Source: a virus (taxonomy: Duplodnaviria; Heunggongvirae; Uroviricota; Caudoviricetes). From it: a DNA stretch of 64,000 bases. The DNA lies in IMG/VR virus record IMGVR_UViG_3300032093_014924; one strand, written 5' to 3'. Of the stretch, positions 1 through 64,000 are shown piece by piece; positions within the stretch are counted from its first letter, which is position 1, and the number at the start of each line of letters is the position of its first letter. A program made the position numbers and the translations under genes. The notes under the pieces were generated by a model. The model did not search any database. It saw only the letters and a program-made list of their open reading frames with translations, and had not been told where the DNA came from.

Positions 1-2264
1 ATTAGAAAAACAATATCATACATTGTTTTAATTTTATCAAATAATGCTTTTAATTTTTCTATATTATCAGGAGCAACTTTACCCAATACTTCATCGAAAG
101 TTATAAAATTAGGCATCGGTAATGTTGATACTTTTCCTAAGACACTTCTAAGAGCTAAACTTGACGCTGTTTTCTCAAACCCACTACCAGATTTTAATAA
201 TTTTGTTGTATCATCTTTATTTATTAAAAACTGAACATCATTTTTTTCATCTATATAAATTTCTACTTCAAAATCACAAACATCTTCAAGTAATCTTTGT
301 ACTTCTGAATTTATAATTGGTAATACTGAACGTAAAACCAATTTACTGATTCCTTTTTTTCCAACCAACTCAATATAGATTTTAAAAATCTTTTCAATCT
401 CTTCTTCTTTTTTAATCGTTTCAATTAATTTAGTTTTTGTTTGTATGTCGTTTTTATTGTTAGTTATATCAGAACTAACTCTTTCTATTCTTTTTATTAA
501 ATCGTCTTTCTCAACTTCTAAAACGTTTAAATCTGTCCTACTTTTAGTGATTAGAATTTCAACATTTTTATTATGTTGAATAGCATCTAAATTCAGGTTG
601 TATTTAGTCAATTCATTCTTTTTTTCAATAACCTTATTTCTTAGACCATCAATTTCAACTTCTAATCTATCTCTATCTAACTCTAATTTATTTTTTTTAT
701 CTATTTTTACTTTAACCTCATTTAATGACTCTATTTTATTAGTTAATAGTTTTAATTCTTTTTCTATAATTAATAAATTATTTTCTTTTTCTTCTATTTC
801 GTCATTATGTTTGTTAATGTGTGATGTATTATCAACATCATCTAATTTTCTATTACATGATTGGCAAATACCTCCAGCTATTAAATCTTTAACAACTTTC
901 TTTAAACGATTAATATCTGATGTGATTACAGCTTTATCTGAATTTTTTTTATTGTATTTTTTATTTAATTCATGGTATTCATCCTCATCAAAGTTTAATT
1001 CACCAATATTATCTATTTCTGTATTAATATTGGTTATTTTTTCTTTTGTTGTTTTACCTATCTTTGTTAATTCTTCTATCTTAGAATTTAATGTTTCAGG
1101 ATTTAAAGTGCTTATAGTAACATCTATCTTTTCTTTACTTGAAATATAATTTTCAATATCTCCCTTTGTTTTTTCTATTTTTACTTTTGTTTCAGTTAAT
1201 TTATCATTTAACTTTACTTCAAGTTCATTAAATTGATTTATCTTTTCATTATGTTCTTCAATCTCTGTTGTTAATGTTACTATATCATAATCATTTGATT
1301 TCTTTTTTCTTGAAAATTCATTATACATAATCCTAACAGCAGCTTCTTTCTGTTCCAATATTTCAAGACCAATTAATCTTGTTAATACTTTACCAGATTC
1401 AGTAGTTGTTAAACCAATCATATCATCAAGATTTCTTTCTGTCGCTAATACTAGCATCTCAAAATCTTTTTCAGTACCAATAGTTTCTCTTAGTTTAATT
1501 GTTGTCCTTTTGGCATCTTCTTCATTCAACATTTTTTCTTCACCATCAGGTAAAATCTCATAATAATTAACTTTACTGACAACAGTCCATTCTCCAGTCT
1601 TTTTAGCCGTTCTCTTTAACTTTCTCTCTATTATGAACTCATGCCCATCAATCTCAATCATACCCTTAACAACGACCTCATTTTTGCCACTAAAGCTATT
1701 AAAGATTTGTTCGTTCTTATCAGTTTTTGTTGTACTACCATGTAACAAAAATTTCATACTGTCAATAGTTAATGTAGTTTTTCCACCCATATTACTTGGA
1801 GAGGAATTAACAACAGTTAACCCATTTAACTTATTTATAGGAACATAATTATTCTCACCAAATGACAAGAAGTTATCAATCATTATCCATTTTATATTCC
1901 ATTTTTTATGTTGTGTTTCAGTCAAATCAACATTTATTTCAGCATTAACTTTATCATCAAGTGCTATTATTCTATTGAAGTCAACTACTTTACCATCTCT
2001 ACTTATTAATTCCTTCATTAACACTCTTTGATAGTTAATATCCATAATATTATCTATACCAGCACCATCAACTTCAATTAACTCACCATTATTATTAATT
2101 TTTACAGGTTTGTAAATAACCGTTACATTGTTTTTATTAACACCATATTTGTTAGCAAAATGGTTTTTTATTTTATTCTTAGCATCTTTAGAATAGTTTT
2201 CAGGTCTATCAGACCACTCTACTTTAATTTTAGAATATTTTGAAACTTCGTTTTTGTTAATCAT
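1..2264 (-). CDS. sbcC: SbcC/Rad50/T4 gp46-like recombination ATPase; runs off the left window edge, so it is absent from the ORF track
   Basis: Manual translation from ATG at 2264: WNIKWIMIDNFLSFG, Walker A SNMGGKTT, long coiled coil, signature SGFEKTASSLALR, Walker B FITFDEV near position 90. Adjacent to the SbcD-like gene. Confidence 0.93.
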   Translation of the reverse strand, partial: MINKNEVSKYSKIKVEWSDRPENYSKDAKNKIKNHFANKYGVNKNNVTVIYKPVKINNNGELIEVDGAGIDNIMDINYQRVLMKELISRDGKVVDFNRIIALDDKVNAEINVDLTETQHKKWNIKWIMIDNFLSFGENNYVPINKLNGLTVVNSSPSNMGGKTTLTIDSMKFLLHGSTTKTDKNEQIFNSFSGKNEVVVKGMIEIDGHEFIIERKLKRTAKKTGEWTVVSKVNYYEILPDGEEKMLNEEDAKRTTIKLRETIGTEKDFEMLVLATERNLDDMIGLTTTESGKVLTRLIGLEILEQKEAAVRIMYNEFSRKKKSNDYDIVTLTTEIEEHNEKINQFNELEVKLNDKLTETKVKIEKTKGDIENYISSKEKIDVTISTLNPETLNSKIEELTKIGKTTKEKITNINTEIDNIGELNFDEDEYHELNKKYNKKNSDKAVITSDINRLKKVVKDLIAGGICQSCNRKLDDVDNTSHINKHNDEIEEKENNLLIIEKELKLLTNKIESLNEVKVKIDKKNKLELDRDRLEVEIDGLRNKVIEKKNELTKYNLNLDAIQHNKNVEILITKSRTDLNVLEVEKDDLIKRIERVSSDITNNKNDIQTKTKLIETIKKEEEIEKIFKIYIELVGKKGISKLVLRSVLPIINSEVQRLLEDVCDFEVEIYIDEKNDVQFLINKDDTTKLLKSGSGFEKTASSLALRSVLGKVSTLPMPNFITFDEVLGKVAPDNIEKLKALFDKIKTMYDIVFL

Positions 2265-2608
2265 AACTCTCCGTATATATTTTTTTTGTTCTGTTCTAAT
2301 GATTTTATTTTTTCTGATAGCTGATTATTTTTTTCTATTTGTTCAGCTAATGTGTTTTCCAAACTATTTATTTTTTCAGTTAAAGTTGATATCTCTGAAT
2401 TATCTGTTAAATATACAATTTTTTCAACTGGTACTTCAACAATTTTTTCAACAATCTTTTCTTGTATTTTTGTTGATGGTGTTGCACCAAATTTTTCAAC
2501 AGTAAACCCTTGTTTCATCAACTTTAACATAAAGTTATCTATATTTGTTATGTCATTTAACCTACAATAATCAAATATCTCATTTTTTAAATCTTTAGGG
2601 ATTTCCAT
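2261..2608 (-). CDS. hypothetical protein (115 aa, C-terminal coiled coil)
   Basis: ORF fills the gap between sbcD and sbcC and overlaps the sbcC start by 4 nt. Confidence 0.75.
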   Translation of the reverse strand: MEIPKDLKNEIFDYCRLNDITNIDNFMLKLMKQGFTVEKFGATPSTKIQEKIVEKIVEVPVEKIVYLTDNSEISTLTEKINSLENTLAEQIEKNNQLSEKIKSLEQNKKNIYGEL

Positions 2609-2610
2609 TT

Positions 2611-3429
2611 CTAATTTAAATTTACTAAATTTTCAGAATTATTTTCTAAATCGTCAAGACTATTTATAGTGAATTTATAAAAAGAAAAAGGGTTGGCAAC
2701 ATCATGTTCAGTGTATGTTCTATTTTTAATATCCCAAAATAAAAACCCATGATTATTTATATTTTCACCAAAATCTTGTTGTATTGTACTACCAGGCATA
2801 ACTACCTTTGTGTTATTAATAGTTAAACAACTTCTTTTATGTATATCACCACACATAACAATATCACAACCATCAAAAATCTCCAACCCATATCCATGTT
2901 CAATCTCATAACCTATATCAGTTTTTAAACCATTTATAGGACCATGAAATAAACCTATATATGTTTTGTCATTACCAAACTCTTCTCTAGCAGATTCAAT
3001 ATCTGGTCTAGCGTTTTCTTCAAATATTGAATAGATGCACCAAACAATATTATTATCTAAATAACATTTACTCTCTTTAAAATAATTAATGTCTTTATCA
3101 GATAATAATTGAACAATTGGTGTTAATGAATCCATTCTGTCTTTATTATTTTCTAACATATCATGGTTCCCAGCTATCATAACAACTGTTGCTATTTCTT
3201 CTAAAGATTTAAGAAACCAAGTTGTTAATAATAATTGCTCATTTGATATTACTATCTTTTGATGTACAATATCACCAGCAACAACTATTCTAATTTCTTC
3301 TCGTTTATGACCTTCAATTACCTTTTTAATATCATTAAAGAGATTATTTAAAACGGTCTTATATTCTTCGTGATATCTATACGTTCTGATATGTATATCA
3401 CCAATGTGTATTACAAATTTTACTTCCAT
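2611..3429 (-). CDS. sbcD: SbcD/Mre11/T4 gp47-like metallophosphoesterase nuclease (catalytic domain only)
   Basis: Motifs HIGDIH, AGDIVH, AGNHD, GLFHG, GDIHK, PGS. Confidence 0.93.
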   Translation of the reverse strand: MEVKFVIHIGDIHIRTYRYHEEYKTVLNNLFNDIKKVIEGHKREEIRIVVAGDIVHQKIVISNEQLLLTTWFLKSLEEIATVVMIAGNHDMLENNKDRMDSLTPIVQLLSDKDINYFKESKCYLDNNIVWCIYSIFEENARPDIESAREEFGNDKTYIGLFHGPINGLKTDIGYEIEHGYGLEIFDGCDIVMCGDIHKRSCLTINNTKVVMPGSTIQQDFGENINNHGFLFWDIKNRTYTEHDVANPFSFYKFTINSLDDLENNSENLVNLN

Positions 3430-3433
3430 ACTA

Positions 3434-4798
3434 TTAGTAAATTAAATATAAATTCTTTTTAGCTCTTGTTACTGAAGTATATAATAATTTATTACGTTCT
3501 TCAATATCTTTTATTCTTAATACATCACAATAGATAACAATACTGTTTTCAAATGTACTGCCTTGTGATTTATGCACGGTTAAAGCATAATTATATTTAG
3601 CGTCTACATATTTTTCAGCTAATTTATAATAATTAACCCATTTTAAACGTCTACTATAACTATCTTTTGTATTCATAGCTTCCTTTTTTAAGGATTGTAA
3701 AACATTATTAAAGGATAAAAAGCTATCTTCATGTAATAGTTTTATTCTATGTGTTTCACCTTCACTAATAACTTCTAAAGAATAATATTTAAAAGGAAAC
3801 CCAACTGTTTCTGTATTGACTTCGTAAGATAAGACTTCAAATTCGTCATTATTATTCATTAATACTTTTTTACCTAAAACAATAGGTCTATTAAGAACCA
3901 TTTTTTCACCAATACATATTCTGTCGCAATTTTCACCATATATTGCTTGTCTAGCTTTATTATTATAATAATCAACAGCTGAATTAGTCCAAGCAAGTAT
4001 TTTAATATAGTTTGGATTCTTTTTAAATTCTTCACTAGTGAAATATTCATTAATGAATGAATCCTCACCACCAAGTTTTATGTAATTGACAGAACCATTT
4101 TCGTTTATTTCATCAATAAACTCTAGTTTATTACCTTCTCTAATATTTTTAGATAACTCTATTATAGGATTACCATTTTCTTGTCTAATAATATCACTAA
4201 GTGTATGTTTATTAGCTATTTTTTTAGTGAATAACACAAAGTCACCACCGTTTACTGGTGGAATCTGTTTTTCATCACCAATGAATAATAACGGTATTGA
4301 ATGACCTTTAGCTGTTTTAACTAATTTTTTATATAAATCATTGTCTAACATTGATGATTCATCAACAATTATTAATGAATAATCCTCAGCCTTTGACCCT
4401 AAAAAATCTGAAACATATGATTCACTACCATCACTATTTATTTCACGTTTAAGACCTAATAATGAATGTAATGTATAAAATTGAATACTTTCATTATCTT
4501 GGTTTAAATTATTTAATACTTTTAATACTTTAACAGCTTTATGTGTTGTTGCGGTTACTGCAACTGATGCTGTTTTATTATCGTATAAAAATTTATTTAT
4601 TATTTTACCAACCAAAAAAGTTTTACCAGTACCAGCATACCCAGTTAAAACATGTTCAGAAAAAACATCAAGTTCTATTTTACTTAATTTGTTATATATC
4701 TCAAGTTGTTTCTCAGTTAACATTGATATGTCTGGCATACCACCATTAAAAAATGGTCTCTTCTTAGCTTTTTTAATAAAGTTATTTTTCTTTGTCAT
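3434..4798 (-). CDS. SF1B DNA helicase, Dda/RecD-like
   Basis: GYAGTGKT Walker A, IIVDESSM, FIGDEKQIPPV, IIRQ, YALTVHKSQGSTF, LYTSVTRAKK. Confidence 0.93.
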   Translation of the reverse strand: MTKKNNFIKKAKKRPFFNGGMPDISMLTEKQLEIYNKLSKIELDVFSEHVLTGYAGTGKTFLVGKIINKFLYDNKTASVAVTATTHKAVKVLKVLNNLNQDNESIQFYTLHSLLGLKREINSDGSESYVSDFLGSKAEDYSLIIVDESSMLDNDLYKKLVKTAKGHSIPLLFIGDEKQIPPVNGGDFVLFTKKIANKHTLSDIIRQENGNPIIELSKNIREGNKLEFIDEINENGSVNYIKLGGEDSFINEYFTSEEFKKNPNYIKILAWTNSAVDYYNNKARQAIYGENCDRICIGEKMVLNRPIVLGKKVLMNNNDEFEVLSYEVNTETVGFPFKYYSLEVISEGETHRIKLLHEDSFLSFNNVLQSLKKEAMNTKDSYSRRLKWVNYYKLAEKYVDAKYNYALTVHKSQGSTFENSIVIYCDVLRIKDIEERNKLLYTSVTRAKKNLYLIY

Positions 4799-4804
4799 TT
4801 TAAA

Positions 4805-5590
4805 TTATATTCCGTTAATTACATTATAATGATGCATTTCTATTAATTTTTTTGCTTCGTTTTTCATATACATTATTTGTATTTTACTGAATTTTTCAGC
4901 AACTTTATCCCAATACAAAACATATATCTGTCTACATTTTCTTTTAGGGAACTCAAGTTCATACATGTATGCATAAACACTTAATTGTAATGTATAAATT
5001 GACCATTGACATGCTTGAAGATAATCGAATGGTTTTTTTAATGTCTCATACCCATAAGGATTATAGAAATTAAAAACTCTATTAGTTTTAAAATCAGCTA
5101 CATCAAAAAAAACAGAATCAATATCAATAATCAAATCTGATGTTCCAGCCAACTCATATTGTTCAGCAAAAAGAATTCTTTCTGGCCACATTGCTTCACC
5201 TTCATCTATTTTAAGCTCGTTAAAACCATCAATAACTTTTTGTTCAAATAACCCTTCGTCAGTATTTGGTGGAAAATACCATTTATTAGCTAATAAATAA
5301 TCTTCTAATATATTATGTACTTTTGTACCATATTCGTTGGCTTCATCATTAAGTTGTTGCCAATAATCTAATATCTGTTGCTGTGTCATACCAATGTAAA
5401 CTTCTTGTTTAACATTGTCTTTTTGGTTAAAAATTGCTAATGACACATCTTCAGCATTAAAATGTGGTTCTATAGAACTTAGAGTTGTTGTTACAGATTT
5501 ATACCGCTTACCAGTTTCTTTATGATAATATTTGTGTTCAATTGGTTCTAAATAAACCAAACATTTATCCCATTTTTTAATTTTTCCCAT
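4805..5590 (-). CDS. PD-(D/E)XK exonuclease (RecB/YqaJ-like)
   Basis: SVTT, GTKVH, E..LAGTSDL..DFKT, YTLQLSVY motifs. Start moved to MGKIKK (5590) because a promoter lies inside the longer ORF's 5' extension. Confidence 0.88.
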   Translation of the reverse strand: MGKIKKWDKCLVYLEPIEHKYYHKETGKRYKSVTTTLSSIEPHFNAEDVSLAIFNQKDNVKQEVYIGMTQQQILDYWQQLNDEANEYGTKVHNILEDYLLANKWYFPPNTDEGLFEQKVIDGFNELKIDEGEAMWPERILFAEQYELAGTSDLIIDIDSVFFDVADFKTNRVFNFYNPYGYETLKKPFDYLQACQWSIYTLQLSVYAYMYELEFPKRKCRQIYVLYWDKVAEKFSKIQIMYMKNEAKKLIEMHHYNVINGI

Positions 5591-5595
5591 ATTAA

Positions 5596-5627
5596 CAAAT
5601 ATACTATTAATAATCGAATTAAACAAA
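5596..5627 (-). promoter_or_regulatory. Bacteroidota sigma70-type promoter (TTTG-N20-TATATTTG)
   Basis: Minus strand TTTG (5627-5624), 20 nt, TATATTTG (5603-5596), 5 nt, ATG. Matches the -33/-7 consensus TTTG/TAnnTTTG. Confidence 0.8.
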
Positions 5628-5731
5628 AAAATGTTTTAGTTGCGTGATATTTTTATCCTAAAATATTGTTGTAATTAAATATACATCAATTAGTTATAAA
5701 GATGTATTGCGCATAACCGTTAGCACCAATA

Positions 5732-6001
5732 CTACTTTTCATCTTCGTAGATTGGTATAAAGTTTTCTGGATTATACCCAACAATTTTTCTATGTTTATT
5801 ATCCTCTATATATTTTTCTTCCTTTAAATGTTGTTCTTCAAACTCTTGGTTTAGTTTAAGTAATTCTTTTTTCATTTCTTGTGGTAAAGAATCACTATCC
5901 AACATTTCTTGTCTAATTTGTTCGTGTTTTTGGGCTAATTTAAACCCATCTTCAATCATTTTGTTAATATCTTTTTCCATAATTTTTTTCAAATCTTTCA
6001 T
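5732..6001 (-). CDS. hypothetical protein (89 aa)
   Basis: ORF with a TATTTAT motif 16 nt upstream (6018-6024); sits between primase and exonuclease. Confidence 0.7.
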   Translation of the reverse strand: MKDLKKIMEKDINKMIEDGFKLAQKHEQIRQEMLDSDSLPQEMKKELLKLNQEFEEQHLKEEKYIEDNKHRKIVGYNPENFIPIYEDEK

Positions 6002-6035
6002 TATTTTATTTTATACATAAATATATAAAAAAAAG

Positions 6036-6986
6036 TTAAATCTCAAATTCAGATAATTTAGTAGCGGTCATTAATAATTTTACAATACCTTTATTACCTA
6101 ATAATTCATATATTTTACTTGGGTCATATTCGTCAGGACATTTTACTATCTTAATCCTACCATATAAATCACCAAAATTTAATTTTCGGTATATTTCTTT
6201 CGCATCATTATATGCGTCACCATCAAAAACTACAATAATATCACCACAAGCCTTATCATGTAACAAGTGTAACAAATTGTCAGATACATGTTTACCTAAT
6301 AAAGGAACTGAATTTGGAACTACTATGTGGTCAAAAACACCTTCAACCAAATATATATTTGAATCAAAATTCAATTTGGCTTCATTGAATATTATTTCAC
6401 TTTTCTCTGCGTCTGGATTTAAATATTTTAATTTAGTGTAGTTATTATGATACCATCTACCTATAAAATAATTTACATTATTAAATTGGTTATATGATGG
6501 TATAATAATACGATTTTTGTAATTTCCTTCTGTCGCATAACCAATATTATATTTCTCAATGATTTCTTCAGTTATGCCTCGTTTTTTTAAGTATTTTATT
6601 GCGATATTATAATCAATATCTTTTTTAACAACACCTGAAAGTTTTTTGTATTCTTTTGGTAATGAAACTGTTATCTTTTTTTCTTTATCTTCAACGTCAT
6701 TAAATTCAAAATTTAAAAAACTAAATTCATCTAATAATCGTCTATTACCATATCTTTTTATTAAAGTAGGTATTTTACCATGCATATTGTTGGTGTCTTG
6801 ACAGGCCCAACATTTAAATACACCAAATTTGTAATTTATTTCTAAATTACCTTTACCATCACCGTTATCAAGTCCTTTATCTTCCGAACAAGCAGGGCAA
6901 TCAAAAGATATTTGGTGATTATCTTCGTTATGTTTTCTATAATCACCTAAAAATTTTTCAAGTATGTTGATTAGATATTCATTCAC
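6036..6986 (-). CDS. DNA primase (T4 gp61/DnaG-like)
   Basis: Zn finger CPAC...CWAC, RIIIP, KYLNP, TOPRIM LVEGVFD and FDGD. Confidence 0.93.
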   Translation of the reverse strand: MNEYLINILEKFLGDYRKHNEDNHQISFDCPACSEDKGLDNGDGKGNLEINYKFGVFKCWACQDTNNMHGKIPTLIKRYGNRRLLDEFSFLNFEFNDVEDKEKKITVSLPKEYKKLSGVVKKDIDYNIAIKYLKKRGITEEIIEKYNIGYATEGNYKNRIIIPSYNQFNNVNYFIGRWYHNNYTKLKYLNPDAEKSEIIFNEAKLNFDSNIYLVEGVFDHIVVPNSVPLLGKHVSDNLLHLLHDKACGDIIVVFDGDAYNDAKEIYRKLNFGDLYGRIKIVKCPDEYDPSKIYELLGNKGIVKLLMTATKLSEFEI

Positions 6987-6991
6987 AAAAA

Positions 6992-6999
6992 CAAATATA
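6992..6999 (-). promoter_or_regulatory. Bacteroidota -7 promoter element TATATTTG
   Basis: TATATTTG 5 nt before the primase GTG start; no clear -33 element. Confidence 0.6.
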
Positions 7000-7008
7000 C
7001 TAATTTTA

Positions 7009-7650
7009 TCACCAAATTCCCATTTTTTTCATGTAGCCTATACAAGCACAGTATGCATCACTAACATCAAAATTCTCTTTTTTAAGTTTGTTGTTTTTAT
7101 CTAAAAACCATTTTATCTGTGGTTCTAATTCACATACTTTTTCAAATATAACCATTTTTTTATCTACGTTGTAGTCATACGCACCAAATAAAACTGGTTC
7201 ATTTTTAGCTATTTGTTTTTCAGTCAATGGTGTACCATCTTTTTTAAATTTTCTAATACCCATAAGTTCTGGAAAACCAAATTTTCTAGCATCATAAGAC
7301 GAAATGAAATCTGGTACAATCCCTAAAACATCAAAAACAGATTTAGATATCATCCCATTAAATCTTAATAATGTTGCAATAGTATATACGTTATTAGATT
7401 GTAATAATGGTTCTTCAATGATAACTCTAGTTATACCAAAATCTTTATATTTGATTAAAAATTCTTCATTAAACACCTCAACTTTTTTAAACAATTCCTC
7501 CATTTTATTTGTCGGTTTTGGTTTAATATTAGGTGTCACATGATGTAATAATTTAAGTTCTCCACTGTTACCATTATCTTGAAATAATGCAATACCGATA
7601 GTACTTGTACTTACATCTAACGATAAAATGAATTTTGGTTTGTTATCCAT
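7009..7650 (-). CDS. RuvC-like (RNase H fold) Holliday junction resolvase
   Basis: ILSLDVSTSTIGIA, VIIEEP and C-terminal DVSDAYC acidic triad pattern. Confidence 0.75.
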   Translation of the reverse strand: MDNKPKFILSLDVSTSTIGIALFQDNGNSGELKLLHHVTPNIKPKPTNKMEELFKKVEVFNEEFLIKYKDFGITRVIIEEPLLQSNNVYTIATLLRFNGMISKSVFDVLGIVPDFISSYDARKFGFPELMGIRKFKKDGTPLTEKQIAKNEPVLFGAYDYNVDKKMVIFEKVCELEPQIKWFLDKNNKLKKENFDVSDAYCACIGYMKKMGIW

Positions 7651-7706
7651 AATAATTAATATACTTTAATTATTATGTTAATTAAAAAATAACAAAAATA
7701 AAGACT

Positions 7707-8909
7707 TTATAGATTAATTTTTATATTAAATGCTAAGAATTCATTAACATTTTTTGTTACATGTCTATCAGTCTTTGCAATCGCAATGATATTACCAACA
7801 TTGTCATACAATAACACCTCACTTATTCTTGGTGTATCACTTGATTTAAATGTAGGATTTGTTGACGTTCCAAATTCACCTCTACCAGCAATACATGTGA
7901 TATTTTGAAATACTGTTGTTGAAACACTATTAAATGTTACTGATACACCTGTTGATGTTCCAGTATTATAATTATTTACTATTGTTGGGTCAGTTATAAC
8001 TAAAAATCCTTTATCTAAATAAGCAACACCAACAATAGTATCCGCACTTAAACCTAAATTAGGGTTATCTTGAATGTTAAATAATTTTTTATTTGCTAAT
8101 GTAAATGGTTTTACTTGACCAAAACCTGTTGCCCAACTTAAAGTTGCATCACCACCGTTTGGTTTTTTAATCGTGTCAGAAAATAAAAAAGCTATATTAT
8201 TACCTATTTTTGTTGATACTACAGATGTTTCAATATAGTTAGCATCTTCAACATTTAGTGATGTACTTTTATTTTGGAATGTGCTATAAATAGTATAAGT
8301 ACCAGCTGATGTAGGTAATTCTAATTTTATTTGTTTACCATCTAATAATTCACCATAGTTTGAATTGTTTATACCTAACACAACTATGTTTGTTTGTGCT
8401 AAACCACTGTATGCTGTATCAGAAAAACCACCATTTGCAAATGTTGTGCCAGTAAAATTAGCGTCTTGTGTTTGATTTAATGGTAAACCAAATGAATAAA
8501 ATAAATTAACTAATGGGTCTGTTGTGTAGTTATTTCTATTTATAACATTTTGTGAAATGTTATTACCAGTAATAGTTACTTGTCCATTAGACTTAATCTC
8601 ATTAATAATAGTTGTAGATTGTGATTCTACAGGCTTTATTAATGACCCACTTGGATTAGCAATCAAAAAACTCCTTATAGGCGGATTAGTTGTTGTACTA
8701 TTACTAATTGAACCATTTGTACCAACATTACCAGAATCAGCTGGTATTTGTCCTGTTTCCAATAATACAGGTACGTTATAATTAGCATCTGAATCACCAA
8801 AACTAAATGATGTTATTAGTGAGTTATTATTAGATATTAATTTTGACCTGCCTATTGGTGTTAATTTAGCAGTTAATGTTGTTGTTGTTGCGGTACTATT
8901 GAATCCCAT
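7707..8909 (-). CDS. virion structural protein, tail-collar/fibre-attachment-like; paralog of 8942-11083
   Basis: N-term KLTPIGRSKL..FSFGDSDANY and C-term RISEVLLYDNVGNIIAIAK resemble phage tail-collar (DUF3751-like) ends; T/N/S-rich. Confidence 0.6.
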   Translation of the reverse strand: MGFNSTATTTTLTAKLTPIGRSKLISNNNSLITSFSFGDSDANYNVPVLLETGQIPADSGNVGTNGSISNSTTTNPPIRSFLIANPSGSLIKPVESQSTTIINEIKSNGQVTITGNNISQNVINRNNYTTDPLVNLFYSFGLPLNQTQDANFTGTTFANGGFSDTAYSGLAQTNIVVLGINNSNYGELLDGKQIKLELPTSAGTYTIYSTFQNKSTSLNVEDANYIETSVVSTKIGNNIAFLFSDTIKKPNGGDATLSWATGFGQVKPFTLANKKLFNIQDNPNLGLSADTIVGVAYLDKGFLVITDPTIVNNYNTGTSTGVSVTFNSVSTTVFQNITCIAGRGEFGTSTNPTFKSSDTPRISEVLLYDNVGNIIAIAKTDRHVTKNVNEFLAFNIKINL

Positions 8910-8941
8910 TTTTTATTTTATTTTATTTATTTTTTTATTTT

Positions 8942-11083
8942 TTAAAAATCCATACTTAATTCTAACATAATAGTATTAGCAGGTATTAATTTAACTGGAT
9001 TACTAACTTTACCTATACATACTAAATTAAAATCAGAATCGTACACGCCAACTTCTGTTAATCTAATAGTAGCTGGATTAGTAGTTAAATCTTTACTTCT
9101 TGTTGGATTTGTTGTTGTGTTAAATACATTAGAATCAACACGTATATCAAATATTGTTTTATAAATTGATGCACCAATATATGTTTGAATATTACCATAG
9201 AAAAATCTTTCATCACCAAATTGTAAAAGACTTGGTTGATTGGTATTTGGCATATTTAAAATATTTATTAAATTAAATTGTGATGATGCTGTATCTCTAC
9301 CTTTCGTTAAAACAAAATCATTTGTTAAAGGGTTTTGATTTTCTAATGATACTGGGTTTATAGTTTCACCACTATTAGTTGTTATTGCTGTTGATGTATA
9401 ATCATATACTTTCCATGCATTAGGGTCTGGTCTAGTGGTTGATGCTGAAACAATTTGATATACTAATTTAAACTTATCAGCATAAAAACCAAGTCCGTCA
9501 TATCCAACAAGTTCTTTCTTTCTCATGTATGGTAATTCATCAACTTGATTTATCCTAAATTGTATGTCTTTAGCACTTGGTGTGTTATTTGTTACTTTAA
9601 CATAATTTTGACAAGGTAAACTTGTTGTTAAACCAGTTGATAAACTATTTTCTAAAATATATGTTAAATATATCGTTTGATTTGATAACAACACACCAGT
9701 TGATGTTCCACCACTTGGTGATACAATATTAGCAGCTAGGTTAGGTAATGTCCAATTTCTATTTGATTTGTAAGATATCGCTGAAACTATTTCATCATCA
9801 TGTATTACAATCATTTTTAATTGTGGTAATACTTTACCAACAACCATTGGTGTTGCACCTGTTGATGAAATAAGTGAAGGTTCTTCAATTAAATCTATAT
9901 ATTCAATATCACTTGTACCGATATATTTTGTAGCACCTGAAGCAATAAATGTCATACCCATTGTTGTACCACTACCTGTTGAGAAATTTCTTCTGTGGTA
10001 CATTAAATCTGGCATAATTACTTTGACTATTTTATTATTGGTTGCATCAACATATAAAAATTCACCATATAAGTTAGAAATAGAGTTATTTGTGAAATGT
10101 ATGATAGACACTGATTTAGAAACGTCATCTGGATAACTAATACCAGGTCCATTACAATTAAAAGTCTCAGTATTACCACTAGAATCACATAAATATTCCA
10201 AATAAGGGTTCTTAGTACCCAAATAAGGGTATGACCCAAAACTTGTGTATTGTTCGTTAGGTGTAGGGTCTCCAGTTACCATACCTGCTAAACTTTCACA
10301 CCAAACATTATTCATATTCCAAACTGGCACATCATGACATGTTACATTTACAGAAGAATTAAATGATAATGTTCCAGAATCCCAATATGATGTTGTATTA
10401 CCTGTAGCAATCGTATCATAAACTTCACCACCCTTATATGCAATAATATATGAGCTAGCCGAATCACCAGAATAATTTGGTAAATTTCTATCTAATACTA
10501 ATGTACTACCACTTATACTTTGAACTTTATACCATAAATTTGGTATTGGTGTGGTTGTATTTGAACCAGCAATAGAACCAGTTGTACCGTTTGATAATCT
10601 TAATAATATTACATCTCCAACACTTATATTTGATACTGAACCAGTTAAAGTTAATGAAGTTGAACCACTTAAATTTGAGTTTGGAATAAGCTGATTATTA
10701 GATGTATAACCAGATGTCAATATAGTGGTGTTACTTGATGCACCACTAAAAAAACCTCTTTCTGTTGCTTCATTATTAACAACTGCTTTAACAACACTTA
10801 AATTAGATGAATTAATTGGTTGATAAGGTGTTGCTGAATTATTAGGTGATATAAAATATTTTATATTTGGTTGTCTATCAAATGGTCTTAAAACTTTACT
10901 ACTTGCAGATAAAGTTACATCATTAGGGTTAGCATCTACAATGGCTTCTCTTTCATAATTTATTTCTGAATCCCCTATTGCCCAATAAGAAAAATTTAAT
11001 TTACCCATTGATAATTTTTCACGACCTTTTTCAGTTAGTTTTATGCTAACAAATGGACTGTTTGTATTAATAATATAACTCAT
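8942..11083 (-). CDS. virion structural protein, tail-collar/fibre-attachment-like
   Basis: N-term KLTEKGREKL..WAIGDSEINY and C-term RLTEVGVYDSDFNLVCIGK; located in the baseplate gene block. Confidence 0.6.
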   Translation of the reverse strand: MSYIINTNSPFVSIKLTEKGREKLSMGKLNFSYWAIGDSEINYEREAIVDANPNDVTLSASSKVLRPFDRQPNIKYFISPNNSATPYQPINSSNLSVVKAVVNNEATERGFFSGASSNTTILTSGYTSNNQLIPNSNLSGSTSLTLTGSVSNISVGDVILLRLSNGTTGSIAGSNTTTPIPNLWYKVQSISGSTLVLDRNLPNYSGDSASSYIIAYKGGEVYDTIATGNTTSYWDSGTLSFNSSVNVTCHDVPVWNMNNVWCESLAGMVTGDPTPNEQYTSFGSYPYLGTKNPYLEYLCDSSGNTETFNCNGPGISYPDDVSKSVSIIHFTNNSISNLYGEFLYVDATNNKIVKVIMPDLMYHRRNFSTGSGTTMGMTFIASGATKYIGTSDIEYIDLIEEPSLISSTGATPMVVGKVLPQLKMIVIHDDEIVSAISYKSNRNWTLPNLAANIVSPSGGTSTGVLLSNQTIYLTYILENSLSTGLTTSLPCQNYVKVTNNTPSAKDIQFRINQVDELPYMRKKELVGYDGLGFYADKFKLVYQIVSASTTRPDPNAWKVYDYTSTAITTNSGETINPVSLENQNPLTNDFVLTKGRDTASSQFNLINILNMPNTNQPSLLQFGDERFFYGNIQTYIGASIYKTIFDIRVDSNVFNTTTNPTRSKDLTTNPATIRLTEVGVYDSDFNLVCIGKVSNPVKLIPANTIMLELSMDF

Positions 11084-11132
11084 ATCTTTTCTTTTATTAA
11101 AATTTATTTATAAATATGTTCTTGTAAACAAT

Positions 11133-12557
11133 TTAGTAAGAATTTATTGAATTAGTTGCGATTGTTATCGGTATTGTATCGCTATATTCAATACTTGTTA
11201 TTATATCACCACATATTGTTTCATAGTTTTTTGTATTTTTAACTCTATAATACAATTTTGTACCAACATCACCACTAGCTATAAAACTATCACTATATAG
11301 TGTTGTTCCGACAATATATTGTGTATTACCAGTAGAATAGAAAGTATTAAATGAAGTTCCAGTACTAACTTGTAAACTAAATGTACCAGCAGTTGTTTGT
11401 GGCGGTGTATTAATTTCCCATGAAACTGTTGGGTTGTTTGTTATTAAATCATTAACAACACTCATAAATGGAAAATAAACAATAGTGATTATATCACCAA
11501 TCATAACATCTCCATTAAGAATTATTCTTTTTGGATTTGTTGTTGATTGATAATAATCAACATTATTTGCTAATGTTACACCATTTATCATTACAATGAT
11601 TGTGTTAGGATTAAGTGGTGTTACTGTAGTGTATATTTCATATTTACCAGTTGTTGTATTAAAATAAGGGTTATTTGACCCTTGATTATTTGTTGAACCA
11701 CTGGTAATTGTTGTTGTAACATTGATAATATCGTGTGAAAATTTACCAACCACACTATTTGTATAAATTACAGTTACAATATCATCTTCATATGTTTCAC
11801 CACTTAGTGTTATAACATTACCTGTGAATGTGTAATCTAAATTTGGTGCTAATGTTAACCCGTTTAATGTAACAATAAAATCATTAAAATATGGTGCACC
11901 AATAACAAATTCAGTTTGTCCTGATTGTGGTATTATCACTTGCTGTGTTAATTGACCAGGTGTTAATGTGTTATCGCTATTATTTATTATAACTGGTTTA
12001 TCAGCTACTTTCATCGCTATAAAATAAAAATCTAAATCTTTATTATATAGGTTATATTGTTGACCAATTTTATTAATAGAAGTATCAATTGTTTTACCTA
12101 ATTTATTTAAAAAAGTTGTACAACTAGGGAAATCATAATAACCCTTTATTAGATACTCACCATCTAATGTTAATGCAGATACTGGTATATTTTGTAATGT
12201 TGTATTAGTTGCACTAAAAGATGGATAAGATAAATTATCTGATTTATAAACTGGTGGTAATAAAAAAGCTAAGTTATTTTTATTGTATTTATATATTTCA
12301 TATTTAAATGTCGCAGTATTTGCGGTGAATGTGTCAGTATTTGCAGTAAAATTAAAAGTTAATGGTATTGTTGTTGCTGTACTGATAACATAAGATGTAC
12401 CTGTAACACCACTACAATCTATTTTTGATGCCCCACTAATAGTAAATTGTGGTGCATTAAAAATACAAATATCAGAACTCATATTAACATTTAATAAGTC
12501 TCTATTCCTAGCACCGCTATGGGCATTTTGTATGTATATTAATTCTTGATATCTCAT
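11133..12557 (-). CDS. putative virion structural protein (beta-rich, two internal VxxNGxTL..xxDY repeats)
   Basis: IVTLNGLTLAPNLDYT and IVMINGVTLANNVDYY; T-rich; structural-gene context. Confidence 0.6.
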   Translation of the reverse strand: MRYQELIYIQNAHSGARNRDLLNVNMSSDICIFNAPQFTISGASKIDCSGVTGTSYVISTATTIPLTFNFTANTDTFTANTATFKYEIYKYNKNNLAFLLPPVYKSDNLSYPSFSATNTTLQNIPVSALTLDGEYLIKGYYDFPSCTTFLNKLGKTIDTSINKIGQQYNLYNKDLDFYFIAMKVADKPVIINNSDNTLTPGQLTQQVIIPQSGQTEFVIGAPYFNDFIVTLNGLTLAPNLDYTFTGNVITLSGETYEDDIVTVIYTNSVVGKFSHDIINVTTTITSGSTNNQGSNNPYFNTTTGKYEIYTTVTPLNPNTIIVMINGVTLANNVDYYQSTTNPKRIILNGDVMIGDIITIVYFPFMSVVNDLITNNPTVSWEINTPPQTTAGTFSLQVSTGTSFNTFYSTGNTQYIVGTTLYSDSFIASGDVGTKLYYRVKNTKNYETICGDIITSIEYSDTIPITIATNSINSY

Positions 12558-12799
12558 TAATAATCTATTGTTATATTGATTACTGGTATGTTATATTGAT
12601 TTTTTAGTCCAAACTCTATTGGTTTTTCTAATAAATATATCTGTTCTGTTTTTGAAAAATTTTGTAGAAATGCCTCAAGTCCATATATGTTTATATAATC
12701 CTCTTTTTGTAAATCAGATGTTATTGATTTAACATATTTTACATTGCTATTATGGTTATCATAAAACTTAGCTTCAATACTTTTAATTAACGTAGGCAT
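12557..12799 (-). CDS. hypothetical protein (80 aa)
   Basis: ORF tightly coupled to neighbours (1-nt overlap and 1-nt gap). Confidence 0.65.
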   Translation of the reverse strand: MPTLIKSIEAKFYDNHNSNVKYVKSITSDLQKEDYINIYGLEAFLQNFSKTEQIYLLEKPIEFGLKNQYNIPVINITIDY

Positions 12800-12800
12800 A

Positions 12801-15560
12801 TTAAATTATTTCAAAATCTTTAGTTATTTTACAACAAGCACTATCTGTTATTGTCACGCTATGTATACCACCAATATTAAATGTTGTCGTACTATCTGTT
12901 GAGCCATTACTCCATTGATAAGTAACTGGTGCCGTTGCATTTATTAAATTTAAACTAGCGTTAAAACCATTAAGTATTACTGTTGCGTTTAAATCACAAT
13001 TAGTTATCACTTGTTGGTTTTTAGAACATTCAGCAAAATCATTAAAGGTTTCACCATTATCAGTATTTTCATTACCTATAATTGAAACAGTACCAATAAA
13101 TTCAGAACCATGATTCATCTGAGCTAAACATATTTCTGTACAAACACTTTTTATATCATTATCAACAGTGTCTCCAGTTAAATTAATATTTGTTGTTATT
13201 ACTTCTATATTATTTTTACATTGACCATTTGGTTTATTTATTGGGCTTAATACATTTGGTAATATATTAGTGTAAGGGTTTTTACATAACAATGAACTAT
13301 ATGACCTATATTTAAATTTTTGTTGGTCAAAGATTGAATTTTTATAAACTTTTACACTACCCCATATTGTTGTTGATGGTACAACTTGTTCAACTATATC
13401 AAACCAATAACCATTAATTAATTCAGTAAATTTATCAATTGATACATAATTAAAGGCTGAACTTTTTGTTGAACAATAATTCAAACTATTTAAATACCTA
13501 TCATATAATGCTTTTATTGTAGGGTAAGCTGATATTGTTTGTCTATTTTTAGCATCTATTAATTCAGTTGCTAATACATTAACAAATTCTTCAACACTAG
13601 TTGTTGATGATAATGGTGTTGATAATAAACTATTAAAATCTATTTTATTATCACCACAACACAATGGTGGGAATAAACCGTCATCAGTTTGAGAAAACGG
13701 TATTGGGTCCATAGAAGCATCAAAAGGAGCACAACTTGATGTTGTTATACCATCTACATCTATTGGTGGGCAACTAGTATAACATGAATTACAATTAGTC
13801 ACACCAGTTAATATACATGGATTATCCAATGTATAGCACCAAACATCAGTTTCTATTGCTGATGCTATATCTATATTTAAGTCTATTTCTTTAGTGTTAA
13901 TTACTAATCTTTCATCATTGACATCATAATTTGTTTGTCTTATACTATTTGTATCGTCAATATCAGAAATTTTAAAGTTTCTATTTACTCTAGTTGTATT
14001 ATTTAACCAAGACTTTTTATTATCTATTACTTTTTCTAATTCAAAACCAGGACATTTAGTTACAAATATTTCCGTTTTTTCAATTATTTGACAAACTTTA
14101 TCAAGTTTTATGTTATCAATTAAAATACATACATCACCACAAGTATGATTTATTTTTAAACCTACTTTTATTTTCTTATTAGCTATTAAACTAATAACAT
14201 TAGGGTCATTAATAATGGTTGAAAAAGATAACCAATTTGATGTAAAAGCACTATTTGATAAAGTATTTTTAAATGTGTTAAATCCATTTGTTGTTCCACT
14301 TAAACCAGATTGTGCATATAATGTTTGAATAATATTGTTAATTACTAAATTACATGATGTGTCATTTGCATAATTAAGACCTGATGGGTCTGGTATTAAT
14401 TTTAAATTAAAAGGTTTGCATGATTGTCCACCACAAACATAAAAGCCGCTATTTGGATTATTTAACAAATAAGAGTATAATAATCCACTACCAATTTCTG
14501 GGAATAAATTAGTATCTTCATAAGCTGTTTGTAAAACATTATTAGAATCAACATATTCTAATGTCATAGACACATTTAACCCTTCAAACATATCAATAGG
14601 GTTTGTACAAGATATCTCTGTATTTTCAGCTAATTCGTTTTCTAATTCAATTAATTCTGACTCTAATGTTGTTAATGTTTCATCACATATTTTTTTGTTT
14701 ATTTCTAATAACTCTTTTTGTTTTATTAAATAATATTTTGTATTAAATGGTACTTCACATTCATATACTAAATTAGCATTAGTTGAATTATTTTGTGATA
14801 ATAAATTTGTAACATCATTACAATCAAAAGAATTTTGGTCACCATTTAAAAATGCTTGAAATCTAACAGTACCTAAAATATTTTCCCAAGCAGTTAATCC
14901 ATCAGGGTCTGTTAAACAAAAAAGTTTTGTATTTAAACTTTGTTTTAGATTGCAAAAAATTGAATATGGTGTATTAGTTATTTGTGTTGTAACTATATCT
15001 ATTTCATTTTGGATTGATTCACATAATGCTTTTTGATTTTCAATCTCTGTGTTTTTTTGATTTATATCATTTTTTATTTGTGTTGATAATGAATTTTGTG
15101 TGTTATTTTGATTTAGAAAACTAGCTAAAGTTTCACATTTTATTTTAAACAAATAATCAAAATCAACTTTAACAAAGCAATTATCAGTTTCACCCAATTC
15201 AAAAATACTACCATCATTACCAATTGGATTTAACACTATTTTAAAAGTGTTTTCTATACTACAAGGTGGTTTATCAGCCCATAAACATTTTTGTGTTTCT
15301 TTGTCAAAAACATATCCGTTTTTTAATCTTGTACAACAATATTCATTTAAAATATATGGTACTAAACCACTAGTATTCCCAATAGGATTAACTACAAAAA
15401 CACTAACAGTACCATCTGAATTTTCTTTTATTTGACCACCATTGGTTAGAATTTCTTTTTCGCTTAAACATTTAGGTAAATTAATAAAATCCACACTGAC
15501 ATCAGAAGAATCACCAATACCTATTTCACCATTTATGTCTAAATTTATATCTAAACCCAT
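12801..15560 (-). CDS. Cys-rich putative virion structural protein (919 aa)
   Basis: Long ORF in the structural block; many Cys and CC pairs; C-term YQWSNGST..VTITDSACC adhesin-like repeat. Confidence 0.65.
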   Translation of the reverse strand: MGLDINLDINGEIGIGDSSDVSVDFINLPKCLSEKEILTNGGQIKENSDGTVSVFVVNPIGNTSGLVPYILNEYCCTRLKNGYVFDKETQKCLWADKPPCSIENTFKIVLNPIGNDGSIFELGETDNCFVKVDFDYLFKIKCETLASFLNQNNTQNSLSTQIKNDINQKNTEIENQKALCESIQNEIDIVTTQITNTPYSIFCNLKQSLNTKLFCLTDPDGLTAWENILGTVRFQAFLNGDQNSFDCNDVTNLLSQNNSTNANLVYECEVPFNTKYYLIKQKELLEINKKICDETLTTLESELIELENELAENTEISCTNPIDMFEGLNVSMTLEYVDSNNVLQTAYEDTNLFPEIGSGLLYSYLLNNPNSGFYVCGGQSCKPFNLKLIPDPSGLNYANDTSCNLVINNIIQTLYAQSGLSGTTNGFNTFKNTLSNSAFTSNWLSFSTIINDPNVISLIANKKIKVGLKINHTCGDVCILIDNIKLDKVCQIIEKTEIFVTKCPGFELEKVIDNKKSWLNNTTRVNRNFKISDIDDTNSIRQTNYDVNDERLVINTKEIDLNIDIASAIETDVWCYTLDNPCILTGVTNCNSCYTSCPPIDVDGITTSSCAPFDASMDPIPFSQTDDGLFPPLCCGDNKIDFNSLLSTPLSSTTSVEEFVNVLATELIDAKNRQTISAYPTIKALYDRYLNSLNYCSTKSSAFNYVSIDKFTELINGYWFDIVEQVVPSTTIWGSVKVYKNSIFDQQKFKYRSYSSLLCKNPYTNILPNVLSPINKPNGQCKNNIEVITTNINLTGDTVDNDIKSVCTEICLAQMNHGSEFIGTVSIIGNENTDNGETFNDFAECSKNQQVITNCDLNATVILNGFNASLNLINATAPVTYQWSNGSTDSTTTFNIGGIHSVTITDSACCKITKDFEII

Positions 15561-15581
15561 TTTTTATATATAATTATTTAA

Positions 15582-18236
15582 TTATTTTGTTTTTAACTCA
15601 GATTCGTCACATTTTATTTTACCAATATTTCTTTGAAAATAAATGTTGCTTATTTGACCATAAATACCTAATTGTAAATCTTGTAACCCTTTGTCTGTTA
15701 ATTGACAAGCATACCCTATTTGACCTGTATATGGGTCTTTTATATTTGGTACAGGGATTGTATATGGTGATACACAATTACAACCATCTGGTGTTACTAT
15801 AGCTTGTGAACCATCTTCAGTTGTGAATTGTAAGAAATTCCTAGGTATCTGTGTTTGAGTTACTGGACCAGAAACATATGGATTCATATTTACTTTCCAT
15901 TTACAAGCTAATGTACAACCACATTTACCAGTACTATCACAACAATAATAACCAGTATTTATAACTATATTGTTAAAATATTCTTTATTTAAAACTGGTG
16001 TTCCATTGTTTGATTTACAACATTCTTGTGTTGTATATTTTGTGTTATTAGTAATAAATTTTCCGTTATTATCAATTAAATAATTACCATTAATATCTTT
16101 TTGATAATATGAAAAATTTAAAAAACCTGTGTTATCTGAAGAAGGTTTACCAAATATATCAGGACACACATTTAAATTACCATTATCTGGGTTAGGATTT
16201 TTTTCCAAACAAAGACTTAAAACATTATCTGGACCAATATCTTTACAACCACATTCTGTTAATTTTAAATCATAATTAGGGTCTTGAATGATACTTGGTT
16301 TAAAAATAACACAATCTTCAATTGCAGCACCAAATTCATCAAATATATCTACATTTGTTACTGTTTGTGCAGTTAAAGAATTATTATCAAATGTACCATC
16401 TTCATAATTTTCATATAAATTTGTTACGTTTTCTGTTACAGTTATTGAACTTAATATTGTTGGTACAAAATTAGGTATTAAACACCTAAACTGGTCAATA
16501 TATCTAGAACCACCATCATATGGACCTAAATGCGGATTATTACCAGTTAAAATATCTATTGTTGCACCACTACCACCAGTTTCTCTATACCATAAACCAT
16601 AGTTTTGGAAATACATATCTGGTGTGTCTGGTAAAGTTCTAGGATAACCATTAGAATCTATCGGATATATAGATAAATCTAAATCTAAATTATTTTTACT
16701 TAATACTTGTAAAAATAAATCAATATCTATTGGTGCTGTTGCTCTATATATATGTTCATTAAATTTAATTAAACCATTTGGGGTTCCAATAAAATTTAAT
16801 AAAAATTCTATAGATTTTCTACTACCTTTTGATTTCCAAAGCCATGGTGAATTTAATATTATTCTTCTCCATAATTCAATATCATATTCAACAGGTGTTA
16901 AACCATATGTTTGACCAGAAAATGATGATACTGGTGTGTTAATGTAATTCATTAATAAATCGTTTTCAACAACTGATGAAACCAATTCCCATCCTAATAC
17001 TCTAGCAATATTTTTTAAATAGATATCTGGTGTGTTATCCATTTTATTATATGTTACAGTATTCGCATACTTTATACCAGTAATATAATTATTTATTTTA
17101 TCATATGAAGCACCATATATTTGAAGTGTTTTATTCATTTTTTGACCAGTTTCATCATGGTCAATATTTGTAACATATATTGGTGAAGTATCAAATGCGG
17201 TTATTGATTCAGCGACCAAAAACCTGTTCATTAAATCACTATTATTTATATCATTGTTTTTTGCTATATCTAATAACCTTGTGGCATAATAAACATATTC
17301 TGTTGTATCAAAATCAATATTATATCCATCACTTACTGGCCATGTTACACTATCAGTAAAATACAATATAATACCATTTTCAGTCTTAACTGGAAATGAA
17401 AATGTAGCCGTATATAAAGGTACTACTGAACGATTTAATAGATAAGCCTCAAGTTCTGGTAATGTGTTAAAAAAGCTATCATATTTAATCTTATTAGGTT
17501 TTATATGATATGTTGGGTAGGCATTTGTTAAACCAGAAAACGGATTACCTTTTACCTTAAAATATATTGAATCATTTTTTACATTAGTAGAACCCGTAAA
17601 GTTTAAAATATCATATTCTTGGTTTTGATAAAAAATATTATAAGATAAATAATTAATATTTAAATTTCTTAAATTATTTTGTTGGTTTGTGTTATTTGTA
17701 TAGTTAATACCAAATTTATTTACTAATGTATTTGTATTTACCTTAAATGTTGATGTTTCACTTAAAACATCATAAGTATAATTTTCTATTGTAAAACCAA
17801 TTTGTTCACTACCAAAGATATCAATAAAAATAGGGTTTGCATATAAAGAAGCTGGCCAATTTAATATAATATTTTCTAATGAAACTCTTACATATTCAGT
17901 TAAAGAACCAAACAAAGCATAATAATTTAGATTTCTTTTATCTAAATTTAAATAAGCTTTTTCATTATCATTTATTATAGTTGGTGCTGTTTGTTGTGTA
18001 ACACTTAATGTATTTAAAGTATAATAATTAGAAAATTTATTAGTTAAAAAAAACTTATTGTTTTTAGGCTCTAAATTTGTTGTTAAACTAAAATTACCAA
18101 ATGTTAATAATGGTGTGCTACCTATACTTGTGGTTTGTAAACCAACTAAGTCAGGTGAAAAATTACGATACTCTATACCATTATCGTATATTACCTTTTG
18201 CGCATAACCTACTACTTTTATTTTACTAGTTGACAT
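15582..18236 (-). CDS. putative baseplate wedge/structural protein (884 aa) with Cys-rich C-terminus
   Basis: LWRRIILNSPWLWKSKGSRKSIEFLLNFIG resembles baseplate wedge/tail protein I-type segments; baseplate context. Confidence 0.55.
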   Translation of the reverse strand: MSTSKIKVVGYAQKVIYDNGIEYRNFSPDLVGLQTTSIGSTPLLTFGNFSLTTNLEPKNNKFFLTNKFSNYYTLNTLSVTQQTAPTIINDNEKAYLNLDKRNLNYYALFGSLTEYVRVSLENIILNWPASLYANPIFIDIFGSEQIGFTIENYTYDVLSETSTFKVNTNTLVNKFGINYTNNTNQQNNLRNLNINYLSYNIFYQNQEYDILNFTGSTNVKNDSIYFKVKGNPFSGLTNAYPTYHIKPNKIKYDSFFNTLPELEAYLLNRSVVPLYTATFSFPVKTENGIILYFTDSVTWPVSDGYNIDFDTTEYVYYATRLLDIAKNNDINNSDLMNRFLVAESITAFDTSPIYVTNIDHDETGQKMNKTLQIYGASYDKINNYITGIKYANTVTYNKMDNTPDIYLKNIARVLGWELVSSVVENDLLMNYINTPVSSFSGQTYGLTPVEYDIELWRRIILNSPWLWKSKGSRKSIEFLLNFIGTPNGLIKFNEHIYRATAPIDIDLFLQVLSKNNLDLDLSIYPIDSNGYPRTLPDTPDMYFQNYGLWYRETGGSGATIDILTGNNPHLGPYDGGSRYIDQFRCLIPNFVPTILSSITVTENVTNLYENYEDGTFDNNSLTAQTVTNVDIFDEFGAAIEDCVIFKPSIIQDPNYDLKLTECGCKDIGPDNVLSLCLEKNPNPDNGNLNVCPDIFGKPSSDNTGFLNFSYYQKDINGNYLIDNNGKFITNNTKYTTQECCKSNNGTPVLNKEYFNNIVINTGYYCCDSTGKCGCTLACKWKVNMNPYVSGPVTQTQIPRNFLQFTTEDGSQAIVTPDGCNCVSPYTIPVPNIKDPYTGQIGYACQLTDKGLQDLQLGIYGQISNIYFQRNIGKIKCDESELKTK

Positions 18237-18243
18237 TTATATT

Positions 18244-19167
18244 TTAGATTGATGTAATATTAGTGAATGATTTAGTAAAATCAATATTAGTTCTTTGTTC
18301 TCTAACTTCAAATAATGGATTACCATTAAACACATCTTTAATTTCGTATAGAGTATATTGTTTGTAAATGTCATTACTAAAGTTATATATAGTATAAATA
18401 CCATCTTCAAGTGATTTAGTCTGATTACCAAATAATCCAAATGCAAGTGATTCAATATCGTATTCAACCATCTCTATTTCAATCATAATAGGATTAAAAA
18501 AAGTATTAGTTATTATAACTTGTTGATTTGGTTGACCAATAAAAGGAAAAGCATTTGGTTTAACATTTGATGCAGATGATGGTGATAAAGTACAAAATAC
18601 TAATGTAGAATTATCATTGAATCTATATCTAATAGCTTTTTGATTAGAATTAGTTAAATTCTGATTTACTGGTTCTGCACGATTATTTGATGTTACTATC
18701 CTAAATAAATTATTTATTTTAGCATCTGGTGCTGATGTATTTGTATTTAAATACTCTATCCTATATCCAACTAAATTATTATTCTCAAATTTTGATAAAA
18801 AATTACTTGGTATTGTTGCTGTATCAAATAATACACCATTTATGTCTGGATATGCCGATAAAACACCAATATCAACTATTCTTGTACGTATTTCAACAGG
18901 TTTTATAATTATGGTATAAAAACCTTTAATACCAAATGTTGTAGCTGGTAATTTTAATGTATATAACCCACCAAAAATTTCAAAACCAACTACATTTGAT
19001 TGTGTTTTATTAGGGTTATCTACTTTTAATAACACATCATTAGAATTCAATTTTATTAAGCTGGTATTACCTATTTTATCTCTAGATGGTGTGAAATGAT
19101 AAAATATTTCAACATCCTCTGGACTTACATCTGATGGTCTTACTATACCTACTGTTCCTGTTGCCAT
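18244..19167 (-). CDS. putative virion structural protein (307 aa)
   Basis: Intact ORF in the co-oriented structural block. Confidence 0.6.
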   Translation of the reverse strand: MATGTVGIVRPSDVSPEDVEIFYHFTPSRDKIGNTSLIKLNSNDVLLKVDNPNKTQSNVVGFEIFGGLYTLKLPATTFGIKGFYTIIIKPVEIRTRIVDIGVLSAYPDINGVLFDTATIPSNFLSKFENNNLVGYRIEYLNTNTSAPDAKINNLFRIVTSNNRAEPVNQNLTNSNQKAIRYRFNDNSTLVFCTLSPSSASNVKPNAFPFIGQPNQQVIITNTFFNPIMIEIEMVEYDIESLAFGLFGNQTKSLEDGIYTIYNFSNDIYKQYTLYEIKDVFNGNPLFEVREQRTNIDFTKSFTNITSI

Positions 19168-19179
19168 TTATTTATTTTT

Positions 19180-20043
19180 TTAAATTGTTGTTATATTATA
19201 AAATCCATTACCATATTTAATTAAATTATCTAAATTCTTTATTTCAGATAATCTTAAATGTAAATCTATAACAGATGTTATTGTTCTATCTATAAATACA
19301 TCGTTTCTAACTTCTGGTTGAGAAATTATTCCAAATAAATATTCTTCTTTGGTTATCGCTGATAATGAAACGTTTGTATTATTTATTCCTTCAGTTGTGT
19401 ATTTAAAAGTTGTTAACGGTACTAATTCTAAATTACCATCTATTAAGACTTGTCTTGATGTACCAGTATAATCGTAATATAAGAATCCTGTTGTTTGGTT
19501 ATTTGTACCGACAAATAAATTATCTTCAGCGTCAATAGCATATATTTTAGGTTCTGAATTACTTGTAACTCTACTAACACCACTTATTGGTATATTTTTA
19601 TAATTTAAATATCCTTCTTTTTGTATATTTAAACCAACTTTATATCTATCATTTCTATCGTAAGATGTAACTTCATCAATTTTACTTTCAGTAAAACCAG
19701 TTAATACATTATTACCATAATTATAAAAATCAGATTCAACTTTAGATGGTAATCTGACTGTTAATTTTTCTGTTGGGTTTGTTATTTGTGGCATAGTTGG
19801 TGTAACACCAACCATAAATGGAAATGTAATACCACTAGATGATAATTTATTTGTTAATATACTATAGTTGACAGGTGTTTGACTTTTTTCATTAAATTCA
19901 ATGTCTGTAAATAACCCCATGTTATCAATATTTTGCGTTAAAAAAACATTGATATAAAAAGTATCAGCAGTTAATTTACCCCAGTTCTTATCTGTTCTGG
20001 ATATACTGTCTTCTAAATATATTTTTCTTTTAATAACCTCCAT
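19180..20043 (-). CDS. putative virion structural protein (287 aa)
   Basis: Intact ORF in the structural block. Confidence 0.6.
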   Translation of the reverse strand: MEVIKRKIYLEDSISRTDKNWGKLTADTFYINVFLTQNIDNMGLFTDIEFNEKSQTPVNYSILTNKLSSSGITFPFMVGVTPTMPQITNPTEKLTVRLPSKVESDFYNYGNNVLTGFTESKIDEVTSYDRNDRYKVGLNIQKEGYLNYKNIPISGVSRVTSNSEPKIYAIDAEDNLFVGTNNQTTGFLYYDYTGTSRQVLIDGNLELVPLTTFKYTTEGINNTNVSLSAITKEEYLFGIISQPEVRNDVFIDRTITSVIDLHLRLSEIKNLDNLIKYGNGFYNITTI

Positions 20044-20870
20044 TATAACGCTTGTATTTTAAATAAATTTATTGATACACTTGATGGGTTTTGTGTGTAT
20101 GTAACGTTATTTTGTGTGGAAGGACCATTGCCTTGATATGTATCATCTATTTGATAGTAATAGCCTGTCTGGGTTCTAAATAGTTTATATCTGGTATAAA
20201 CTTCTCTAATCAAAATATCTATTGGTTGTGCGTTTGGCTTAACCATTAGATTTGTTGACTTACCATCTTTAGCGTTTTTAAAACTTGCTTTCATATATAA
20301 ATATTTGAACTCACCAACCTTTAATATATCTCTATAATCATATAAATAGTAACCTTCTAAGAAACCTCTCTGATTTGTTAAAGGATTTTCTAAAACAAAT
20401 GTCAATGGTATTTGATTGGCTGGTTTTGGTTGACCAGGTAATCCAACAATAGTATTAAATGGTAACAAATCACTAGGTTTTAATTGAGAAAAAATAGTCT
20501 GTGTTGTTACTAATTGTTGTGTCATTGGGTTATCTGTATCATAAAAAGATAAATTTAAAAACGTTTGTTTAAAATTTAATTTTTTAAATTTAATATCATC
20601 ATCACTAAATCCTATATCACCATAAGTTGTTAAACCACTTAAATCAACAACATAATTAATCTTATTTATTTGATTATTATTTAAATCAACTGGTATATAT
20701 CTTGTTTTATCAAAATCTATGATAGGGTTAATCGCATTTTCTGTTTCAACATCAACAAATACTCTATCTATTAATTCTGCTTGGTCAGCTAATTGATATT
20801 CCATAGTAAATGGAATATTAATTGTTGTTGCTGTTGTTGTACTATCTATTCTTATTTGGTATCTATTCAT
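20043..20870 (-). CDS. putative virion structural protein
   Basis: Intact ORF; start moved to MNRYQI to avoid overlapping the upstream gene. Confidence 0.6.
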   Translation of the reverse strand: MNRYQIRIDSTTTATTINIPFTMEYQLADQAELIDRVFVDVETENAINPIIDFDKTRYIPVDLNNNQINKINYVVDLSGLTTYGDIGFSDDDIKFKKLNFKQTFLNLSFYDTDNPMTQQLVTTQTIFSQLKPSDLLPFNTIVGLPGQPKPANQIPLTFVLENPLTNQRGFLEGYYLYDYRDILKVGEFKYLYMKASFKNAKDGKSTNLMVKPNAQPIDILIREVYTRYKLFRTQTGYYYQIDDTYQGNGPSTQNNVTYTQNPSSVSINLFKIQAL

Positions 20871-20875
20871 AATAA

Positions 20876-22582
20876 TTAACAAACATCTTCAGCAGAATTG
20901 GTATTAAACCTATCTGTAACTTTATTTTCAATAGGGTCAGCTGGAAACTTAGCATAATATAACCCCCACTCATTAAATGGGTCTTGTCTTTTAACTAAAA
21001 AACAATAATTACCATACATATAATGAGCATTGTTTGTAAAAGGATAGTCTAAGAATTCATTAGTCGTATCATTATACCCAATTGGTAATAAATCTCTCCA
21101 CAAATATCTACCATCACCCATGTTAATAGCATATGATGGTTTGTTTTCTGTAAATTCATCACCTTGCTCAATATAACTTGAAAAGTTTCTTATTTTAATC
21201 AAGTGATGTGATTTATAATAATAACCCTCTTGTCTAGGTCCTAAATTAATTGTTGTATTTGTAACTAATTGTGGGTTAGTTTCCCTATTGTTTGTATTAA
21301 ATCTATGGTAAACATCAGCTAATACCGTTTCTATAAGCTCATTTTGGTTATAATCAACTAAATCACCATAAAAATCAGTGCTACTAAATAAAACATTATT
21401 CTCTAATGGTATATGTGTAGGAAATGGTGATGACCCACCATTATGTATTTTATTTATTACTGGTATTGATGTTAAATACGTATTTGTTAAACTAGTATTT
21501 AAATTAGATATAAATGGTGTTTCAATACCTGAAGATACATTTGTAAATAACCCATTGCTACTTGTTTTAACTATAGTTAAATATAATTCACTTAAAGGTC
21601 TGCCAAGATTATCAACTAAATTAGATACATCAATATCCTCATTAAATGTGAATTGGGTTATAAAATCAGAAAATATATTTTGACTAAAAGCCAATTTATA
21701 TATTTCGTAATCATCTGGTTCTATTACTTGTGAATTTCTTGTTTTTATTTTTCTAAAAATTCTAAAATAATATTTTGATTCAAAACCATCAGATAATCTT
21801 TTAATTCTTGAGTTACCAGATATAGCACCTGTTGGTGGTCTATTTATAACAAAATAGTTTTCTTTTAAATCACCATTATCTAAACCAGTTCTAACAACAG
21901 TATGGTCACCATCATAACCGTTTGTACCTGTTATTCTAACCGTATCTCCTATAGATAAATTATGTTTACATGGTAATCCTATCGCCACCATTGATATTGT
22001 TGATATAGTCGCTGGTAACGCATCGCAAATTAATAACCCGTTTAATACCATAGTATGACCAGAATCAACAGCAGCTGGATATGTTATAGTTAAATCCCAA
22101 TTACTGATAGGTTGTGGTACTGAAGTATTATATGGTTTAATATCTGATATAAATGAAAACCTTTCTCTTTTTGGTTCCATGTCAATAAAATTACATAACC
22201 CAAAAGTTGTTTTATTAGGGTTATAATATCCAAACCAACCATCAATATCTTTTAAATTATTTGTTATTCTATCAAAATATGTGTCACCATTAAAAATTGT
22301 GTTATTGAAAGTACTATAAGTATACTCATCATTAACCAATGAATTATTTAAGTTAATTAATCCATTTGATACTGTTGAATTTAATGTGCCAATAATTCTA
22401 TAAAAAGAACATTTGTTTCTTTCTCTATCAAATATTTCACCAACGTCAACAATATTATTAATATCATCATTTGGTAATAATTTTTGTGTGCTATCTAAAT
22501 TTATTTTTAATAACGTATCTGTATTAACAGAATTTTTTGACGTATTTACATTCAGTATTTGTTGTATTCTTTCTTCGTTCAT
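20876..22582 (-). CDS. putative virion structural protein
   Basis: Intact ORF; start moved to MNEERIQ, 2 nt after the upstream stop. Confidence 0.6.
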   Translation of the reverse strand: MNEERIQQILNVNTSKNSVNTDTLLKINLDSTQKLLPNDDINNIVDVGEIFDRERNKCSFYRIIGTLNSTVSNGLINLNNSLVNDEYTYSTFNNTIFNGDTYFDRITNNLKDIDGWFGYYNPNKTTFGLCNFIDMEPKRERFSFISDIKPYNTSVPQPISNWDLTITYPAAVDSGHTMVLNGLLICDALPATISTISMVAIGLPCKHNLSIGDTVRITGTNGYDGDHTVVRTGLDNGDLKENYFVINRPPTGAISGNSRIKRLSDGFESKYYFRIFRKIKTRNSQVIEPDDYEIYKLAFSQNIFSDFITQFTFNEDIDVSNLVDNLGRPLSELYLTIVKTSSNGLFTNVSSGIETPFISNLNTSLTNTYLTSIPVINKIHNGGSSPFPTHIPLENNVLFSSTDFYGDLVDYNQNELIETVLADVYHRFNTNNRETNPQLVTNTTINLGPRQEGYYYKSHHLIKIRNFSSYIEQGDEFTENKPSYAINMGDGRYLWRDLLPIGYNDTTNEFLDYPFTNNAHYMYGNYCFLVKRQDPFNEWGLYYAKFPADPIENKVTDRFNTNSAEDVC

Positions 22583-22584
22583 AA

Positions 22585-25500
22585 TTATCCTGTTATTGTT
22601 ATTGTGCAACCAACATTATCTGTTATTGTTACTGTTATTGGTGAATTGCTAGTTATAGCCTGATTAATAGGGAATGGTGTGCTAGTGTATGGTGAGAACC
22701 CACCTGTTGGTGTGTTTATTGTTCTAATGTTACCACTAACAGTTATTGTAGAATTTAATGGTGCTATTGGTAGCGGCATTATGAATATAGGTATCTGTAT
22801 TTCATTACTAACACATGTATAATTAGATGTATTACTAAATCTTATTCTAATATTAGAGTTTAATTGATTTGATGGTATTGTTAATGTCATAGGTGTACTT
22901 GAATTAACAAATGGCATTGTTGTTTGTATATAGGTACCACCATCTAAACTATATTCAACATACGCTGTGCTATTTGGATTTAAACCAGATGTAATCCTAA
23001 ATGTTACAATATATTGATTAGGACTACATTGTTTTGTTAATTCTGCTTGTGTCCCAGCAGATATTGTTAATTGCTGATTTAATGAACTAACAATAGTGCT
23101 AGTTGTTGCTGATGTATTGTTAGAATCAACTACGTTTGTTATATATGTACCAGATGTTAAATTCTGTAAATTTAATGACGTGCTAAAGAAGCTATTAGGT
23201 CCAGTTGTTTGAACACCATATGGTTGTGTTCCGCCATTAACTGTAATTAATATAGACCCATTACCACTATTAAAACATTGTTCATCTGTTTTAGTTGTTG
23301 TTACCGCAATTGAAGTTGGTCCACCTACTGTTAATCCGCTAATTAATGTCGTTTGTTGTGGAAGTGAATTATCAGTTATAGTTAATGAATATCCTATAGT
23401 ATTATCAACTGGTAAATTTGATAACACTAATGGTGGTGTTATGTTATTACCTGTTGAAATAATCCCACCAAGACCATTTCTTAAGATATAAGAATATGGT
23501 GGTAATCCACCACCAACAGAAGCAATAGTTATTTCACCATCATTAGCCAATACTGATGATACGTTCTTTGTTACACTAACAACACCATACAATGGTATTG
23601 GTCCACCTACTGTTATTGTTTTATTAACTGGATAACCTAAACTATCTGTACCGCTTATTATGTATTGTCCTTGTACTAAACCATTTAATACTACTTGATT
23701 ATTACCTTGTACTGTACCAGTGTTATTATATGAATTAGGTCCAGTAACAGTATATGAAAATGGTGAATTAACACCAATAAATGAGAATGTTATTGTACCA
23801 TTATTTAAAGCTTGATTATTAACCACTGTTGATGTTGCGTCAATTGTTAAGACACTTTTTTGAACAACAGGGCAAGTTACAAAATATTTTTTTGTTAATT
23901 TTTCAACAGCTGATTTACCTGGTATAATACCAAAATAAAAATAGTAAGAATGTTTTGGTTGTGAAAAACTAGTCTGATAATTACTAGGATTAAACCCTCT
24001 AAATTCCACATATTCTTTACCATTTTCTGTTAATGAATCAACTGAAAAAGTGTTTGTATTATTTTTATTAAAAAGAGTATCTGGTATTGTATTTAAAGAG
24101 TATGGTTTATTTAAAATTGTAAAATCATTTCTAAATTGAATACCAAAATCTGTATCAATATCGTTACTACCAATAACACCATCTGGTGCTATTATAGTAT
24201 TATTAACTGGGTCTATTTTTTGTTCATCTATATCAACACCATATTCACATATGTGTCTAATATTTGAACATTGTCTAGAATCAACATGGACACCACAACA
24301 ATTGATAGCAAAAAATAACCCATCTTTTTTATCTGTTAAATCAATCATACCAGTTTCAACTAATATTTTATTATTGTTGTTGTCTTCAAAATATTCTGAT
24401 ATATCTGGTGGTAATTTATATGTTGTTGGAATTAAAAACTGTTGTAGTTTTGGTTGTCCTTGCCAATCACAATCAAATACTGAACCTAATGATATAATAT
24501 CTGTTGCAAAGAATTTAACATCACCATTTCTTGATGTTGCGGCATAATATAAATCATCATTAAACTTTTTTACAAGCCCTTCTCTATTGTTTAGTATAAA
24601 ATCTTTATATTGTGCTTGACAATCATCAAAACCACCGCCTGTTAAACCGCCTAAAGAACATGCTTGAGTATATACACTAGCTCCATTACAATTATAACAA
24701 GTATCAATTAACTTAACATTGTTACAATTATTTTCTGAATCTCCTATACGACAATCGACATCACAAAATTTTTCTTTTTTATTTCTTCTTATTTTTTTAT
24801 ATTTTAATAAAAAAGAATATAATGAACCATTAATCCAATCATTATAAAAATCAAATTCAAATAAACCTAAAGCCTTTGCAATTTGTAATGAAATACATTC
24901 ATCAAGACTACATAAATTAAAGACACCATCTATACCAGTTGGACAATTTTTTCCTGGGTATACATCTATTGGTTTTCTATCATTAGCTGTTTCCCAAGTT
25001 GTTTTCCATTTTGGTTCAACATCATCAGGGAATTTTAATTTTTTATTACCTAAAATAATTGCAAATAAATTTACTATTTGACCCAATGTAAAATGTAAAA
25101 TACCAGCTACAATATAAAAACTAAATTTAAAAAGTTTAATCGCCCTATTTTCAAGTATATTATCTTTTCTACAACCTGGTGCGTATACTTTTGGTGAGTC
25201 TTCACCACATTCTATTGTTAAACAACCAATATTATTGCCATCAGCGTCTTCTAATATTTTTTTAAGGGGGAAATTTTTTTCTAACTCATAAAAAGCACAC
25301 CATAAGCTTTTTGTTTTAACATTTGGGTCAAAACATCTACTTTGTGAAGGGTTTACGAAATCTCTTAACTGTTGACCTAGTGATGGTGCTAATAAGCTTA
25401 TTGGTAACGAAATAGCAAATAATATTATAGATATAATACCTAAAACTATAAATAAAATAACAATTAATACTGCCAATATAGGGTTTATTATATAAGCTAC

Positions 25501-26994
25501 AATTGTATTAACAACCCAAGTGAATATATAAAATAAAACATTTATTGGTGGTAATATAAGGTTATTTAAACCCCAAACAATTTGTCCAATTATATTAATT
25601 AATAAACATAATACTGAAAAAATTGGATTTGTGTCTGTATGTATTTTATTATAAGGAAATGGTGTTTTATCTCCAACGCAATCATCAATATTCTTTAACC
25701 CTGTTGAATTTCTATCTCTTGGACCAGCACCAACTTTTTGATACCTTGATATAAATGAACTTACTGTATATATCTTATTCCAATATAAATCCCTAAAACT
25801 TGTATCTTTTGTGTCTGGACCAAATTCATAATCAATTTCACTCTGGTTTTGTGGGTTATTTGGTACCAAATATTTTGCTCTTGTCCTAAGTCTACCTTCA
25901 CCACCAGTATCATCCATACCTATTTTAAACCTAACACTAGCTCTTGTTGGTATTCCAACATTAGGGTCTTCTGTTAATTGTAAATTACCAAATTCATCAG
26001 TAACAACATAATCAAGATTCATAGGTATCTGATAAGCCCAAGCACCATTTTCATCAATAACTTGTCCACCCTCAACATCAAAAGATTCTATTGAACCATC
26101 AATAGTTTTTCTAATCATATTAATGGTTCCTTGACTTGTTTCTTGTTCACATAATAAACCTAATTTTCTTCTTGGTCTACAATTTTTATTTACACTATTT
26201 TTATCTTGGTCACCAAATATACTACCCATAAAAATAGCATTAGGTATTAATGTATAGTTTAAATCAAAATCAACCCTTGTTATTCCTATCTCACACGTTT
26301 CAAAATTTCCCCAAAAAGGTCTGACATTAACACCAGCATTTGATGTTTTTATTTGTGGTAATTTATCTAAATTTGTACCACCTTTAAATTTTGTTGTACT
26401 TTCAAATAACTTTTCAGATGAACCTTGATTTATTAAATCATAAGGCCTCTGTGATGCGATACCAATGTCTGATATATCAGCATCAATATGTAAGGTATAA
26501 GTTCCAACAGGGACTCCAAAAAGCATAAAATCACCAGCGTGATTTGTTGTTGTGGTGAATTTATAATATTTACAATATATTTTATTTAAAACTTCATTAT
26601 TAAGTATCTCACGCTTATCAGGGAATGTTCCAACTGGTGTATAGCAATCATTACCAACATCAGCATTTTTAGGCAATAGATTATATCTTACACCATCAAT
26701 ATTCCTATCAGTAATAACTTCATAAGGATATAGACCACTAATTAATGGGTCTTCTTTATCAATATCATCAATAGGTATAAAAACACTTACCTTGGCATTA
26801 GGAACCCCAAATCCAGAGTTTATTGTTACCCTCCCAACTATTGCACCATAATCAGCACAAAAGTTCCTATAAGCCTCTTCTTGAGATATTCTTAAACTTA
26901 ATATCTCAATAAAATCAAATTCTTGTTCAATAGGTACTTTTATGTACTTATCTAATCCATTTGGTGTTGTTCTTATTCTTATTGTTTTAGACAT
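22585..26994 (-). CDS. large putative tail/baseplate protein (1469 aa) with hydrophobic helices, Cys-rich region and C-terminal SprB-like repeats
   Basis: N-term Ig-like segment (GDFMLFGVPVGTYTLHID); long hydrophobic stretch; repeats such as GSILITVNGGTQPY...LQNLTSGTYITNVVDSN. Confidence 0.7.
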   Translation of the reverse strand: MSKTIRIRTTPNGLDKYIKVPIEQEFDFIEILSLRISQEEAYRNFCADYGAIVGRVTINSGFGVPNAKVSVFIPIDDIDKEDPLISGLYPYEVITDRNIDGVRYNLLPKNADVGNDCYTPVGTFPDKREILNNEVLNKIYCKYYKFTTTTNHAGDFMLFGVPVGTYTLHIDADISDIGIASQRPYDLINQGSSEKLFESTTKFKGGTNLDKLPQIKTSNAGVNVRPFWGNFETCEIGITRVDFDLNYTLIPNAIFMGSIFGDQDKNSVNKNCRPRRKLGLLCEQETSQGTINMIRKTIDGSIESFDVEGGQVIDENGAWAYQIPMNLDYVVTDEFGNLQLTEDPNVGIPTRASVRFKIGMDDTGGEGRLRTRAKYLVPNNPQNQSEIDYEFGPDTKDTSFRDLYWNKIYTVSSFISRYQKVGAGPRDRNSTGLKNIDDCVGDKTPFPYNKIHTDTNPIFSVLCLLINIIGQIVWGLNNLILPPINVLFYIFTWVVNTIVAYIINPILAVLIVILFIVLGIISIILFAISLPISLLAPSLGQQLRDFVNPSQSRCFDPNVKTKSLWCAFYELEKNFPLKKILEDADGNNIGCLTIECGEDSPKVYAPGCRKDNILENRAIKLFKFSFYIVAGILHFTLGQIVNLFAIILGNKKLKFPDDVEPKWKTTWETANDRKPIDVYPGKNCPTGIDGVFNLCSLDECISLQIAKALGLFEFDFYNDWINGSLYSFLLKYKKIRRNKKEKFCDVDCRIGDSENNCNNVKLIDTCYNCNGASVYTQACSLGGLTGGGFDDCQAQYKDFILNNREGLVKKFNDDLYYAATSRNGDVKFFATDIISLGSVFDCDWQGQPKLQQFLIPTTYKLPPDISEYFEDNNNNKILVETGMIDLTDKKDGLFFAINCCGVHVDSRQCSNIRHICEYGVDIDEQKIDPVNNTIIAPDGVIGSNDIDTDFGIQFRNDFTILNKPYSLNTIPDTLFNKNNTNTFSVDSLTENGKEYVEFRGFNPSNYQTSFSQPKHSYYFYFGIIPGKSAVEKLTKKYFVTCPVVQKSVLTIDATSTVVNNQALNNGTITFSFIGVNSPFSYTVTGPNSYNNTGTVQGNNQVVLNGLVQGQYIISGTDSLGYPVNKTITVGGPIPLYGVVSVTKNVSSVLANDGEITIASVGGGLPPYSYILRNGLGGIISTGNNITPPLVLSNLPVDNTIGYSLTITDNSLPQQTTLISGLTVGGPTSIAVTTTKTDEQCFNSGNGSILITVNGGTQPYGVQTTGPNSFFSTSLNLQNLTSGTYITNVVDSNNTSATTSTIVSSLNQQLTISAGTQAELTKQCSPNQYIVTFRITSGLNPNSTAYVEYSLDGGTYIQTTMPFVNSSTPMTLTIPSNQLNSNIRIRFSNTSNYTCVSNEIQIPIFIMPLPIAPLNSTITVSGNIRTINTPTGGFSPYTSTPFPINQAITSNSPITVTITDNVGCTITITG

Positions 26995-27003
26995 TTAACA
27001 GAA

Positions 27004-27354
27004 TTAATTTTTACTTGTTATGTCTTCAACATCCAATAATACAACATCATCTTCAGTTAATACGCTTAATTCTTCATAATCATCATCTTCCTCTGGCTCT
27101 TCATTTAATTTAACATTCATTTTCTTAGCCACAATCGCTAATAAATTTGTAATATCAATATTCTGATTAACAACAATAGTTTTAAATAAAAACCAAATAA
27201 AAAATATATTAATAAATGGTAAACCAATTATTAATACAAATAAAAAATACATACTATTAATTAACGTATTTTTAACGTTACTAACAGAAATTTTATTTTC
27301 ATTATTACTTAAATTTGTTGGTGTTATATCACCACTTTTACATCCACAACTCAT
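27004..27354 (-). CDS. small membrane protein (116 aa)
   Basis: MSCGCK N-terminus; hydrophobic helix YFLFVLIIGLPFINIFFIWFLF; acidic tail. Confidence 0.7.
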   Translation of the reverse strand: MSCGCKSGDITPTNLSNNENKISVSNVKNTLINSMYFLFVLIIGLPFINIFFIWFLFKTIVVNQNIDITNLLAIVAKKMNVKLNEEPEEDDDYEELSVLTEDDVVLLDVEDITSKN

Positions 27355-27411
27355 TGTTTTTATCGTTTTATTATTAAATAATATAATTATTTTATTGTTA
27401 AAGAAAACAGT

Positions 27412-29232
27412 TTATTTGACCCTTACTTTAATATCAGTTTCAGGGAATTTAATTTCATATAAACTTGTTGGTTCCCCGAATAAAGTAAAATCTTGTGATA
27501 TATCAACTTGTCTGGTTGTTGAATCCAAATAAGGTTGTGAAATCTCATTTAAACTATATTTACCTTCACCTACTTTATTAAACACTCTTAAATCAATTAC
27601 GTTTAATACACCACCAACATTATTTATTGCCTCAATCAATTGTGACATGTATATATTATCACCCATTTCAAAATTATTGATATTCATATAATTCTGTATG
27701 GTTATTATTACTTGTGTTACAATGCTTGATTGTGGTTGTCTCTTATCAATATATAAATCAACTTCAAACGCTAAATTTATTATCCTACCGTTAGTTACTT
27801 GAACATAATCATTTAACATTCTATATTGAGCCAAATAAGTGGCTATATTATCTCTTAATGTGCTTGTTGATGTATTGCTTAGTTTTCCTTGTGCATTTAA
27901 TCCTAATATGTATATGTTTATTTTGTTTTGTTCTTCAAAGACACCACATCTAAATGGTACACCAAATCTACCAGGCATTAATGCAATTCTTGCTTGATAA
28001 TCTTTAATTGTAACTGCTCTATTCTGAGAAGCAAAATTATATTTAACCAAATTCCTTAATTCATTAACACTAGGTTCATCTCTACCACCTAACGCTGGAA
28101 ATGCGTTATTGACAGTTAATGATGTTCTAACAGCACTATTTATTGTCTGGTCTGGGCCATTTACTGTCATATCTAGTAATCCTAATCCATTAATAACATT
28201 AACCCCAAGATTTGTATCAGCACCACCACCAACTCTATATTTAACAAATAATGTTGTATTTGGTTTTAGTGTTTCACCTAATGTGTTATTATTAACGAAA
28301 TCACCAATTTGATTTATTAAAGCAATATTTGAATCAAAATCACATAAACTTGTGACATCTCTTGAACCACTACCAAAAATCATTTTATAAAAACCCAAGT
28401 CAGTGTATTCTGTCATGAATTTTTTTGTTGTTTTTATCCATTTACCAACCAAAACATTTGAATTATCTGATGCTCTTGTTGTATCTTCAACATAAATTTT
28501 ATCTTCAGCCAAAGCATCAACTTCAAACCACCTTAAATCATTATTAAAAAAGTTATCAATATTTGGTGTTGTTGGATAATTTGTGCCATCTAATGTAATT
28601 ACTGAATCAATAGACAAAACATTTGTATCTGGTAATACAACTTCTAAAAAAGGAACAACATCACTAACTGTAATTGGTCTTTGATAATATTTTGTGTAAC
28701 CATTAACGACCATTTCTCTCTTTACCAAATTATAATTTATAACATTGCCATTAGCATCAAAATTTGGTAGAATTAATCTATTTGGTATACCACCAATTGT
28801 AAATGGACTTGAAAAATCAATATCTGACATAGTTTCAAATACTTTACCTGCACCAGTTACTTGTGAACCAATTCTTATTATTGGCGCATATGAAACATCA
28901 AATGTATCACCAAATGTCGGTACTGTTACCGTGAAATCAACAATTGTTACACTAGGTCTTTTACCTGGTACCTTTAACCCAAATGTCCTTGCTAATGATA
29001 ATATAGATTTTCTCTCTTGTGCATAATCTATTTGTGTCTCTTGGAACATTCTGTCAGTATTATGTGACAACATGTCACCTACAGCTGCATTGAGTTCCAG
29101 AAGCATTAGTCCGATGGATGCATCGTTAAAATCATTAAAAAACTCACTATAATATTGTCTAACCATATTAATAAGGTCAGTACGTATATCCACAAAGTTT
29201 CTGGAAGAGTAATTAATACCTTGATTTGCCAT
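27412..29232 (-). CDS. baseplate wedge subunit (T4 gp6/baseplate J-like)
   Basis: INYSSRNFVDIRTDL, YRVGGGADTN, GGRDEPSVNELR, QNRAVTIKDY; follows a gp25-like gene. Confidence 0.9.
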   Translation of the reverse strand: MANQGINYSSRNFVDIRTDLINMVRQYYSEFFNDFNDASIGLMLLELNAAVGDMLSHNTDRMFQETQIDYAQERKSILSLARTFGLKVPGKRPSVTIVDFTVTVPTFGDTFDVSYAPIIRIGSQVTGAGKVFETMSDIDFSSPFTIGGIPNRLILPNFDANGNVINYNLVKREMVVNGYTKYYQRPITVSDVVPFLEVVLPDTNVLSIDSVITLDGTNYPTTPNIDNFFNNDLRWFEVDALAEDKIYVEDTTRASDNSNVLVGKWIKTTKKFMTEYTDLGFYKMIFGSGSRDVTSLCDFDSNIALINQIGDFVNNNTLGETLKPNTTLFVKYRVGGGADTNLGVNVINGLGLLDMTVNGPDQTINSAVRTSLTVNNAFPALGGRDEPSVNELRNLVKYNFASQNRAVTIKDYQARIALMPGRFGVPFRCGVFEEQNKINIYILGLNAQGKLSNTSTSTLRDNIATYLAQYRMLNDYVQVTNGRIINLAFEVDLYIDKRQPQSSIVTQVIITIQNYMNINNFEMGDNIYMSQLIEAINNVGGVLNVIDLRVFNKVGEGKYSLNEISQPYLDSTTRQVDISQDFTLFGEPTSLYEIKFPETDIKVRVK

Positions 29233-29289
29233 AATATTTTTAATTATAAATATATAGCATGAAAAAAATTAATGAATAATTATTTTTTG

Positions 29290-29676
29290 TTATATTTTAA
29301 CTATAATAAAATCTCTTGCTGTAAAAACACCGTCATTAATTGTGTATTCTAATTTTATTACAGCGGTATATTCTCTTTCTTCATCTTCTGTAACTGATAA
29401 ATTATCAATATTAATTGTGGGGAAATATTTTTTTACTGTTGTTGATATTTCATCTTGTAAGTCACTATATGTGATACTATCATTTGGTTCAAATATATAT
29501 AATAATAAATTAGTACCAAAATCTGGATTATATAATCTCTGACCCTTTCTTGTTAATATTAAATGCATTAAATCAGCTTTAATTGCAGCATTATCTGTTG
29601 TCGTTAAATCAAGAAAAAAACCCTCTGGACTATTCTTAAACGGAAAATTAATATTTATATATCTCTTGCTAGCCAT
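29290..29676 (-). CDS. baseplate wedge subunit gp25-like
   Basis: LILTRKGQRLYNPDFGTNLLLYIFEP motif. Confidence 0.92.
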   Translation of the reverse strand: MASKRYININFPFKNSPEGFFLDLTTTDNAAIKADLMHLILTRKGQRLYNPDFGTNLLLYIFEPNDSITYSDLQDEISTTVKKYFPTINIDNLSVTEDEEREYTAVIKLEYTINDGVFTARDFIIVKI

Positions 29677-29715
29677 ATATCTTTATTTTATAAATATATT
29701 AAAACATAATTTTAT

Positions 29716-29755
29716 ATAAATAAAAAAACCCCTAATGTTATTTAGAGGTTTTATT
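29716..29755 (-). terminator. rho-independent terminator, copy 1 of a 40-bp direct repeat
   Basis: Minus strand AAAACCTCTAA-loop-TTAGGGGTTTTTTT; identical to 30165-30204. Confidence 0.8.
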
Positions 29756-29772
29756 ATTTTTGTGTGGTGGGG

Positions 29773-30090
29773 TTATTTATTAAATATTTTTTTAACTTCA
29801 TCCCAAGTTTTATTCTCTAAATTTACGGCATTTATTTTAGCAATTTCATCATCTTTAATACCTATAATATTTTTTAACATTGTGATTCTAACCCACAATG
29901 CACCATTTTCCCATTTATCATCATCGTCTTTAAAAGAATGGATTGAATTCATTCTTGGGTCGTGGAACATACCAATCTCATCTTCCTTAATAACCCCTTC
30001 AGTAATCTTTTGTTTTCTGGTAGTTTCTGTAATAATCTTATCGATTAAATTAACCAATTCACTTTCTTTAATTCTTACAACTTTTTTCAT
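29773..30090 (-). CDS. leader-cassette protein 3 (shared MKKVVRIKESELVNLIDKIITETTRKQKITEGV leader + unknown payload)
   Basis: Start reassigned to the ATG of the repeated leader, downstream of TATTTAT. Confidence 0.8.
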   Translation of the reverse strand: MKKVVRIKESELVNLIDKIITETTRKQKITEGVIKEDEIGMFHDPRMNSIHSFKDDDDKWENGALWVRITMLKNIIGIKDDEIAKINAVNLENKTWDEVKKIFNK

Positions 30091-30144
30091 ATCTTTTTTA
30101 TGTTTTATAATAAATACATTAAGAAAAAAAAAAACCACAAATTT
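29991..30144 (-). repeat. ~154-bp cassette repeat copy C (terminator 3' half + late promoter + leader codons)
   Basis: Near-identical to 30715-30868 and 31798-31950. Confidence 0.95.
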
Positions 30145-30164
30145 AATTATTTTTTTATTTACTA

Positions 30165-30204
30165 ATAAATAAAAAAACCCCTAATGTTATTTAGAGGTTT
30201 TATT
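30165..30204 (-). terminator. rho-independent terminator, copy 2 of the 40-bp direct repeat
   Basis: Identical to 29716-29755; follows the stop at 30269. Confidence 0.8.
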
Positions 30205-30268
30205 CTTTTTTTGTGGTAGGTTATTTAAAATAATTTTTTATTCTTAAATTTTCACTAACTTTTTGTTG

Positions 30269-30814
30269 TTAAGCTTGTGGTTTCGGTGCATTGGGTCTTT
30301 GATTTGGATTTACCTCTCCACCCTTTCTTGTTGTTTTAGGACCTAGGGTAAGTCTGGCATAAGAATCTTTTTCTTCACCACCCCATCCGCTTCCAATCTC
30401 TATATATTCACCACTTAATCCTTTTTTTAGTTCTAGGTCTGGAAATTGCTTAGCAACTAAATTACCGTATTTTTGAGCATTAGCTTTATTAACACCCCTA
30501 ATATCAACATGTAATACATCACCATAAGCACTAATAAAAACGTTTTGATTTTTAACATCTGGACTTGTTACTTTTTTACCACCAAAATCTAGAAGTGGTG
30601 TCGCTCCTTCTTTTTTAAATAAAGAATATAATTGTTTACCGTAATTTTTTAATACTAAAGCATCTTCTTTCAAAACCATTTCTTCATTAATAATCTGTTT
30701 TCCAGCTAAGTTTCTAACACCTTCAGTAATCTTTTGTTTTCTGGTAGTTTCTGTAATAATCTTATCGATTAAATTAACCAATTCACTTTCTTTAATTCTT
30801 ACAACTTTTTTCAT
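30269..30814 (-). CDS. leader-cassette protein 2 (shared leader + unknown payload)
   Basis: Start reassigned to the leader ATG at 30814. Confidence 0.8.
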   Translation of the reverse strand: MKKVVRIKESELVNLIDKIITETTRKQKITEGVRNLAGKQIINEEMVLKEDALVLKNYGKQLYSLFKKEGATPLLDFGGKKVTSPDVKNQNVFISAYGDVLHVDIRGVNKANAQKYGNLVAKQFPDLELKKGLSGEYIEIGSGWGGEEKDSYARLTLGPKTTRKGGEVNPNQRPNAPKPQA

Positions 30815-30868
30815 ATCTTTTTTATGTTTTATAATAAATATATTAAGAAAAAAAAAAACCACAAATTT
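30715..30868 (-). repeat. ~154-bp cassette repeat copy B
   Basis: Near-identical to copies A and C. Confidence 0.95.
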
Positions 30869-30880
30869 TGTGGTTTTTTT
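30848..30880 (-). terminator. rho-independent terminator (AAAACCACAAA-ATTTGTGGTTTT + long U tract)
   Basis: Inverted repeat followed by an 11-T tract on the minus strand. Confidence 0.8.
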
Positions 30881-30913
30881 CATTTGTGTAATACCATTAT
30901 ATTCTCAATAATT

Positions 30914-31897
30914 TTACAAAATATCAGTTGATATAGAATCTTTATCAACTTCTAATTTATCGCCATTAGATTTTTTAAGTTTAAAAGTAACTTCTTTAGT
31001 GGGTTCATCACCACTTTGAGATGTAACAATAATTGTATATTCTACACCGACTTGAAAATCTCGTTCATCCATCGACCCTTGACCATAAGATTCTAAAGCA
31101 TAAGCAAAATCTTCAGAATTTACTTCACCTAAATTATCTGGAATAATAACAGATTGAGTTCCATCTTGTCCTCTATGATAATATTCTTCTTCATTAATCA
31201 TTTGTCTAATAGTTTTATTTGATTCTGTAATAATTTTATCGATTAAATTAACCAAATCACTTTCTTTAATTCTTACAACTTTTTTATTTTCATTTATTTC
31301 TTTAGAATCAGGTATAATAACAGCATATCTTCCACCCCATTCTGATGTTCTTGGTATATTTGGGTCTCCTGGGAAAGCGGATAATACAATATATTCATTA
31401 GGTATTGCAGTGCCTTTTTCATCTTTTTTTGGTCTAACGATTATTGTTAATTCATCTGTTCTAAATTGGTTTATTGGTGCTGTTGTTTTAATTGCTGGTA
31501 CTTTTATTTTATTAGGACCTTCAATTTTCTCAACTTCAGTTTCTTGAGCATTAGGTAATTTTTTAGCATCTTCTATTGGTAGTACCAAATTGTAACCAAT
31601 ATTTGGTACTTTAATATTTACTGTTCCAGTTGTATTAGCAATTTTATCAATATCATTTCTTTTATTTAATGTGTCTTGAACTATATTTAAAACATCATCA
31701 ATAGATTTAGCAAAAATAGAACCTTGACCAACTTTACCATGTACATCCTCTAATTTATCTTTTAATGACCAACCGCTAACATCTTTTGTTGGTATTGTAA
31801 CGCCTTCAGTAATTTTTCTTTTTCTAGTAGTTTCTGTGATAATTTTATCGATTAAATTAACCAATTCACTTTCTTTAATTCTTACAACTTTTTTCAT
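30914..31897 (-). CDS. leader-cassette protein 1: leader + payload A + internal second leader + payload B
   Basis: Start reassigned to 31897. Internal KKVVRIKESDLVNLIDKIITES repeats the N-terminal leader. Confidence 0.8.
   Translation of the reverse strand: MKKVVRIKESELVNLIDKIITETTRKRKITEGVTIPTKDVSGWSLKDKLEDVHGKVGQGSIFAKSIDDVLNIVQDTLNKRNDIDKIANTTGTVNIKVPNIGYNLVLPIEDAKKLPNAQETEVEKIEGPNKIKVPAIKTTAPINQFRTDELTIIVRPKKDEKGTAIPNEYIVLSAFPGDPNIPRTSEWGGRYAVIIPDSKEINENKKVVRIKESDLVNLIDKIITESNKTIRQMINEEEYYHRGQDGTQSVIIPDNLGEVNSEDFAYALESYGQGSMDERDFQVGVEYTIIVTSQSGDEPTKEVTFKLKKSNGDKLEVDKDSISTDIL
31225..31291 (-). repeat. internal partial copy of the leader-coding repeat
   Basis: ctgtaataattttatcgattaaattaaccaaatcactttctttaattcttacaactttttt nearly matches the leader DNA. 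Confidence 0.9.
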
Positions 31898-31950
31898 ATC
31901 TTTTTTATGTTTTATAATAAATACATTAAGAAAAAAAAAAACCACAAATA
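31798..31950 (-). repeat. ~154-bp cassette repeat copy A
   Basis: Near-identical to copies B and C. Confidence 0.95.
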
Positions 31951-31963
31951 TTTGTGGTTTTTT
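31931..31963 (-). terminator. rho-independent terminator after nrdA C-terminal gene
   Basis: AAAAAACCACAAA-TA-TTTGTGGTTTTTTTTTTT on the minus strand. Confidence 0.8.
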
Positions 31964-31985
31964 GTTTGTGTTATTTATTATTATT

Positions 31986-33080
31986 TTAACTTGAACAACC
32001 AAAACATTCAAATTGACTGTCGGTTGGTTTTTTGGTAACGGTTATTTGTGTTGAAGCTAATTTTGTATTAGTGTCAAGCTTTGATTTTGTTCTAGTATAA
32101 TAAACACCAGTTTTTAATCCACCTTTCCAAGCATACATTAATGCACTGGCAATTTTACCATATTTAGCATCAGAATGATAAACATTTAATGACTGTGATT
32201 GGTCAACATATTTGTTTCTAATTATAGCTAAATCTAATAAAACTCTTTGTGGTATTTCCCATACATCTTTATACCTATACCTAACCTCTTCAGGTATTTC
32301 AGTAATGTTCTGTATACTTCCCTTATTCTTAATAACCTTATCAATCATTTCAACATCCCAAAGATTATTTTCAAGCAATTCATTAACAAGATATTTGTTG
32401 ATAACCAAAAACTCACCTTGACCAACACGCCTTGTAAATAAATTTGATGTTACAGGTTCAAATGATTCAAAAACACCTAATAAAATCGCACTGGTAGCTG
32501 TAGGCATTAATCCTAATAACAAACTGTTATACAATGGTATTGGTTCTCCATTTGGTTTTGGTGACCATCCTTCAATATATGTTTCACCCTTTGAATATAA
32601 ACTACCTTCCCAAGCTGGATAATTAACACCAAGTTCTTCAGCAATTGTCATTGATTCAATAATTGCTGATTTATACATTGTTTCAAATATCTTATGTGTC
32701 CATTCTTTAGCTTCTTCACTTTCAAAAGATATTTTTTTCTTTGCAAAGAAATCAGCTAAACCAGCTACACCAATTGCTAATGCTCTTTGTTCTAAACCAG
32801 CAGATTCGCTCCATTCATCACTCCATTTATTTTTATTTATAACCTCATTTAATCCTCTAACCAATATCTTTGTTGATGTTTCTATTGTATCAATATCATC
32901 ATGTTCAGATAAATTAATTGATGCTAATGTGCATTGAGATGTTTTTCTTGGTGAGCTGGCCTGGAAAATTTCTGCACAGTTGTGGATAAGTATTCCATTT
33001 GCAAAAAAATTATTATTACCATCTATCGTTAAATCATATACTGGTAATGTTGTCTCGATTTTTCTTATTTTAATCCCCAT
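31986..33080 (-). CDS. nrdA: split-intein C-fragment (34 aa) fused to ribonucleotide reductase class Ia alpha C-terminal part
   Basis: MGIKIRKIETTLPVYDLTIDGNNNFFANGILIHN|CAEIF, then CTLASINL, ALAIGVAGLAD, LMPTATSA, DQSQSLN, GLKTGVYYTR, C-terminal ECFGCSS. Confidence 0.96.
   Translation of the reverse strand: MGIKIRKIETTLPVYDLTIDGNNNFFANGILIHNCAEIFQASSPRKTSQCTLASINLSEHDDIDTIETSTKILVRGLNEVINKNKWSDEWSESAGLEQRALAIGVAGLADFFAKKKISFESEEAKEWTHKIFETMYKSAIIESMTIAEELGVNYPAWEGSLYSKGETYIEGWSPKPNGEPIPLYNSLLLGLMPTATSAILLGVFESFEPVTSNLFTRRVGQGEFLVINKYLVNELLENNLWDVEMIDKVIKNKGSIQNITEIPEEVRYRYKDVWEIPQRVLLDLAIIRNKYVDQSQSLNVYHSDAKYGKIASALMYAWKGGLKTGVYYTRTKSKLDTNTKLASTQITVTKKPTDSQFECFGCSS
32979..33080 (-). mobile_element. 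split intein IntC (34 aa)
   Basis: Block F VYDLTI..NNNFFANG and block G terminal HN, followed by Cys+1. Confidence 0.95.
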
Positions 33081-33081
33081 A

Positions 33082-34119
33082 TTATTTTATTATTTCATTT
33101 ATGTTTGTTAATACTTTTTTTAGGTATACGTATCTTATTTTATTTTCATTACAATATTTTTTAGCGGCATTAATTTTCATTTCTTCATTTAATTTTCCTT
33201 TTACACCCCTAATAAACCCTTTAATCTCTAATAATATTTTTTCACCATTATATTCGATTAAAAAATCTGGTAAGTATAACGTACCGTTTTCCTTTTCAAT
33301 ATAAAAAGGTTCATAACTATATATTATATTATTTAGTTCTAAAAATTCTATTGTTTTAAATTCCCAAGAACTTCTATACCTTATTATACTTTTATTTAAA
33401 CAATTCTTTACTTTAATAAAACCAGTTTTAAAGAATTTTGTTGACCCCATATTTTCATTCCTATTCATGCTAATAGTTGATATTATTGACATCATTTTTG
33501 TGTGTATAGTATTTATATTTTCATCACATATATTAATATCATTAATTTCATTCTTAAAGTTTAAAAATATCGTTTCATTTAAATATTTATTAGATTTTAA
33601 AAAATTTTTAACCTTTTTTATCTTATATTGTTTTGATTTTCTTAAATCTGAAATTGTTAATCCATATAATTTATTTATTTCATCTTCCGTTTTTAATGTT
33701 GTATCTATGTTTTTATTATTTAAAAATTTTATTTTAAAATTAATACTAGAGTTTTGAATTTTTTTTGTTTCTCTAAACGAATCGCCTCTATTAATACCCT
33801 TCATTTTTATTTTCATCTTTTCAGAATGTTCTGGTCTTAATTTACCTTTACTATGATAACCCTTAAAAAAATTAACGCAGTCATCAGGCCATGCAAATCT
33901 ACCGTTCTTCCATATTTTTAATATGTTGTTATTTGAGTAACAATTCTTAAAATTATCAAATGTTAATACGTTATTTAAATATAAGTTTTTCAAAGCTTTG
34001 TGTTTTTGATATACATCTTTTATTATTTTATCAATATATTTAATTAATTCTGAATCAAATAACGTTATAAAATCTTTGTTATTAATTAATTCATTTATTT
34101 TTGTGTGTTTTTTTATCAT
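33082..34119 (-). CDS. free-standing putative homing endonuclease (TnsA-like PD-(D/E)XK domain, NUMOD3-like DNA-binding segment)
   Basis: C-term YRSSWE..YEP..YLPDFLI..LLEIKG; KGKLRPEHSEKMKIKMKG; lies between the two nrdA/intein halves. Confidence 0.82.
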   Translation of the reverse strand: MIKKHTKINELINNKDFITLFDSELIKYIDKIIKDVYQKHKALKNLYLNNVLTFDNFKNCYSNNNILKIWKNGRFAWPDDCVNFFKGYHSKGKLRPEHSEKMKIKMKGINRGDSFRETKKIQNSSINFKIKFLNNKNIDTTLKTEDEINKLYGLTISDLRKSKQYKIKKVKNFLKSNKYLNETIFLNFKNEINDINICDENINTIHTKMMSIISTISMNRNENMGSTKFFKTGFIKVKNCLNKSIIRYRSSWEFKTIEFLELNNIIYSYEPFYIEKENGTLYLPDFLIEYNGEKILLEIKGFIRGVKGKLNEEMKINAAKKYCNENKIRYVYLKKVLTNINEIIK

Positions 34120-34171
34120 ATAAATTGGTCTTTTTAATAAATATTTTAATTTATTAAAAAGACCAATTTAT
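34120..34171 (-). promoter_or_regulatory. perfect 23-bp hairpin ending at -1 of the endonuclease start, with a TATTTAT late-promoter-like motif at 34143-34137
   Basis: Arms 34120-34142 and 34149-34171 are exact reverse complements with a 6-nt loop. Confidence 0.88.
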
Positions 34172-34178
34172 GTTTAGG

Positions 34179-35660
34179 TTATTGTAATATTTTTAACATA
34201 TCGTTTTCAATTAAGTCTTTAGCCATAACATACCCTCTATTAATTGTATATATTTTATGTTCTGGTGTGCATATTAGTTTTTTATTTGTTTTATCATCTA
34301 TTATTTCTAAAACTTCTGCATCTTTACTAGTCATAGCTGATGCTAATAGCTGTTTGTATTCTATAATATCGTTTTCAATATTATAAGATTTAACTAATAT
34401 ATTCTTATTGACTTTAAATAATTCATTTAATGTTTTGATATCAACCTTATGTTCTTCATTATCTAAAATTATGTCTATTATTGAATCTTCAGATATGCAT
34501 AGATTACTCATTTTAATTGGACCAATATTTGATTGCATATTTCTTTTGTTAGCGTTGTCTTTATACATAACATAAGGTCTGCCACTCTCAACTTGAGATT
34601 TAATAATAGAGTCAAATATTTCTTTAGGATTTACTTTCTTACCTATACCTAGATTAACAGCTTTTTCATACTCTTCATTAAATTCAGTACCATATAAATC
34701 ATATAATGGTCTTAATCCAGCTTTTTTAATATCATTAGGACAAAATAAATACCAATCACCACCAGTTTCTAATCTCTCCATAAACAAATCATTTATTACA
34801 ACAGCTGTAAATAAATCACGTGTTCTTAATTGTTCATCCCCAATTGGTAATGTTAATTCTAAGAAATCAATAATATCTTTATGCCAAACAGATAAATATA
34901 AAGCGCAACTACCAGAACGAGAACCTTGTTTATAAAATCTCATTTTTGATTGTACCATGTCAGCAAATCTAACAATACCACCAGCATTACCTTGAAAAGA
35001 TTCTACAACACTTTCTTTGCTTCTTAATGGGTCAACCAATAACCCAATACCAGAACCTTCTTTAGATGCTGCTGATATCATCGTTAATGTGTTTTCTATT
35101 TCTTGAAAGCTATCCCCTTCTAAATGTGTTAAGTTACAAGAAATCATACCACCTCGTTTATCAATACCAGCATTGGTATAAATTGGTGTGGCAAAATTAA
35201 TTCTTTTTAAATTAAGCTCATTTATTAAATTATTTCTTAACTCTTCATTATCACCATGTAAATGATTTGCAACCCTTTCATACATACATGATGGTAATTC
35301 AATAGGGTTTTTATTAGAATCTCTTTTAGAATATTTAGTTAAAAAAGTTGTTGCAGCAAAAAAATCATATGTTAAATCAACTGGTTTTAATTCTTTACCA
35401 ATTAATTTAGATTGTCTACTTAATAAAATCCTACCACCAAGTAATGAATAATCTGGGTGTTGTATTATCTTGTCAGCCGCTTTAAACGCTATTATCTCGT
35501 CAATCTCAGTTGTTGTTATGTTATCCGTTATCAATGGTATAACCTCTTGAAATAATGAATCAGAATCAATTTTTAATCCATTTGATTGACCTTTTATTCT
35601 ACTTAGAATCTTATTTGGCATAAATGCCTGTGTCGTTTTATCTCTCTTTAATATTCTCAT
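34179..35660 (-). CDS. nrdA: ribonucleotide reductase class Ia alpha N-terminal part fused to split-intein N-fragment (106 aa)
   Basis: ATP-cone-like start, FATPIYTNAG, ISCNL, QGSRSGSCALYL, ESGRPY, then KMSNL|CISEDS...CTPEHKIYTINRGYVMAKDL...stop. Confidence 0.96.
   Translation of the reverse strand: MRILKRDKTTQAFMPNKILSRIKGQSNGLKIDSDSLFQEVIPLITDNITTTEIDEIIAFKAADKIIQHPDYSLLGGRILLSRQSKLIGKELKPVDLTYDFFAATTFLTKYSKRDSNKNPIELPSCMYERVANHLHGDNEELRNNLINELNLKRINFATPIYTNAGIDKRGGMISCNLTHLEGDSFQEIENTLTMISAASKEGSGIGLLVDPLRSKESVVESFQGNAGGIVRFADMVQSKMRFYKQGSRSGSCALYLSVWHKDIIDFLELTLPIGDEQLRTRDLFTAVVINDLFMERLETGGDWYLFCPNDIKKAGLRPLYDLYGTEFNEEYEKAVNLGIGKKVNPKEIFDSIIKSQVESGRPYVMYKDNANKRNMQSNIGPIKMSNLCISEDSIIDIILDNEEHKVDIKTLNELFKVNKNILVKSYNIENDIIEYKQLLASAMTSKDAEVLEIIDDKTNKKLICTPEHKIYTINRGYVMAKDLIENDMLKILQ
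34182..34499 (-). mobile_element. split intein IntN (106 aa)
   Basis: Starts at Cys1 (codon 34499-34497); block B TPEH; ends at a stop codon with no endonuclease domain. Confidence 0.95.
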
Positions 35661-35667
35661 ATAATTA

Positions 35668-35699
35668 CAAATTTACTACTTTTTTTTAAATATAACAAA
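35668..35699 (-). promoter_or_regulatory. Bacteroidota-type promoter for nrdA (TTTG-N20-TAAATTTG)
   Basis: Exact 20-nt spacing; ATG 7 nt downstream of the -7 element. Confidence 0.8.
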
Positions 35700-35772
35700 G
35701 AAACAAATAACAAATAAAATATAAAAAAAAAATTATTATTTATAAAAAATCAATACTTTTTTTCTTTTAACA

Positions 35773-35779
35773 TATTTAT
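35773..35779 (+). promoter_or_regulatory. putative late promoter motif TATTTAT upstream of the tail tube gene
   Basis: Same motif recurs upstream of many structural genes, in the sense orientation. Confidence 0.45.
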
Positions 35780-35834
35780 TATTAACAATAACAAAAATAA
35801 AAAAATAACAATTAACTAAAAAAAATAAATTACT

Positions 35835-36323
35835 ATGGCCGATTTACTCATGAAAATGCCACTACCTTATGAACCTAAAAGAAAAAATAGGTGGCTTATT
35901 ACTTTTCCAGCAGATTTAGGTATTCAACAATGGTGGTTGTCTTCAGCTTCAAGACCATCAATAACACAAAATGAAACTGAAATAGCATTTTTAAATACCT
36001 CAACTTGGGTTGTGGGTCGTTTTAATTGGGAAGCTATTGATGTTACTTTCCGTGACCCTATCGGACCTTCAGCTTCTCAAGCTATTATGGAATGGGTTCG
36101 TTTACACTCAGAATCAATTACTGGTAGACAAGGTTATGCAGTTGGTTATAAAAGACCTGTAGAATTGGAAATGCTTGACCCTACTGGTGTTGTGGTTGAA
36201 AAATGGTTACTTGATGGTACTATGTTAACTAACGTTAATTTTGGTGACCTTTCTTTTGAAGATGATGGTATTGCTGAAATTACAGCAACTTTAAGATTTG
36301 ATAGAGCAATACTCCTTTTTTGA
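35835..36323 (+). CDS. tail tube protein (T4 gp19-like)
   Basis: YEPKRKNRW, ASRPSIT, GRFNWEAIDVTFRDP, MEWVRL, TGRQGYAVGYK, LEMLDPTGVVVEKW, TLRFDRA. Confidence 0.92.
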   Translation: MADLLMKMPLPYEPKRKNRWLITFPADLGIQQWWLSSASRPSITQNETEIAFLNTSTWVVGRFNWEAIDVTFRDPIGPSASQAIMEWVRLHSESITGRQGYAVGYKRPVELEMLDPTGVVVEKWLLDGTMLTNVNFGDLSFEDDGIAEITATLRFDRAILLF

Positions 36324-36359
36324 TTTTTTGATTATCAACTACTTACGTATTTTTTTAAT

Positions 36360-36389
36360 AAAAACTCTTTCAAACGAAAGAGTTTTTTT
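36360..36389. terminator. bidirectional rho-independent terminator between convergent genes
   Basis: AAAAACTCTTTC-AAAC-GAAAGAGTTTTTTT. Confidence 0.82.
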
Positions 36390-36409
36390 ATTTTAATATA
36401 ATTAAGTGT

Positions 36410-36493
36410 ATGTCAGAATCAGAAATTATGTTATCTAGAGGTATAAATAAGATATATGATTGTGGTACTGTTAAATGGGTAATTAATTACTAA
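36410..36493 (+). pseudogene. 27-codon remnant resembling the C-terminus of a phage homing endonuclease (..EIM..RG..KIYDCG..KW)
   Basis: Manual translation MSESEIMLSRGINKIYDCGTVKWVINY*; family assignment (Hef-like) is from recall of the IYDCG motif only. Confidence 0.5.
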
Positions 36494-37376
36494 ACGTGTC
36501 AAAAATTTTTCTATGGAACTCATCGTAGGTTAAATCTGGTGATATTGTTACAATAGGGTTAATTTTTATTTCTAAATTTATTGGTAGTTCTTTATTTAAT
36601 ATTTTTGCTGCCATATATCTATGATGACCATCTTCTATATAAAACCCTGGTTTTTTATTTTTAATTTTTAAAAATGAGACATCAATTGGTTCTGATAAGT
36701 TTATTTTTTTAGCCCATTCTTTTGGTGATAAACCGCTTTTTTCTATTTCATATACAACATTTTCCAAATCGGCTAACCATTTTAATTTTAATTCTTTTGG
36801 TTTTAAGGTTTTAATATCTTCTTCAGAAAAACCATGTGCTAATCTATCTAATAGTTCTATTGATAAACCACCACTTCTAAGTAATTGTTCTGATGTTTCA
36901 TATTTTGATAATTCTTTTTTTAAATCATTAATGTATAAATCATTTTTAAATTTAAAAACATCATTATATAATGTGTTTTCAGTTATTAGTTCGTCAAAAA
37001 TAACATCCCATTTGGTTAGAGGTATCCACCCATATTTTGTTTTTATTTCTAATTTATTTACTGGGATATTTTCAAATGTTATATATTCATCACCTTTATT
37101 ATTTTTTATTCTGTTAGACAATTCAAAATCATCAGTTAAAATTGTTCTTAATATTACCATTCTATCTTTACCACCTTTAGACATGGCATAATATTTTGCA
37201 TAATCAATATCGTTTGTGAAGCTAATTGAAGGTTTTATTTCACCAACATTATTTGTTTTAATATAACCATCTTTTTTTATATTGTTTGCAGCACCTTTAC
37301 TAGTCCCATGATAAAGATAAATCTGTTCATTATTATTGGTAATTTCCCTTAATAGTTTTCTTATTAGTTGTTTCAT
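36483..37376 (-). CDS. leader-bearing protein: ADP-ribosyltransferase-like domain + ParB/Srx-like domain
   Basis: MKQLIRKLLRE leader; LYHGT..SISFT..YAKYYA..DEY; internal LITE; IEDGHHRYMAA. Confidence 0.72.
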   Translation of the reverse strand: MKQLIRKLLREITNNNEQIYLYHGTSKGAANNIKKDGYIKTNNVGEIKPSISFTNDIDYAKYYAMSKGGKDRMVILRTILTDDFELSNRIKNNKGDEYITFENIPVNKLEIKTKYGWIPLTKWDVIFDELITENTLYNDVFKFKNDLYINDLKKELSKYETSEQLLRSGGLSIELLDRLAHGFSEEDIKTLKPKELKLKWLADLENVVYEIEKSGLSPKEWAKKINLSEPIDVSFLKIKNKKPGFYIEDGHHRYMAAKILNKELPINLEIKINPIVTISPDLTYDEFHRKIFDTFSN

Positions 37377-37391
37377 TTATCTTTTTTTTTA

Positions 37392-37901
37392 TTAAAATAA
37401 ATCAATATAATATTTTTGGGTGAATTCTTCTATTTTAAATAGGGTTCTGTTCATATCATTTATTATTCTATCTAATTCGTTTTTTGGTATTTCTTCATTA
37501 TTTTTTACCATTATTTCTTTATTATAAGATAGGGTTTCATTTAAACCTTTCATCGCAATAATAAAAACTCTAAATGTTAAATCATCCATTTCTTTTGGTT
37601 GCATTGTATGAAATTGATTTTTTATAATAAATTTATGAAACGTATTATCATTTATTTTATGTGGGTAATAAATGATTTCAGATGAGATGTTTAACTGTGG
37701 GAATTTTATTATTTCATCACCCATCATCATTGTTACGTTTTCATTATAAACTACTCTTTGTGCTTCTAATCTTTTTTCGTCTCTAGGGTGTTTAAATATA
37801 TTATATTCTTTAAGAAAAGGGATTCTTTTAATTAATATATCTTTAATATTATTGTTTGATTCTAAGTTTTCTCTTAGTAATTTTTTAATTAATTTTTTCA
37901 T
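37392..37901 (-). CDS. leader-bearing hypothetical protein
   Basis: Start moved to MKKLIKKLLRENLE (37901), just after the upstream stop. Confidence 0.75.
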   Translation of the reverse strand: MKKLIKKLLRENLESNNNIKDILIKRIPFLKEYNIFKHPRDEKRLEAQRVVYNENVTMMMGDEIIKFPQLNISSEIIYYPHKINDNTFHKFIIKNQFHTMQPKEMDDLTFRVFIIAMKGLNETLSYNKEIMVKNNEEIPKNELDRIINDMNRTLFKIEEFTQKYYIDLF

Positions 37902-37905
37902 GTTA

Positions 37906-38481
37906 TTAATGGTCTCCGACAATAGCGTTAATTGGTTTTTTTAATTCTTCACCATTTATTTTAATTATTTTCACATTAGTACCTTTATTTAGCGCACATT
38001 CCCATTGGTCTTCACCATACCAAATAAATGAATGAAACCCATAAATCCAATCTATATCTTTTGGGTTAATAATAGCTTCTAATATATAAGGTTCACCCGT
38101 TTTCATCATTTTTATATTTGGGTGTCGCTCTCCGTATGCCCCAACGCCATTTTCATCAAATGACCAATGCTTACCTATATCTTTTATATCTAAATCTTTT
38201 ATAGAATTTAATTTAATTAATCTATAAATTGTTATTTTATTACTGTTTTTTAATTCATTATATTTATCAACATATAGTTCTATTCTTTCTATATAATTAT
38301 CTCTAGAGTATTCTGCTTGTATATCATTTTTATCTTCTTCATACGCATCAAAAGATTCAGCAACGTCTTCTATATTTTCATAAGCGTATTTTGTCGCTGT
38401 TTCGTAGTTAGATAAAAATGAATCATATTCATTATATTCATTTAAATTTTCTCTTAATATTTTTTTAATTAAATTTTTCAC
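37906..38481 (-). CDS. leader-bearing R-S-E-type ADP-ribosyltransferase-like protein
   Basis: MKNLIKKILRENLNE leader (GTG start); TIYR, GKHWSFD, EDQWE in ART strand order. Confidence 0.6.
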   Translation of the reverse strand: MKNLIKKILRENLNEYNEYDSFLSNYETATKYAYENIEDVAESFDAYEEDKNDIQAEYSRDNYIERIELYVDKYNELKNSNKITIYRLIKLNSIKDLDIKDIGKHWSFDENGVGAYGERHPNIKMMKTGEPYILEAIINPKDIDWIYGFHSFIWYGEDQWECALNKGTNVKIIKINGEELKKPINAIVGDH

Positions 38482-38482
38482 G

Positions 38483-39322
38483 TTACTTTTCTTTACTCAT
38501 TTTATATAAATTAATTTTTTCTGATGTTCCAATAAGATTGCCGCTATCATCATAGTTAGAAATAGTTTGATAGGTATATTTAACATATTCTGAACCTTCT
38601 TTAATTAAATTTGTACAATATTTATATAATGTATTAGACTGTGTGTCATTAGTTTCTTTAATAATTTCTTCAGCTGCTCTTAACCCACCATTAGCTAAGT
38701 TTATACTAGCCTCACCAAATGTTTTAATGTCTTCTGGGTTAACAACACCATGTGACTCTCTTAATCTTATTAAATATATTATTGCTTTAGTTACCATGTT
38801 AGTATCTCTTAAATGTTCTGACCCTCTTTCTTTCATATCCATTATAAAACCTATGGCAATATTTATATGCATTTCACTTATTGGTTGATTAGTTGTACTA
38901 GCGTATGCTAATGAAGCTGAAATAATTAAAAAAACCATAACTAATATAGTTAAGTTAATAAGTTTAAATACTACAGGGTATTTTTCTCTAAAAGATAGAA
39001 CTGTTTTTGATACCCAATTAATAAAAGTTTTTAATTTTTCTAATATTTTTAATCCTATTTTAGATGCGTTTAACAAAAAAGTGTTTAACACTTCTATTAT
39101 CTTTTGGTTTATTTTTTCAGATATATTTGAAAATATATTTTCATTAATTGTTAAATTTAATTCTTTAATATATTCTTTTTCACTTATTTTATTTTCAATA
39201 AAATTTTTTGTTAATTTATGTTCTATTAAGAATTCTTTATTAAACTCAATTTTAGTGTGATTTTGTTGTTCTTCTAATAAGTTCTTAAACTTATTCATAA
39301 ACATTCTCATTTCTTTGCTCAT
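38483..39322 (-). CDS. hypothetical protein with I/L-x-E-rich N-terminus and one hydrophobic helix
   Basis: LLEE, LIE, FIE, ISE, IKE, INE in the first ~70 aa; LINLTILVMVFLIISASLAYA; TATTTAT at 39340-39346. Confidence 0.75.
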   Translation of the reverse strand: MSKEMRMFMNKFKNLLEEQQNHTKIEFNKEFLIEHKLTKNFIENKISEKEYIKELNLTINENIFSNISEKINQKIIEVLNTFLLNASKIGLKILEKLKTFINWVSKTVLSFREKYPVVFKLINLTILVMVFLIISASLAYASTTNQPISEMHINIAIGFIMDMKERGSEHLRDTNMVTKAIIYLIRLRESHGVVNPEDIKTFGEASINLANGGLRAAEEIIKETNDTQSNTLYKYCTNLIKEGSEYVKYTYQTISNYDDSGNLIGTSEKINLYKMSKEK

Positions 39323-39356
39323 AATATATTAATTTTTATATAAATATATTAACAAT

Positions 39357-39382
39357 AAAAAAACCCACTTTAAAGTGGGTTT
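39357..39382 (-). terminator. rho-independent terminator after nrdB
   Basis: AAACCCACTTT/AAAGTGGGTTT followed by a T tract on the minus strand. Confidence 0.8.
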
Positions 39383-39388
39383 ATATTT

Positions 39389-40342
39389 TTAGAATTCTTC
39401 ATCAAAAATACCATCCATTGTTTTTGGTATTTCAATTCTTGTGTATTCACCTTCTCTTTTTTCAAAGAAATTATTTTTTGTTGATAGACCTATTCTTGAC
39501 ATAAAATCAAGTGGATTTGAGACCATAAATTCTCTTTCGCAACCAAAGTCATTTAAAACGATATCTGTAACATATTGTATATATTTTAACATATCATTTT
39601 TTGTCAGACCTTGAAGACCATCTGGCATACTTTCTTCAACAAATGTTTTTTCTACATCATAGCAACCAAGAATTATATTTCTAATTTCTGTTTTATTTAG
39701 CTTATATTCTTCTTTTAGATAGTTTTTATATAAGTTTAATGCGAACTCGTAATGAAATGTTTCATCTCTTAATATAAGTTCATTCATAGCTGCTAAACCT
39801 TGCATTTTATTTCTACTTCTAAACCAGAACACACCAGAGAACACACTAGCAAATGAAATACCTTCAACACAAGCAAAAGCTAATAATCTATGTGGAAATG
39901 ATGGGTGTTGTATCCATTTTTCAGCCCATTCAGCTTTTTTAAATACAGCTTTGTTTGTTTCCATCGCATTAAATAAATCTTCTTTTTCTTGTAGATTTTT
40001 TATGTAGGTATCGATTAATAATGAATAACCATTTGCATGAACTTGTTCAATAAATGTTTGGTGTCCATAAAAATATTGTGCCTCTAACAATTCAACTTCA
40101 TTTAAAAAGTTTGTTGCTAAGTTATCAATAACGAGACCATCAGATACAGCAAAGAAAGCTAAGATGTTTTTAAGATATGTTTTTTCATTATCTTTTAGTT
40201 CATCGAATTTATCTTTACTCAAATCAGTTTCTTCAGCAACCCATGTTTGGGATTCTGCTTTTTTATACATTTGCCATAAATCATTGTGTATGATTGGGAA
40301 AATGGAATATCTTTTTTTAATTGTTGAATCTTTCAGGTACAT
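39389..40342 (-). CDS. nrdB: ribonucleotide reductase class Ia beta subunit
   Basis: FFAVSDG, EQVHANGY, FACVEGISF, NELILRDETFH, NFFEKR di-iron/tyrosyl motifs. Confidence 0.96.
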   Translation of the reverse strand: MYLKDSTIKKRYSIFPIIHNDLWQMYKKAESQTWVAEETDLSKDKFDELKDNEKTYLKNILAFFAVSDGLVIDNLATNFLNEVELLEAQYFYGHQTFIEQVHANGYSLLIDTYIKNLQEKEDLFNAMETNKAVFKKAEWAEKWIQHPSFPHRLLAFACVEGISFASVFSGVFWFRSRNKMQGLAAMNELILRDETFHYEFALNLYKNYLKEEYKLNKTEIRNIILGCYDVEKTFVEESMPDGLQGLTKNDMLKYIQYVTDIVLNDFGCEREFMVSNPLDFMSRIGLSTKNNFFEKREGEYTRIEIPKTMDGIFDEEF

Positions 40343-40348
40343 ATGTTT

Positions 40349-41758
40349 TTAATTTTCTTCTGTTGTTATGTTTAATAAATTCTTTCTATTATTAAATATC
40401 TCGGCAACTCTTTGTTGGTTCTCTTTTTGTGTATTATTTTTTATTTCTGTTCTTGTTACACCAAAAGTAGTATTATCCATAGATACTGCTATTCTTGAGT
40501 TATCGAATTCAACATCTTCAAATACCATTCCATCTTTACCAAATCTTGATTTAAGGATTGTTATTGTTGCTTTATGTGTTTCTCTTTGTGGTAATGATTT
40601 ACCTACAGACATTATAAAGTGAGCTACTTGACCTTTTTTGATTGACCCACCCATTTTATCTGCTTCAACAATCTCTGAATTTAAGCTTTGTCTATTCCCT
40701 TGAACAGCTGTCCAACCTGCCATATCAAAATCAGATAATATCGTCTCAAATTGTCTCATTACAGCACCTTCACTTGTAAAGACATCTGTATATTCCTTTG
40801 AAGGGCTAACGCAGTCTATATAGTCTAATAATACGATATCTGGTCTAAAACCTTCTGATATTTTCTTTTCAATGTGTTTTCTAATCATTGGCATTGTTAT
40901 ACCATCGCTAGGAAGTTTTAACAAAACCAATCTACCACCATTTTTTTTCATTTCTTCAGTTTTATTGAAGACTTCTTCTTTATGGTTATGTAGTTCATTT
41001 AATTCAATACCAGTCCAACATGCCAAATGTTTTCTCTGAATTATTTTTGTTTTATCTTCAAAAAATATTTGTAATACCTTATAACCATCATTATATGCTG
41101 TGTTAGCCATTTTGGTGATTAGAGTTGTTTTTCCGACCCCAAATGGGGCCAATATAAGCCCCAATTCACCTTTTGATAGTCCACCATTCATTATCTCATC
41201 AAGCTTCGTTATACCTGTTCTAATTGGCTTTCTGAAGTCATCTGATAAAGCTTCTGTTATATTATGTAGAATATCTACACCATCATTTTCTGTATTACCA
41301 TAACTTATAGCTGTTTTAAGAATTTCTAGACACTCATCATACTTTTCATGTTGATGTTTTGAGATTATCTTTTGTATTTGCTGTACGGCTTTATTAATTT
41401 CTTGTTGTTTAAAAAACTTTTTAGAAACATCTTGAATATAAAGCGCATCATGCACAACCAATTCTTTAATTTTGGCTATGGTTTTAATTAGATAATTTTT
41501 CTTTAATTCTTTTAAATCTAATTCAGCTGCTCTTATTAATAAGCTATCAAAATCTGGTACAACATTATAATCTTTTTTACTTTGTTTTATTAAAGAGATT
41601 ATTAATTTACTTTCATCGTTACTAAAATAATTTGGGTTAACAATATCTATAATGTTATTACCAAACTTTTGGTCTACGATTATTTGATTAATAAGTTTCT
41701 CTTCATATTTAACACCTAAGTAATCTAAAGTTGCTTCTTTATTTATACTATCATTCAT
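40349..41758 (-). CDS. replicative DNA helicase (T4 gp41/DnaB-like)
   Basis: APFGVGKTT, VLLDYID, WTAVQGNR, LKSRFG. Confidence 0.93.
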   Translation of the reverse strand: MNDSINKEATLDYLGVKYEEKLINQIIVDQKFGNNIIDIVNPNYFSNDESKLIISLIKQSKKDYNVVPDFDSLLIRAAELDLKELKKNYLIKTIAKIKELVVHDALYIQDVSKKFFKQQEINKAVQQIQKIISKHQHEKYDECLEILKTAISYGNTENDGVDILHNITEALSDDFRKPIRTGITKLDEIMNGGLSKGELGLILAPFGVGKTTLITKMANTAYNDGYKVLQIFFEDKTKIIQRKHLACWTGIELNELHNHKEEVFNKTEEMKKNGGRLVLLKLPSDGITMPMIRKHIEKKISEGFRPDIVLLDYIDCVSPSKEYTDVFTSEGAVMRQFETILSDFDMAGWTAVQGNRQSLNSEIVEADKMGGSIKKGQVAHFIMSVGKSLPQRETHKATITILKSRFGKDGMVFEDVEFDNSRIAVSMDNTTFGVTRTEIKNNTQKENQQRVAEIFNNRKNLLNITTEEN

Positions 41759-41785
41759 TTATATTTAAATTATTTGTTATAAATA

Positions 41786-42277
41786 TTAAATGCTAATATT
41801 AAGATACGTCTTGGTATAGTTTTTTTTGCTTAGTTTACTTCTAATCTCAGAGATAATATCTGGGATGATTTCTTTAATATCAACAGCGTATCTAAATTTT
41901 TGGTGGAATGATGTTCCAGAAAAAATAGATTTAGCAACTGTTTTTCTATCTATTTTAATTTCAAAACTGAAATTATCTTCTTTATCTGAAGGTTGTTTAA
42001 CAGCCTGTTCAGATTGATTCATAAAATAATGAGAGTTGGCCAACATAAATTCGATTGTTTTATTCTTAAGATATGTTGGGATAATACCCATACTCCCATA
42101 TTGACCATTATTCATACCACAAATATTATCCATTAATTCTTTAATCTCATAAGACTTTACTGAATTAGGATTAAAGTTATTTATTGGAAAATAACGTTGA
42201 CAAATAATGTTGTCATTGATGTAGAGTACGAACTCAAATCTTTCTTGTTCAATTTTTTTTGCTTCTTCTTTTTTCAT
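41786..42277 (-). CDS. hypothetical protein (163 aa)
   Basis: Intact ORF in the replication block. Confidence 0.75.
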   Translation of the reverse strand: MKKEEAKKIEQERFEFVLYINDNIICQRYFPINNFNPNSVKSYEIKELMDNICGMNNGQYGSMGIIPTYLKNKTIEFMLANSHYFMNQSEQAVKQPSDKEDNFSFEIKIDRKTVAKSIFSGTSFHQKFRYAVDIKEIIPDIISEIRSKLSKKNYTKTYLNISI

Positions 42278-42296
42278 TTTATTTATTTATTTAAAT

Positions 42297-43349
42297 TTAA
42301 TTCATATTACAATCACGATTCGCTAATTTTTTAAATGGTATTAGAAAATCGTCATATCTTGATGCACCCATTGCTTTATCTAATCCATCTCTTTTCATCA
42401 AACCCAATATTGTTTTAAGTGAAAAATCAGTATAATCAAAGTTACCGTTTATTAGTTCATTTAATTCATCCATGGCTTTTTCAGTAATCATAGGTTTTTT
42501 TAAATTAACCAATCTTTCATTTATCTCGTAAATGTTTTCTTTTTGAACCCCATCAGTAACTTTATTTATTATATTATTTAATACTTTAAGTGGTTTTTTC
42601 TTTTCAGATAAACGTTGGTTTTGTCTAGCGTTAGCCAATTCAATTACTTCATCAATAGTTAATTTTCTTTCATTCAACTCAGGGATTAATTTTAATAATG
42701 TTTTTTCACGCAATCCTTTAATACCTTTTATCGTATCACTATTATCTCCAAGTATTGTTTTCAATAACATTGCGTTTTCTTGTATATAACAAAAATACGA
42801 AGAATAATTACTAATTTCAACATATTGTCTTAAATCAAGAAAATAAATTTTTATATCATTGGAAATCAGCTGTAAAAAATCTCTGTCTGTTGATGCTATG
42901 GTGATAGTTTCATTTTCTTTTTTGTTTAGACAATAATAACCTATAAAATCATCACTTTCTACGATTTCATCTGTTAATTGTCTAACGTTTAATGCATTTA
43001 GATAATCCCATATCTTTTTTCTTTGTTCTAGTTCAGCTAAGTCTATTGGGTGTGTACCATTTTCATAGTCTTTACCTCTAGAACTTTTGTATGGTTTATA
43101 TATTTCATATCTTAACTTACCGCTAAGTTTACCGTCCCAAAAAACAAATACTTTATGGTATAAATCTTCATTCAATAATTTTCTCATAATAACTAAAAAT
43201 GAGTATAACCCACCGATGTGTTCACCGTTTGTGTTATACTCATTCTTAGCACCAAGATATGAGAATTTAAATAAAGCATTACCATCTATAAGTAATGTAT
43301 TTGTTTTTTTTATTTTATTTTCTCCGTTTTTTGGTGGTCTTCTATTCAC
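42297..43349 (-). CDS. 5'-3' exonuclease/RNase H (T4 rnh, Pol I N-terminal-like)
   Basis: LLIDGNAL, VFWDG, YKSSR, ESDDFIG, STDRDFLQL, GDNSDTIKGIKGL. Confidence 0.93.
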   Translation of the reverse strand: MNRRPPKNGENKIKKTNTLLIDGNALFKFSYLGAKNEYNTNGEHIGGLYSFLVIMRKLLNEDLYHKVFVFWDGKLSGKLRYEIYKPYKSSRGKDYENGTHPIDLAELEQRKKIWDYLNALNVRQLTDEIVESDDFIGYYCLNKKENETITIASTDRDFLQLISNDIKIYFLDLRQYVEISNYSSYFCYIQENAMLLKTILGDNSDTIKGIKGLREKTLLKLIPELNERKLTIDEVIELANARQNQRLSEKKKPLKVLNNIINKVTDGVQKENIYEINERLVNLKKPMITEKAMDELNELINGNFDYTDFSLKTILGLMKRDGLDKAMGASRYDDFLIPFKKLANRDCNMN

Positions 43350-43351
43350 AA

Positions 43352-44446
43352 TTACGCTTTGAAATCGTTATCGCTTAAATTACTTTCTTCTTTTTCGATG
43401 ATAAAGTCATCATATTCAGTATTTAAACGGGTTTTAATATACTCTTTATGAATTTCTTTATATTCGTTTAATCTATCTGGGTTCCAATAACCATGTGGTG
43501 TTGATGCTAATCTACCTTTTTGCTCAATACCGTTAACTTGGTTTTTTTCACATCTAATTTTAGTTTCAACACCAAACTGATATTCTTCACCATTTAGTGT
43601 TGCTTTTAATTTTTCTGTTGAATGTGTTAAAATACCGCCAAAATGGAAAATTAATCTTGGGGAATAGAAAAACGCTTCACCGCCTTTATGTTTAATGACT
43701 TTATTTTCATTATCTAACCATATTTGTTGAACTACAGCAAATGTAGCAGTATACTCTGAAGTTTCACGTCTTGTTGATGGTATTCTATAGTTAATTAAAC
43801 TTTTAAAAGAATTAGCTAACGCACCTGCTGTCCACTGATTATTGCTTGTTTTTGATGTTGCAGATTTAAAACAATTAACGCTACCAACAGAATCCCATAA
43901 GAAACAAACATTTTTTTGTAAGCTACCATTTTTTTGTGCATCCAATATAGAATGCATATGTAAAGCAATATCTTCAACAACTGGTTCATCTCTTAATGGT
44001 TTTGTACCCATTTTACTATGTTGGTGGTCGTAATTTGCGTACATAGTTACTAAATCATAACCAGAAATGTAAATAAAATCACCAACATATTTTTCTTTAT
44101 TTGTTTCTTCATCATAAACAATACTATAATCAATACCAATATTTCTAGCGTGTTCCCAATTAAAATTAGTTTCTGTATCATATATAATCGGTAAAATACC
44201 TAATTTTTGACAGCCAACTATCGTTTCAATTATAGCTGTTGATTTACCAGTGTTTGAATATCCTCTAAATGATGTGAAATACCCAATAGGGATACCTGGA
44301 ACTTTAACAGCTTCATGAAATGCTTCAGACATTGGAATCCATGCTAATTCTTTTTCTTTTACATTAAAATCAAGACCCATTTGTTTTTTAAATGCTTCTA
44401 AATCAAATTCTTTTTTTTCAATTTCTTTTTGTGGTTTTTTTGCCAT
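43352..44446 (-). CDS. uvsX: RecA-like recombinase (UvsX)
   Basis: GYSNTGKST, YDTETNF, WDSVGS, GGEAFFY, KIRCEKNQ. Confidence 0.9.
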   Translation of the reverse strand: MAKKPQKEIEKKEFDLEAFKKQMGLDFNVKEKELAWIPMSEAFHEAVKVPGIPIGYFTSFRGYSNTGKSTAIIETIVGCQKLGILPIIYDTETNFNWEHARNIGIDYSIVYDEETNKEKYVGDFIYISGYDLVTMYANYDHQHSKMGTKPLRDEPVVEDIALHMHSILDAQKNGSLQKNVCFLWDSVGSVNCFKSATSKTSNNQWTAGALANSFKSLINYRIPSTRRETSEYTATFAVVQQIWLDNENKVIKHKGGEAFFYSPRLIFHFGGILTHSTEKLKATLNGEEYQFGVETKIRCEKNQVNGIEQKGRLASTPHGYWNPDRLNEYKEIHKEYIKTRLNTEYDDFIIEKEESNLSDNDFKA

Positions 44447-44486
44447 ATATCTATTTTTATTTATTTACTTTATTTATTTTTTTAAT

Positions 44487-44516
44487 AAAAAGGGATAGTT
44501 TTAACTACCCCTTTTT
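44487..44516 (-). terminator. rho-independent terminator after the SSB gene
   Basis: AAAAAGGGGTAGTT-AA-AACTATCCCTTTTT on the minus strand. Confidence 0.75.
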
Positions 44517-44538
44517 ATTTTGTTAAACATTTTTTATA

Positions 44539-45456
44539 TTAAAATGGAAGGTCATCATCTTCATCTTCTTCTTCAGAAGGTTCTTCAATTTTTGTTGATG
44601 GTTTTGATTTACTTGCCAACATGTTAGATTTAACTGTTTCCAAACTTGTATTGATTTCTCCATTTAATTCAACTGATTCTTCTTCAGTGGAAGTCAACGA
44701 ATCTTTATCAACATATTTGTTTTGGTTAGAATCCCAAGCTGGTGTACCACCTTTTACAATGATTTCAAGATAATCATAATTCTTAACAGCATACACATCT
44801 TCCCATGTTCTGGTATCTGACAACCAAAGTTCAGCTTCTGCTGAATCTTCGCTCAATGGTGATGGGTCGCCAGCTGCAATTGCGGATACAACGATAGCGT
44901 TATTTTGGTTTCTATTAATAGTTACCACAAGGTCTCTACCATTTTCAACGTCTGTAATATCTTTATTCTTTTTAAGTGCATTCATAGCACCAATGATTTT
45001 ATCATAGATACCTTCTTTTCTATAATCATGATTAAATCTCCAGAACTTAACACCATCTTGTTCGTTATCTCTATCGATAACTTTAACAACATACATAAGT
45101 CTTGCTTTATAGTTTTTAGAAAGTTCTTTGTCTGTTTCTGTACCTGTTTCTAATAAGGCTTCACGTGCTTCACAAAAAGGGCAAGGTTCTTCTCTTTCGT
45201 GTTTTAAGCAAGCAAATGTTTTCCATTCTCCATTAACTTGGATTTTATGACCCCAAACTTCAGTAAATGGTGAACCATTTTCAGATGGTAAAACCCTAAT
45301 AGTTTTTGTTGCTGACTTAACACCTTCTTTAATGTAAGTAGAGAAATAGTTTTTTAAGTCATAAACTTTCTCACTTTTCTTTTCGTACAGTGGTTTACTG
45401 TTTTTTTCGTACTGTGCCAGAATTGCTTCTAAGCTGTTTTCACTTGTTTTACTCAT
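44539..45456 (-). CDS. single-stranded DNA-binding protein (T4 gp32-like)
   Basis: IRVLP..PF..H..CLK..CPFCE, VIDRD..GVKFWRF, acidic C-tail EEDEDDDLPF. Confidence 0.9.
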   Translation of the reverse strand: MSKTSENSLEAILAQYEKNSKPLYEKKSEKVYDLKNYFSTYIKEGVKSATKTIRVLPSENGSPFTEVWGHKIQVNGEWKTFACLKHEREEPCPFCEAREALLETGTETDKELSKNYKARLMYVVKVIDRDNEQDGVKFWRFNHDYRKEGIYDKIIGAMNALKKNKDITDVENGRDLVVTINRNQNNAIVVSAIAAGDPSPLSEDSAEAELWLSDTRTWEDVYAVKNYDYLEIIVKGGTPAWDSNQNKYVDKDSLTSTEEESVELNGEINTSLETVKSNMLASKSKPSTKIEEPSEEEDEDDDLPF

Positions 45457-45501
45457 TTTTAATATATTTAAAATTTAACGTTATTTACTAACCTATATTT
45501 A

Positions 45502-45532
45502 CAAATATACTAAATTAAAACACGTTTATCAA
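45502..45532 (-). promoter_or_regulatory. Bacteroidota-type promoter (TTG-N20-TATATTTG) for SSB
   Basis: Exact 20-nt spacing. Confidence 0.78.
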
Positions 45533-45550
45533 GTATTTTAAATATTTTTT

Positions 45551-46279
45551 TTAAATATCTTCTTCTTCGTATGAATTATCGTCAACACTAAACGATTGTC
45601 TTATGTTGTTGTCGCTATAATCATAATTAATATCATCAGTAGTTAATGTATATTCTTTATTAGTGTCACTAGTGACTTCATAACCATCGTGTTTTTGACC
45701 CCAAAAATCAGTTAATTTTTGATTATATGGGAAAGAGCTTAAAGACCTTAATTCTAATTTTTCAACTGGTGTTGGGTTTCTTTTAACCATTTCTCTTTCT
45801 AAGTCATCGATTTTATTGGTTATGTTATCCATTTTTGCCAATCTACTTTCCAAATCAGCCAATTTACTTATTAAGGTTTCAGTATTTCTTGTTGCTTCTT
45901 CTGCTGACCTTTTAGCTTCTTCAGAGCCTTTAACTAATTCTGTGACATCTATTTCAACATCTTCTTCTCCACCACCCATGTCAGCAGGTTGTTCCATACC
46001 CATATCAGCACCCATATCACCAGCCATATCAGTAGGTTGTTCTGTTCCCATATCAGCACCAGCATCAATAGGTTGTTCTGGAGTTTCTTCAGCACCAGTG
46101 TCAGCAGGTTGTTCTGGAGTTGCTTCAGCACCTGGTTCTGGTTCTTCGTCTTGTTCTGATAATGAGCCTAATATAACATCTTTTTCATCTTTTTCTTCAT
46201 TATAAAAGTCATATTCTAATAATAACTTAAATCTTTTAAGTTCTTCGTTTAATAGTTGTTTGTTAATATTTTTTTTCAT
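45551..46279 (-). CDS. acidic protein with L-x-E-rich leader, EQP(A/I/T)D repeats and coiled coil (possible head-associated protein)
   Basis: MKKNINKQLLNEELKRFKLLLE; low-complexity acidic repeats; coiled coil LISKLADLESRL. Confidence 0.75.
   Translation of the reverse strand: MKKNINKQLLNEELKRFKLLLEYDFYNEEKDEKDVILGSLSEQDEEPEPGAEATPEQPADTGAEETPEQPIDAGADMGTEQPTDMAGDMGADMGMEQPADMGGGEEDVEIDVTELVKGSEEAKRSAEEATRNTETLISKLADLESRLAKMDNITNKIDDLEREMVKRNPTPVEKLELRSLSSFPYNQKLTDFWGQKHDGYEVTSDTNKEYTLTTDDINYDYSDNNIRQSFSVDDNSYEEEDI
45977..46132 (-). repeat. in-frame degenerate tandem repeat (EQPADxG-type, 4-5 units)
   Basis: Recurring (tc)agcaggttgttc / aggttgttctgg units. Confidence 0.75.
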
Positions 46280-46280
46280 A

Positions 46281-46475
46281 TCAAATCAATAGTTGTCTAC
46301 CATCTTCAGTAATTATTTTTTTATTAATTCTTTCTACGATGCTTTTATCACCTTTAATAACGCATACGCCAGAGGAACAGTCTAAATTAGGGTCTTGATT
46401 GTTTTCATCAATCATTAAATCAAGAGCTTTGTTTAAATCTTTTTTGTTGTTCTGATTATTAGTATTATTTTCCAT
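46281..46475 (-). CDS. small conserved-looking hypothetical protein (64 aa)
   Basis: DCSSGVCVIK..ERINKKIITEDGRQLL; TATTTAT at 46496-46502. Confidence 0.7.
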   Translation of the reverse strand: MENNTNNQNNKKDLNKALDLMIDENNQDPNLDCSSGVCVIKGDKSIVERINKKIITEDGRQLLI

Positions 46476-46502
46476 AATATAAATTTATTATACTAATAAA
46501 TA

Positions 46503-47132
46503 TTATGTTTTATAAAAAAAGTTTAATTTATCTTCTACTTTATTAAAAATGAAATATAAAAATGGTATATATTTTACATTATTGTTAATATATTCTATAT
46601 ATTGTTTATATTGTGAAATAATATCATTACCTATTAAGTAGGTATTACTAATATTTTTTATTTTTTGTTTTATTTTATTTATATTTATACCTATGTATTT
46701 TAATAGATTTAAATCAACACCGAATATTAAGTTATCTGAATATATATAAATCATATTATTTTTTTCATATGATATAATATTATTTAGTGAATATATTTTA
46801 TTGATTATCTTTTTAATTGTTTTTTTATTTTGTTGTATTGGGTCTATAATGATATATTTAACATTTGTTATTAATTCGTTATATAACTTATGTTGAAACC
46901 AATTCAAATCGTCTTGGAATTTATCTCTATCTTCTGTTTTTTTAACTGTCCAATATAAATTAGGTTTGATTTCTCTGTTTAATATATCAAAGTCTTTAAA
47001 CAATTTTTTTGTTAAATCATATCCAACAATAAGTGTTGGTAGGTTATCTATTATGTCATCTATTGATGAAACAATATTAAATTGTTCAGGTAATGAAATA
47101 TTCGAAGTAGAAACTATATTTGCTATTTTCAT
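46503..47132 (-). CDS. hypothetical protein (209 aa)
   Basis: Intact ORF preceded by a host-type -7 element. Confidence 0.75.
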   Translation of the reverse strand: MKIANIVSTSNISLPEQFNIVSSIDDIIDNLPTLIVGYDLTKKLFKDFDILNREIKPNLYWTVKKTEDRDKFQDDLNWFQHKLYNELITNVKYIIIDPIQQNKKTIKKIINKIYSLNNIISYEKNNMIYIYSDNLIFGVDLNLLKYIGININKIKQKIKNISNTYLIGNDIISQYKQYIEYINNNVKYIPFLYFIFNKVEDKLNFFYKT

Positions 47133-47136
47133 ACTA

Positions 47137-47144
47137 CAAATATA
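47137..47144 (-). promoter_or_regulatory. Bacteroidota -7 element TATATTTG
   Basis: 4 nt before the ATG at 47132. Confidence 0.6.
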
Positions 47145-47153
47145 CTATTTTTA

Positions 47154-47627
47154 TTAATTATATTTGTAATAAGCTTGTTTATATAATAATAATGTTTTAT
47201 CAGGTTTAAATTTATTTAAAGAAGTCCAAGTAGTTTTTAATTTATTGCTTACTTCAGTCATTTCAGCTTCATTAGTAATGTTAAAATCAAAATTTTGACC
47301 TAATATTCTTTTAATTAATTTTAACGCTGCATTATCTTGATTTACTTTAGTCATAGGTGCGTTTATTTTATTATTCATTTCTTCCCAAGTTGACCCAATA
47401 AATTGATACCTACCAGCGGCTGTAGTGAATAATGTTTTATCTTTGTTTATAGCGACTTTCCATTTTTCTTTACCATGTATAATTGTTGTATCTTCAGTCC
47501 AATTATTTATTACTCTTAACTCACTGGGTTTTGCTGAATATAAAACATCGTAACCATTTTTACTTTTACCATATGTTCCCTCACAATAAGACAATAAATC
47601 TAAGAAAGCTTTTTCGTAATTTGTCAT
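47154..47627 (-). CDS. lambda R-like lysozyme/lytic transglycosylase
   Basis: AFLDLLSYCEGT..GYDVLY, TAAGRYQF..TW, QDNAALKLI. Confidence 0.88.
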   Translation of the reverse strand: MTNYEKAFLDLLSYCEGTYGKSKNGYDVLYSAKPSELRVINNWTEDTTIIHGKEKWKVAINKDKTLFTTAAGRYQFIGSTWEEMNNKINAPMTKVNQDNAALKLIKRILGQNFDFNITNEAEMTEVSNKLKTTWTSLNKFKPDKTLLLYKQAYYKYN

Positions 47628-47633
47628 AAAATT

Positions 47634-50600
47634 TTATATTTTTATTTGTTTATCTCCAATACTTGGTAATGTTTGTGCTGGTAAAATTGCTATATCACCA
47701 ATTACTTCTGGTTTTTTTCTACCTAAAGGTAAACAAGTATCAACATTTACTACTTCACCACTAAAAAATTCAAAACCTTGTTGTTGTCCTCGTCTTATCT
47801 CAAAATGTAAATGCGCACCACTTGATTCTCCTTCCATAGGTAGTTTTAAATCACCACCTAAATATGATGGATTATTATCATCACCACCACTTTTTGCTAT
47901 TATTTGATTTTTAATAACATTTATACCTGGATTCCAATATTTACTTAAAATTTTTGTTTTTAAATCTTGTGTTAAATTATTATTTGATACATTAGCAACT
48001 ATATTTGATTCTATATCTGATAAATGACCATATAATGATTTATAATAAAAACCATCACTTAATAAACCATGGTTTATAATTAAATAAAGACCATACCCTG
48101 AACCAGACCCTTGATATGCTATTTTCTCTATTGTACCATTATAGATAGCATACAAATCGGAACCCTTTTTAGCTGGTATATCAATACCTTTATGTACATC
48201 ACCTTTTTCATGAAATAAATTAACACCTCTACCTAAGCGTATATAACTTCTTATAGGGTCATCGAACCCTAAATCTTTTTCTGGTATTGCACCAGATTCA
48301 CCTGCACTGCTATTACTTATAAACTCACTTGGTGTACTATAACCTAACGCTTTACTTATATTTACAAATAAAGATTGTCTATCAACTAGAGGTAATTGAG
48401 AATATTTAATTCTTTGACCAGTAAATGATGTTGTCATGTAATTAGGTTTTATATTATGTGATACATTTGTTATTAAATAAGCACCATGAAACATTGGTAT
48501 ATTATTTAATTGAAAATACATCATTGGTTGTATCATAGGGTTACCTAACATGCTTACTTTTGCGGAATAACTTCTAACATTATATACGTTATATAAATTT
48601 TGTCCAATAAATGTTCTATTATTTTCAGATTTATTATCGACCAAATCTGAAGTAGTTCTAAGTGATTCATCAGTTTCTTTAAATTCGCTTTGGTCTAATT
48701 CAATATCTGTAAATATACTTTGATTTTGTTGGCTATAATTAACTTTAAAAACAGCTAAACCATTTTCAGTTCCAGTGTTATCAAAATCTGATGGTATAGT
48801 ACTATTATTTGATGGACATATAAAATCAAAACCATCATTTTTTAAATTAGCCGAATCACTTAAATCTAACGCTCTAGACTTTTCTCCAGAATAAATACAA
48901 ATAAATGTTGGTCCACATGTTGGTGTTTTATCATACCAATCTGGAAACGTTTTAAAAACCGATTTTAATTCTTCTTCATCACGATAATTTATAAATGTTG
49001 GTAATGGTATAAAATCAAAATTATTATCAGTTAATAACTTAGCATAAAAATTATAAAAACTTATATTAGGGTTTGTGTTTATAGTGTTTGGTATTTCAGA
49101 AGGGTTTATATAAAAAACATCACCAATATCTCTAAAACTTCTAGAAACAAATCTAAAACTATCTAATAATGTCGCACCATTAGTTTTATTAAATGATGCA
49201 TAATCACCAGTACATTTATAAATTATTTTATTTTCATCTTCAGAACTTGTAACCCATTTATCATTTATGTTTTTACAAAATTTATATAAATTTAACTTAA
49301 TTATATTTAAATCAGCCGTACCAAAAGTTTTTTGTAGTGCTTGTTTATCTTCATTAGCTAATTCTTCTTTTTTTACATTTAATAAATCATATATTGTTTT
49401 TATATATAATTCTAAATTTTCTTTTTTAGATGTTATTTCAGAATATCTAGTATTAGCTAATTTTGGGTCTAACCATATTTTATAACTAGTGTTAGCAATA
49501 ACAACTTCTTCCTTTAACCCATCAATAATAAGAGTTACTGGTGTTGTTTCTCCATTAATAATTGTATTATATTTACCTTTTAATTCTAGTTCTATAAAAT
49601 ATTTAGTATTTTGTTCTACATTATTAATTATAATATTGTTATAATATGTTAGATTGAATGTTTTTTCTAATGTTGTTTTGCTAACATTTGTTAGTGTTGT
49701 TAACAAATCTACTTTTGATTTAAACGTTACCACATCACCATTATGTATTTCTAATTTTGTTTTAAAATCTTGCCAATCGTTATTAACAAAATCAAAAAAA
49801 ATTTTTTTAAATTCTTCTTTAACTTGAGCTGGTAATGATTCTAATATTTCATCATAATCTTTTTTAAATGTTATGTTTGAAATTAATGGAACAAATTTAT
49901 TGAGTACTATAATACTAAATAAATCGTTTCTATTAGGTGTCCAAACATCACCTTGACTAAATAACTCTGACCAATTTATTGGGTCTATACTACCAGAACC
50001 ACCACCAACTATTCTTAGATTATTGTCTAAAGTATAAAGTGATTTATCATTTCTCCAAATTAAACCACCTATAAAAGCACACCAAAGTTTTGGTACATGT
50101 ATAAAAGAAGCTTTTTTATTAAAAAGATTTAAAACTTCGGTTGTGAATATATTTATTGTGTCTTGAAAAACACCTTCTTTATAATAAGTGAAAGGTAATG
50201 TATTTAAAAATAATAATGCCTTGCTATAATTACCAACTATTTTTCTATATGGTGTTGTGTCTTCTTGTGAATAATAAAAAGAAGAACCAAATAAACTAAA
50301 ACCATAATAATTAGAAAAAGCGTTTATAAACAAACTAATAGGATTATTTACACGTACACCATCTTCACCTCTAAAAATTTGTTTTACAAAAGGATATGTT
50401 ATATCAGTTTCATTTTCAATTAAAAAGTTCCTTATTTTACCAAATGATTTATCATCTTTATACATTGGTGTGTTTTGTTTTGCAGTTACTATATCAGAAT
50501 AATCAGTTACTATTGGTATAACATTATTACTTAAATCATAAGGACTTTTATCATCATTAGTTCTAGGTTTACAAATTGAGTTAAAACTATTTGAATGATA

Positions 50601-53123
50601 AAACATATATTTTAAATCTGATTCACCCAAATTTTCATCATCAAAATTCATTTTAACAAATTCTTGAATACCATAACTACCACCAAAAGAATTAAGTCCA
50701 GCACTATTTGCACTTGAATCTTTTAACCCAGATAAAGAAATAACATTATCAGTTGGAACTTCATATTTTAATTCTTTTAAATTTGCTTGATTATAAAAAT
50801 CATCTAAATTAAATATCTTAATATAAACACCACCATTTAAACCTTTTAATAAACTATTTTCAGCACTATAATTAGTTAAAAAAACGCTAGTTTCTGATTT
50901 AACATTTAAATCTTTTATTATTTCACTGCTTTGTTTTTTTGGTGATGGCCATTTTGTAAATGAAGTTGTTTCATTAGGGTTAAAATCATTTTGTATTGGT
51001 AATACTTTATATGGTGAATCATTTGCATCACGATATTGTATAAAATCATATTTATAATTTTGACCGTCATCAACAATAATAGGTTTATTAAAACCAAATG
51101 TACCTTTTGTATTTGTTATAAATGTATTAGGGGTTGCTAAATCATTTATTAATGCTATAATCAATTGTTTATCTTGGATTTCACTTAACAAACTAGCCTC
51201 AGCTTCAGCCATTTTTGTTATTTCATCATTTGTTAAATTAGTTTCATTGTTACTATAACCTAAAAAAGTTATAGCTCGCATTAAAAGTAATGTTTTTAAT
51301 GAAGCAAAATCATTTGATTGTGTGTCCAATCTAGAATAAGGTGTTTTATCAACACCAAATAATATAGTGTCAGCTGGATTAACAGGTATCCAATTTTTTT
51401 CTAAATTAGAAGTTGCTATTTCTTCAAGCCTTTTTTGTTTCTCTCTCTCTATAAACGCTTGTAATAAATTTTCAACAAATAATAACTCATCTATTTTACT
51501 TTCATTATTACCTTTTATGTTTTGAGCTGACCCTAAATATTTTTCAACATATGAATCACCTTGGTTAGTACCTTTTTCAAAATAAGAAGGCCAAGGATAA
51601 TAATTATTATTTTTATTATCGTTGTTACTATAATCATTTTTGTAGTAATCACTAGAAAAAGTTTCTTTTAATATATTTTTTCTTTCTTGGTTTTTTTCAG
51701 CACTAACTGAAACTTTAAAAATAACTTTTAAAAAAGTTTCAATAGCTTTAGTGAAAATTGATGTAACATATTTTATAGTAGGTGTAAAATTTGAATTACT
51801 TGCTAAGTTTTCTATTTGTTGATTAAACTCTATCGTATTTTTATCTTTAGCTAAATTTATTTCTGATGTTATTTCATTTAAAGCACTTATTGCTACTCTT
51901 GTATCAATATAAAAAAATTCTTGAGTGTCTGTTAATGTTGATTTATTTTTAATTAAATCAATAAGTTCTTGTTTTTTTACTTCTATTGATGAACTAGTAA
52001 TAGGACCAAAACTTATAGCACCATTTTTAATATCGTTTATCGTTATTTTTTTACTAAATTCTAAGGATAAAAGATTTTCATTTAATTTTATTGTGTTATC
52101 GGTATTAAAAGTATTTATTAAATCTTTAATTGAGTTATTATATATATCTATTTGTGTTTTATCATCATTACCAGATAATATTATTTTATAAAAATCCAAT
52201 AAATCGTTGGTGTTATTAGGTTTTTTATCTTCAACAACAAAAGTTGTTTCTACTGTTGAACCTAAAGTAGTTATTTGGTCTTTAATTTGATTTATTATAT
52301 TTTCACAATCTTCTAATTTTTCTTTTGTTTTTGAAGCTTCAGTGTTTTGCGATAATTTAGTTAGGTCATTATTAAAATCTTGTACTTGTTTTATAAATTC
52401 ATCAATTGTTGGTATATTACTGTTTTTATATTCTTCTTTACCTAAATCAGTATAATTAATAACCGATAAATAACCTAGTAACATATCAGCTAACATTGCA
52501 TAAGTATAACCAATAAATTTAGCCGTTATTTCAAAATTACCTGTTTGTGAATTAAATTTAGAAGAAAAATTTGTCATGTGTAGACAATATTTAACAGGTT
52601 TACCAAAATAACCTTTAATAGTTAATTCATATAATGGATATGGAAAATCAAATAATACACGATATTTGTTCTTATTTAATTGATAATCATTTTGAAATAT
52701 AGCACTACCTCTAATATCAACAAAGTTAATTGTTACCATAGGATGGTAAGAAGTATCGAATTCAATATTAATATCAGTTATACCAAAATTTTCATCATTA
52801 TCTCTTTCATTATTATCAAATGATGTTGTTAATAATGTATAGTTTGTCGTTAATGATTTATTTTTACTTTCTATACTATCATCACCAATAAATGAAATAG
52901 TGACACCACCTGTCTCTTCAGTTGTTTGTTGTTGTCCTGACGCTCTGAAAATTGTTCTACCTCTTGTAGTAGTTCTTAACTGAACTGATATGTTTAATTC
53001 TTCATTTTGAATAGGAACATTATTAGTTGAATCCAAAAAATCTCTACCATCATTAGGGTCAATTATTGTTATTCCATTTACAGAACAACCAGTTTTATTT
53101 TTATTAATAGATTCAGATGCCAT
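47634..53123 (-). CDS. baseplate hub/spike-associated protein (1829 aa) with C-terminal M23 peptidase
   Basis: Hub-like MLGNPMIQPMMYFQLNNIPMFHGAYLITNVSHNI; M23 HKGIDI, YGHLS, HLHFEIR. Confidence 0.82.
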   Translation of the reverse strand: MASESINKNKTGCSVNGITIIDPNDGRDFLDSTNNVPIQNEELNISVQLRTTTRGRTIFRASGQQQTTEETGGVTISFIGDDSIESKNKSLTTNYTLLTTSFDNNERDNDENFGITDINIEFDTSYHPMVTINFVDIRGSAIFQNDYQLNKNKYRVLFDFPYPLYELTIKGYFGKPVKYCLHMTNFSSKFNSQTGNFEITAKFIGYTYAMLADMLLGYLSVINYTDLGKEEYKNSNIPTIDEFIKQVQDFNNDLTKLSQNTEASKTKEKLEDCENIINQIKDQITTLGSTVETTFVVEDKKPNNTNDLLDFYKIILSGNDDKTQIDIYNNSIKDLINTFNTDNTIKLNENLLSLEFSKKITINDIKNGAISFGPITSSSIEVKKQELIDLIKNKSTLTDTQEFFYIDTRVAISALNEITSEINLAKDKNTIEFNQQIENLASNSNFTPTIKYVTSIFTKAIETFLKVIFKVSVSAEKNQERKNILKETFSSDYYKNDYSNNDNKNNNYYPWPSYFEKGTNQGDSYVEKYLGSAQNIKGNNESKIDELLFVENLLQAFIEREKQKRLEEIATSNLEKNWIPVNPADTILFGVDKTPYSRLDTQSNDFASLKTLLLMRAITFLGYSNNETNLTNDEITKMAEAEASLLSEIQDKQLIIALINDLATPNTFITNTKGTFGFNKPIIVDDGQNYKYDFIQYRDANDSPYKVLPIQNDFNPNETTSFTKWPSPKKQSSEIIKDLNVKSETSVFLTNYSAENSLLKGLNGGVYIKIFNLDDFYNQANLKELKYEVPTDNVISLSGLKDSSANSAGLNSFGGSYGIQEFVKMNFDDENLGESDLKYMFYHSNSFNSICKPRTNDDKSPYDLSNNVIPIVTDYSDIVTAKQNTPMYKDDKSFGKIRNFLIENETDITYPFVKQIFRGEDGVRVNNPISLFINAFSNYYGFSLFGSSFYYSQEDTTPYRKIVGNYSKALLFLNTLPFTYYKEGVFQDTINIFTTEVLNLFNKKASFIHVPKLWCAFIGGLIWRNDKSLYTLDNNLRIVGGGSGSIDPINWSELFSQGDVWTPNRNDLFSIIVLNKFVPLISNITFKKDYDEILESLPAQVKEEFKKIFFDFVNNDWQDFKTKLEIHNGDVVTFKSKVDLLTTLTNVSKTTLEKTFNLTYYNNIIINNVEQNTKYFIELELKGKYNTIINGETTPVTLIIDGLKEEVVIANTSYKIWLDPKLANTRYSEITSKKENLELYIKTIYDLLNVKKEELANEDKQALQKTFGTADLNIIKLNLYKFCKNINDKWVTSSEDENKIIYKCTGDYASFNKTNGATLLDSFRFVSRSFRDIGDVFYINPSEIPNTINTNPNISFYNFYAKLLTDNNFDFIPLPTFINYRDEEELKSVFKTFPDWYDKTPTCGPTFICIYSGEKSRALDLSDSANLKNDGFDFICPSNNSTIPSDFDNTGTENGLAVFKVNYSQQNQSIFTDIELDQSEFKETDESLRTTSDLVDNKSENNRTFIGQNLYNVYNVRSYSAKVSMLGNPMIQPMMYFQLNNIPMFHGAYLITNVSHNIKPNYMTTSFTGQRIKYSQLPLVDRQSLFVNISKALGYSTPSEFISNSSAGESGAIPEKDLGFDDPIRSYIRLGRGVNLFHEKGDVHKGIDIPAKKGSDLYAIYNGTIEKIAYQGSGSGYGLYLIINHGLLSDGFYYKSLYGHLSDIESNIVANVSNNNLTQDLKTKILSKYWNPGINVIKNQIIAKSGGDDNNPSYLGGDLKLPMEGESSGAHLHFEIRRGQQQGFEFFSGEVVNVDTCLPLGRKKPEVIGDIAILPAQTLPSIGDKQIKI

Positions 53124-53436
53124 ACAATGTTTTATGGTTATTAACTTGTGTTACATACCTAGATAAACCAGAACTATATGGAAAAGGAATCCTTAATACT
53201 GTCATATCTGGTATATTAAATTCTAACCCACCAAATTGTGGATTAGCTAACAAAATTAACCAACCGCTATAAGGATTATTATAATACTCATTACTAACAT
53301 TGTCAAGTCTTGTATTGCCTTTTTTATATAAAGCATATTTATCATTAGGGTCTTCTGGGATTACAATACCAGGTACTGGTTTTATGATATTATCACCAAT
53401 CTTAAAGTCTGAATATCTATCAAAATATTGTGCCAT
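53113..53436 (-). CDS. baseplate wedge gp53/LysM-like (P2 gpX-like) protein
   Basis: RLDNVSNEYYNNPYSGWLILLANP...LRIP. Confidence 0.78.
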   Translation of the reverse strand: MAQYFDRYSDFKIGDNIIKPVPGIVIPEDPNDKYALYKKGNTRLDNVSNEYYNNPYSGWLILLANPQFGGLEFNIPDMTVLRIPFPYSSGLSRYVTQVNNHKTLYGI

Positions 53437-56400
53437 TATTTTAAGTTTAAAAATGGGTTAGTTAAATTTTTATTACCTATATTATTATTATTATATTTTA
53501 CTATAAGTTTATAATCTTTTTTATAATTATTTTCTAATGTATCCTTATTTATTATTTCTATTATATTACCATTTAACAATATTTTTTTTATATTTTCACT
53601 ATCTGTGAATACATTACTATAAATTGTTTTAATATCAGTTATATTTGTTTCTTGTTCACCAAAAATTGTTATTTGATTTGGGTCTGGATAAGTTATTTCT
53701 TCATTTATTGTTATATTAACACCTTTTTTTATTAATTTATTAAATTTATCGTCATTCATTCCAGTAACAAAATTACCATTAGCATCAAATATATTTTGAC
53801 TTTCTAATTTTATTTTAAGTAATAAATTAGTTATATTGGATTGTTCAATAAGCCAATCAGCTTCTTGTATCCTTGTTATTTTAGGTTCACTTGTTGTACC
53901 TGATTGTGATGGTACTTCTCCATTAAGTTGTTTATCAGCTTCTTGAGTTTGATTTGATGGGTTATAACTTAAAGATTTACCAATATCACTACCACTGCCA
54001 CTACCACCCTTAAATTTATCATCTGTAGTAGAAAATGGTTCAAATGAATCATTTGCATTTTTAATACCATTCTTAATCGTACCATTTCCACTAGTATCAA
54101 TTTCTATGTAATCAGCCCTTGGGTCATAAACTTCAGTATTTGCATAATAATTAAAAGATAATGCGTTTTGTAATTTATTTAAAGGACCATTTAATGATGA
54201 ACCACCAATAATCTTAAGACCTAATGTAACTTTTGCAATCATTGGTTGAACACCAATACCTTCTGGGTTTAAATCCCAAACTAATGGTTCATAATCAATA
54301 CTTAAACTATCAATAGCTATTTTTGTGTGAAAGAAATCACCAATTCTTAATATACATATAGGTGCTCTACCAAAAGCTAAGTTATCAGCTCCTTGTTCTT
54401 CTTTTGTCGCCCCTTGTCTAGTGCATTGATGTAAAAATGTTAACCTAGAATTTAAACCTTCTGGTGTTGTTGAATGGAACGCTGGATGAAAATATTTTAT
54501 CTTTTCTCTAAAACTATCAAAAATAAACGAACCACCTTCATTATTACAATCACCTTTTTCTAACTTTTCAAAGAAATTAAGTTCATTGTAAAAATTATAT
54601 CTACCATCAGTATCTTTTATAGTTTCAGTTATTGTTGTTGTTGTTGTTGTTGTGTTATCTGGTTTAACTTCTTCTGATGCCTTTTCTGGGTTTGTGTTGA
54701 AAGTAATTGTTACATATCTACCTTCTTTACAGGCTTTAGCATCTGGTCTGGTTGGGTTTAAGTTGGTTGGAGTTATTTTTGGTTTACAGCTTTCACTTTC
54801 AACTACTTGACCACTTATAATTTTAATATCGTTAGTTATACCTACAGTATTTTTTAAATAATATTCAACCGCTTGAGACCTATAATTAGTTAATTCTGTT
54901 TGGTCTCTATTGCCTTTTTCTTTATCAACACCACCTTGTATTGTTGCAAATCCTTGAATTGTTATAGTGCAAGTTTTACATTTATCATCTAAATGTTTTT
55001 TTAAATCTGTAAAAAAATTAGGGTCTTGCAACGTATATGGTTTACCATCAATAGATAATTTTTGGTTTACACCATTTAAACCAAAATTAGTTTTATCCGT
55101 AAAATCTGTGTTTGATGTATAACCACCATCAAAATTACCTATACCACCCCATTTTGAAGTCGGGTCATTAACACCTGGTGGATATCCTTCCACACCAGCT
55201 GCATTAATAGTATAATCTATTGGTGTATTTAAATTAAACCCAGATTCATATTTGTTTGTTGTACTACCAATGCCACCATTTAAAATCTTATCAACTGAAA
55301 CATTTATATCATTTTGACTAGGATAGTCATTAGGAAAATAAATTTTAAATGAATTCATTGGTACTTTTTCTTCACTAGCTGTTTTTTGTTCTTCTGATGT
55401 TGCTGAACTATTTTGAGTTTGTTCTGTTTTTTGTGTTATTTTTTCTCTTATTTTTGTTGCTATTAATTCATTAGTTAATGTTTCATCAGGTAAAATACAA
55501 CAACCAGCAAAAAATGACGCTATATAATTATCATCAGGTCTGTTATTTTTATTTTTAAACGCATTAGCATATGTAGGATGGTCAACTATAATAGAAAATG
55601 ATAATGTACCTGTTCTTTCTGTATTATTATATGTATATATTGGTTCGCCTCTCCCGATAAAATTTGTTGATTCCCATTGAACTGATACACTTTCAGAAAA
55701 ATTAATATCATATGGTGGAAACCACATTATTCTACCTTTTCTATTTGTTGTTGTGTCACCTGGTCCTCTTTCACCAGCAGGTAAATCAGGATAATTATCA
55801 TTCCAAGCTAAATTTTCAATAGAAAACATATAATTTTTAACATTAGCTTTTCTTGTTATGATAGGTCCATTTTGGTCAAAATCACTTGTATATGGTGCTA
55901 TCTTAACAAATCCAGTATCTTCTAACACAGATAAATTAGGATTGAATTTATCATTTCTATAAGGCATATTATCTTTAAGTAATGCACTTCTTCTGATTAA
56001 ATTACCTATACTATCATATCTATTAGTTGCAACCCAACTCCTACAAAATATATCATCAGCACTACCACCAACACCATTAAACGTATAATTAGTGAATTGA
56101 CCACTTTTTAGCACAGCACTACCCTTAGACGTGGCATTACCATTAGCTGTACTTATTTGAGTTGAATCTCTTAATTCTGTATCACCTTTAACAGACACTA
56201 TATTTCTATTACTAGAACTATTAAATAATTTTTGTGTCTTTTTTAATAATGTTTTCTTTAAATTCTTACCATTATACTCATCTGGGAAAACATTAGAAAC
56301 AGGTAAAAAAGGTATTGTTGTTGTGCTATCATTTACTCTATTTAATGGTCCTGTTTGTAATGGAGATGGTGTGTCTTGACTTTGGTTATCACTTACCCAA

Positions 56401-57794
56401 GTAAATGTTGTTGTTTTAGGTGTTCTACCATTATATTTCGTTATATTAGGTAAAACATCTTCAAAACCATAAAAACCATATTCATCTATTTTTCGTTTAT
56501 TATAATTTAAATCTGGTATTATTCTATCATTAATACTTAAAGGATTTATTAATGTACCATTACCATTATAATAAGCGTATATATTATAGTCATTTGATTT
56601 AATATCTCTATCATTAGTATAACCAGCAGCATAACCACTTCTAAATGTCGCTAAACTAGGGTTATCAATACCATATATACCTTGCAAACTACCGTTAACG
56701 TTTGTTATTAAGGCTTTTATCTGACCTTTACCAGTGTTATCTAACATAGCATTAGCTCTTGCTATATTTTCGCTATTACCGTTTTCATATTGAAAAATAG
56801 AGCCGCTATCTTGTAGATAACTTTTAGGTAAAGTAAATCCTAATATTCTTGATGTATAATCAGCTACTCTACCTAATGTATCACCAGGTACAGTAATCTT
56901 ATAGTTAGGTCTAAATACTGGTGATGTACCTTCTTTTATTAAATTTAATATATTTTCACCAACATTTAAACTACCTAATATCTCTTGTTGAACATTAAAC
57001 GCTGCGTTATTTCCTAATGCAACTGCAAGTTGTTGTGCACCAATAATACCTAATTCAGTATCATTTAATACACCTGTCAATCCCAATGCTCTACCAGCTA
57101 ATGTTGACCTTAAATCAAAATTTGTTACTAACCCTTCATTTGAAAAACCTAATCCTTGGCCATTCAATAAACTACCAATAACATTAGAAGCTTGAACAGC
57201 ACCTCCTTGTCCTAAATTTAAAGCACCGTATTCATTTAAATAACCATTTATTTGTTTAGTTATTTGTGACTCTGTTTGGATTTGAGCATCTGTTTGTTCA
57301 GACGCATCCAAATATTCATTCTTTGCCGTATTAAACTCTCTATAACCAGCGTTATTTGTTTTACCTATAATACCATATTGACTAACCTCATCTGTTGCTG
57401 ATTCAGGGTATTGTTGCGTACCATGTGGCCATTCAGCATCACCAAATTGTGGATTATTTATATCTTGAATATAATCTACCGTTACATAAGGATTTGTTCT
57501 TGTATCTTGGTCTGGTCTAAATGTATTTCTACCAAAACTATCTTGTGCATTATTGGCACTATATTCTTCAATAGGTGAAAAATCAGGTGTTATATTTGAA
57601 TTAGTACCAACTACAGTATCTAATACAGGTTCACCTATTCTTGGTGAACCATTAACATTTGTTGATATTTGTGGGTATCTTGGTTGTAATTTTTTATTTA
57701 ATAAAAAATCTCTAATACCAAAATTAGTAGCAATATCTGTTATGGTATTTTTATTACCTGGTGTTGGTTCAGATGTATTATAAAAAATTGGCAT
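53436..57794 (-). CDS. tail tube-initiator/baseplate protein (1452 aa) with an OmpA-like insert
   Basis: FSESVSVQWESTNFIGRGEPIYTYNNTERTGTLSF and ILRIGDFFHTKIAIDSLSIDY flank ITIQGFA..RSQAV..RYVTI. Confidence 0.7.
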   Translation of the reverse strand: MPIFYNTSEPTPGNKNTITDIATNFGIRDFLLNKKLQPRYPQISTNVNGSPRIGEPVLDTVVGTNSNITPDFSPIEEYSANNAQDSFGRNTFRPDQDTRTNPYVTVDYIQDINNPQFGDAEWPHGTQQYPESATDEVSQYGIIGKTNNAGYREFNTAKNEYLDASEQTDAQIQTESQITKQINGYLNEYGALNLGQGGAVQASNVIGSLLNGQGLGFSNEGLVTNFDLRSTLAGRALGLTGVLNDTELGIIGAQQLAVALGNNAAFNVQQEILGSLNVGENILNLIKEGTSPVFRPNYKITVPGDTLGRVADYTSRILGFTLPKSYLQDSGSIFQYENGNSENIARANAMLDNTGKGQIKALITNVNGSLQGIYGIDNPSLATFRSGYAAGYTNDRDIKSNDYNIYAYYNGNGTLINPLSINDRIIPDLNYNKRKIDEYGFYGFEDVLPNITKYNGRTPKTTTFTWVSDNQSQDTPSPLQTGPLNRVNDSTTTIPFLPVSNVFPDEYNGKNLKKTLLKKTQKLFNSSSNRNIVSVKGDTELRDSTQISTANGNATSKGSAVLKSGQFTNYTFNGVGGSADDIFCRSWVATNRYDSIGNLIRRSALLKDNMPYRNDKFNPNLSVLEDTGFVKIAPYTSDFDQNGPIITRKANVKNYMFSIENLAWNDNYPDLPAGERGPGDTTTNRKGRIMWFPPYDINFSESVSVQWESTNFIGRGEPIYTYNNTERTGTLSFSIIVDHPTYANAFKNKNNRPDDNYIASFFAGCCILPDETLTNELIATKIREKITQKTEQTQNSSATSEEQKTASEEKVPMNSFKIYFPNDYPSQNDINVSVDKILNGGIGSTTNKYESGFNLNTPIDYTINAAGVEGYPPGVNDPTSKWGGIGNFDGGYTSNTDFTDKTNFGLNGVNQKLSIDGKPYTLQDPNFFTDLKKHLDDKCKTCTITIQGFATIQGGVDKEKGNRDQTELTNYRSQAVEYYLKNTVGITNDIKIISGQVVESESCKPKITPTNLNPTRPDAKACKEGRYVTITFNTNPEKASEEVKPDNTTTTTTTITETIKDTDGRYNFYNELNFFEKLEKGDCNNEGGSFIFDSFREKIKYFHPAFHSTTPEGLNSRLTFLHQCTRQGATKEEQGADNLAFGRAPICILRIGDFFHTKIAIDSLSIDYEPLVWDLNPEGIGVQPMIAKVTLGLKIIGGSSLNGPLNKLQNALSFNYYANTEVYDPRADYIEIDTSGNGTIKNGIKNANDSFEPFSTTDDKFKGGSGSGSDIGKSLSYNPSNQTQEADKQLNGEVPSQSGTTSEPKITRIQEADWLIEQSNITNLLLKIKLESQNIFDANGNFVTGMNDDKFNKLIKKGVNITINEEITYPDPNQITIFGEQETNITDIKTIYSNVFTDSENIKKILLNGNIIEIINKDTLENNYKKDYKLIVKYNNNNIGNKNLTNPFLNLK

Positions 57795-57841
57795 TTATAT
57801 AATATTATAATATTATTATTTATTTAATAATAAATAGATTG

Positions 57842-57945
57842 TTTTTATATTTTTTATATAAATTATTTATTATTATTAATATTATATATTATATATTATT
57901 AATATTATATATTATATATTATTTATTATTATTTATATATATAAA
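57842..57945. repeat. 104-nt G/C-free tract containing a 23-bp tandem repeat (about 2.3 copies, 57871-57922)
   Basis: tattattaatattatatattata at 57871-57893 and 57894-57916. Confidence 0.9.
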
Positions 57946-57976
57946 CAAATATACTGATTTTTTCTGACAAAATCAA
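57946..57976 (-). promoter_or_regulatory. Bacteroidota-type promoter (TTG-N20-TATATTTG) pointing into the AT tract
   Basis: Exact 20-nt spacing; no ATG until 57794. Confidence 0.7.
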
Positions 57977-58017
57977 GTTTTTTTATAAAAAAATTAACTA
58001 TTTTTCAATAATTATCA

Positions 58018-60453
58018 TTATAATTTACCGTTAATATTCTCAGAAATTTGAATATTAACCAATCTTGTCATATTTTTAATGAATGTTGGGTCACTTATTA
58101 ATCCAGTTGATATATTATTTCCACCAGGTAAAGATATTTTAATATCACCACTAATTTTTAATTCATCAAATCTATGTATCATATTACCATTACTATTCAT
58201 AGCTTCAGCTAATGCTCTATTACCACCAGCATCTGTTCCAGCAATCATAGTAGCGTCATTTAACTTCATAAATTTATCTTTTGGGTTAAATTTTATTATA
58301 CCATCATTAATAGTAACATCACTTGCATCATCAACAATATCACTCGTATAATCATTTGGATTACCCCTAATGTCTGAAAATAAATCTTTATTAGGTATAA
58401 CAGTTGGTGCATTAGGGTATTTTTTTCTATAAATTGCTCTAGCATTAGCTAAATTGTCTGTACCCATGTTTTCAACACTTAACCCGATTTTCTTATTTAC
58501 ATATTTAAGAGGGTTGAAACTATCCTCACCCACACTTTCAAGTAATGACATACCTGAACCTCCAAATGACTCAAAAAAACCACCAAATCCTGTGTTTCTA
58601 GTTTTTTCATCACTCGCAAAATCAAATATATCTTTAGCTGCACCGAGTATTGCCGCTATACCTGCTAACGTACCAGCAAGTCTAGTTAAACCACCCAATA
58701 AAGGCTTAACAAAAGAAAATGCACCTTGTATCATAGGTCCAAGATTTTTCATTGTAGCTAAATTAAAACCAGCACCAAAAGATAAACCAGATGCAAACCA
58801 TTTAGCCCCTTCAAGTAAACCTATACCAAGAATTGCACTTCCTATACCCAAACCTGGATTATCAATAAACCATTTAACATACCCACCAATTGTTTCAGCA
58901 AAACTAACTAATTTTTTCGCATAGTCTTCAAATTTTACGTTTTTAAGATAATATGCTAATTTTTCTACTGCTGGTTTAAAACTTTTAACTAATTCTTTAG
59001 CAAAAACATCCAAAACTGGCATAATGGGTAAAAATAATTCTTTTACACCATTTATAAAATTAGTTATTGTTTCATCAAATGTTTGTGCACTTTCAGCTCT
59101 TTCAGCTAATGATTTTTTTTCTTCCATTTGTTTTTTAATAAATTCATTACCTGATTTACCAAGTGCACTTAAAAATTTCTTTTCACCATTAACTTCAATA
59201 TAAGCTTTACCGTTTTTATCTAATTTAGCGGTATTCATCAAAAATTCTTTTTCTTCATCACCAATACTAAACGAAACTTGGCCTTCTATCATACTGAATT
59301 TTTTTGCGTTTTTTCCAGCTGTAACCAAATCTTCAAAAGCGATACCAGTTTGTTCAGCAATTTTTCTTAATCTATGTAATTCAAGACCTGACATATCAAA
59401 TTCACCAGTCTTACTATTAAATTCGACTGATTGTTCAACAGCTTTACCTATTTCTTCAGTTAATCCAGCAACATCATTTCTTGCCATATACATTAAATGA
59501 AATGGGTCAGCCAAATTTGAAAATGAACCACCCAAAACTTGCAATTGAGCAGACATTTGAACAGCACCTTCAATATCAAATAACTTTTCAGCCATACCAG
59601 TTGCAAAGTTCATATCAACACCAAGTCTTGTTGTTGTTTCAGCCATTTTCTTTAAACCAGCTACACCACCTTTAAAATTATATTTATTTAATAATTTAAT
59701 GTTATTTGATATTGCTTTTACAACTTTACTAGCATTTAAACCCATTTTACTAGAATCATTCATCGTTTGGTCAATAAATTCACCAGTTCTTTCAGCACTA
59801 TAACCTATAAGTTCAAAATCAGCAGCCATTTTAGCTGCACCTTCAGCACCTAAACCAGTTGCAGCAGCCATAGCACCGATAGCCACCAATCCATCTTTAC
59901 CTAACATTACTGTTCTACCCATTTCTTCAGTGTATGCCGCTTGCATCTCAGCTAATTGACCTTGGTTTATACCAAATTCATTTGTGATTCGACCAGCATC
60001 AGCTAATGACTTTCTAAAAGATTTTGTTTGTGTATCTAAAATGCCCATGTTTAAAGCAGACATTTTAATTTTTTTGTCTATTTCAGCTAAATATCGTGTA
60101 TAAGAAACTATACTACCATATGCGCTAGTAATACCACCTAATAAATTTTTTGACGTTTGTAGAGCTGATGCAGAAAATTCTTGTGCTTTGACTATATTAG
60201 ACGTTTCTTTTGCTATGCGCTTATATCTTACTTCTAATTCTTTTACTTGCCTTAATTCTTCTTCTAAAATATCCTTTTGTTCGCCAGTAGCTTTTGATAT
60301 TTGTTTTTCTAAATAAGCTATATTACTCTTAATAGCTTTAATCTTTTTTACAAATTCAATATAACCGCCAGTATCTTCGTTTATTCGTCTTACTAACTCT
60401 GCTTCATCTCTTAATTGTTCTAAAAGTTTTTCTCTTTCTCTTTCTCCAGCCAT
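58018..60453 (-). CDS. tail tape measure protein
   Basis: Long A/K/E-rich helical protein with a hydrophobic G/A/L-rich region; C-term INDGIIKFNPKD; downstream of chaperone genes. Confidence 0.88.
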   Translation of the reverse strand: MAGEREREKLLEQLRDEAELVRRINEDTGGYIEFVKKIKAIKSNIAYLEKQISKATGEQKDILEEELRQVKELEVRYKRIAKETSNIVKAQEFSASALQTSKNLLGGITSAYGSIVSYTRYLAEIDKKIKMSALNMGILDTQTKSFRKSLADAGRITNEFGINQGQLAEMQAAYTEEMGRTVMLGKDGLVAIGAMAAATGLGAEGAAKMAADFELIGYSAERTGEFIDQTMNDSSKMGLNASKVVKAISNNIKLLNKYNFKGGVAGLKKMAETTTRLGVDMNFATGMAEKLFDIEGAVQMSAQLQVLGGSFSNLADPFHLMYMARNDVAGLTEEIGKAVEQSVEFNSKTGEFDMSGLELHRLRKIAEQTGIAFEDLVTAGKNAKKFSMIEGQVSFSIGDEEKEFLMNTAKLDKNGKAYIEVNGEKKFLSALGKSGNEFIKKQMEEKKSLAERAESAQTFDETITNFINGVKELFLPIMPVLDVFAKELVKSFKPAVEKLAYYLKNVKFEDYAKKLVSFAETIGGYVKWFIDNPGLGIGSAILGIGLLEGAKWFASGLSFGAGFNLATMKNLGPMIQGAFSFVKPLLGGLTRLAGTLAGIAAILGAAKDIFDFASDEKTRNTGFGGFFESFGGSGMSLLESVGEDSFNPLKYVNKKIGLSVENMGTDNLANARAIYRKKYPNAPTVIPNKDLFSDIRGNPNDYTSDIVDDASDVTINDGIIKFNPKDKFMKLNDATMIAGTDAGGNRALAEAMNSNGNMIHRFDELKISGDIKISLPGGNNISTGLISDPTFIKNMTRLVNIQISENINGKL

Positions 60454-60467
60454 AATTATTTATTTTA

Positions 60468-61406
60468 TTAGTTATTAGGTACAATATAACCATAATTATC
60501 TCCAGAACCAGGTATCATTGTTAATATGTTATTATTAGTGTCGTTATCATTATCAACTAATTCACCAGTTCTTTTATCTCTAACTTTTGTTATAAACGTA
60601 TTGTCACGAACATTATATGTTTTAATTATTGTAAATATATATTTATTTGTATCTAATTTAATTTCTTTATAATCATTTATTACTTTACCAGTATATTTTT
60701 GATTATCATATTTAAATTCAGCATTTTTGTTTGATATAAAATTTTTATTATTTGGAACAGATTTAAGTTTATAATTAATACTATTTCTTAAATCACGTGT
60801 TAAATCATCCAATTTAATTATACCCTTACCTTCTCTAGCTTTATTACCTTTTATAACATTAAATAACCTACCAAATAAATTAGGTGCCTTATAAAAAGAT
60901 TGTCTTAATAATGGGTCATCCAATAATTTATTATAATCTATACTATCTGCACTAACACTTTCACCACCTTGTTCACCACCTTGTTCACCACCTTGTTGAT
61001 TACCTTGTTGATTACCTTGTTGATTAGAATTTGTAGGTCCGTCAATAGTATCAACAACATTACTACCTCTAACTAATTGAATTGGTGACATCATATTAAA
61101 TTCTTCTATATCCCATATTTTAGGGTTATTTAATTTAAATTTGTCTTTAACTGTATCAGCAATTCTTAATCTTAATTTATCATTGATAACACCATCAATG
61201 TAATACAACTTATCTTTGTGTTTTGGGTTTTGGTTTTTAAAAATTTTTTTTGTTAAATCAAAAACTGATAGTTTAACATCTTTGTTTTCTATTTTAAATG
61301 TTATGACATCATTCTTTTTCAATTTTGATATAAAATCTTTAACTGTTGATTCTATCAAATTATTTTTAAGTGTTTTATATTGATTTTCAGTGATTATTAT
61401 TTTCAT
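60468..61406 (-). CDS. leader-bearing hypothetical protein (MKIIITENQ..) with Q/G repeats
   Basis: ITE and LIE in the N-terminus; own TATTTAT (61424-61430). Confidence 0.75.
   Translation of the reverse strand: MKIIITENQYKTLKNNLIESTVKDFISKLKKNDVITFKIENKDVKLSVFDLTKKIFKNQNPKHKDKLYYIDGVINDKLRLRIADTVKDKFKLNNPKIWDIEEFNMMSPIQLVRGSNVVDTIDGPTNSNQQGNQQGNQQGGEQGGEQGGESVSADSIDYNKLLDDPLLRQSFYKAPNLFGRLFNVIKGNKAREGKGIIKLDDLTRDLRNSINYKLKSVPNNKNFISNKNAEFKYDNQKYTGKVINDYKEIKLDTNKYIFTIIKTYNVRDNTFITKVRDKRTGELVDNDNDTNNNILTMIPGSGDNYGYIVPNN
60961..61026 (-). repeat. 12-bp in-frame tandem repeat (NQQG/GEQG), about 5.5 copies
   Basis: tgttcaccacct and tgttgattacct units. Confidence 0.9.
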
Positions 61407-61440
61407 AAAGCTAATTATATAATATAAATATAGAAAAAAT

Positions 61441-61465
61441 AAAAAAACCCAAAATTAATTGGGTT
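61441..61465 (-). terminator. rho-independent terminator after the gp51-like gene
   Basis: AACCCAA-TTAATT-TTGGGTTTTTTT on the minus strand. Confidence 0.7.
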
Positions 61466-61727
61466 AATTATTTGGTATTTCACCGCTTTTTAATTTTGAT
61501 TTTAGTGCTTCACCACTTATTTTTGTTGTTCTACCACTTTTACCGCTTGATTTATTTTTCATTTCTTCATATTGTTCTTCACGTTGTCTTGCTTGTTTTG
61601 TTAATAATGATAAATAATATCTTCTTTCATAAATTGGTAAATTAAGAATATCAGAATAAGTAAAACCTTTTAAATGTTGTGTACAAATAAATATTTCCTC
61701 AAGTAGTGATGGTTTAAATTCTGGCAT
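61464..61727 (-). CDS. gp51-like baseplate hub/tail assembly protein (possible frameshift extension of the upstream gene)
   Basis: FTYSDILNLPIYERRYYLSLL; ATG at 61727 overlaps the end of the upstream gene. Confidence 0.72.
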   Translation of the reverse strand: MPEFKPSLLEEIFICTQHLKGFTYSDILNLPIYERRYYLSLLTKQARQREEQYEEMKNKSSGKSGRTTKISGEALKSKLKSGEIPNN

Positions 61728-62856
61728 CAGGCCAAAAAAACTTGATGTTAAGTGGAAGAAAGGTATCAATTGACCCACCTCTAGGAGTCGGAACACTGAT
61801 ATTTAAATCAATACCTGGTTCAATCGTAGATATATATTTTAATAAAGCTTTTGAATCACCAATTCTCATTGATTTTGATAAATTTGAAATAAGATTTCTA
61901 TCTCTATCACCATCAATCTCAACAATCATTTTTTCTAATGTATATGTGTTTGTATTATTAACAGCCACATTATCTTCTTTTTCTTTAGCTATAATTTGTT
62001 CAATAACATCAACATCACCACAAGTTAATAATTTAAATTTAATTACTGATTTACTAATTGGTAATGTAAAAGTAAATAAACCTTCATCGTCAGGGTCAAC
62101 TTCTAATTTTTTAATTTTTAAATCATTTAAATTAACTTCAGTATCAAATGGGTCATCTAGTTCATCTAGTAACGTTACAGGATACATTTCACCATAACTA
62201 GTTGCCCTTAACCAAATCATAATAGCATTTCTATCACCAATTAATAAATCTTCATATCTTAATTCGGTATCTAAAATTTTTCTATTAATTAATATTTTTA
62301 AAAACTCACCGCTTTGTAATAGATTAGGACTCGTCAAAATATTCTCATCAGCAGTTGTCATATAAGAAACTTTAATATTTGGTTTTCTATTTCGATATAC
62401 TTTACCTTGAGATGGTAATGGAATAACATCAAATGCTGAATTAAAATCTGGTTGACTTAATTCTATAATTTGTGAATTTAAATTTGATGGTAATTCACCA
62501 TAATTTTCTGGTTTGTTTTTAGTTGTCATATTAGTTTTAATTGTATTATAATTTTTATTTTCTACTTTATTTTGATTAATTGTTGTATCTACAACCTTAT
62601 TTACTTTTTTAACCTCACTTAAATTATCTTCAACAACAACACCAGTGTTATTCTTTAAATTTAATTGTTCTTGTGTTCTTTTCATCATCGCCTCTACAGC
62701 AGAAGCATAATTTTGATTTACTTCATTTGAATTTTTAGTGTTTTCATAAATTTCTTTTGCTACATCAATTTTTTCTCTATGATATTTTTCTTCTTCAGCT
62801 TTTCTTTTTGCTGCTTCCATATCTTCATTTGAAGGTATTACATTAAGTTTACTCAT
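61714..62856 (-). CDS. baseplate hub assembly chaperone (T4 gp26-like) with N-terminal extension
   Basis: IPLPSQGKVY, YMTTADENIL, LLIGDRNAIMIWLRATSYG, PGIDL, KFFWP end. Confidence 0.82.
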   Translation of the reverse strand: MSKLNVIPSNEDMEAAKRKAEEEKYHREKIDVAKEIYENTKNSNEVNQNYASAVEAMMKRTQEQLNLKNNTGVVVEDNLSEVKKVNKVVDTTINQNKVENKNYNTIKTNMTTKNKPENYGELPSNLNSQIIELSQPDFNSAFDVIPLPSQGKVYRNRKPNIKVSYMTTADENILTSPNLLQSGEFLKILINRKILDTELRYEDLLIGDRNAIMIWLRATSYGEMYPVTLLDELDDPFDTEVNLNDLKIKKLEVDPDDEGLFTFTLPISKSVIKFKLLTCGDVDVIEQIIAKEKEDNVAVNNTNTYTLEKMIVEIDGDRDRNLISNLSKSMRIGDSKALLKYISTIEPGIDLNISVPTPRGGSIDTFLPLNIKFFWPDARI

Positions 62857-62903
62857 AACAATTACTTTATATTAAATATAATTAGTTATATTTTTATGTA
62901 AAT

Positions 62904-62933
62904 AAAAAAAAACCTAACATAAGTTAGGTTTTT
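62904..62933 (-). terminator. rho-independent terminator
   Basis: AAAAACCTAAC-TTAT-GTTAGGTTTTTTTTT on the minus strand. Confidence 0.8.
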
Positions 62934-62940
62934 ATTGTTT

Positions 62941-64000
62941 TTAGTATTTTATTAATTTCTTTATCTTTTCTATTTCATTTTCTATTAAAACTTCTTTTGG
63001 AATAACTTTCCTTTCAAAAATTTGTGGTCGATTAGCCTGTTGGTTATTGTTACCACCAGCTTGTTGTTGTGGTTGTTGTTGTTTTTGTTGTTGTTGTTGA
63101 TTATTACCACCTTGTGTTTTTAATTTATATAGATATTGAAAAAGACCAATTAATGTTTTTAAGAAATTAGCCAAATTCTTTTTAAATGCTGTTCTACTTT
63201 GAGCATCTTTAGAAAATGATTTATTAGGCATTGAAGCACCATAACCAGCTTCAACCTCTGCAATTTTATTTATATTACCACCACCTAAACCTTTCATTTT
63301 ACCAACCATACTATTATCTTTAGTATATTGATTATTAGGGTCTAAATTCTTTATTTTACCTGAGAAAGCGTTACTAACTGTTTTATAATCCGTAGAATAA
63401 ACTGTATTTAAAGTTTCTTTTATAAATGTTAAAAGTTGTCTCATATCTTGTTCATTGTCAGGATTAGCATTAGTTAAAGCTTCAAAATTTGTCATCATAA
63501 TAGGGTTTGAATCTAATTGATTTAAGAAACCCTTAATAACATTATCATTTGTTTTAGCTAAACTTTTCCTTAAAGTATTTCTAACATACTCTATTCTTTT
63601 TAACAACTCTTCAAATTTTTGTAATTGGTCAACTTTTAAATTTTTTGATAAATAAGTAATAACTCTTTTATCTTTAAAAAATTTGCCTTCGTATAACATT
63701 TCTTCACCTTCTCTTACATAATTTTGATTAGCAAAAAATCTTTCTCTACCACTTTGTGTTTGCCCACCAGCTTGTGCTCTATTACCACCTTTCATTATTT
63801 GACCACCTTGATATGTTCTACCACCTAAACTATCTCTAGCTGAAGAACTTTGAGATTTAGAAGGTGATTTAGCACCAGTACCCATTGTACCTCTATTATT
63901 AACTATAAATTGAAAAAGACTTTTTAAATCATTAAATAAACCATCTGTAGAACCACTATCTTGTGATATTTTTTTCGGGTCTTGAGCTTGAGCTACAGAA
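62941..64000 (-). CDS. hypothetical Q/G/N-rich protein, 5'-truncated by the window edge
   Basis: Frame stays open from 63885 to 64000 on manual translation; ends EVLIENEIEKIKKLIKY. Confidence 0.75.
   Translation of the reverse strand, partial: SVAQAQDPKKISQDSGSTDGLFNDLKSLFQFIVNNRGTMGTGAKSPSKSQSSSARDSLGGRTYQGGQIMKGGNRAQAGGQTQSGRERFFANQNYVREGEEMLYEGKFFKDKRVITYLSKNLKVDQLQKFEELLKRIEYVRNTLRKSLAKTNDNVIKGFLNQLDSNPIMMTNFEALTNANPDNEQDMRQLLTFIKETLNTVYSTDYKTVSNAFSGKIKNLDPNNQYTKDNSMVGKMKGLGGGNINKIAEVEAGYGASMPNKSFSKDAQSRTAFKKNLANFLKTLIGLFQYLYKLKTQGGNNQQQQQKQQQPQQQAGGNNNQQANRPQIFERKVIPKEVLIENEIEKIKKLIKY

Follow-up and report, generated by a model that had tools for sequence, protein, structure and literature searches.

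The closest described counterparts of this locus are the internal-protein loci of T-even phages. T-even internal proteins have a capsid-targeting leader as their sole common part (PMC12373910, PMC3012670, PMC9026906); the T4 protease gp21 cuts after L/I-X-E, and 10 CTS residues are enough for packaging (PMC9026906). Arbiol et al. 2010 describe these loci as highly variable and credit Repoila et al. 1994 with seeing PeSL-like promoter/stem-loop elements flanking them (PMC2839356). The locus described here lies in a 64,000-nt stretch of phage DNA (the window) and shares with T-even loci small, otherwise unrelated proteins with a common N-terminal leader, termination of that leader in the prohead-protease motif I/L-x-E, and a gene number, order and identity that vary between close relatives. 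Conserved promoter/stem-loop flanks, thought to mediate recombination (PMC2839356), are a further likeness. The sequence-only reading had known of no description of the combined module, but the concept is known for T-even internal-protein loci (PMC2839356). What is new here is the unrelated, longer and lineage-specific leaders, the two-payload proteins, and the setting in aquatic Bacteroidota-type phages. In contrast to the 10 residues of T-even phages, the leader has a 22-residue core and, when extended, reaches up to about 44 residues and contains 3-4 motif copies; the DNA unit runs seamlessly from terminator to promoter to coding region; several unrelated lineage-specific leader families exist, with payloads moving between them; and two-payload proteins carry internal leaders. 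Also unlike those loci, it is situated in the baseplate/tail region of a giant phage with a Bacteroidota-type host.

Three other systems resemble the locus in part. The PeSL cassettes of RB49/phi1-type phages likewise consist of a terminator-like hairpin and promoter composite that is repeated in intergenic regions (PMC2839356, PMC4122927); the flanked ORFs differ in presence between close relatives, and homologous recombination between the repeats is the proposed mechanism. However, PeSL elements stop before the start codon and have a sigma-70-like early promoter, whereas the present module includes about 93-100 coding nucleotides and a ATATTTATA box, and there are only three copies on this contig. 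In the giant phages phiKZ, 201phi2-1 and SPN3US, whose head and inner-body proteins mature by proteolysis, N-terminal propeptides of many head proteins are cut after Glu by a gp21-related protease, with several redundant sites per propeptide (PMC9026906, PMC5694885, PMC10052503). The motif there is S/A/G-X-E rather than I/L-x-E, and neither a shared leader on unrelated proteins nor a cassette array has been described. Polyvalent proteins of phages and conjugative elements string unrelated effector domains in one polypeptide that is thought to be delivered with DNA and then processed into pieces (Iyer et al., 2017, PMC5512222); a PBECR nuclease-like fold, a weak lead for one domain discussed below (domain X), is a further point of contact. 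Those proteins are large, with 2-15 domains of known repertoire and often a peptidase domain of their own, whereas the proteins here are small, with 1-4 domains, no Pfam domains, and leader-like linkers suited to a prohead protease.

The contig that contains the window is a 108.6-kb fragment of a giant freshwater phage, with a CheckV completeness of 31%. Genes C, B and A follow one another in tandem on the minus strand between nrdA-b and the baseplate gene gp25, and the cassettes adjoin the baseplate/tail genes gp25/gp6 (Table 1). There are four terminator-like hairpins on this strand; the total was six sites against 0.7 expected. Module copy C begins at its 5' edge with the 3' half and T-run of hairpin T1.

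Table 1. Features of the cassette array and its flanks, with positions in the window.
Feature	Position	Strand	Description
Gene C	30914..31897	minus	327 aa; ATG at 31897
Gene B	30269..30814	minus	181 aa; leader through ...RNLAGKQIINEEMVLKE; payload from about residue 51
Gene A	29773..30090	minus	105 aa; leader with short extension (...ITEGVIKE); payload from about residue 37
Module copy C	31798..31963	minus	Hairpin 3' half, T-run, ATATTTAT-type box at -26, ATG 31897, 33 leader codons
Module copy B	30715..30880	minus	Precedes gene B
Module copy A	29991..30156	minus	Precedes gene A; 3' half only of hairpin T1
Internal leader copy in gene C	31190..31288	minus	Promoterless; NKKVVRIKESDLVNLIDKIITE... 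to INE; AAT instead of ATG
Hairpin T1, terminator-like	31936..31963	minus	CCACAAA...TTTGTGG and T-run; 3' of nrdA-b; 12 pairs, T-tail
Hairpin T1', terminator-like	30851..30881	minus	3' of gene C; overlaps 5' edge of module copy B; 14 pairs
Terminator T2, upstream copy	30165..30204	minus	3' of gene B; hairpin 30174-30201; one side of cassette A
Terminator T2, downstream copy	29716..29755	minus	3' of gene A; hairpin 29725-29752; then gp25 upstream box
Flank: baseplate wedge gp25 gene	29290..29676	minus	TATTTAT box at -20
Flank: nrdA-b	31986..33080	minus	C-terminal half of intein-split ribonucleotide reductase large subunit

All features of the array that the sequence-only reading had listed hold on closer analysis. 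Near-identical modules stand upstream of all three genes, measuring about 155-166 nt and sharing 92-96% identity over 166 nt. Each runs from a hairpin 3' half and T-run through the ATATTTAT box and ATG to 31-33 leader codons. Each ORF begins with MKKVVRIKESELVNLIDKIITETTRK(Q/R)KITEGV and then continues into unrelated sequence. Before gene A, the CCACAAA/TTTGTGG hairpin is reduced to its 3' half, and on either side of the gene A cassette lies a terminator repeat, the two copies of which match exactly over their first 40 nt. Relative to the ATG, the module copies are 100% identical between about -57 and +90, and identity drops on both sides to a background of 25-45%, giving the module sharp edges; the conserved DNA unit extends about 90-100 nt past the ATG into the coding region. 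A 23-nt leader probe gave four matches, against 0.00 expected by chance. The internal leader copy in gene C, absent from the earlier list, starts at codon 2 and is 61% identical to the module over 166 nt and 89% over 81 nt. A fifth genome match of the module (L005) proved to be a similar start-codon context by a tRNA gene and no true copy.

The hairpin and ATATTTAT box stand in combination ahead of each of genes A, B and C. Copies of the ATATTTATA box on the coding strand mostly sit 10-45 nt 5' of an ORF (12/16), and this box is a genuine upstream element. Late expression of the cassettes, as earlier proposed, does not follow from the box, which also precedes genes for a DnaB-type helicase and a homing endonuclease, and TATTTAT was rejected as a late-specific box because it stands ahead of the helicase gene. 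The T4 late promoter TATAAATA showed no association with ORF starts (4/31). Sigma-70-like sites were not enriched (14 vs 15.4 expected), and on the coding strand none precedes any of the three ATGs.

Comparison with relatives bore out the proposal of cassette shuffling, as phages with the same flanks differ in both the number and identity of payloads. The flanks of L035 and L036/L037 are 96.6-97.6% identical to the window, but the interval from nrdA-b to gp25 encodes proteins of 327, 181 and 105 aa in the window and of 150, 181 and 181 aa or 150, 130, 280 and 173 aa in the relatives. Gene B is the only shared gene, with a 95.6% identical copy in L035. In L039/L040, cassettes lie between a tail sheath gene and a T4_baseplate gene. 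We conclude with high confidence that the locus is a hot spot for exchangeable cassettes. The leader of genes A-C was found on 18 unrelated payload families, and when grouped at 50% identity the leader-bearing payloads of the whole library fall into about 18 clusters. Payloads A, B, X and P0141 (the last from a relative's cassette) also occur elsewhere with unrelated leaders; homologs of payload A (P0162-P0169), for example, sit directly behind the leader MATKKITLNELRSIVKQIIKE. The best explanation is that leaders are lineage-specific and that payloads cross lineages, adopting the local leader. Because a scan of IMG/VR with the back-translated leader returned 0 loci, close relatives are confined to metagenome assemblies. 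A single-protein scan of IMG/VR gave no match, and the IMG/VR homologs were obtained by an alignment-based scan.

The core of the leader comprises 22 residues, MKKVVRIKESELVNLIDKIITE, and is often extended to about 44, with further I/L-x-E motifs at the end. The I/L-x-E sites of the leader are at E9, E22 and E31, and extensions add E36, E44 or E50. Twelve copies of residues 1-22 differ by synonymous or conservative changes only. Over 20 codons, two copies of another leader in L022 show 8 synonymous differences and no non-synonymous one. Promoterless internal copies exist in which the peptide is retained. The unrelated leader families follow one design, i.e., a helix with I/L-x-E at its end, and the leader at this locus was modelled as a strand plus a helix. 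The motif [LI]xE has a frequency of 8.3 per 100 aa in leaders, against 0.93 in payloads and 1.47 in the genome background (P = 0.014), and its depletion from payloads is modest. Among the domain-X homologs matched, the junction Glu is present in 115/115, nearly always as I/L-x-E followed by A/G/S/V, independent of whether any N-terminal leader type or another domain lies upstream. With foreign leaders, payload A is joined directly after I-K-E and payload B directly after L-x-E, and homologs of payload B follow L-x-E with D. The junction Glu could instead belong to domain X itself, and I/L-x-E is a short motif. Some payloads carry membrane-type hydrophobic segments, which are unusual for T4-type internal proteins and count against a role as head cargo. 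Such segments are known in ejection proteins of other phages.

Gene C illustrates how leaders and payloads can be combined in one protein: it comprises a leader (residues 1-31), domain X (32-200), an internal leader or linker (205-236), and domain Y (237-327). Structure models show a pair of globular domains, with a strand plus helix ahead of each, and low-confidence linkers at residues 22-30, 202-207 and 229-236; the junction Glu residues are placed in low-confidence linkers. The [LI]xE motif occurs at residues 9, 22 and 31, is absent from 32-200, and reappears at 203, 212, 225 and 236 and at 258. Residues H53, K48 and R155 of domain X are invariant. Foldseek searches of domain X against PDB and BFVD returned no match at E <= 0.001, and a tblastn search with gene C gave no match among 50,697 deposited phages. 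The domain aligned with the BECR-fold RNase toxin CdiA-CT (5e3e_B) with a VIA Z of 6.6 (rmsd 3.5, 97 residues aligned), where a Z below 8 is under the tool's own reliability level; the VIA-align/atlas rows were weak yet thematically consistent, naming BECR, RNase-toxin and DUF3228 as well as RNAse_A_bac and PBECR4. Pfam and PHROG scans of the three proteins (P0001-P0003) matched no family, known internal-protein and CTS families included, with the sole exception of a weak PHROG "tail protein" match (E = 0.0085) at residues 201-252 of gene C. Multi-domain mosaic proteins exist, and the sole Pfam domain recognised was HD, in some homologs. A 1771-aa candidate with six "leader-like" stretches (P0173) was discarded as a coiled-coil false positive.

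Genes related to two of the payloads are found beside head genes in related phages. In L012 and L010, a domain-X gene lies between a Peptidase_S77 protease gene (1.5e-32) and the gp23 capsid gene (4.8e-77), and in L029 it is immediately upstream of the protease gene. The P0141 payload, which comes from the L035 cassette at the same locus, is homologous (4e-29) to a gene of G001, a 94%-complete genome, that lies directly 3' of the protease gene. Peptidase_S77 is present in L012 (3293-3910), L029, G001, immuto, Mel-JY01 and LR756508, and S77 proteases are encoded by each of the three deposited phages whose gp6 is closest (3/3). In the cultured relative immuto (Flavobacterium phage vB_FspM_immuto, MW353175), the N-termini encoded by genes 199, 200 and 202 of the head module resemble leaders. 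Searches for the S77 protease and gp23 gave no match on the present 108.6-kb contig, which is 31% complete; an S77 protease is predicted for this phage by bracketing only.

With its I/L-x-E junctions, and with payload homologs encoded beside gp21-type proteases, the leader looks typical of a head-targeting propeptide that a protease can remove, from which we infer packaging, cleavage and injection. A cassette consists of the module (upstream terminator end, ATATTTAT-type promoter-like box, start codon and leader), any payload, and a terminator. Homologous recombination in the module and terminator repeats inserts, deletes or replaces cassettes, and now and then fuses two of them into a single gene. 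In the model that we propose, the leader, acting as a propeptide, would dock the protein into the assembling prohead core, after which a prohead protease of the T4 gp21 type would remove it after I/L-x-E. The freed payload would stay inside the head until it is ejected, together with the DNA, into the next host. Where a leader copy is internal, it would serve as a cleavable linker, yielding two payloads from one gene. Taken as a whole, this combination of cassette shuffling with a protease-removable head-targeting leader is probably correct. Its head-cargo component is weakened because the cassettes here and in L039/L040 are among baseplate/tail genes, not head genes, and because the leader has no detectable kinship to known internal-protein families in Pfam and PHROG.

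More tentatively, a general cargo-loading system based on lineage "address" leaders and a mobile payload pool may be common to aquatic T4-like and giant phages whose hosts are of the Bacteroidota type. Each lineage's leader would presumably be matched to its own prohead core. The mobile payload domains of the common pool would number in the hundreds, with RNase-toxin-like and membrane-active proteins possibly among them, and each would pick up the local leader on arrival. Small polyproteins with leader-like linkers cut by the prohead protease would allow several effectors per gene to be loaded in the capsid; two-payload proteins would then be a new route for multi-effector delivery by one gene. 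If the leaders are head tags, the locus marks the injected arsenal of many uncultured freshwater and brackish phages, with dozens to hundreds of unknown proteins of the first moment of infection, likely anti-defence or host-takeover factors. The T4 principle of a short tag, a protease site and any cargo would then be widespread and independently evolved in sequence. A rule for finding such cargo in metagenomes would be a genome-specific N-terminal helix ending in I/L-x-E and common to unrelated genes, and we suggest the leaders as natural tags for packaging foreign proteins into Bacteroidota phages.

The location of the cassettes raises the alternative that the leader stays uncleaved and serves for docking or oligomerisation, as a short strand and amphipathic helix through which accessory proteins attach to the baseplate, the tail, another virion part, or each other. 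In that case the payloads would be interchangeable modules of the tail-associated or decoration kind rather than head cargo. The neighbouring gp25/gp6, tail sheath and T4_baseplate genes, the weak PHROG match and the strand-plus-helix model all agree with this reading, but it is unlikely given that domain X and P0141-type payloads are encoded by the prohead protease in related phages, that the I/L-x-E junction is kept across unrelated leader types and inter-domain linkers, and that the motif is clustered in leaders and linkers with none inside domain X. We consider it improbable that the module is a PeSL-like regulatory or recombination cassette only, encoding a peptide with no targeting role whose shared codons are kept alike by gene conversion and by selection for translation to initiate efficiently. 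The DNA of the three copies is indeed near-identical, 57 non-coding nucleotides included, and PeSL elements are known to drive exactly such exchange (PMC2839356). However, neither the purely synonymous divergence of the L022 leader copies, nor the retention of the peptide in internal copies lacking a promoter or start codon, nor the recurrence of one helix-to-I/L-x-E design in unrelated leader families sits well with a peptide of no consequence.

A cleavable propeptide might also keep toxic payloads inactive or unfolded in the producer, to be removed by some protease with no capsid packaging. The resemblance of domain X to BECR-fold RNase toxins and the membrane-type segments of several payloads are in keeping with this idea, but the fold likeness is under the reliability level, the genomic link to prohead protease genes indicates a head location, and one leader could not plausibly inhibit 18 unrelated folds; we rate it as quite improbable. 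Misassembly induced by the repeats is likewise unlikely, and we give it almost no credence. While short public contigs end at each module copy and do not by themselves establish in which order genes C and B stand, all payload-module junctions recur with zero differences in independent studies (X7, 2017; X9, 2022), single contigs cover the whole of gene C, the same proteins are recorded on contigs of 159 kb and 290 kb, and independent assemblies of relatives share the architecture.

Joints that would delete cassette A or gene C were seen in X18 and X10; their sides are short (22-58 nt) or match less well, and we take them as hints only. In support of cassette shuffling, sequencing depth in run X10 was 20-23x over the flanks, 7-10x over the payloads and 47-87x over the module, and many contigs in this run exit the module into different sequence.

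Genes A, B and C, the three leader-bearing genes, occupy the interval between nrdA-b and the baseplate wedge genes gp25 and gp6-like, and the minus strand is the coding strand of every gene in this cassette region. With the ATG as anchor, the module copies are 100% identical between about -57 and about +90, beyond which identity falls abruptly to background on either side. Of the CCACAAA/TTTGTGG hairpin that serves as terminator of the preceding gene, the module includes the 3' half and the T-run, which form its 5' edge; a ATATTTAT-type box follows at -26, then the ATG and leader codons for MKKVVRIKESELVNLIDKIITETTRK(Q/R)KITEGV. Before gene A, the 3' half of the hairpin alone is present, and a second terminator (T2) occurs in two copies, one on each side of this gene, with the first 40 nt identical. 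There are four terminator-like hairpins on the minus strand and six sites in all, compared to 0.7 expected from shuffles. No module or leader copies beyond those tabulated were found in the whole 108.6-kb record. These results confirm the array described in the sequence-only reading, namely a near-identical three-copy module with a shared leader, one copy with half a hairpin, and one cassette bracketed by an identical 40-bp terminator repeat.

Features of the cassette locus and its flanks in the window
Feature	Position	Strand	Remarks
nrdA-b	31986-33080	-	Ribonuc_red_lgC, 2.4e-80
Module copies, one before each gene	29991-30156, 30715-30880, 31798-31963	-	92-96% identity over 166 nt
Gene C	30914-31897	-	327 aa
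Fourth leader copy, inside gene C	31190-31288	-	without promoter; AAT in place of ATG
Gene B	30269-30814	-	181 aa
Gene A	29773-30090	-	105 aa
gp25, baseplate wedge gene	29290-29676	-	flank
gp6-like baseplate wedge gene	27412-29232	-	flank

The misassembly considered in that reading is unlikely. Nearly all of the 3-kb stretch is present in public freshwater and lagoon runs that come from several independent studies (2017-2025), and each payload, with its module junctions, showed zero differences in contigs of two independent runs. All of gene C is spanned by single contigs; because the repeats interrupt these short contigs, it is the longer assemblies (159-kb and 290-kb contigs on record) that give the order of C and B.

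Comparison with relatives showed cassette shuffling at this locus, with payloads differing in number and identity behind near-identical flanks, as had been proposed. The flanks of L035 are 97.6% (nrdA) and 96.6-96.7% (gp25 and gp6) identical to those of the window; its locus contains cassettes of 150, 181, and 181 aa, of which the last is gene B (95.6%), and genes C and A are absent from it. The L036/L037 locus contains cassettes of 150, 130, 280, and 173 aa, with a module ahead of every gene save the 280-aa one. In the more distant L039/L040, three leader-bearing genes lie elsewhere, between a tail sheath gene and a T4_baseplate gene. Across 29300-32300, sequencing run X10 has depths of about 20-23x in the flanks, 7-10x in the payloads (flanks ~2.5 times payloads) and 47-87x in the module, and many of its contigs exit the module into other sequence. 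This suggests, without proving, that one population holds mixed cassette content, with the three payloads in only part of it.

The module-less 280-aa gene (L036:9083-9925) has a different, leader-like N-terminus (MKKLIRKILKE...), with T2 and a TATTTAT box upstream. Close relatives also have sequence that is absent from the window. Between nrdA-b and the first cassette, L035 and L036 have an extremely basic ORF of 37 aa (L035:9266-9379, L036:7823-7936), and in L035 a 588-aa gene on the reverse strand separates gp25 from gp6 (L035:11830-13596; DUF7487 and a weak Mom match), the latter being another indel in a region otherwise 97% identical to the window.

The leader found in the window is carried by 27 retrieved proteins comprising 18 unrelated payload families, and an exhaustive leader-only search yielded about 18 clusters, which indicates that this leader is lineage-specific. 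Payload A was found behind MATKKITLNELRSIVKQIIKE in other phages, and payload B behind a MATKKITLNELRSIVKQIIKE-type or RMQxLAGII-type leader as well as within longer mosaics. More than 237 gene C homologs, mosaic in build, were found in metagenomes; domain X (residues 32-200) is 60-75% identical across phages, and domains X and Y (residues 237-327) occur in either order, alone, or joined to other domains, e.g., HD. Related viral contigs have leaders of their own, each common to several genes of the same genome (four tandem genes in L014, five or six in L006, and three each in L022 and L029); thus, it is the leaders, not the payloads, that follow the genome.

Mosaic proteins (P0005, P0006, P0007, P0010, P0038, P0052, P0130) also have a second short conserved motif, of the type IEEIVNEVLKRYRKML(K/N)EN, either at the C-terminus or between domains. 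It is similar to the first half of the window leader (ESELVNLIDKIITETTRK) and may be a C-terminal propeptide or linker.

Judged from its copies, the leader peptide is under selection. Differences within residues 1-22 of 12 window-type copies are all synonymous or conservative, with complete divergence past E22 in some copies; in L022, a different leader is present in two copies, with 8 synonymous versus 0 non-synonymous differences over 20 codons. Two leader copies per protein also occur in P0172 and P0174-P0176. In T4, the prohead protease gp21 cleaves after L/I-X-E, and the capsid-targeting sequence of IPIII, 10 residues long, has a site of this kind at its end (PMC9026906). A Glu directly precedes domain X in 115/115 homologs, almost always as I/L-x-E followed by A/G/S/V, irrespective of whether another domain or an N-terminal leader, from whichever family, lies upstream, and payloads A and B meet foreign leaders at I-K-E| and L-x-E|. 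Motif density per 100 aa is 8.3 in leaders, and 0.93 in payloads compared to 1.47 in the genome (P = 0.014). In gene C, sites fall at residues 9, 22, and 31, nowhere in domain X, at 203, 212, 225, and 236, and once in domain Y; in the predicted models, a strand plus helix precedes each of two globular domains, and the junction Glu residues fall in low-confidence linkers.

Gene context points in the same direction. In L012 and L010, the domain-X gene is flanked by the Peptidase_S77 protease gene on one side and the gp23 capsid gene on the other, and in L029 it is immediately upstream of the protease. P0141, a protein from the cassette locus in L035, has a payload whose homolog (4e-29) in G001, a 94%-complete related genome, is encoded immediately downstream of the protease; in this alignment, the common RMQQLAGLITE motif lies opposite the second half of the window leader (GVRNLAGKQIIKE). 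The head module of Flavobacterium phage immuto has N-termini of the same style. From the junction motif and its distribution, the models, the protease neighbors, the P0141/G001 match, and the immuto N-termini, we infer with good support that the leader is best read as a putative protease-removable head tag. The immuto proteins with leader-like N-termini ending L/I-x-E are those of genes 199, 200, and 202 (L042, MW353175), and this cultured phage therefore provides an experimental system. In G001, a ClpP-like gene (L013:9404-9970) lies immediately upstream of the domain-X gene, ~75 kb from the gp21-type protease.

Peptidase_S77 and Gp23 had no match on the IMG/VR contig, which has a CheckV completeness of 31%. 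The window gp6 is ~27-29% identical to that of an uncultured 484-kb phage, Microcystis phage Mel-JY01, and immuto, all three of which encode an S77 protease.

The sequence-only reading held the combined module to be undescribed, which was wrong: the shared-leader/variable-payload idea is already known from T-even phages, with more than 30 internal protein (IP) variants (Arbiol et al., 2010; PMC2839356), and PeSL-like elements occur at two highly variable IP loci (Repoila et al., 1994, as related by Arbiol et al., 2010). New relative to the T-even case are the unrelated, longer, lineage-specific leader families, the terminator-to-leader stretch as one seamless DNA unit, different leaders in front of the same payloads, apparent small polyproteins joined by leader-like, putatively cleavable linkers, and the setting in uncultured aquatic phages, a giant one among them.

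The box ATATTTATA is a genuine upstream element, with 12/16 coding-strand copies 10-45 nt before an ORF versus 0/8 on the other strand. It precedes the cassettes, gp25, and gp6, but also a DnaB-type helicase gene and the homing endonuclease gene. As a second promoter-like class of this genome, it differs from the Bacteroidota-type TAnnTTTG box, which was seen at -12 to -15 of three genes: nrdA-a, a primase gene, and one more. Window-wide, it lies 20-27 nt before the ATG (e.g., minus-strand starts 29676, 29232, 34119, 39322, 41758, 61406), and reverse-complementing its coding-strand core, TATTTATA, gives the T4 late box TATAAATA.

The structural resemblance of domain X to BECR-fold RNase toxins and to DUF3228 is weak (best Z 6.6). 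Its model has a confident fold (pLDDT about 83-90) with invariant H53, K48, R155, and E186, and the matches, though weak, are thematically consistent (CdiA-CT, MafB, YxiD, RelE/ParE, T4 RegB, DUF3228). Hydrophobic, membrane-type segments were observed in payloads behind the window-type leader in P0150, P0159, P0161/P0171, P0172, and L039:10001-11136.

Follow-up and report, generated by a model that had tools for sequence, protein, structure and literature searches.

The window, a stretch of 64,000 nucleotides from a virus record (IMG/VR IMGVR_UViG_3300032093_014924), comes from a large, AT-rich, uncultured freshwater phage. A blastn search against 50,697 GenBank phage records returned a sole match, a 156-nt ribonucleotide reductase (RNR) stretch of a Bacillus phage, and thus revealed no cultured relative. 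The locus consists of three open reading frames. ORF 1 (35660..34179, −, 493 aa) encodes the N-terminal part of NrdA, ending with ...KMSNL, followed by an N-terminal intein half (IntN; CISEDS...CTPEH...MLKILQ) and a stop codon. ORF 2 (34119..33082, −, 345 aa) is a free-standing endonuclease gene. ORF 3 (33080..31986, −, 364 aa) begins 1 nt after the endonuclease stop codon with a C-terminal intein half (IntC; MGIKIRK...NNFFANGILIHN) and continues with CAEIFQ of the C-terminal part of NrdA. This order on one strand (N-extein and IntN, endonuclease gene, IntC and C-extein) is the fractured-gene arrangement (Dassa et al. 2009). A sequence-only reading of the same DNA had proposed a two-gene NrdA with an IntN of 106 aa, an IntC of 34 aa, and a product of 387+330 = 717 aa, and our recount gave the same figures. 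The stretch between the intein halves, which that reading called an "insert" without describing it, is an intact endonuclease gene.

Table 1 Features of the fractured nrdA locus, in positions of the window.
Feature	Positions	Strand	Description
nrdA N-extein	34500..35660	-	387 aa: ATP-cone, all-alpha domain, first barrel half; end ...KMSNL
IntN	34179..34499	-	106 aa and TAA stop; Cys1 is protein residue 388; block B T465-P-E-H468
Endonuclease gene, free-standing	33082..34119	-	345 aa; C-terminal PD-(D/E)xK domain
IntC	32979..33080	-	34 aa, MGIKIRK...FFANGILIHN; last residues His33-Asn34
nrdA C-extein	31986..32978	-	330 aa and stop; first residue is the +1 Cys (CAEIF)
Hairpin, perfect, 23 bp	34120..34171	-	within the 59-nt spacer 5' of the endonuclease gene
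−7 box TAAATTTG, Bacteroidota-type (TAnnTTTG)	35668..35675	-	read from sequence
Terminator-like hairpin	31936..31963	-	12 bp, then T-run; consensus scan only
Identical tract, 1,580 nt	32941..34520	.	100% match to phage contigs L003/L004
nrdB, RNR small subunit	39512..40309	-	extent of PF00268 match, E 3.6e-81

As judged from its sequence, TAAATTTG, which precedes the ATG start codon of nrdA-N by 7 nt, is likely the promoter of the locus. Sigma-70-type promoter matches were no commoner than in shuffled sequence and were disregarded. The terminator-like hairpin detected by the consensus scan closes the three-gene unit.

The exteins were assigned to the large subunit of a class Ia RNR. Pfam matches to PF03477, PF00317, and PF02867 (positions 2-213) were obtained on the N-extein gene, and to PF02867 (positions 212-523) on the C-extein gene, which holds QCTLAS, GVYYTRT, and a C-terminal CFGC. 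The ATP-cone, all-alpha, and barrel regions, the N-x-C-x-E thiyl loop, the YY pair, the C-terminal Cys pair, and an NrdB partner were all found. The N-extein was 73-87% identical to 80 IMG/VR phage NrdA genes, and uninterrupted homologues passed from the N-extein to the C-extein without gap or overlap (SNLCIEIF). The first residue of the C-extein, the +1 Cys of the intein, was aligned with C429 of human R1 and C428 of the yeast enzyme and is, by this alignment, the thiyl-radical cysteine of NrdA. The earlier placement of a naturally split intein right before this cysteine is thus backed by the alignment and also by Dassa et al. 2009 (PMC2677866), where the NrdA integration point lies directly N-terminal to the thiyl site. 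This NrdA is the single RNR large subunit in the record. The sequence-only reading took dNTP synthesis to depend on trans-splicing, which goes further than the data: the record represents about 31% of the genome, and the host probably has an RNR of its own.

IntN and IntC lie on separate polypeptides, with their own stop and start codons, respectively. Cys1 directly follows the N-extein (KMSNL/CISEDS), block B T-x-x-H is present as T465-P-E-H468 and aligns with TPDH of the NrdJ-1 intein, and the C-terminus (...GILIHN/CAEIF) consists of His-Asn followed by the +1 Cys. Cys1, T-P-[ED]-H, and the terminal HN with the following Cys were found in every one of the approximately 30 homologues printed. 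The Pfam family Intein_splicing was matched at positions 1-93 by IntN and 125-155 by IntC; the scores (26.9 and 25.6 bits) are under the gathering cut-off of 35.8, as expected for half a domain. A model of the IntN-IntC complex scored 0.85, and the best of three controls 0.00; at least 94% of the contacts agreed among three runs, with a partner pLDDT of at least 76. Of 78 solved complexes, 51 attained this mark, and so did 2 of 108 mismatched pairs. The pass may reflect mere likeness to solved inteins. The best PDB match of the intein was the NrdJ-1 intein (8ubs, E 2.3e-14), and its sequence places it in the NrdA-2/NrdJ-1 group.

Split inteins of fractured phage genes (gp41-1, NrdJ-1, IMPDH-1, and NrdA-2) are widely used protein-ligation tools. 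The present intein is homologous to that of NrdA-2 (IntN 106 aa, IntC about 34 aa), which interrupts the same host gene, the class I RNR large subunit, at the same SNL/C junction. Identities counted by hand against the NrdA-2 sequence given by Pinto et al. 2020 were about 45% for IntN (48/106) and 59% for IntC (20/34); NrdA-2 itself was absent among the database homologue matches. The C-extein starts with CAE here and with CNE in NrdA-2. NrdJ-1 (8ubs) likewise derives from a fractured phage RNR gene and shares CTP[DE]H..YT.NRGYV and NFFAN.IL.HN, with about 39% identity over 89 aligned residues. In contrast to the class Ia gene studied here, its host is a class II RNR, and the insertion lies one residue downstream, past the catalytic Cys, with Ser as the +1 residue. 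The sequence-only reading had stated that the pair closely resembles NrdA-2/NrdJ-1: membership of that group was borne out by the 8ubs match and the SNL/C junction, but the closeness was overstated in view of the above identities. NrdA-2 showed approximately 89% cis-splicing, spliced in trans in vitro, and was active and orthogonal, but it did not belong to the five inteins that Pinto et al. 2020 (PMC7090010) singled out as exceptionally fast. The suggestion of the sequence-only reading that the present allele may be fast and orthogonal is speculative. At 45-59% identity to NrdA-2, the allele is a reasonable candidate for another orthogonal pair, and no more than a candidate.

Dassa et al. 2009 (PMC2677866) described NrdA-1 to NrdA-7 loci with the same insertion point and the same three-gene layout. 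They reported spacers of 27-51 nt and an overlap of 6-69 bp between the endonuclease and IntC genes in 15 loci (frequent, not universal); in 15 of 16 loci, the 5' untranslated region of the endonuclease gene contained a hairpin. Compared with those loci, the spacer here (59 nt) is outside the range, and a 1-nt gap takes the place of the overlap. Such a gap, of 1-2 nt, was also seen in six related loci, and only L097 had an overlap. In Aeromonas phage Aeh1 (nrdA-a/mobE/nrdA-b), a phage nrdA is likewise cut by a free-standing homing endonuclease (PMC3045599); however, that locus has no intein, its two NrdA halves associate non-covalently, its endonuclease is of the HNH type, and the break point differs. 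The fractured layout has been known since 2009, and what we describe is a new allele and no new kind of thing.

The spacer hairpin was next to the endonuclease gene, its 3' arm stopping 2 nt before the AUG, with TATTTAT at the junction of the loop and the 3' arm. Its folding energy was −25.2 kcal/mol (z −9.4), and none of 200 shuffled sequences was as stable; the coding strand has no U-tract after it. Seven related loci had a hairpin at the same place, weak in two (dG −1.4 and −3.5), and comparison of the window with L005 revealed paired changes on both arms. In Aeh1, a hairpin that sequesters the start region limits endonuclease translation (PMC3045599), and a hairpin stands 5' of the endonuclease here too. 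The spacer hairpin probably gates endonuclease translation.

In the endonuclease, E253, P284-D285, and E298-x-K300 were invariant in 21 homologues. VIA-align of the nuclease domain gave TnsA (1t0f, Z 8.7, rmsd 2.8 Å over 104 aligned residues), Vsr (1cw0, Z 7.0, rmsd 3.8, 100), and I-Bth0305I (3r3p, Z 6.6, rmsd 3.5 Å over 86 aligned residues). The top rows of Foldseek were all PD-(D/E)xK enzymes, none reaching E 0.001. A profile search against the PDB returned T7 endonuclease I (E 1.9e-4), and a phmmer search with the endonuclease alone returned only noise from the same database. Across the 21 members, Pfam recognized Phage_endo_I in 15 and TnsA-like_N in 13. We concluded that the endonuclease is a canonical PD-(D/E)xK enzyme resembling TnsA and T7 endonuclease I. 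I-Ssp6803I is a known PD-(D/E)xK homing endonuclease, small and intron-encoded; the present enzyme is free-standing and 345 aa long. Assignment to GIY-YIG was rejected, as no member had a Pfam GIY-YIG match; the same search detected this domain in the L007 and L032 endonucleases. Assignment to EDxHD was also rejected: the nuclease domain has no invariant His among the 21 homologues, and neither Pfam Vsr nor DUF559 was matched in any member. The EDxHD motif combines a catalytic Asp with a His acting as general base and an adjacent Asp (PMC3239194). The two-domain design of the Vsr-like I-Bth0305I, with N-terminal recognition and a C-terminal nuclease of the restriction-endonuclease fold (PMC3239194), is shared, but the defining His is absent here and the catalytic set is the classical E...PD...ExK. 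No Pfam family was matched by the N-terminal region of approximately 225 aa, and its AlphaFold model (pLDDT 87) gave no convincing fold match, with a best VIA-align Z of 5.9 (a generic helical hairpin) and a best Foldseek E of 3.6. A suspected NUMOD3-like motif at residues ~93-112 was confirmed by no search.

Considering the above results, we regard it as very probable that the locus is a fractured class Ia nrdA with a mobile IntN/endonuclease/IntC cassette, the intein being a mini-intein, and that the locus products are trans-spliced to a 717-aa NrdA. The anatomy, the conservation of catalytic residues, purifying selection, the sporadic distribution, and the identical tract were observed; splicing, the function of the hairpin, and the target of the endonuclease are inferred. 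Transcription would probably start from the promoter just upstream of nrdA-N, and NrdA-N-IntN (493 aa) and IntC-NrdA-C (364 aa) would be translated separately. IntN and IntC would then associate and undergo protein trans-splicing via Cys1, TPEH, His-Asn, and the +1 Cys, yielding a NrdA whose N-L-C-A-E finger loop is intact and whose partner is the phage NrdB; left unspliced, the enzyme would have a broken catalytic loop with 140 additional residues. The hairpin would bury the endonuclease start region and probably hold translation down. Most likely, the endonuclease cuts cassette-free nrdA, and repair copies the whole cassette as one unit.

The source contig is metagenome-derived, and an assembly artefact or a chimeric contig was therefore considered. 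Two further, separate ENA assemblies had contigs with the identical IntN-endonuclease-IntC cassette, and diverged relatives had the same three-gene layout. Of the words sampled from the cassette, 85% or more were found in each of 20 runs of 12 studies, among them freshwater or lake runs of several studies; 15 of the 20 are not possible source samples, and no RNA dataset was listed for the cassette. An artefact is effectively refuted already, and both the stop at 34179 and the insert, for which the sequence-only reading had named this explanation as its refuter, are genuine by the independent assemblies, the runs, and the diverged relatives. Had the insertion inactivated nrdA, the gene would be decaying and the phage would use host or other RNRs. 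Most relatives do have an uninterrupted gene, and just 31% of the genome is at hand. Against decay, all three ORFs were intact in every copy seen, all RNR catalytic residues were present, and the layout persisted among lineages in which identity was 52-60% for the intein, 47-51% for the endonuclease, and only 24-39% for the exteins. The dN/dS values were 0.05-0.16 for the exteins and, on a par with these, 0.10-0.16 for IntN and IntC combined, 0.12-0.18 for IntN, and 0.19-0.25 for the endonuclease (0.11-0.16 in the nuclease domain), rough figures given that dS was 0.7-1.4 or higher, near saturation. By these estimates (0.10-0.25), the intein and the nuclease are under purifying selection, and the range over exteins, intein, and endonuclease (0.05-0.25) leaves a decaying gene very improbable.

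A self-splicing intron carrying the endonuclease could instead remove the insert from the RNA and leave a contiguous mini-intein gene. Group I introns are a frequent location of phage homing endonucleases, as with the EDxHD family in recA. However, an Rfam scan of the locus detected neither an intron nor any other RNA family, group I and II introns being unmatched even at E up to 1; the stop at the end of IntN is conserved, and IntC begins, in the related loci examined, with a conserved MGIKI start of its own 1-2 nt past the endonuclease stop. The chance of an intron is exceedingly small. Non-covalent joining of the NrdA pieces, with the intein halves as mere affinity handles, finds a parallel in the intein-less NrdA of Aeh1, which is functional when split and without ligation (PMC3045599), and the IntN-IntC complex model speaks to association only, not to chemistry. 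In the present case, however, the break is inside the catalytic finger loop, with the Leu on one side and the thiyl Cys on the other, and 140 foreign residues would stay behind at that point. Furthermore, the residues needed only for splicing (Cys1, TPEH, and His-Asn) are kept in all homologues under purifying selection, and NrdA-2 splices at the same site. We therefore consider non-covalent assembly very improbable and retain trans-splicing.

The distribution of the cassette is sporadic, with nrdA uninterrupted in about 68 of 80 related phage loci. The 1,580-nt tract comprises IntN, the spacer, the endonuclease gene, and IntC, together with 21 nt of the N-extein and 38 nt of the C-extein. It had zero mismatches to L003/L004, whereas the flanks differed by 1.5-7.4%, and an identical run of this length would arise by chance at the mean rate with a probability of about 1e-20. 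Such identity indicates a recent transfer of the cassette as one unit, but it could alternatively come from ordinary recombination between two cassette-bearing phages. The cassette is apparently still mobile; in keeping with mobility, the intein and the endonuclease vary less among lineages than the exteins do. Every endonuclease-family member with an inspected context was inside an RNR split intein, and the family is without annotation in public databases. A literature search on free-standing PD-(D/E)xK endonucleases in split inteins yielded nothing past the 2009-2012 papers, which, with incomplete coverage, is weak evidence of novelty. We tentatively propose that the family may be an undescribed homing-endonuclease lineage, combining the PD-(D/E)xK domain with a recognition region of ~225 aa that lacks a recognisable fold and dedicated to split inteins at the RNR catalytic Cys. 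It would cut intein-free nrdA, so that intein and nuclease home as one, a process possibly ongoing in lake phages.

Biologically, the cassette is of more use as a mobile element: the states found side by side, together with the identical tract, provide a natural system for the joint movement of a split intein and a free-standing endonuclease. Among the close relatives, the site was empty, held this cassette, or held a second split intein one codon off with a GIY-YIG endonuclease. The same intein was also seen with its endonuclease lost, and in another relative the endonuclease had degenerated.

The reductase gene nrdA is broken in the window, and a separate endonuclease gene lies between its two parts. 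The sequence-only reading held that NrdA is encoded by two genes carrying the intein halves IntN and IntC, and this was borne out by the ORFs, the Pfam halves and the predicted spliced product of 717 aa. The ribonucleotide reductase (RNR) barrel of Pfam is covered at positions 2-213 by the first gene and 212-523 by the third, and Intein_splicing at positions 1-93 and 125-155 by the IntN and IntC pieces. Residue 1 of the C-extein aligned to residue 429 of human R1 and residue 428 of yeast Rnr1, which are the thiyl-radical cysteines; the proposal that the intein +1 cysteine is the catalytic one was thus confirmed. QCTLAS, GVYYTRT and the C-terminal CFGC were all retained in the C-extein, and no intron signature was detected at the fractured locus. 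The break interrupts the catalytic finger loop itself, so NrdA activity would require ligation of both halves, in contrast to the NrdA of phage Aeh1, which is split without an intein. nrdB is located approximately 4 kb upstream of nrdA in the window, and the two genes immediately adjoin in the related loci L005 and L006.

Features of the fractured nrdA region in the window
Feature	Position	Strand	Description
nrdA N-part + IntN	35660..34179	-	493-aa ORF; extein ends in KMSNL, followed by 106 residues from Cys, including CTPEH
Endonuclease (separate gene)	34119..33082	-	345-aa ORF
IntC + nrdA C-part	33080..31986	-	364-aa ORF; 34 residues to FFANGILIHN, then CAEIF and the remaining barrel
-7 box TAAATTTG (TAnnTTTG)	35668-35675	-	Bacteroidota-type; separated by 7 nt from the start codon (ATG) of nrdA-N
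TATTTAT	34143-34149		Hairpin loop/3'-arm junction
Tract identical to L003/L004	32941..34520		1,580 nt
Interval between nrdA-N and nrdB	35661-39511		Several unrelated ORFs, both strands
nrdB	39512..40309	-	Pfam match coordinates

The source contig, an IMG/VR viral record, is 108,651 bp long and has an estimated completeness of 31%, which indicates a large phage. The product of the N gene was found on six contigs, and an identical IntN-endonuclease-IntC cassette was shared by two contigs that belong to separate ENA assemblies. Of the cassette words sampled, 85% or more were present in each of 20 runs from 12 studies, chiefly freshwater or lake metagenomes, and 15 of these runs cannot be the source samples. 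The three-gene layout was also retained by diverged relatives. The fractured locus is not an assembly artefact, a suspicion that the separate assemblies and runs dispel.

All of the roughly 30 homologues displayed retain Cys1, T-P-[ED]-H and a terminal HN with Cys directly after it. The dN/dS values (Nei-Gojobori, against two relatives) were 0.10-0.16 for IntN plus IntC, 0.05-0.16 for the exteins and 0.19-0.25 for the endonuclease (0.11-0.16 for its nuclease domain alone), ratios that are rough because dS is high; even so, the intein, the endonuclease and the exteins are all clearly constrained. The predicted IntN-IntC complex scored 0.85, against 0.00 for its best control. Among solved complexes 51 of 78 reached the former mark, and among mismatched pairs 2 of 108; this pass may reflect only likeness, since similar inteins have already been solved. 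Contact agreement among runs was at least 94%, and the pLDDT of the partners was at least 76. The fractured nrdA locus looks functional.

An integration point immediately N-terminal to the thiyl site of NrdA was described by Dassa et al. in 2009, and the window locus shares its layout, the gene it interrupts and its site of insertion with their fractured loci NrdA-1 to -7 (PMC2677866). NrdA-2 splices in cis and in trans and is orthogonal, but lies outside the fastest inteins tested (PMC7090010). A close resemblance to the NrdA-2/NrdJ-1 type had been suggested; it held in that the NrdJ-1 intein is the nearest solved structure, but identities to NrdA-2, counted by hand, were only 48/106 in IntN and 20/34 in IntC. 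The window intein is therefore a real, well-preserved new allele in an already known arrangement, and what is more original is the family of its endonuclease, together with evidence from phage populations that movement is ongoing.

Part of that evidence came from 80 related IMG/VR loci whose N-extein was 73-87% identical to that of the window. nrdA was uninterrupted (SNLCIEIF) in approximately 68 of them, and the window-type cassette was found in one, L066. Between lineages, identity was 52-60% for the intein, 47-51% for the endonuclease and 24-39% for the exteins. The related contigs L003 and L004 are 95-97% identical to the window overall, and zero differences were observed across a tract comprising IntN, spacer, endonuclease, IntC and 21 and 38 nt of extein. 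Divergence was 1.5-1.7% in the extein next to this tract and 5.4-7.4% in the far N-extein and the DNA upstream of it; at the mean rate, a difference-free run of this length has a probability of approximately 1e-20. Ordinary recombination between phages that both already bore the cassette could also have produced the identical tract. Read most simply, the data point to the entire cassette having been transferred recently, along with short co-conversion tracts, which suggests that the endonuclease moves the intein and its own gene jointly into alleles that lack the cassette.

Residues E253, P284-D285 and E298-x-K300 of the endonuclease were invariant, first in four and then in 21 homologues. In the AlphaFold model (pLDDT 87), residues ~226-345 adopt a restriction-endonuclease fold, which VIA-align superposed on TnsA (1t0f; Z 8.7, rmsd 2.8 A, 104 aligned residues), Vsr (1cw0; Z 7.0, 3.8 A, 100 residues) and I-Bth0305I (3r3p; Z 6.6, 3.5 A, 86 residues). 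The best Foldseek rows were PD-(D/E)xK nucleases throughout, none significant. The family profile matched T7 endonuclease I (E 1.9e-4), and Pfam assigned Phage_endo_I to 15 and TnsA-like_N to 13 of the 21 members, and Vsr, DUF559, GIY-YIG or HNH to none. What defines EDxHD enzymes is the combination of a catalytic Asp with a His general base and an adjacent Asp (PMC3239194). No conserved His exists in the nuclease domain of the 21 homologues; this and the lack of a Vsr or DUF559 match led us to reject an EDxHD identity, and GIY-YIG was rejected for want of a Pfam match. Given the invariant residues and the missing His, we concluded that the endonuclease is a canonical PD-(D/E)xK enzyme, outside both of the types that the 2009 paper names for the endonucleases of fractured genes (PMC2677866). 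For its N-terminal ~225 residues, Pfam gave no family and the fold comparisons nothing convincing. The family is sizeable: a word-indexed search returned 26 clusters, with a functional name on none of its matches, and a further search gave 1,107 representatives at E <=0.001 (26 of these <1e-30). All members whose context was inspected, at nine loci in IMG/VR and for three members less closely related, sit between split-intein halves of RNR genes, one of the distant three apparently in a class II-like RNR.

The 59-nt spacer between IntN and the endonuclease gene contains a hairpin whose stem pairs perfectly over 23 bp (dG -25.2 kcal/mol, z -9.4) and whose 3' arm stops 2 nt short of the endonuclease AUG. 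Hairpins occupied the equivalent position in seven related loci, two of them weak (dG -1.4 and -3.5), and paired changes on both arms distinguish the window from L005. The coding strand has no U-tract after the hairpin, so translational gating fits better than termination; the hairpin probably gates endonuclease translation, by analogy with Aeh1 mobE and the 2009 loci. Of seven related loci examined, six have the IntC start 1-2 nt beyond the endonuclease stop. The heptamer TATTTAT is found where the loop meets the 3' arm in most loci (the window, L005, L066, L092, L006 and L095) and may be a phage promoter element, comparable to the T4-type late promoter of the 2009 loci. The Bacteroidota-type -7 box ahead of nrdA-N is the probable promoter of the locus.

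In 8 of the 80 loci, a different split intein sits one codon further downstream, on the far side of the catalytic Cys (SNLC/C...HN/CEIF; more fully SNLC/CLDGE...VLVHN/CEIF), which is the NrdJ-1-type insertion point but here in an NrdA; the N-exteins of its carriers were 75-83% identical to that of the window. A large ORF fills the gap between the halves in L032, L033, L034 and L081 (about 5662-7360); that of L032, the only one put through Pfam, encodes a GIY-YIG endonuclease that also has an I-HmuI NUMOD-like domain. L039 is split without an endonuclease, L049 keeps an 85-aa remnant, and the contigs of L043 and L080 stop before the gap. L075 (4501-8397) has a third break site in the same nrdA clade: a 660-aa N gene with an IntN-like tail is followed by a 412-aa ORF, for which Pfam gave no family, and then by a 209-aa C piece.

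P0003, a related protein of 636 aa on a 2,012-bp contig, has an IntN 93% identical to that of the window and also a contiguous mini-intein at GGMIS/CNL, where the window is intein-free; its +1 Cys may be another active-site cysteine. A phage bearing the same RNR cassette as the window (L009:995-2101 and L010:322-1428) encodes a 368-aa DnaB-type helicase with faint intein/HINT matches, which may be a further intein-bearing or fractured replication gene. Adjoining a fractured RNR gene with a GIY-YIG endonuclease, the ORF at L007:1-1035 matched RecA_N, weakly DUF559 and faintly Vsr, and may represent a recA tied to an EDxHD-type endonuclease.
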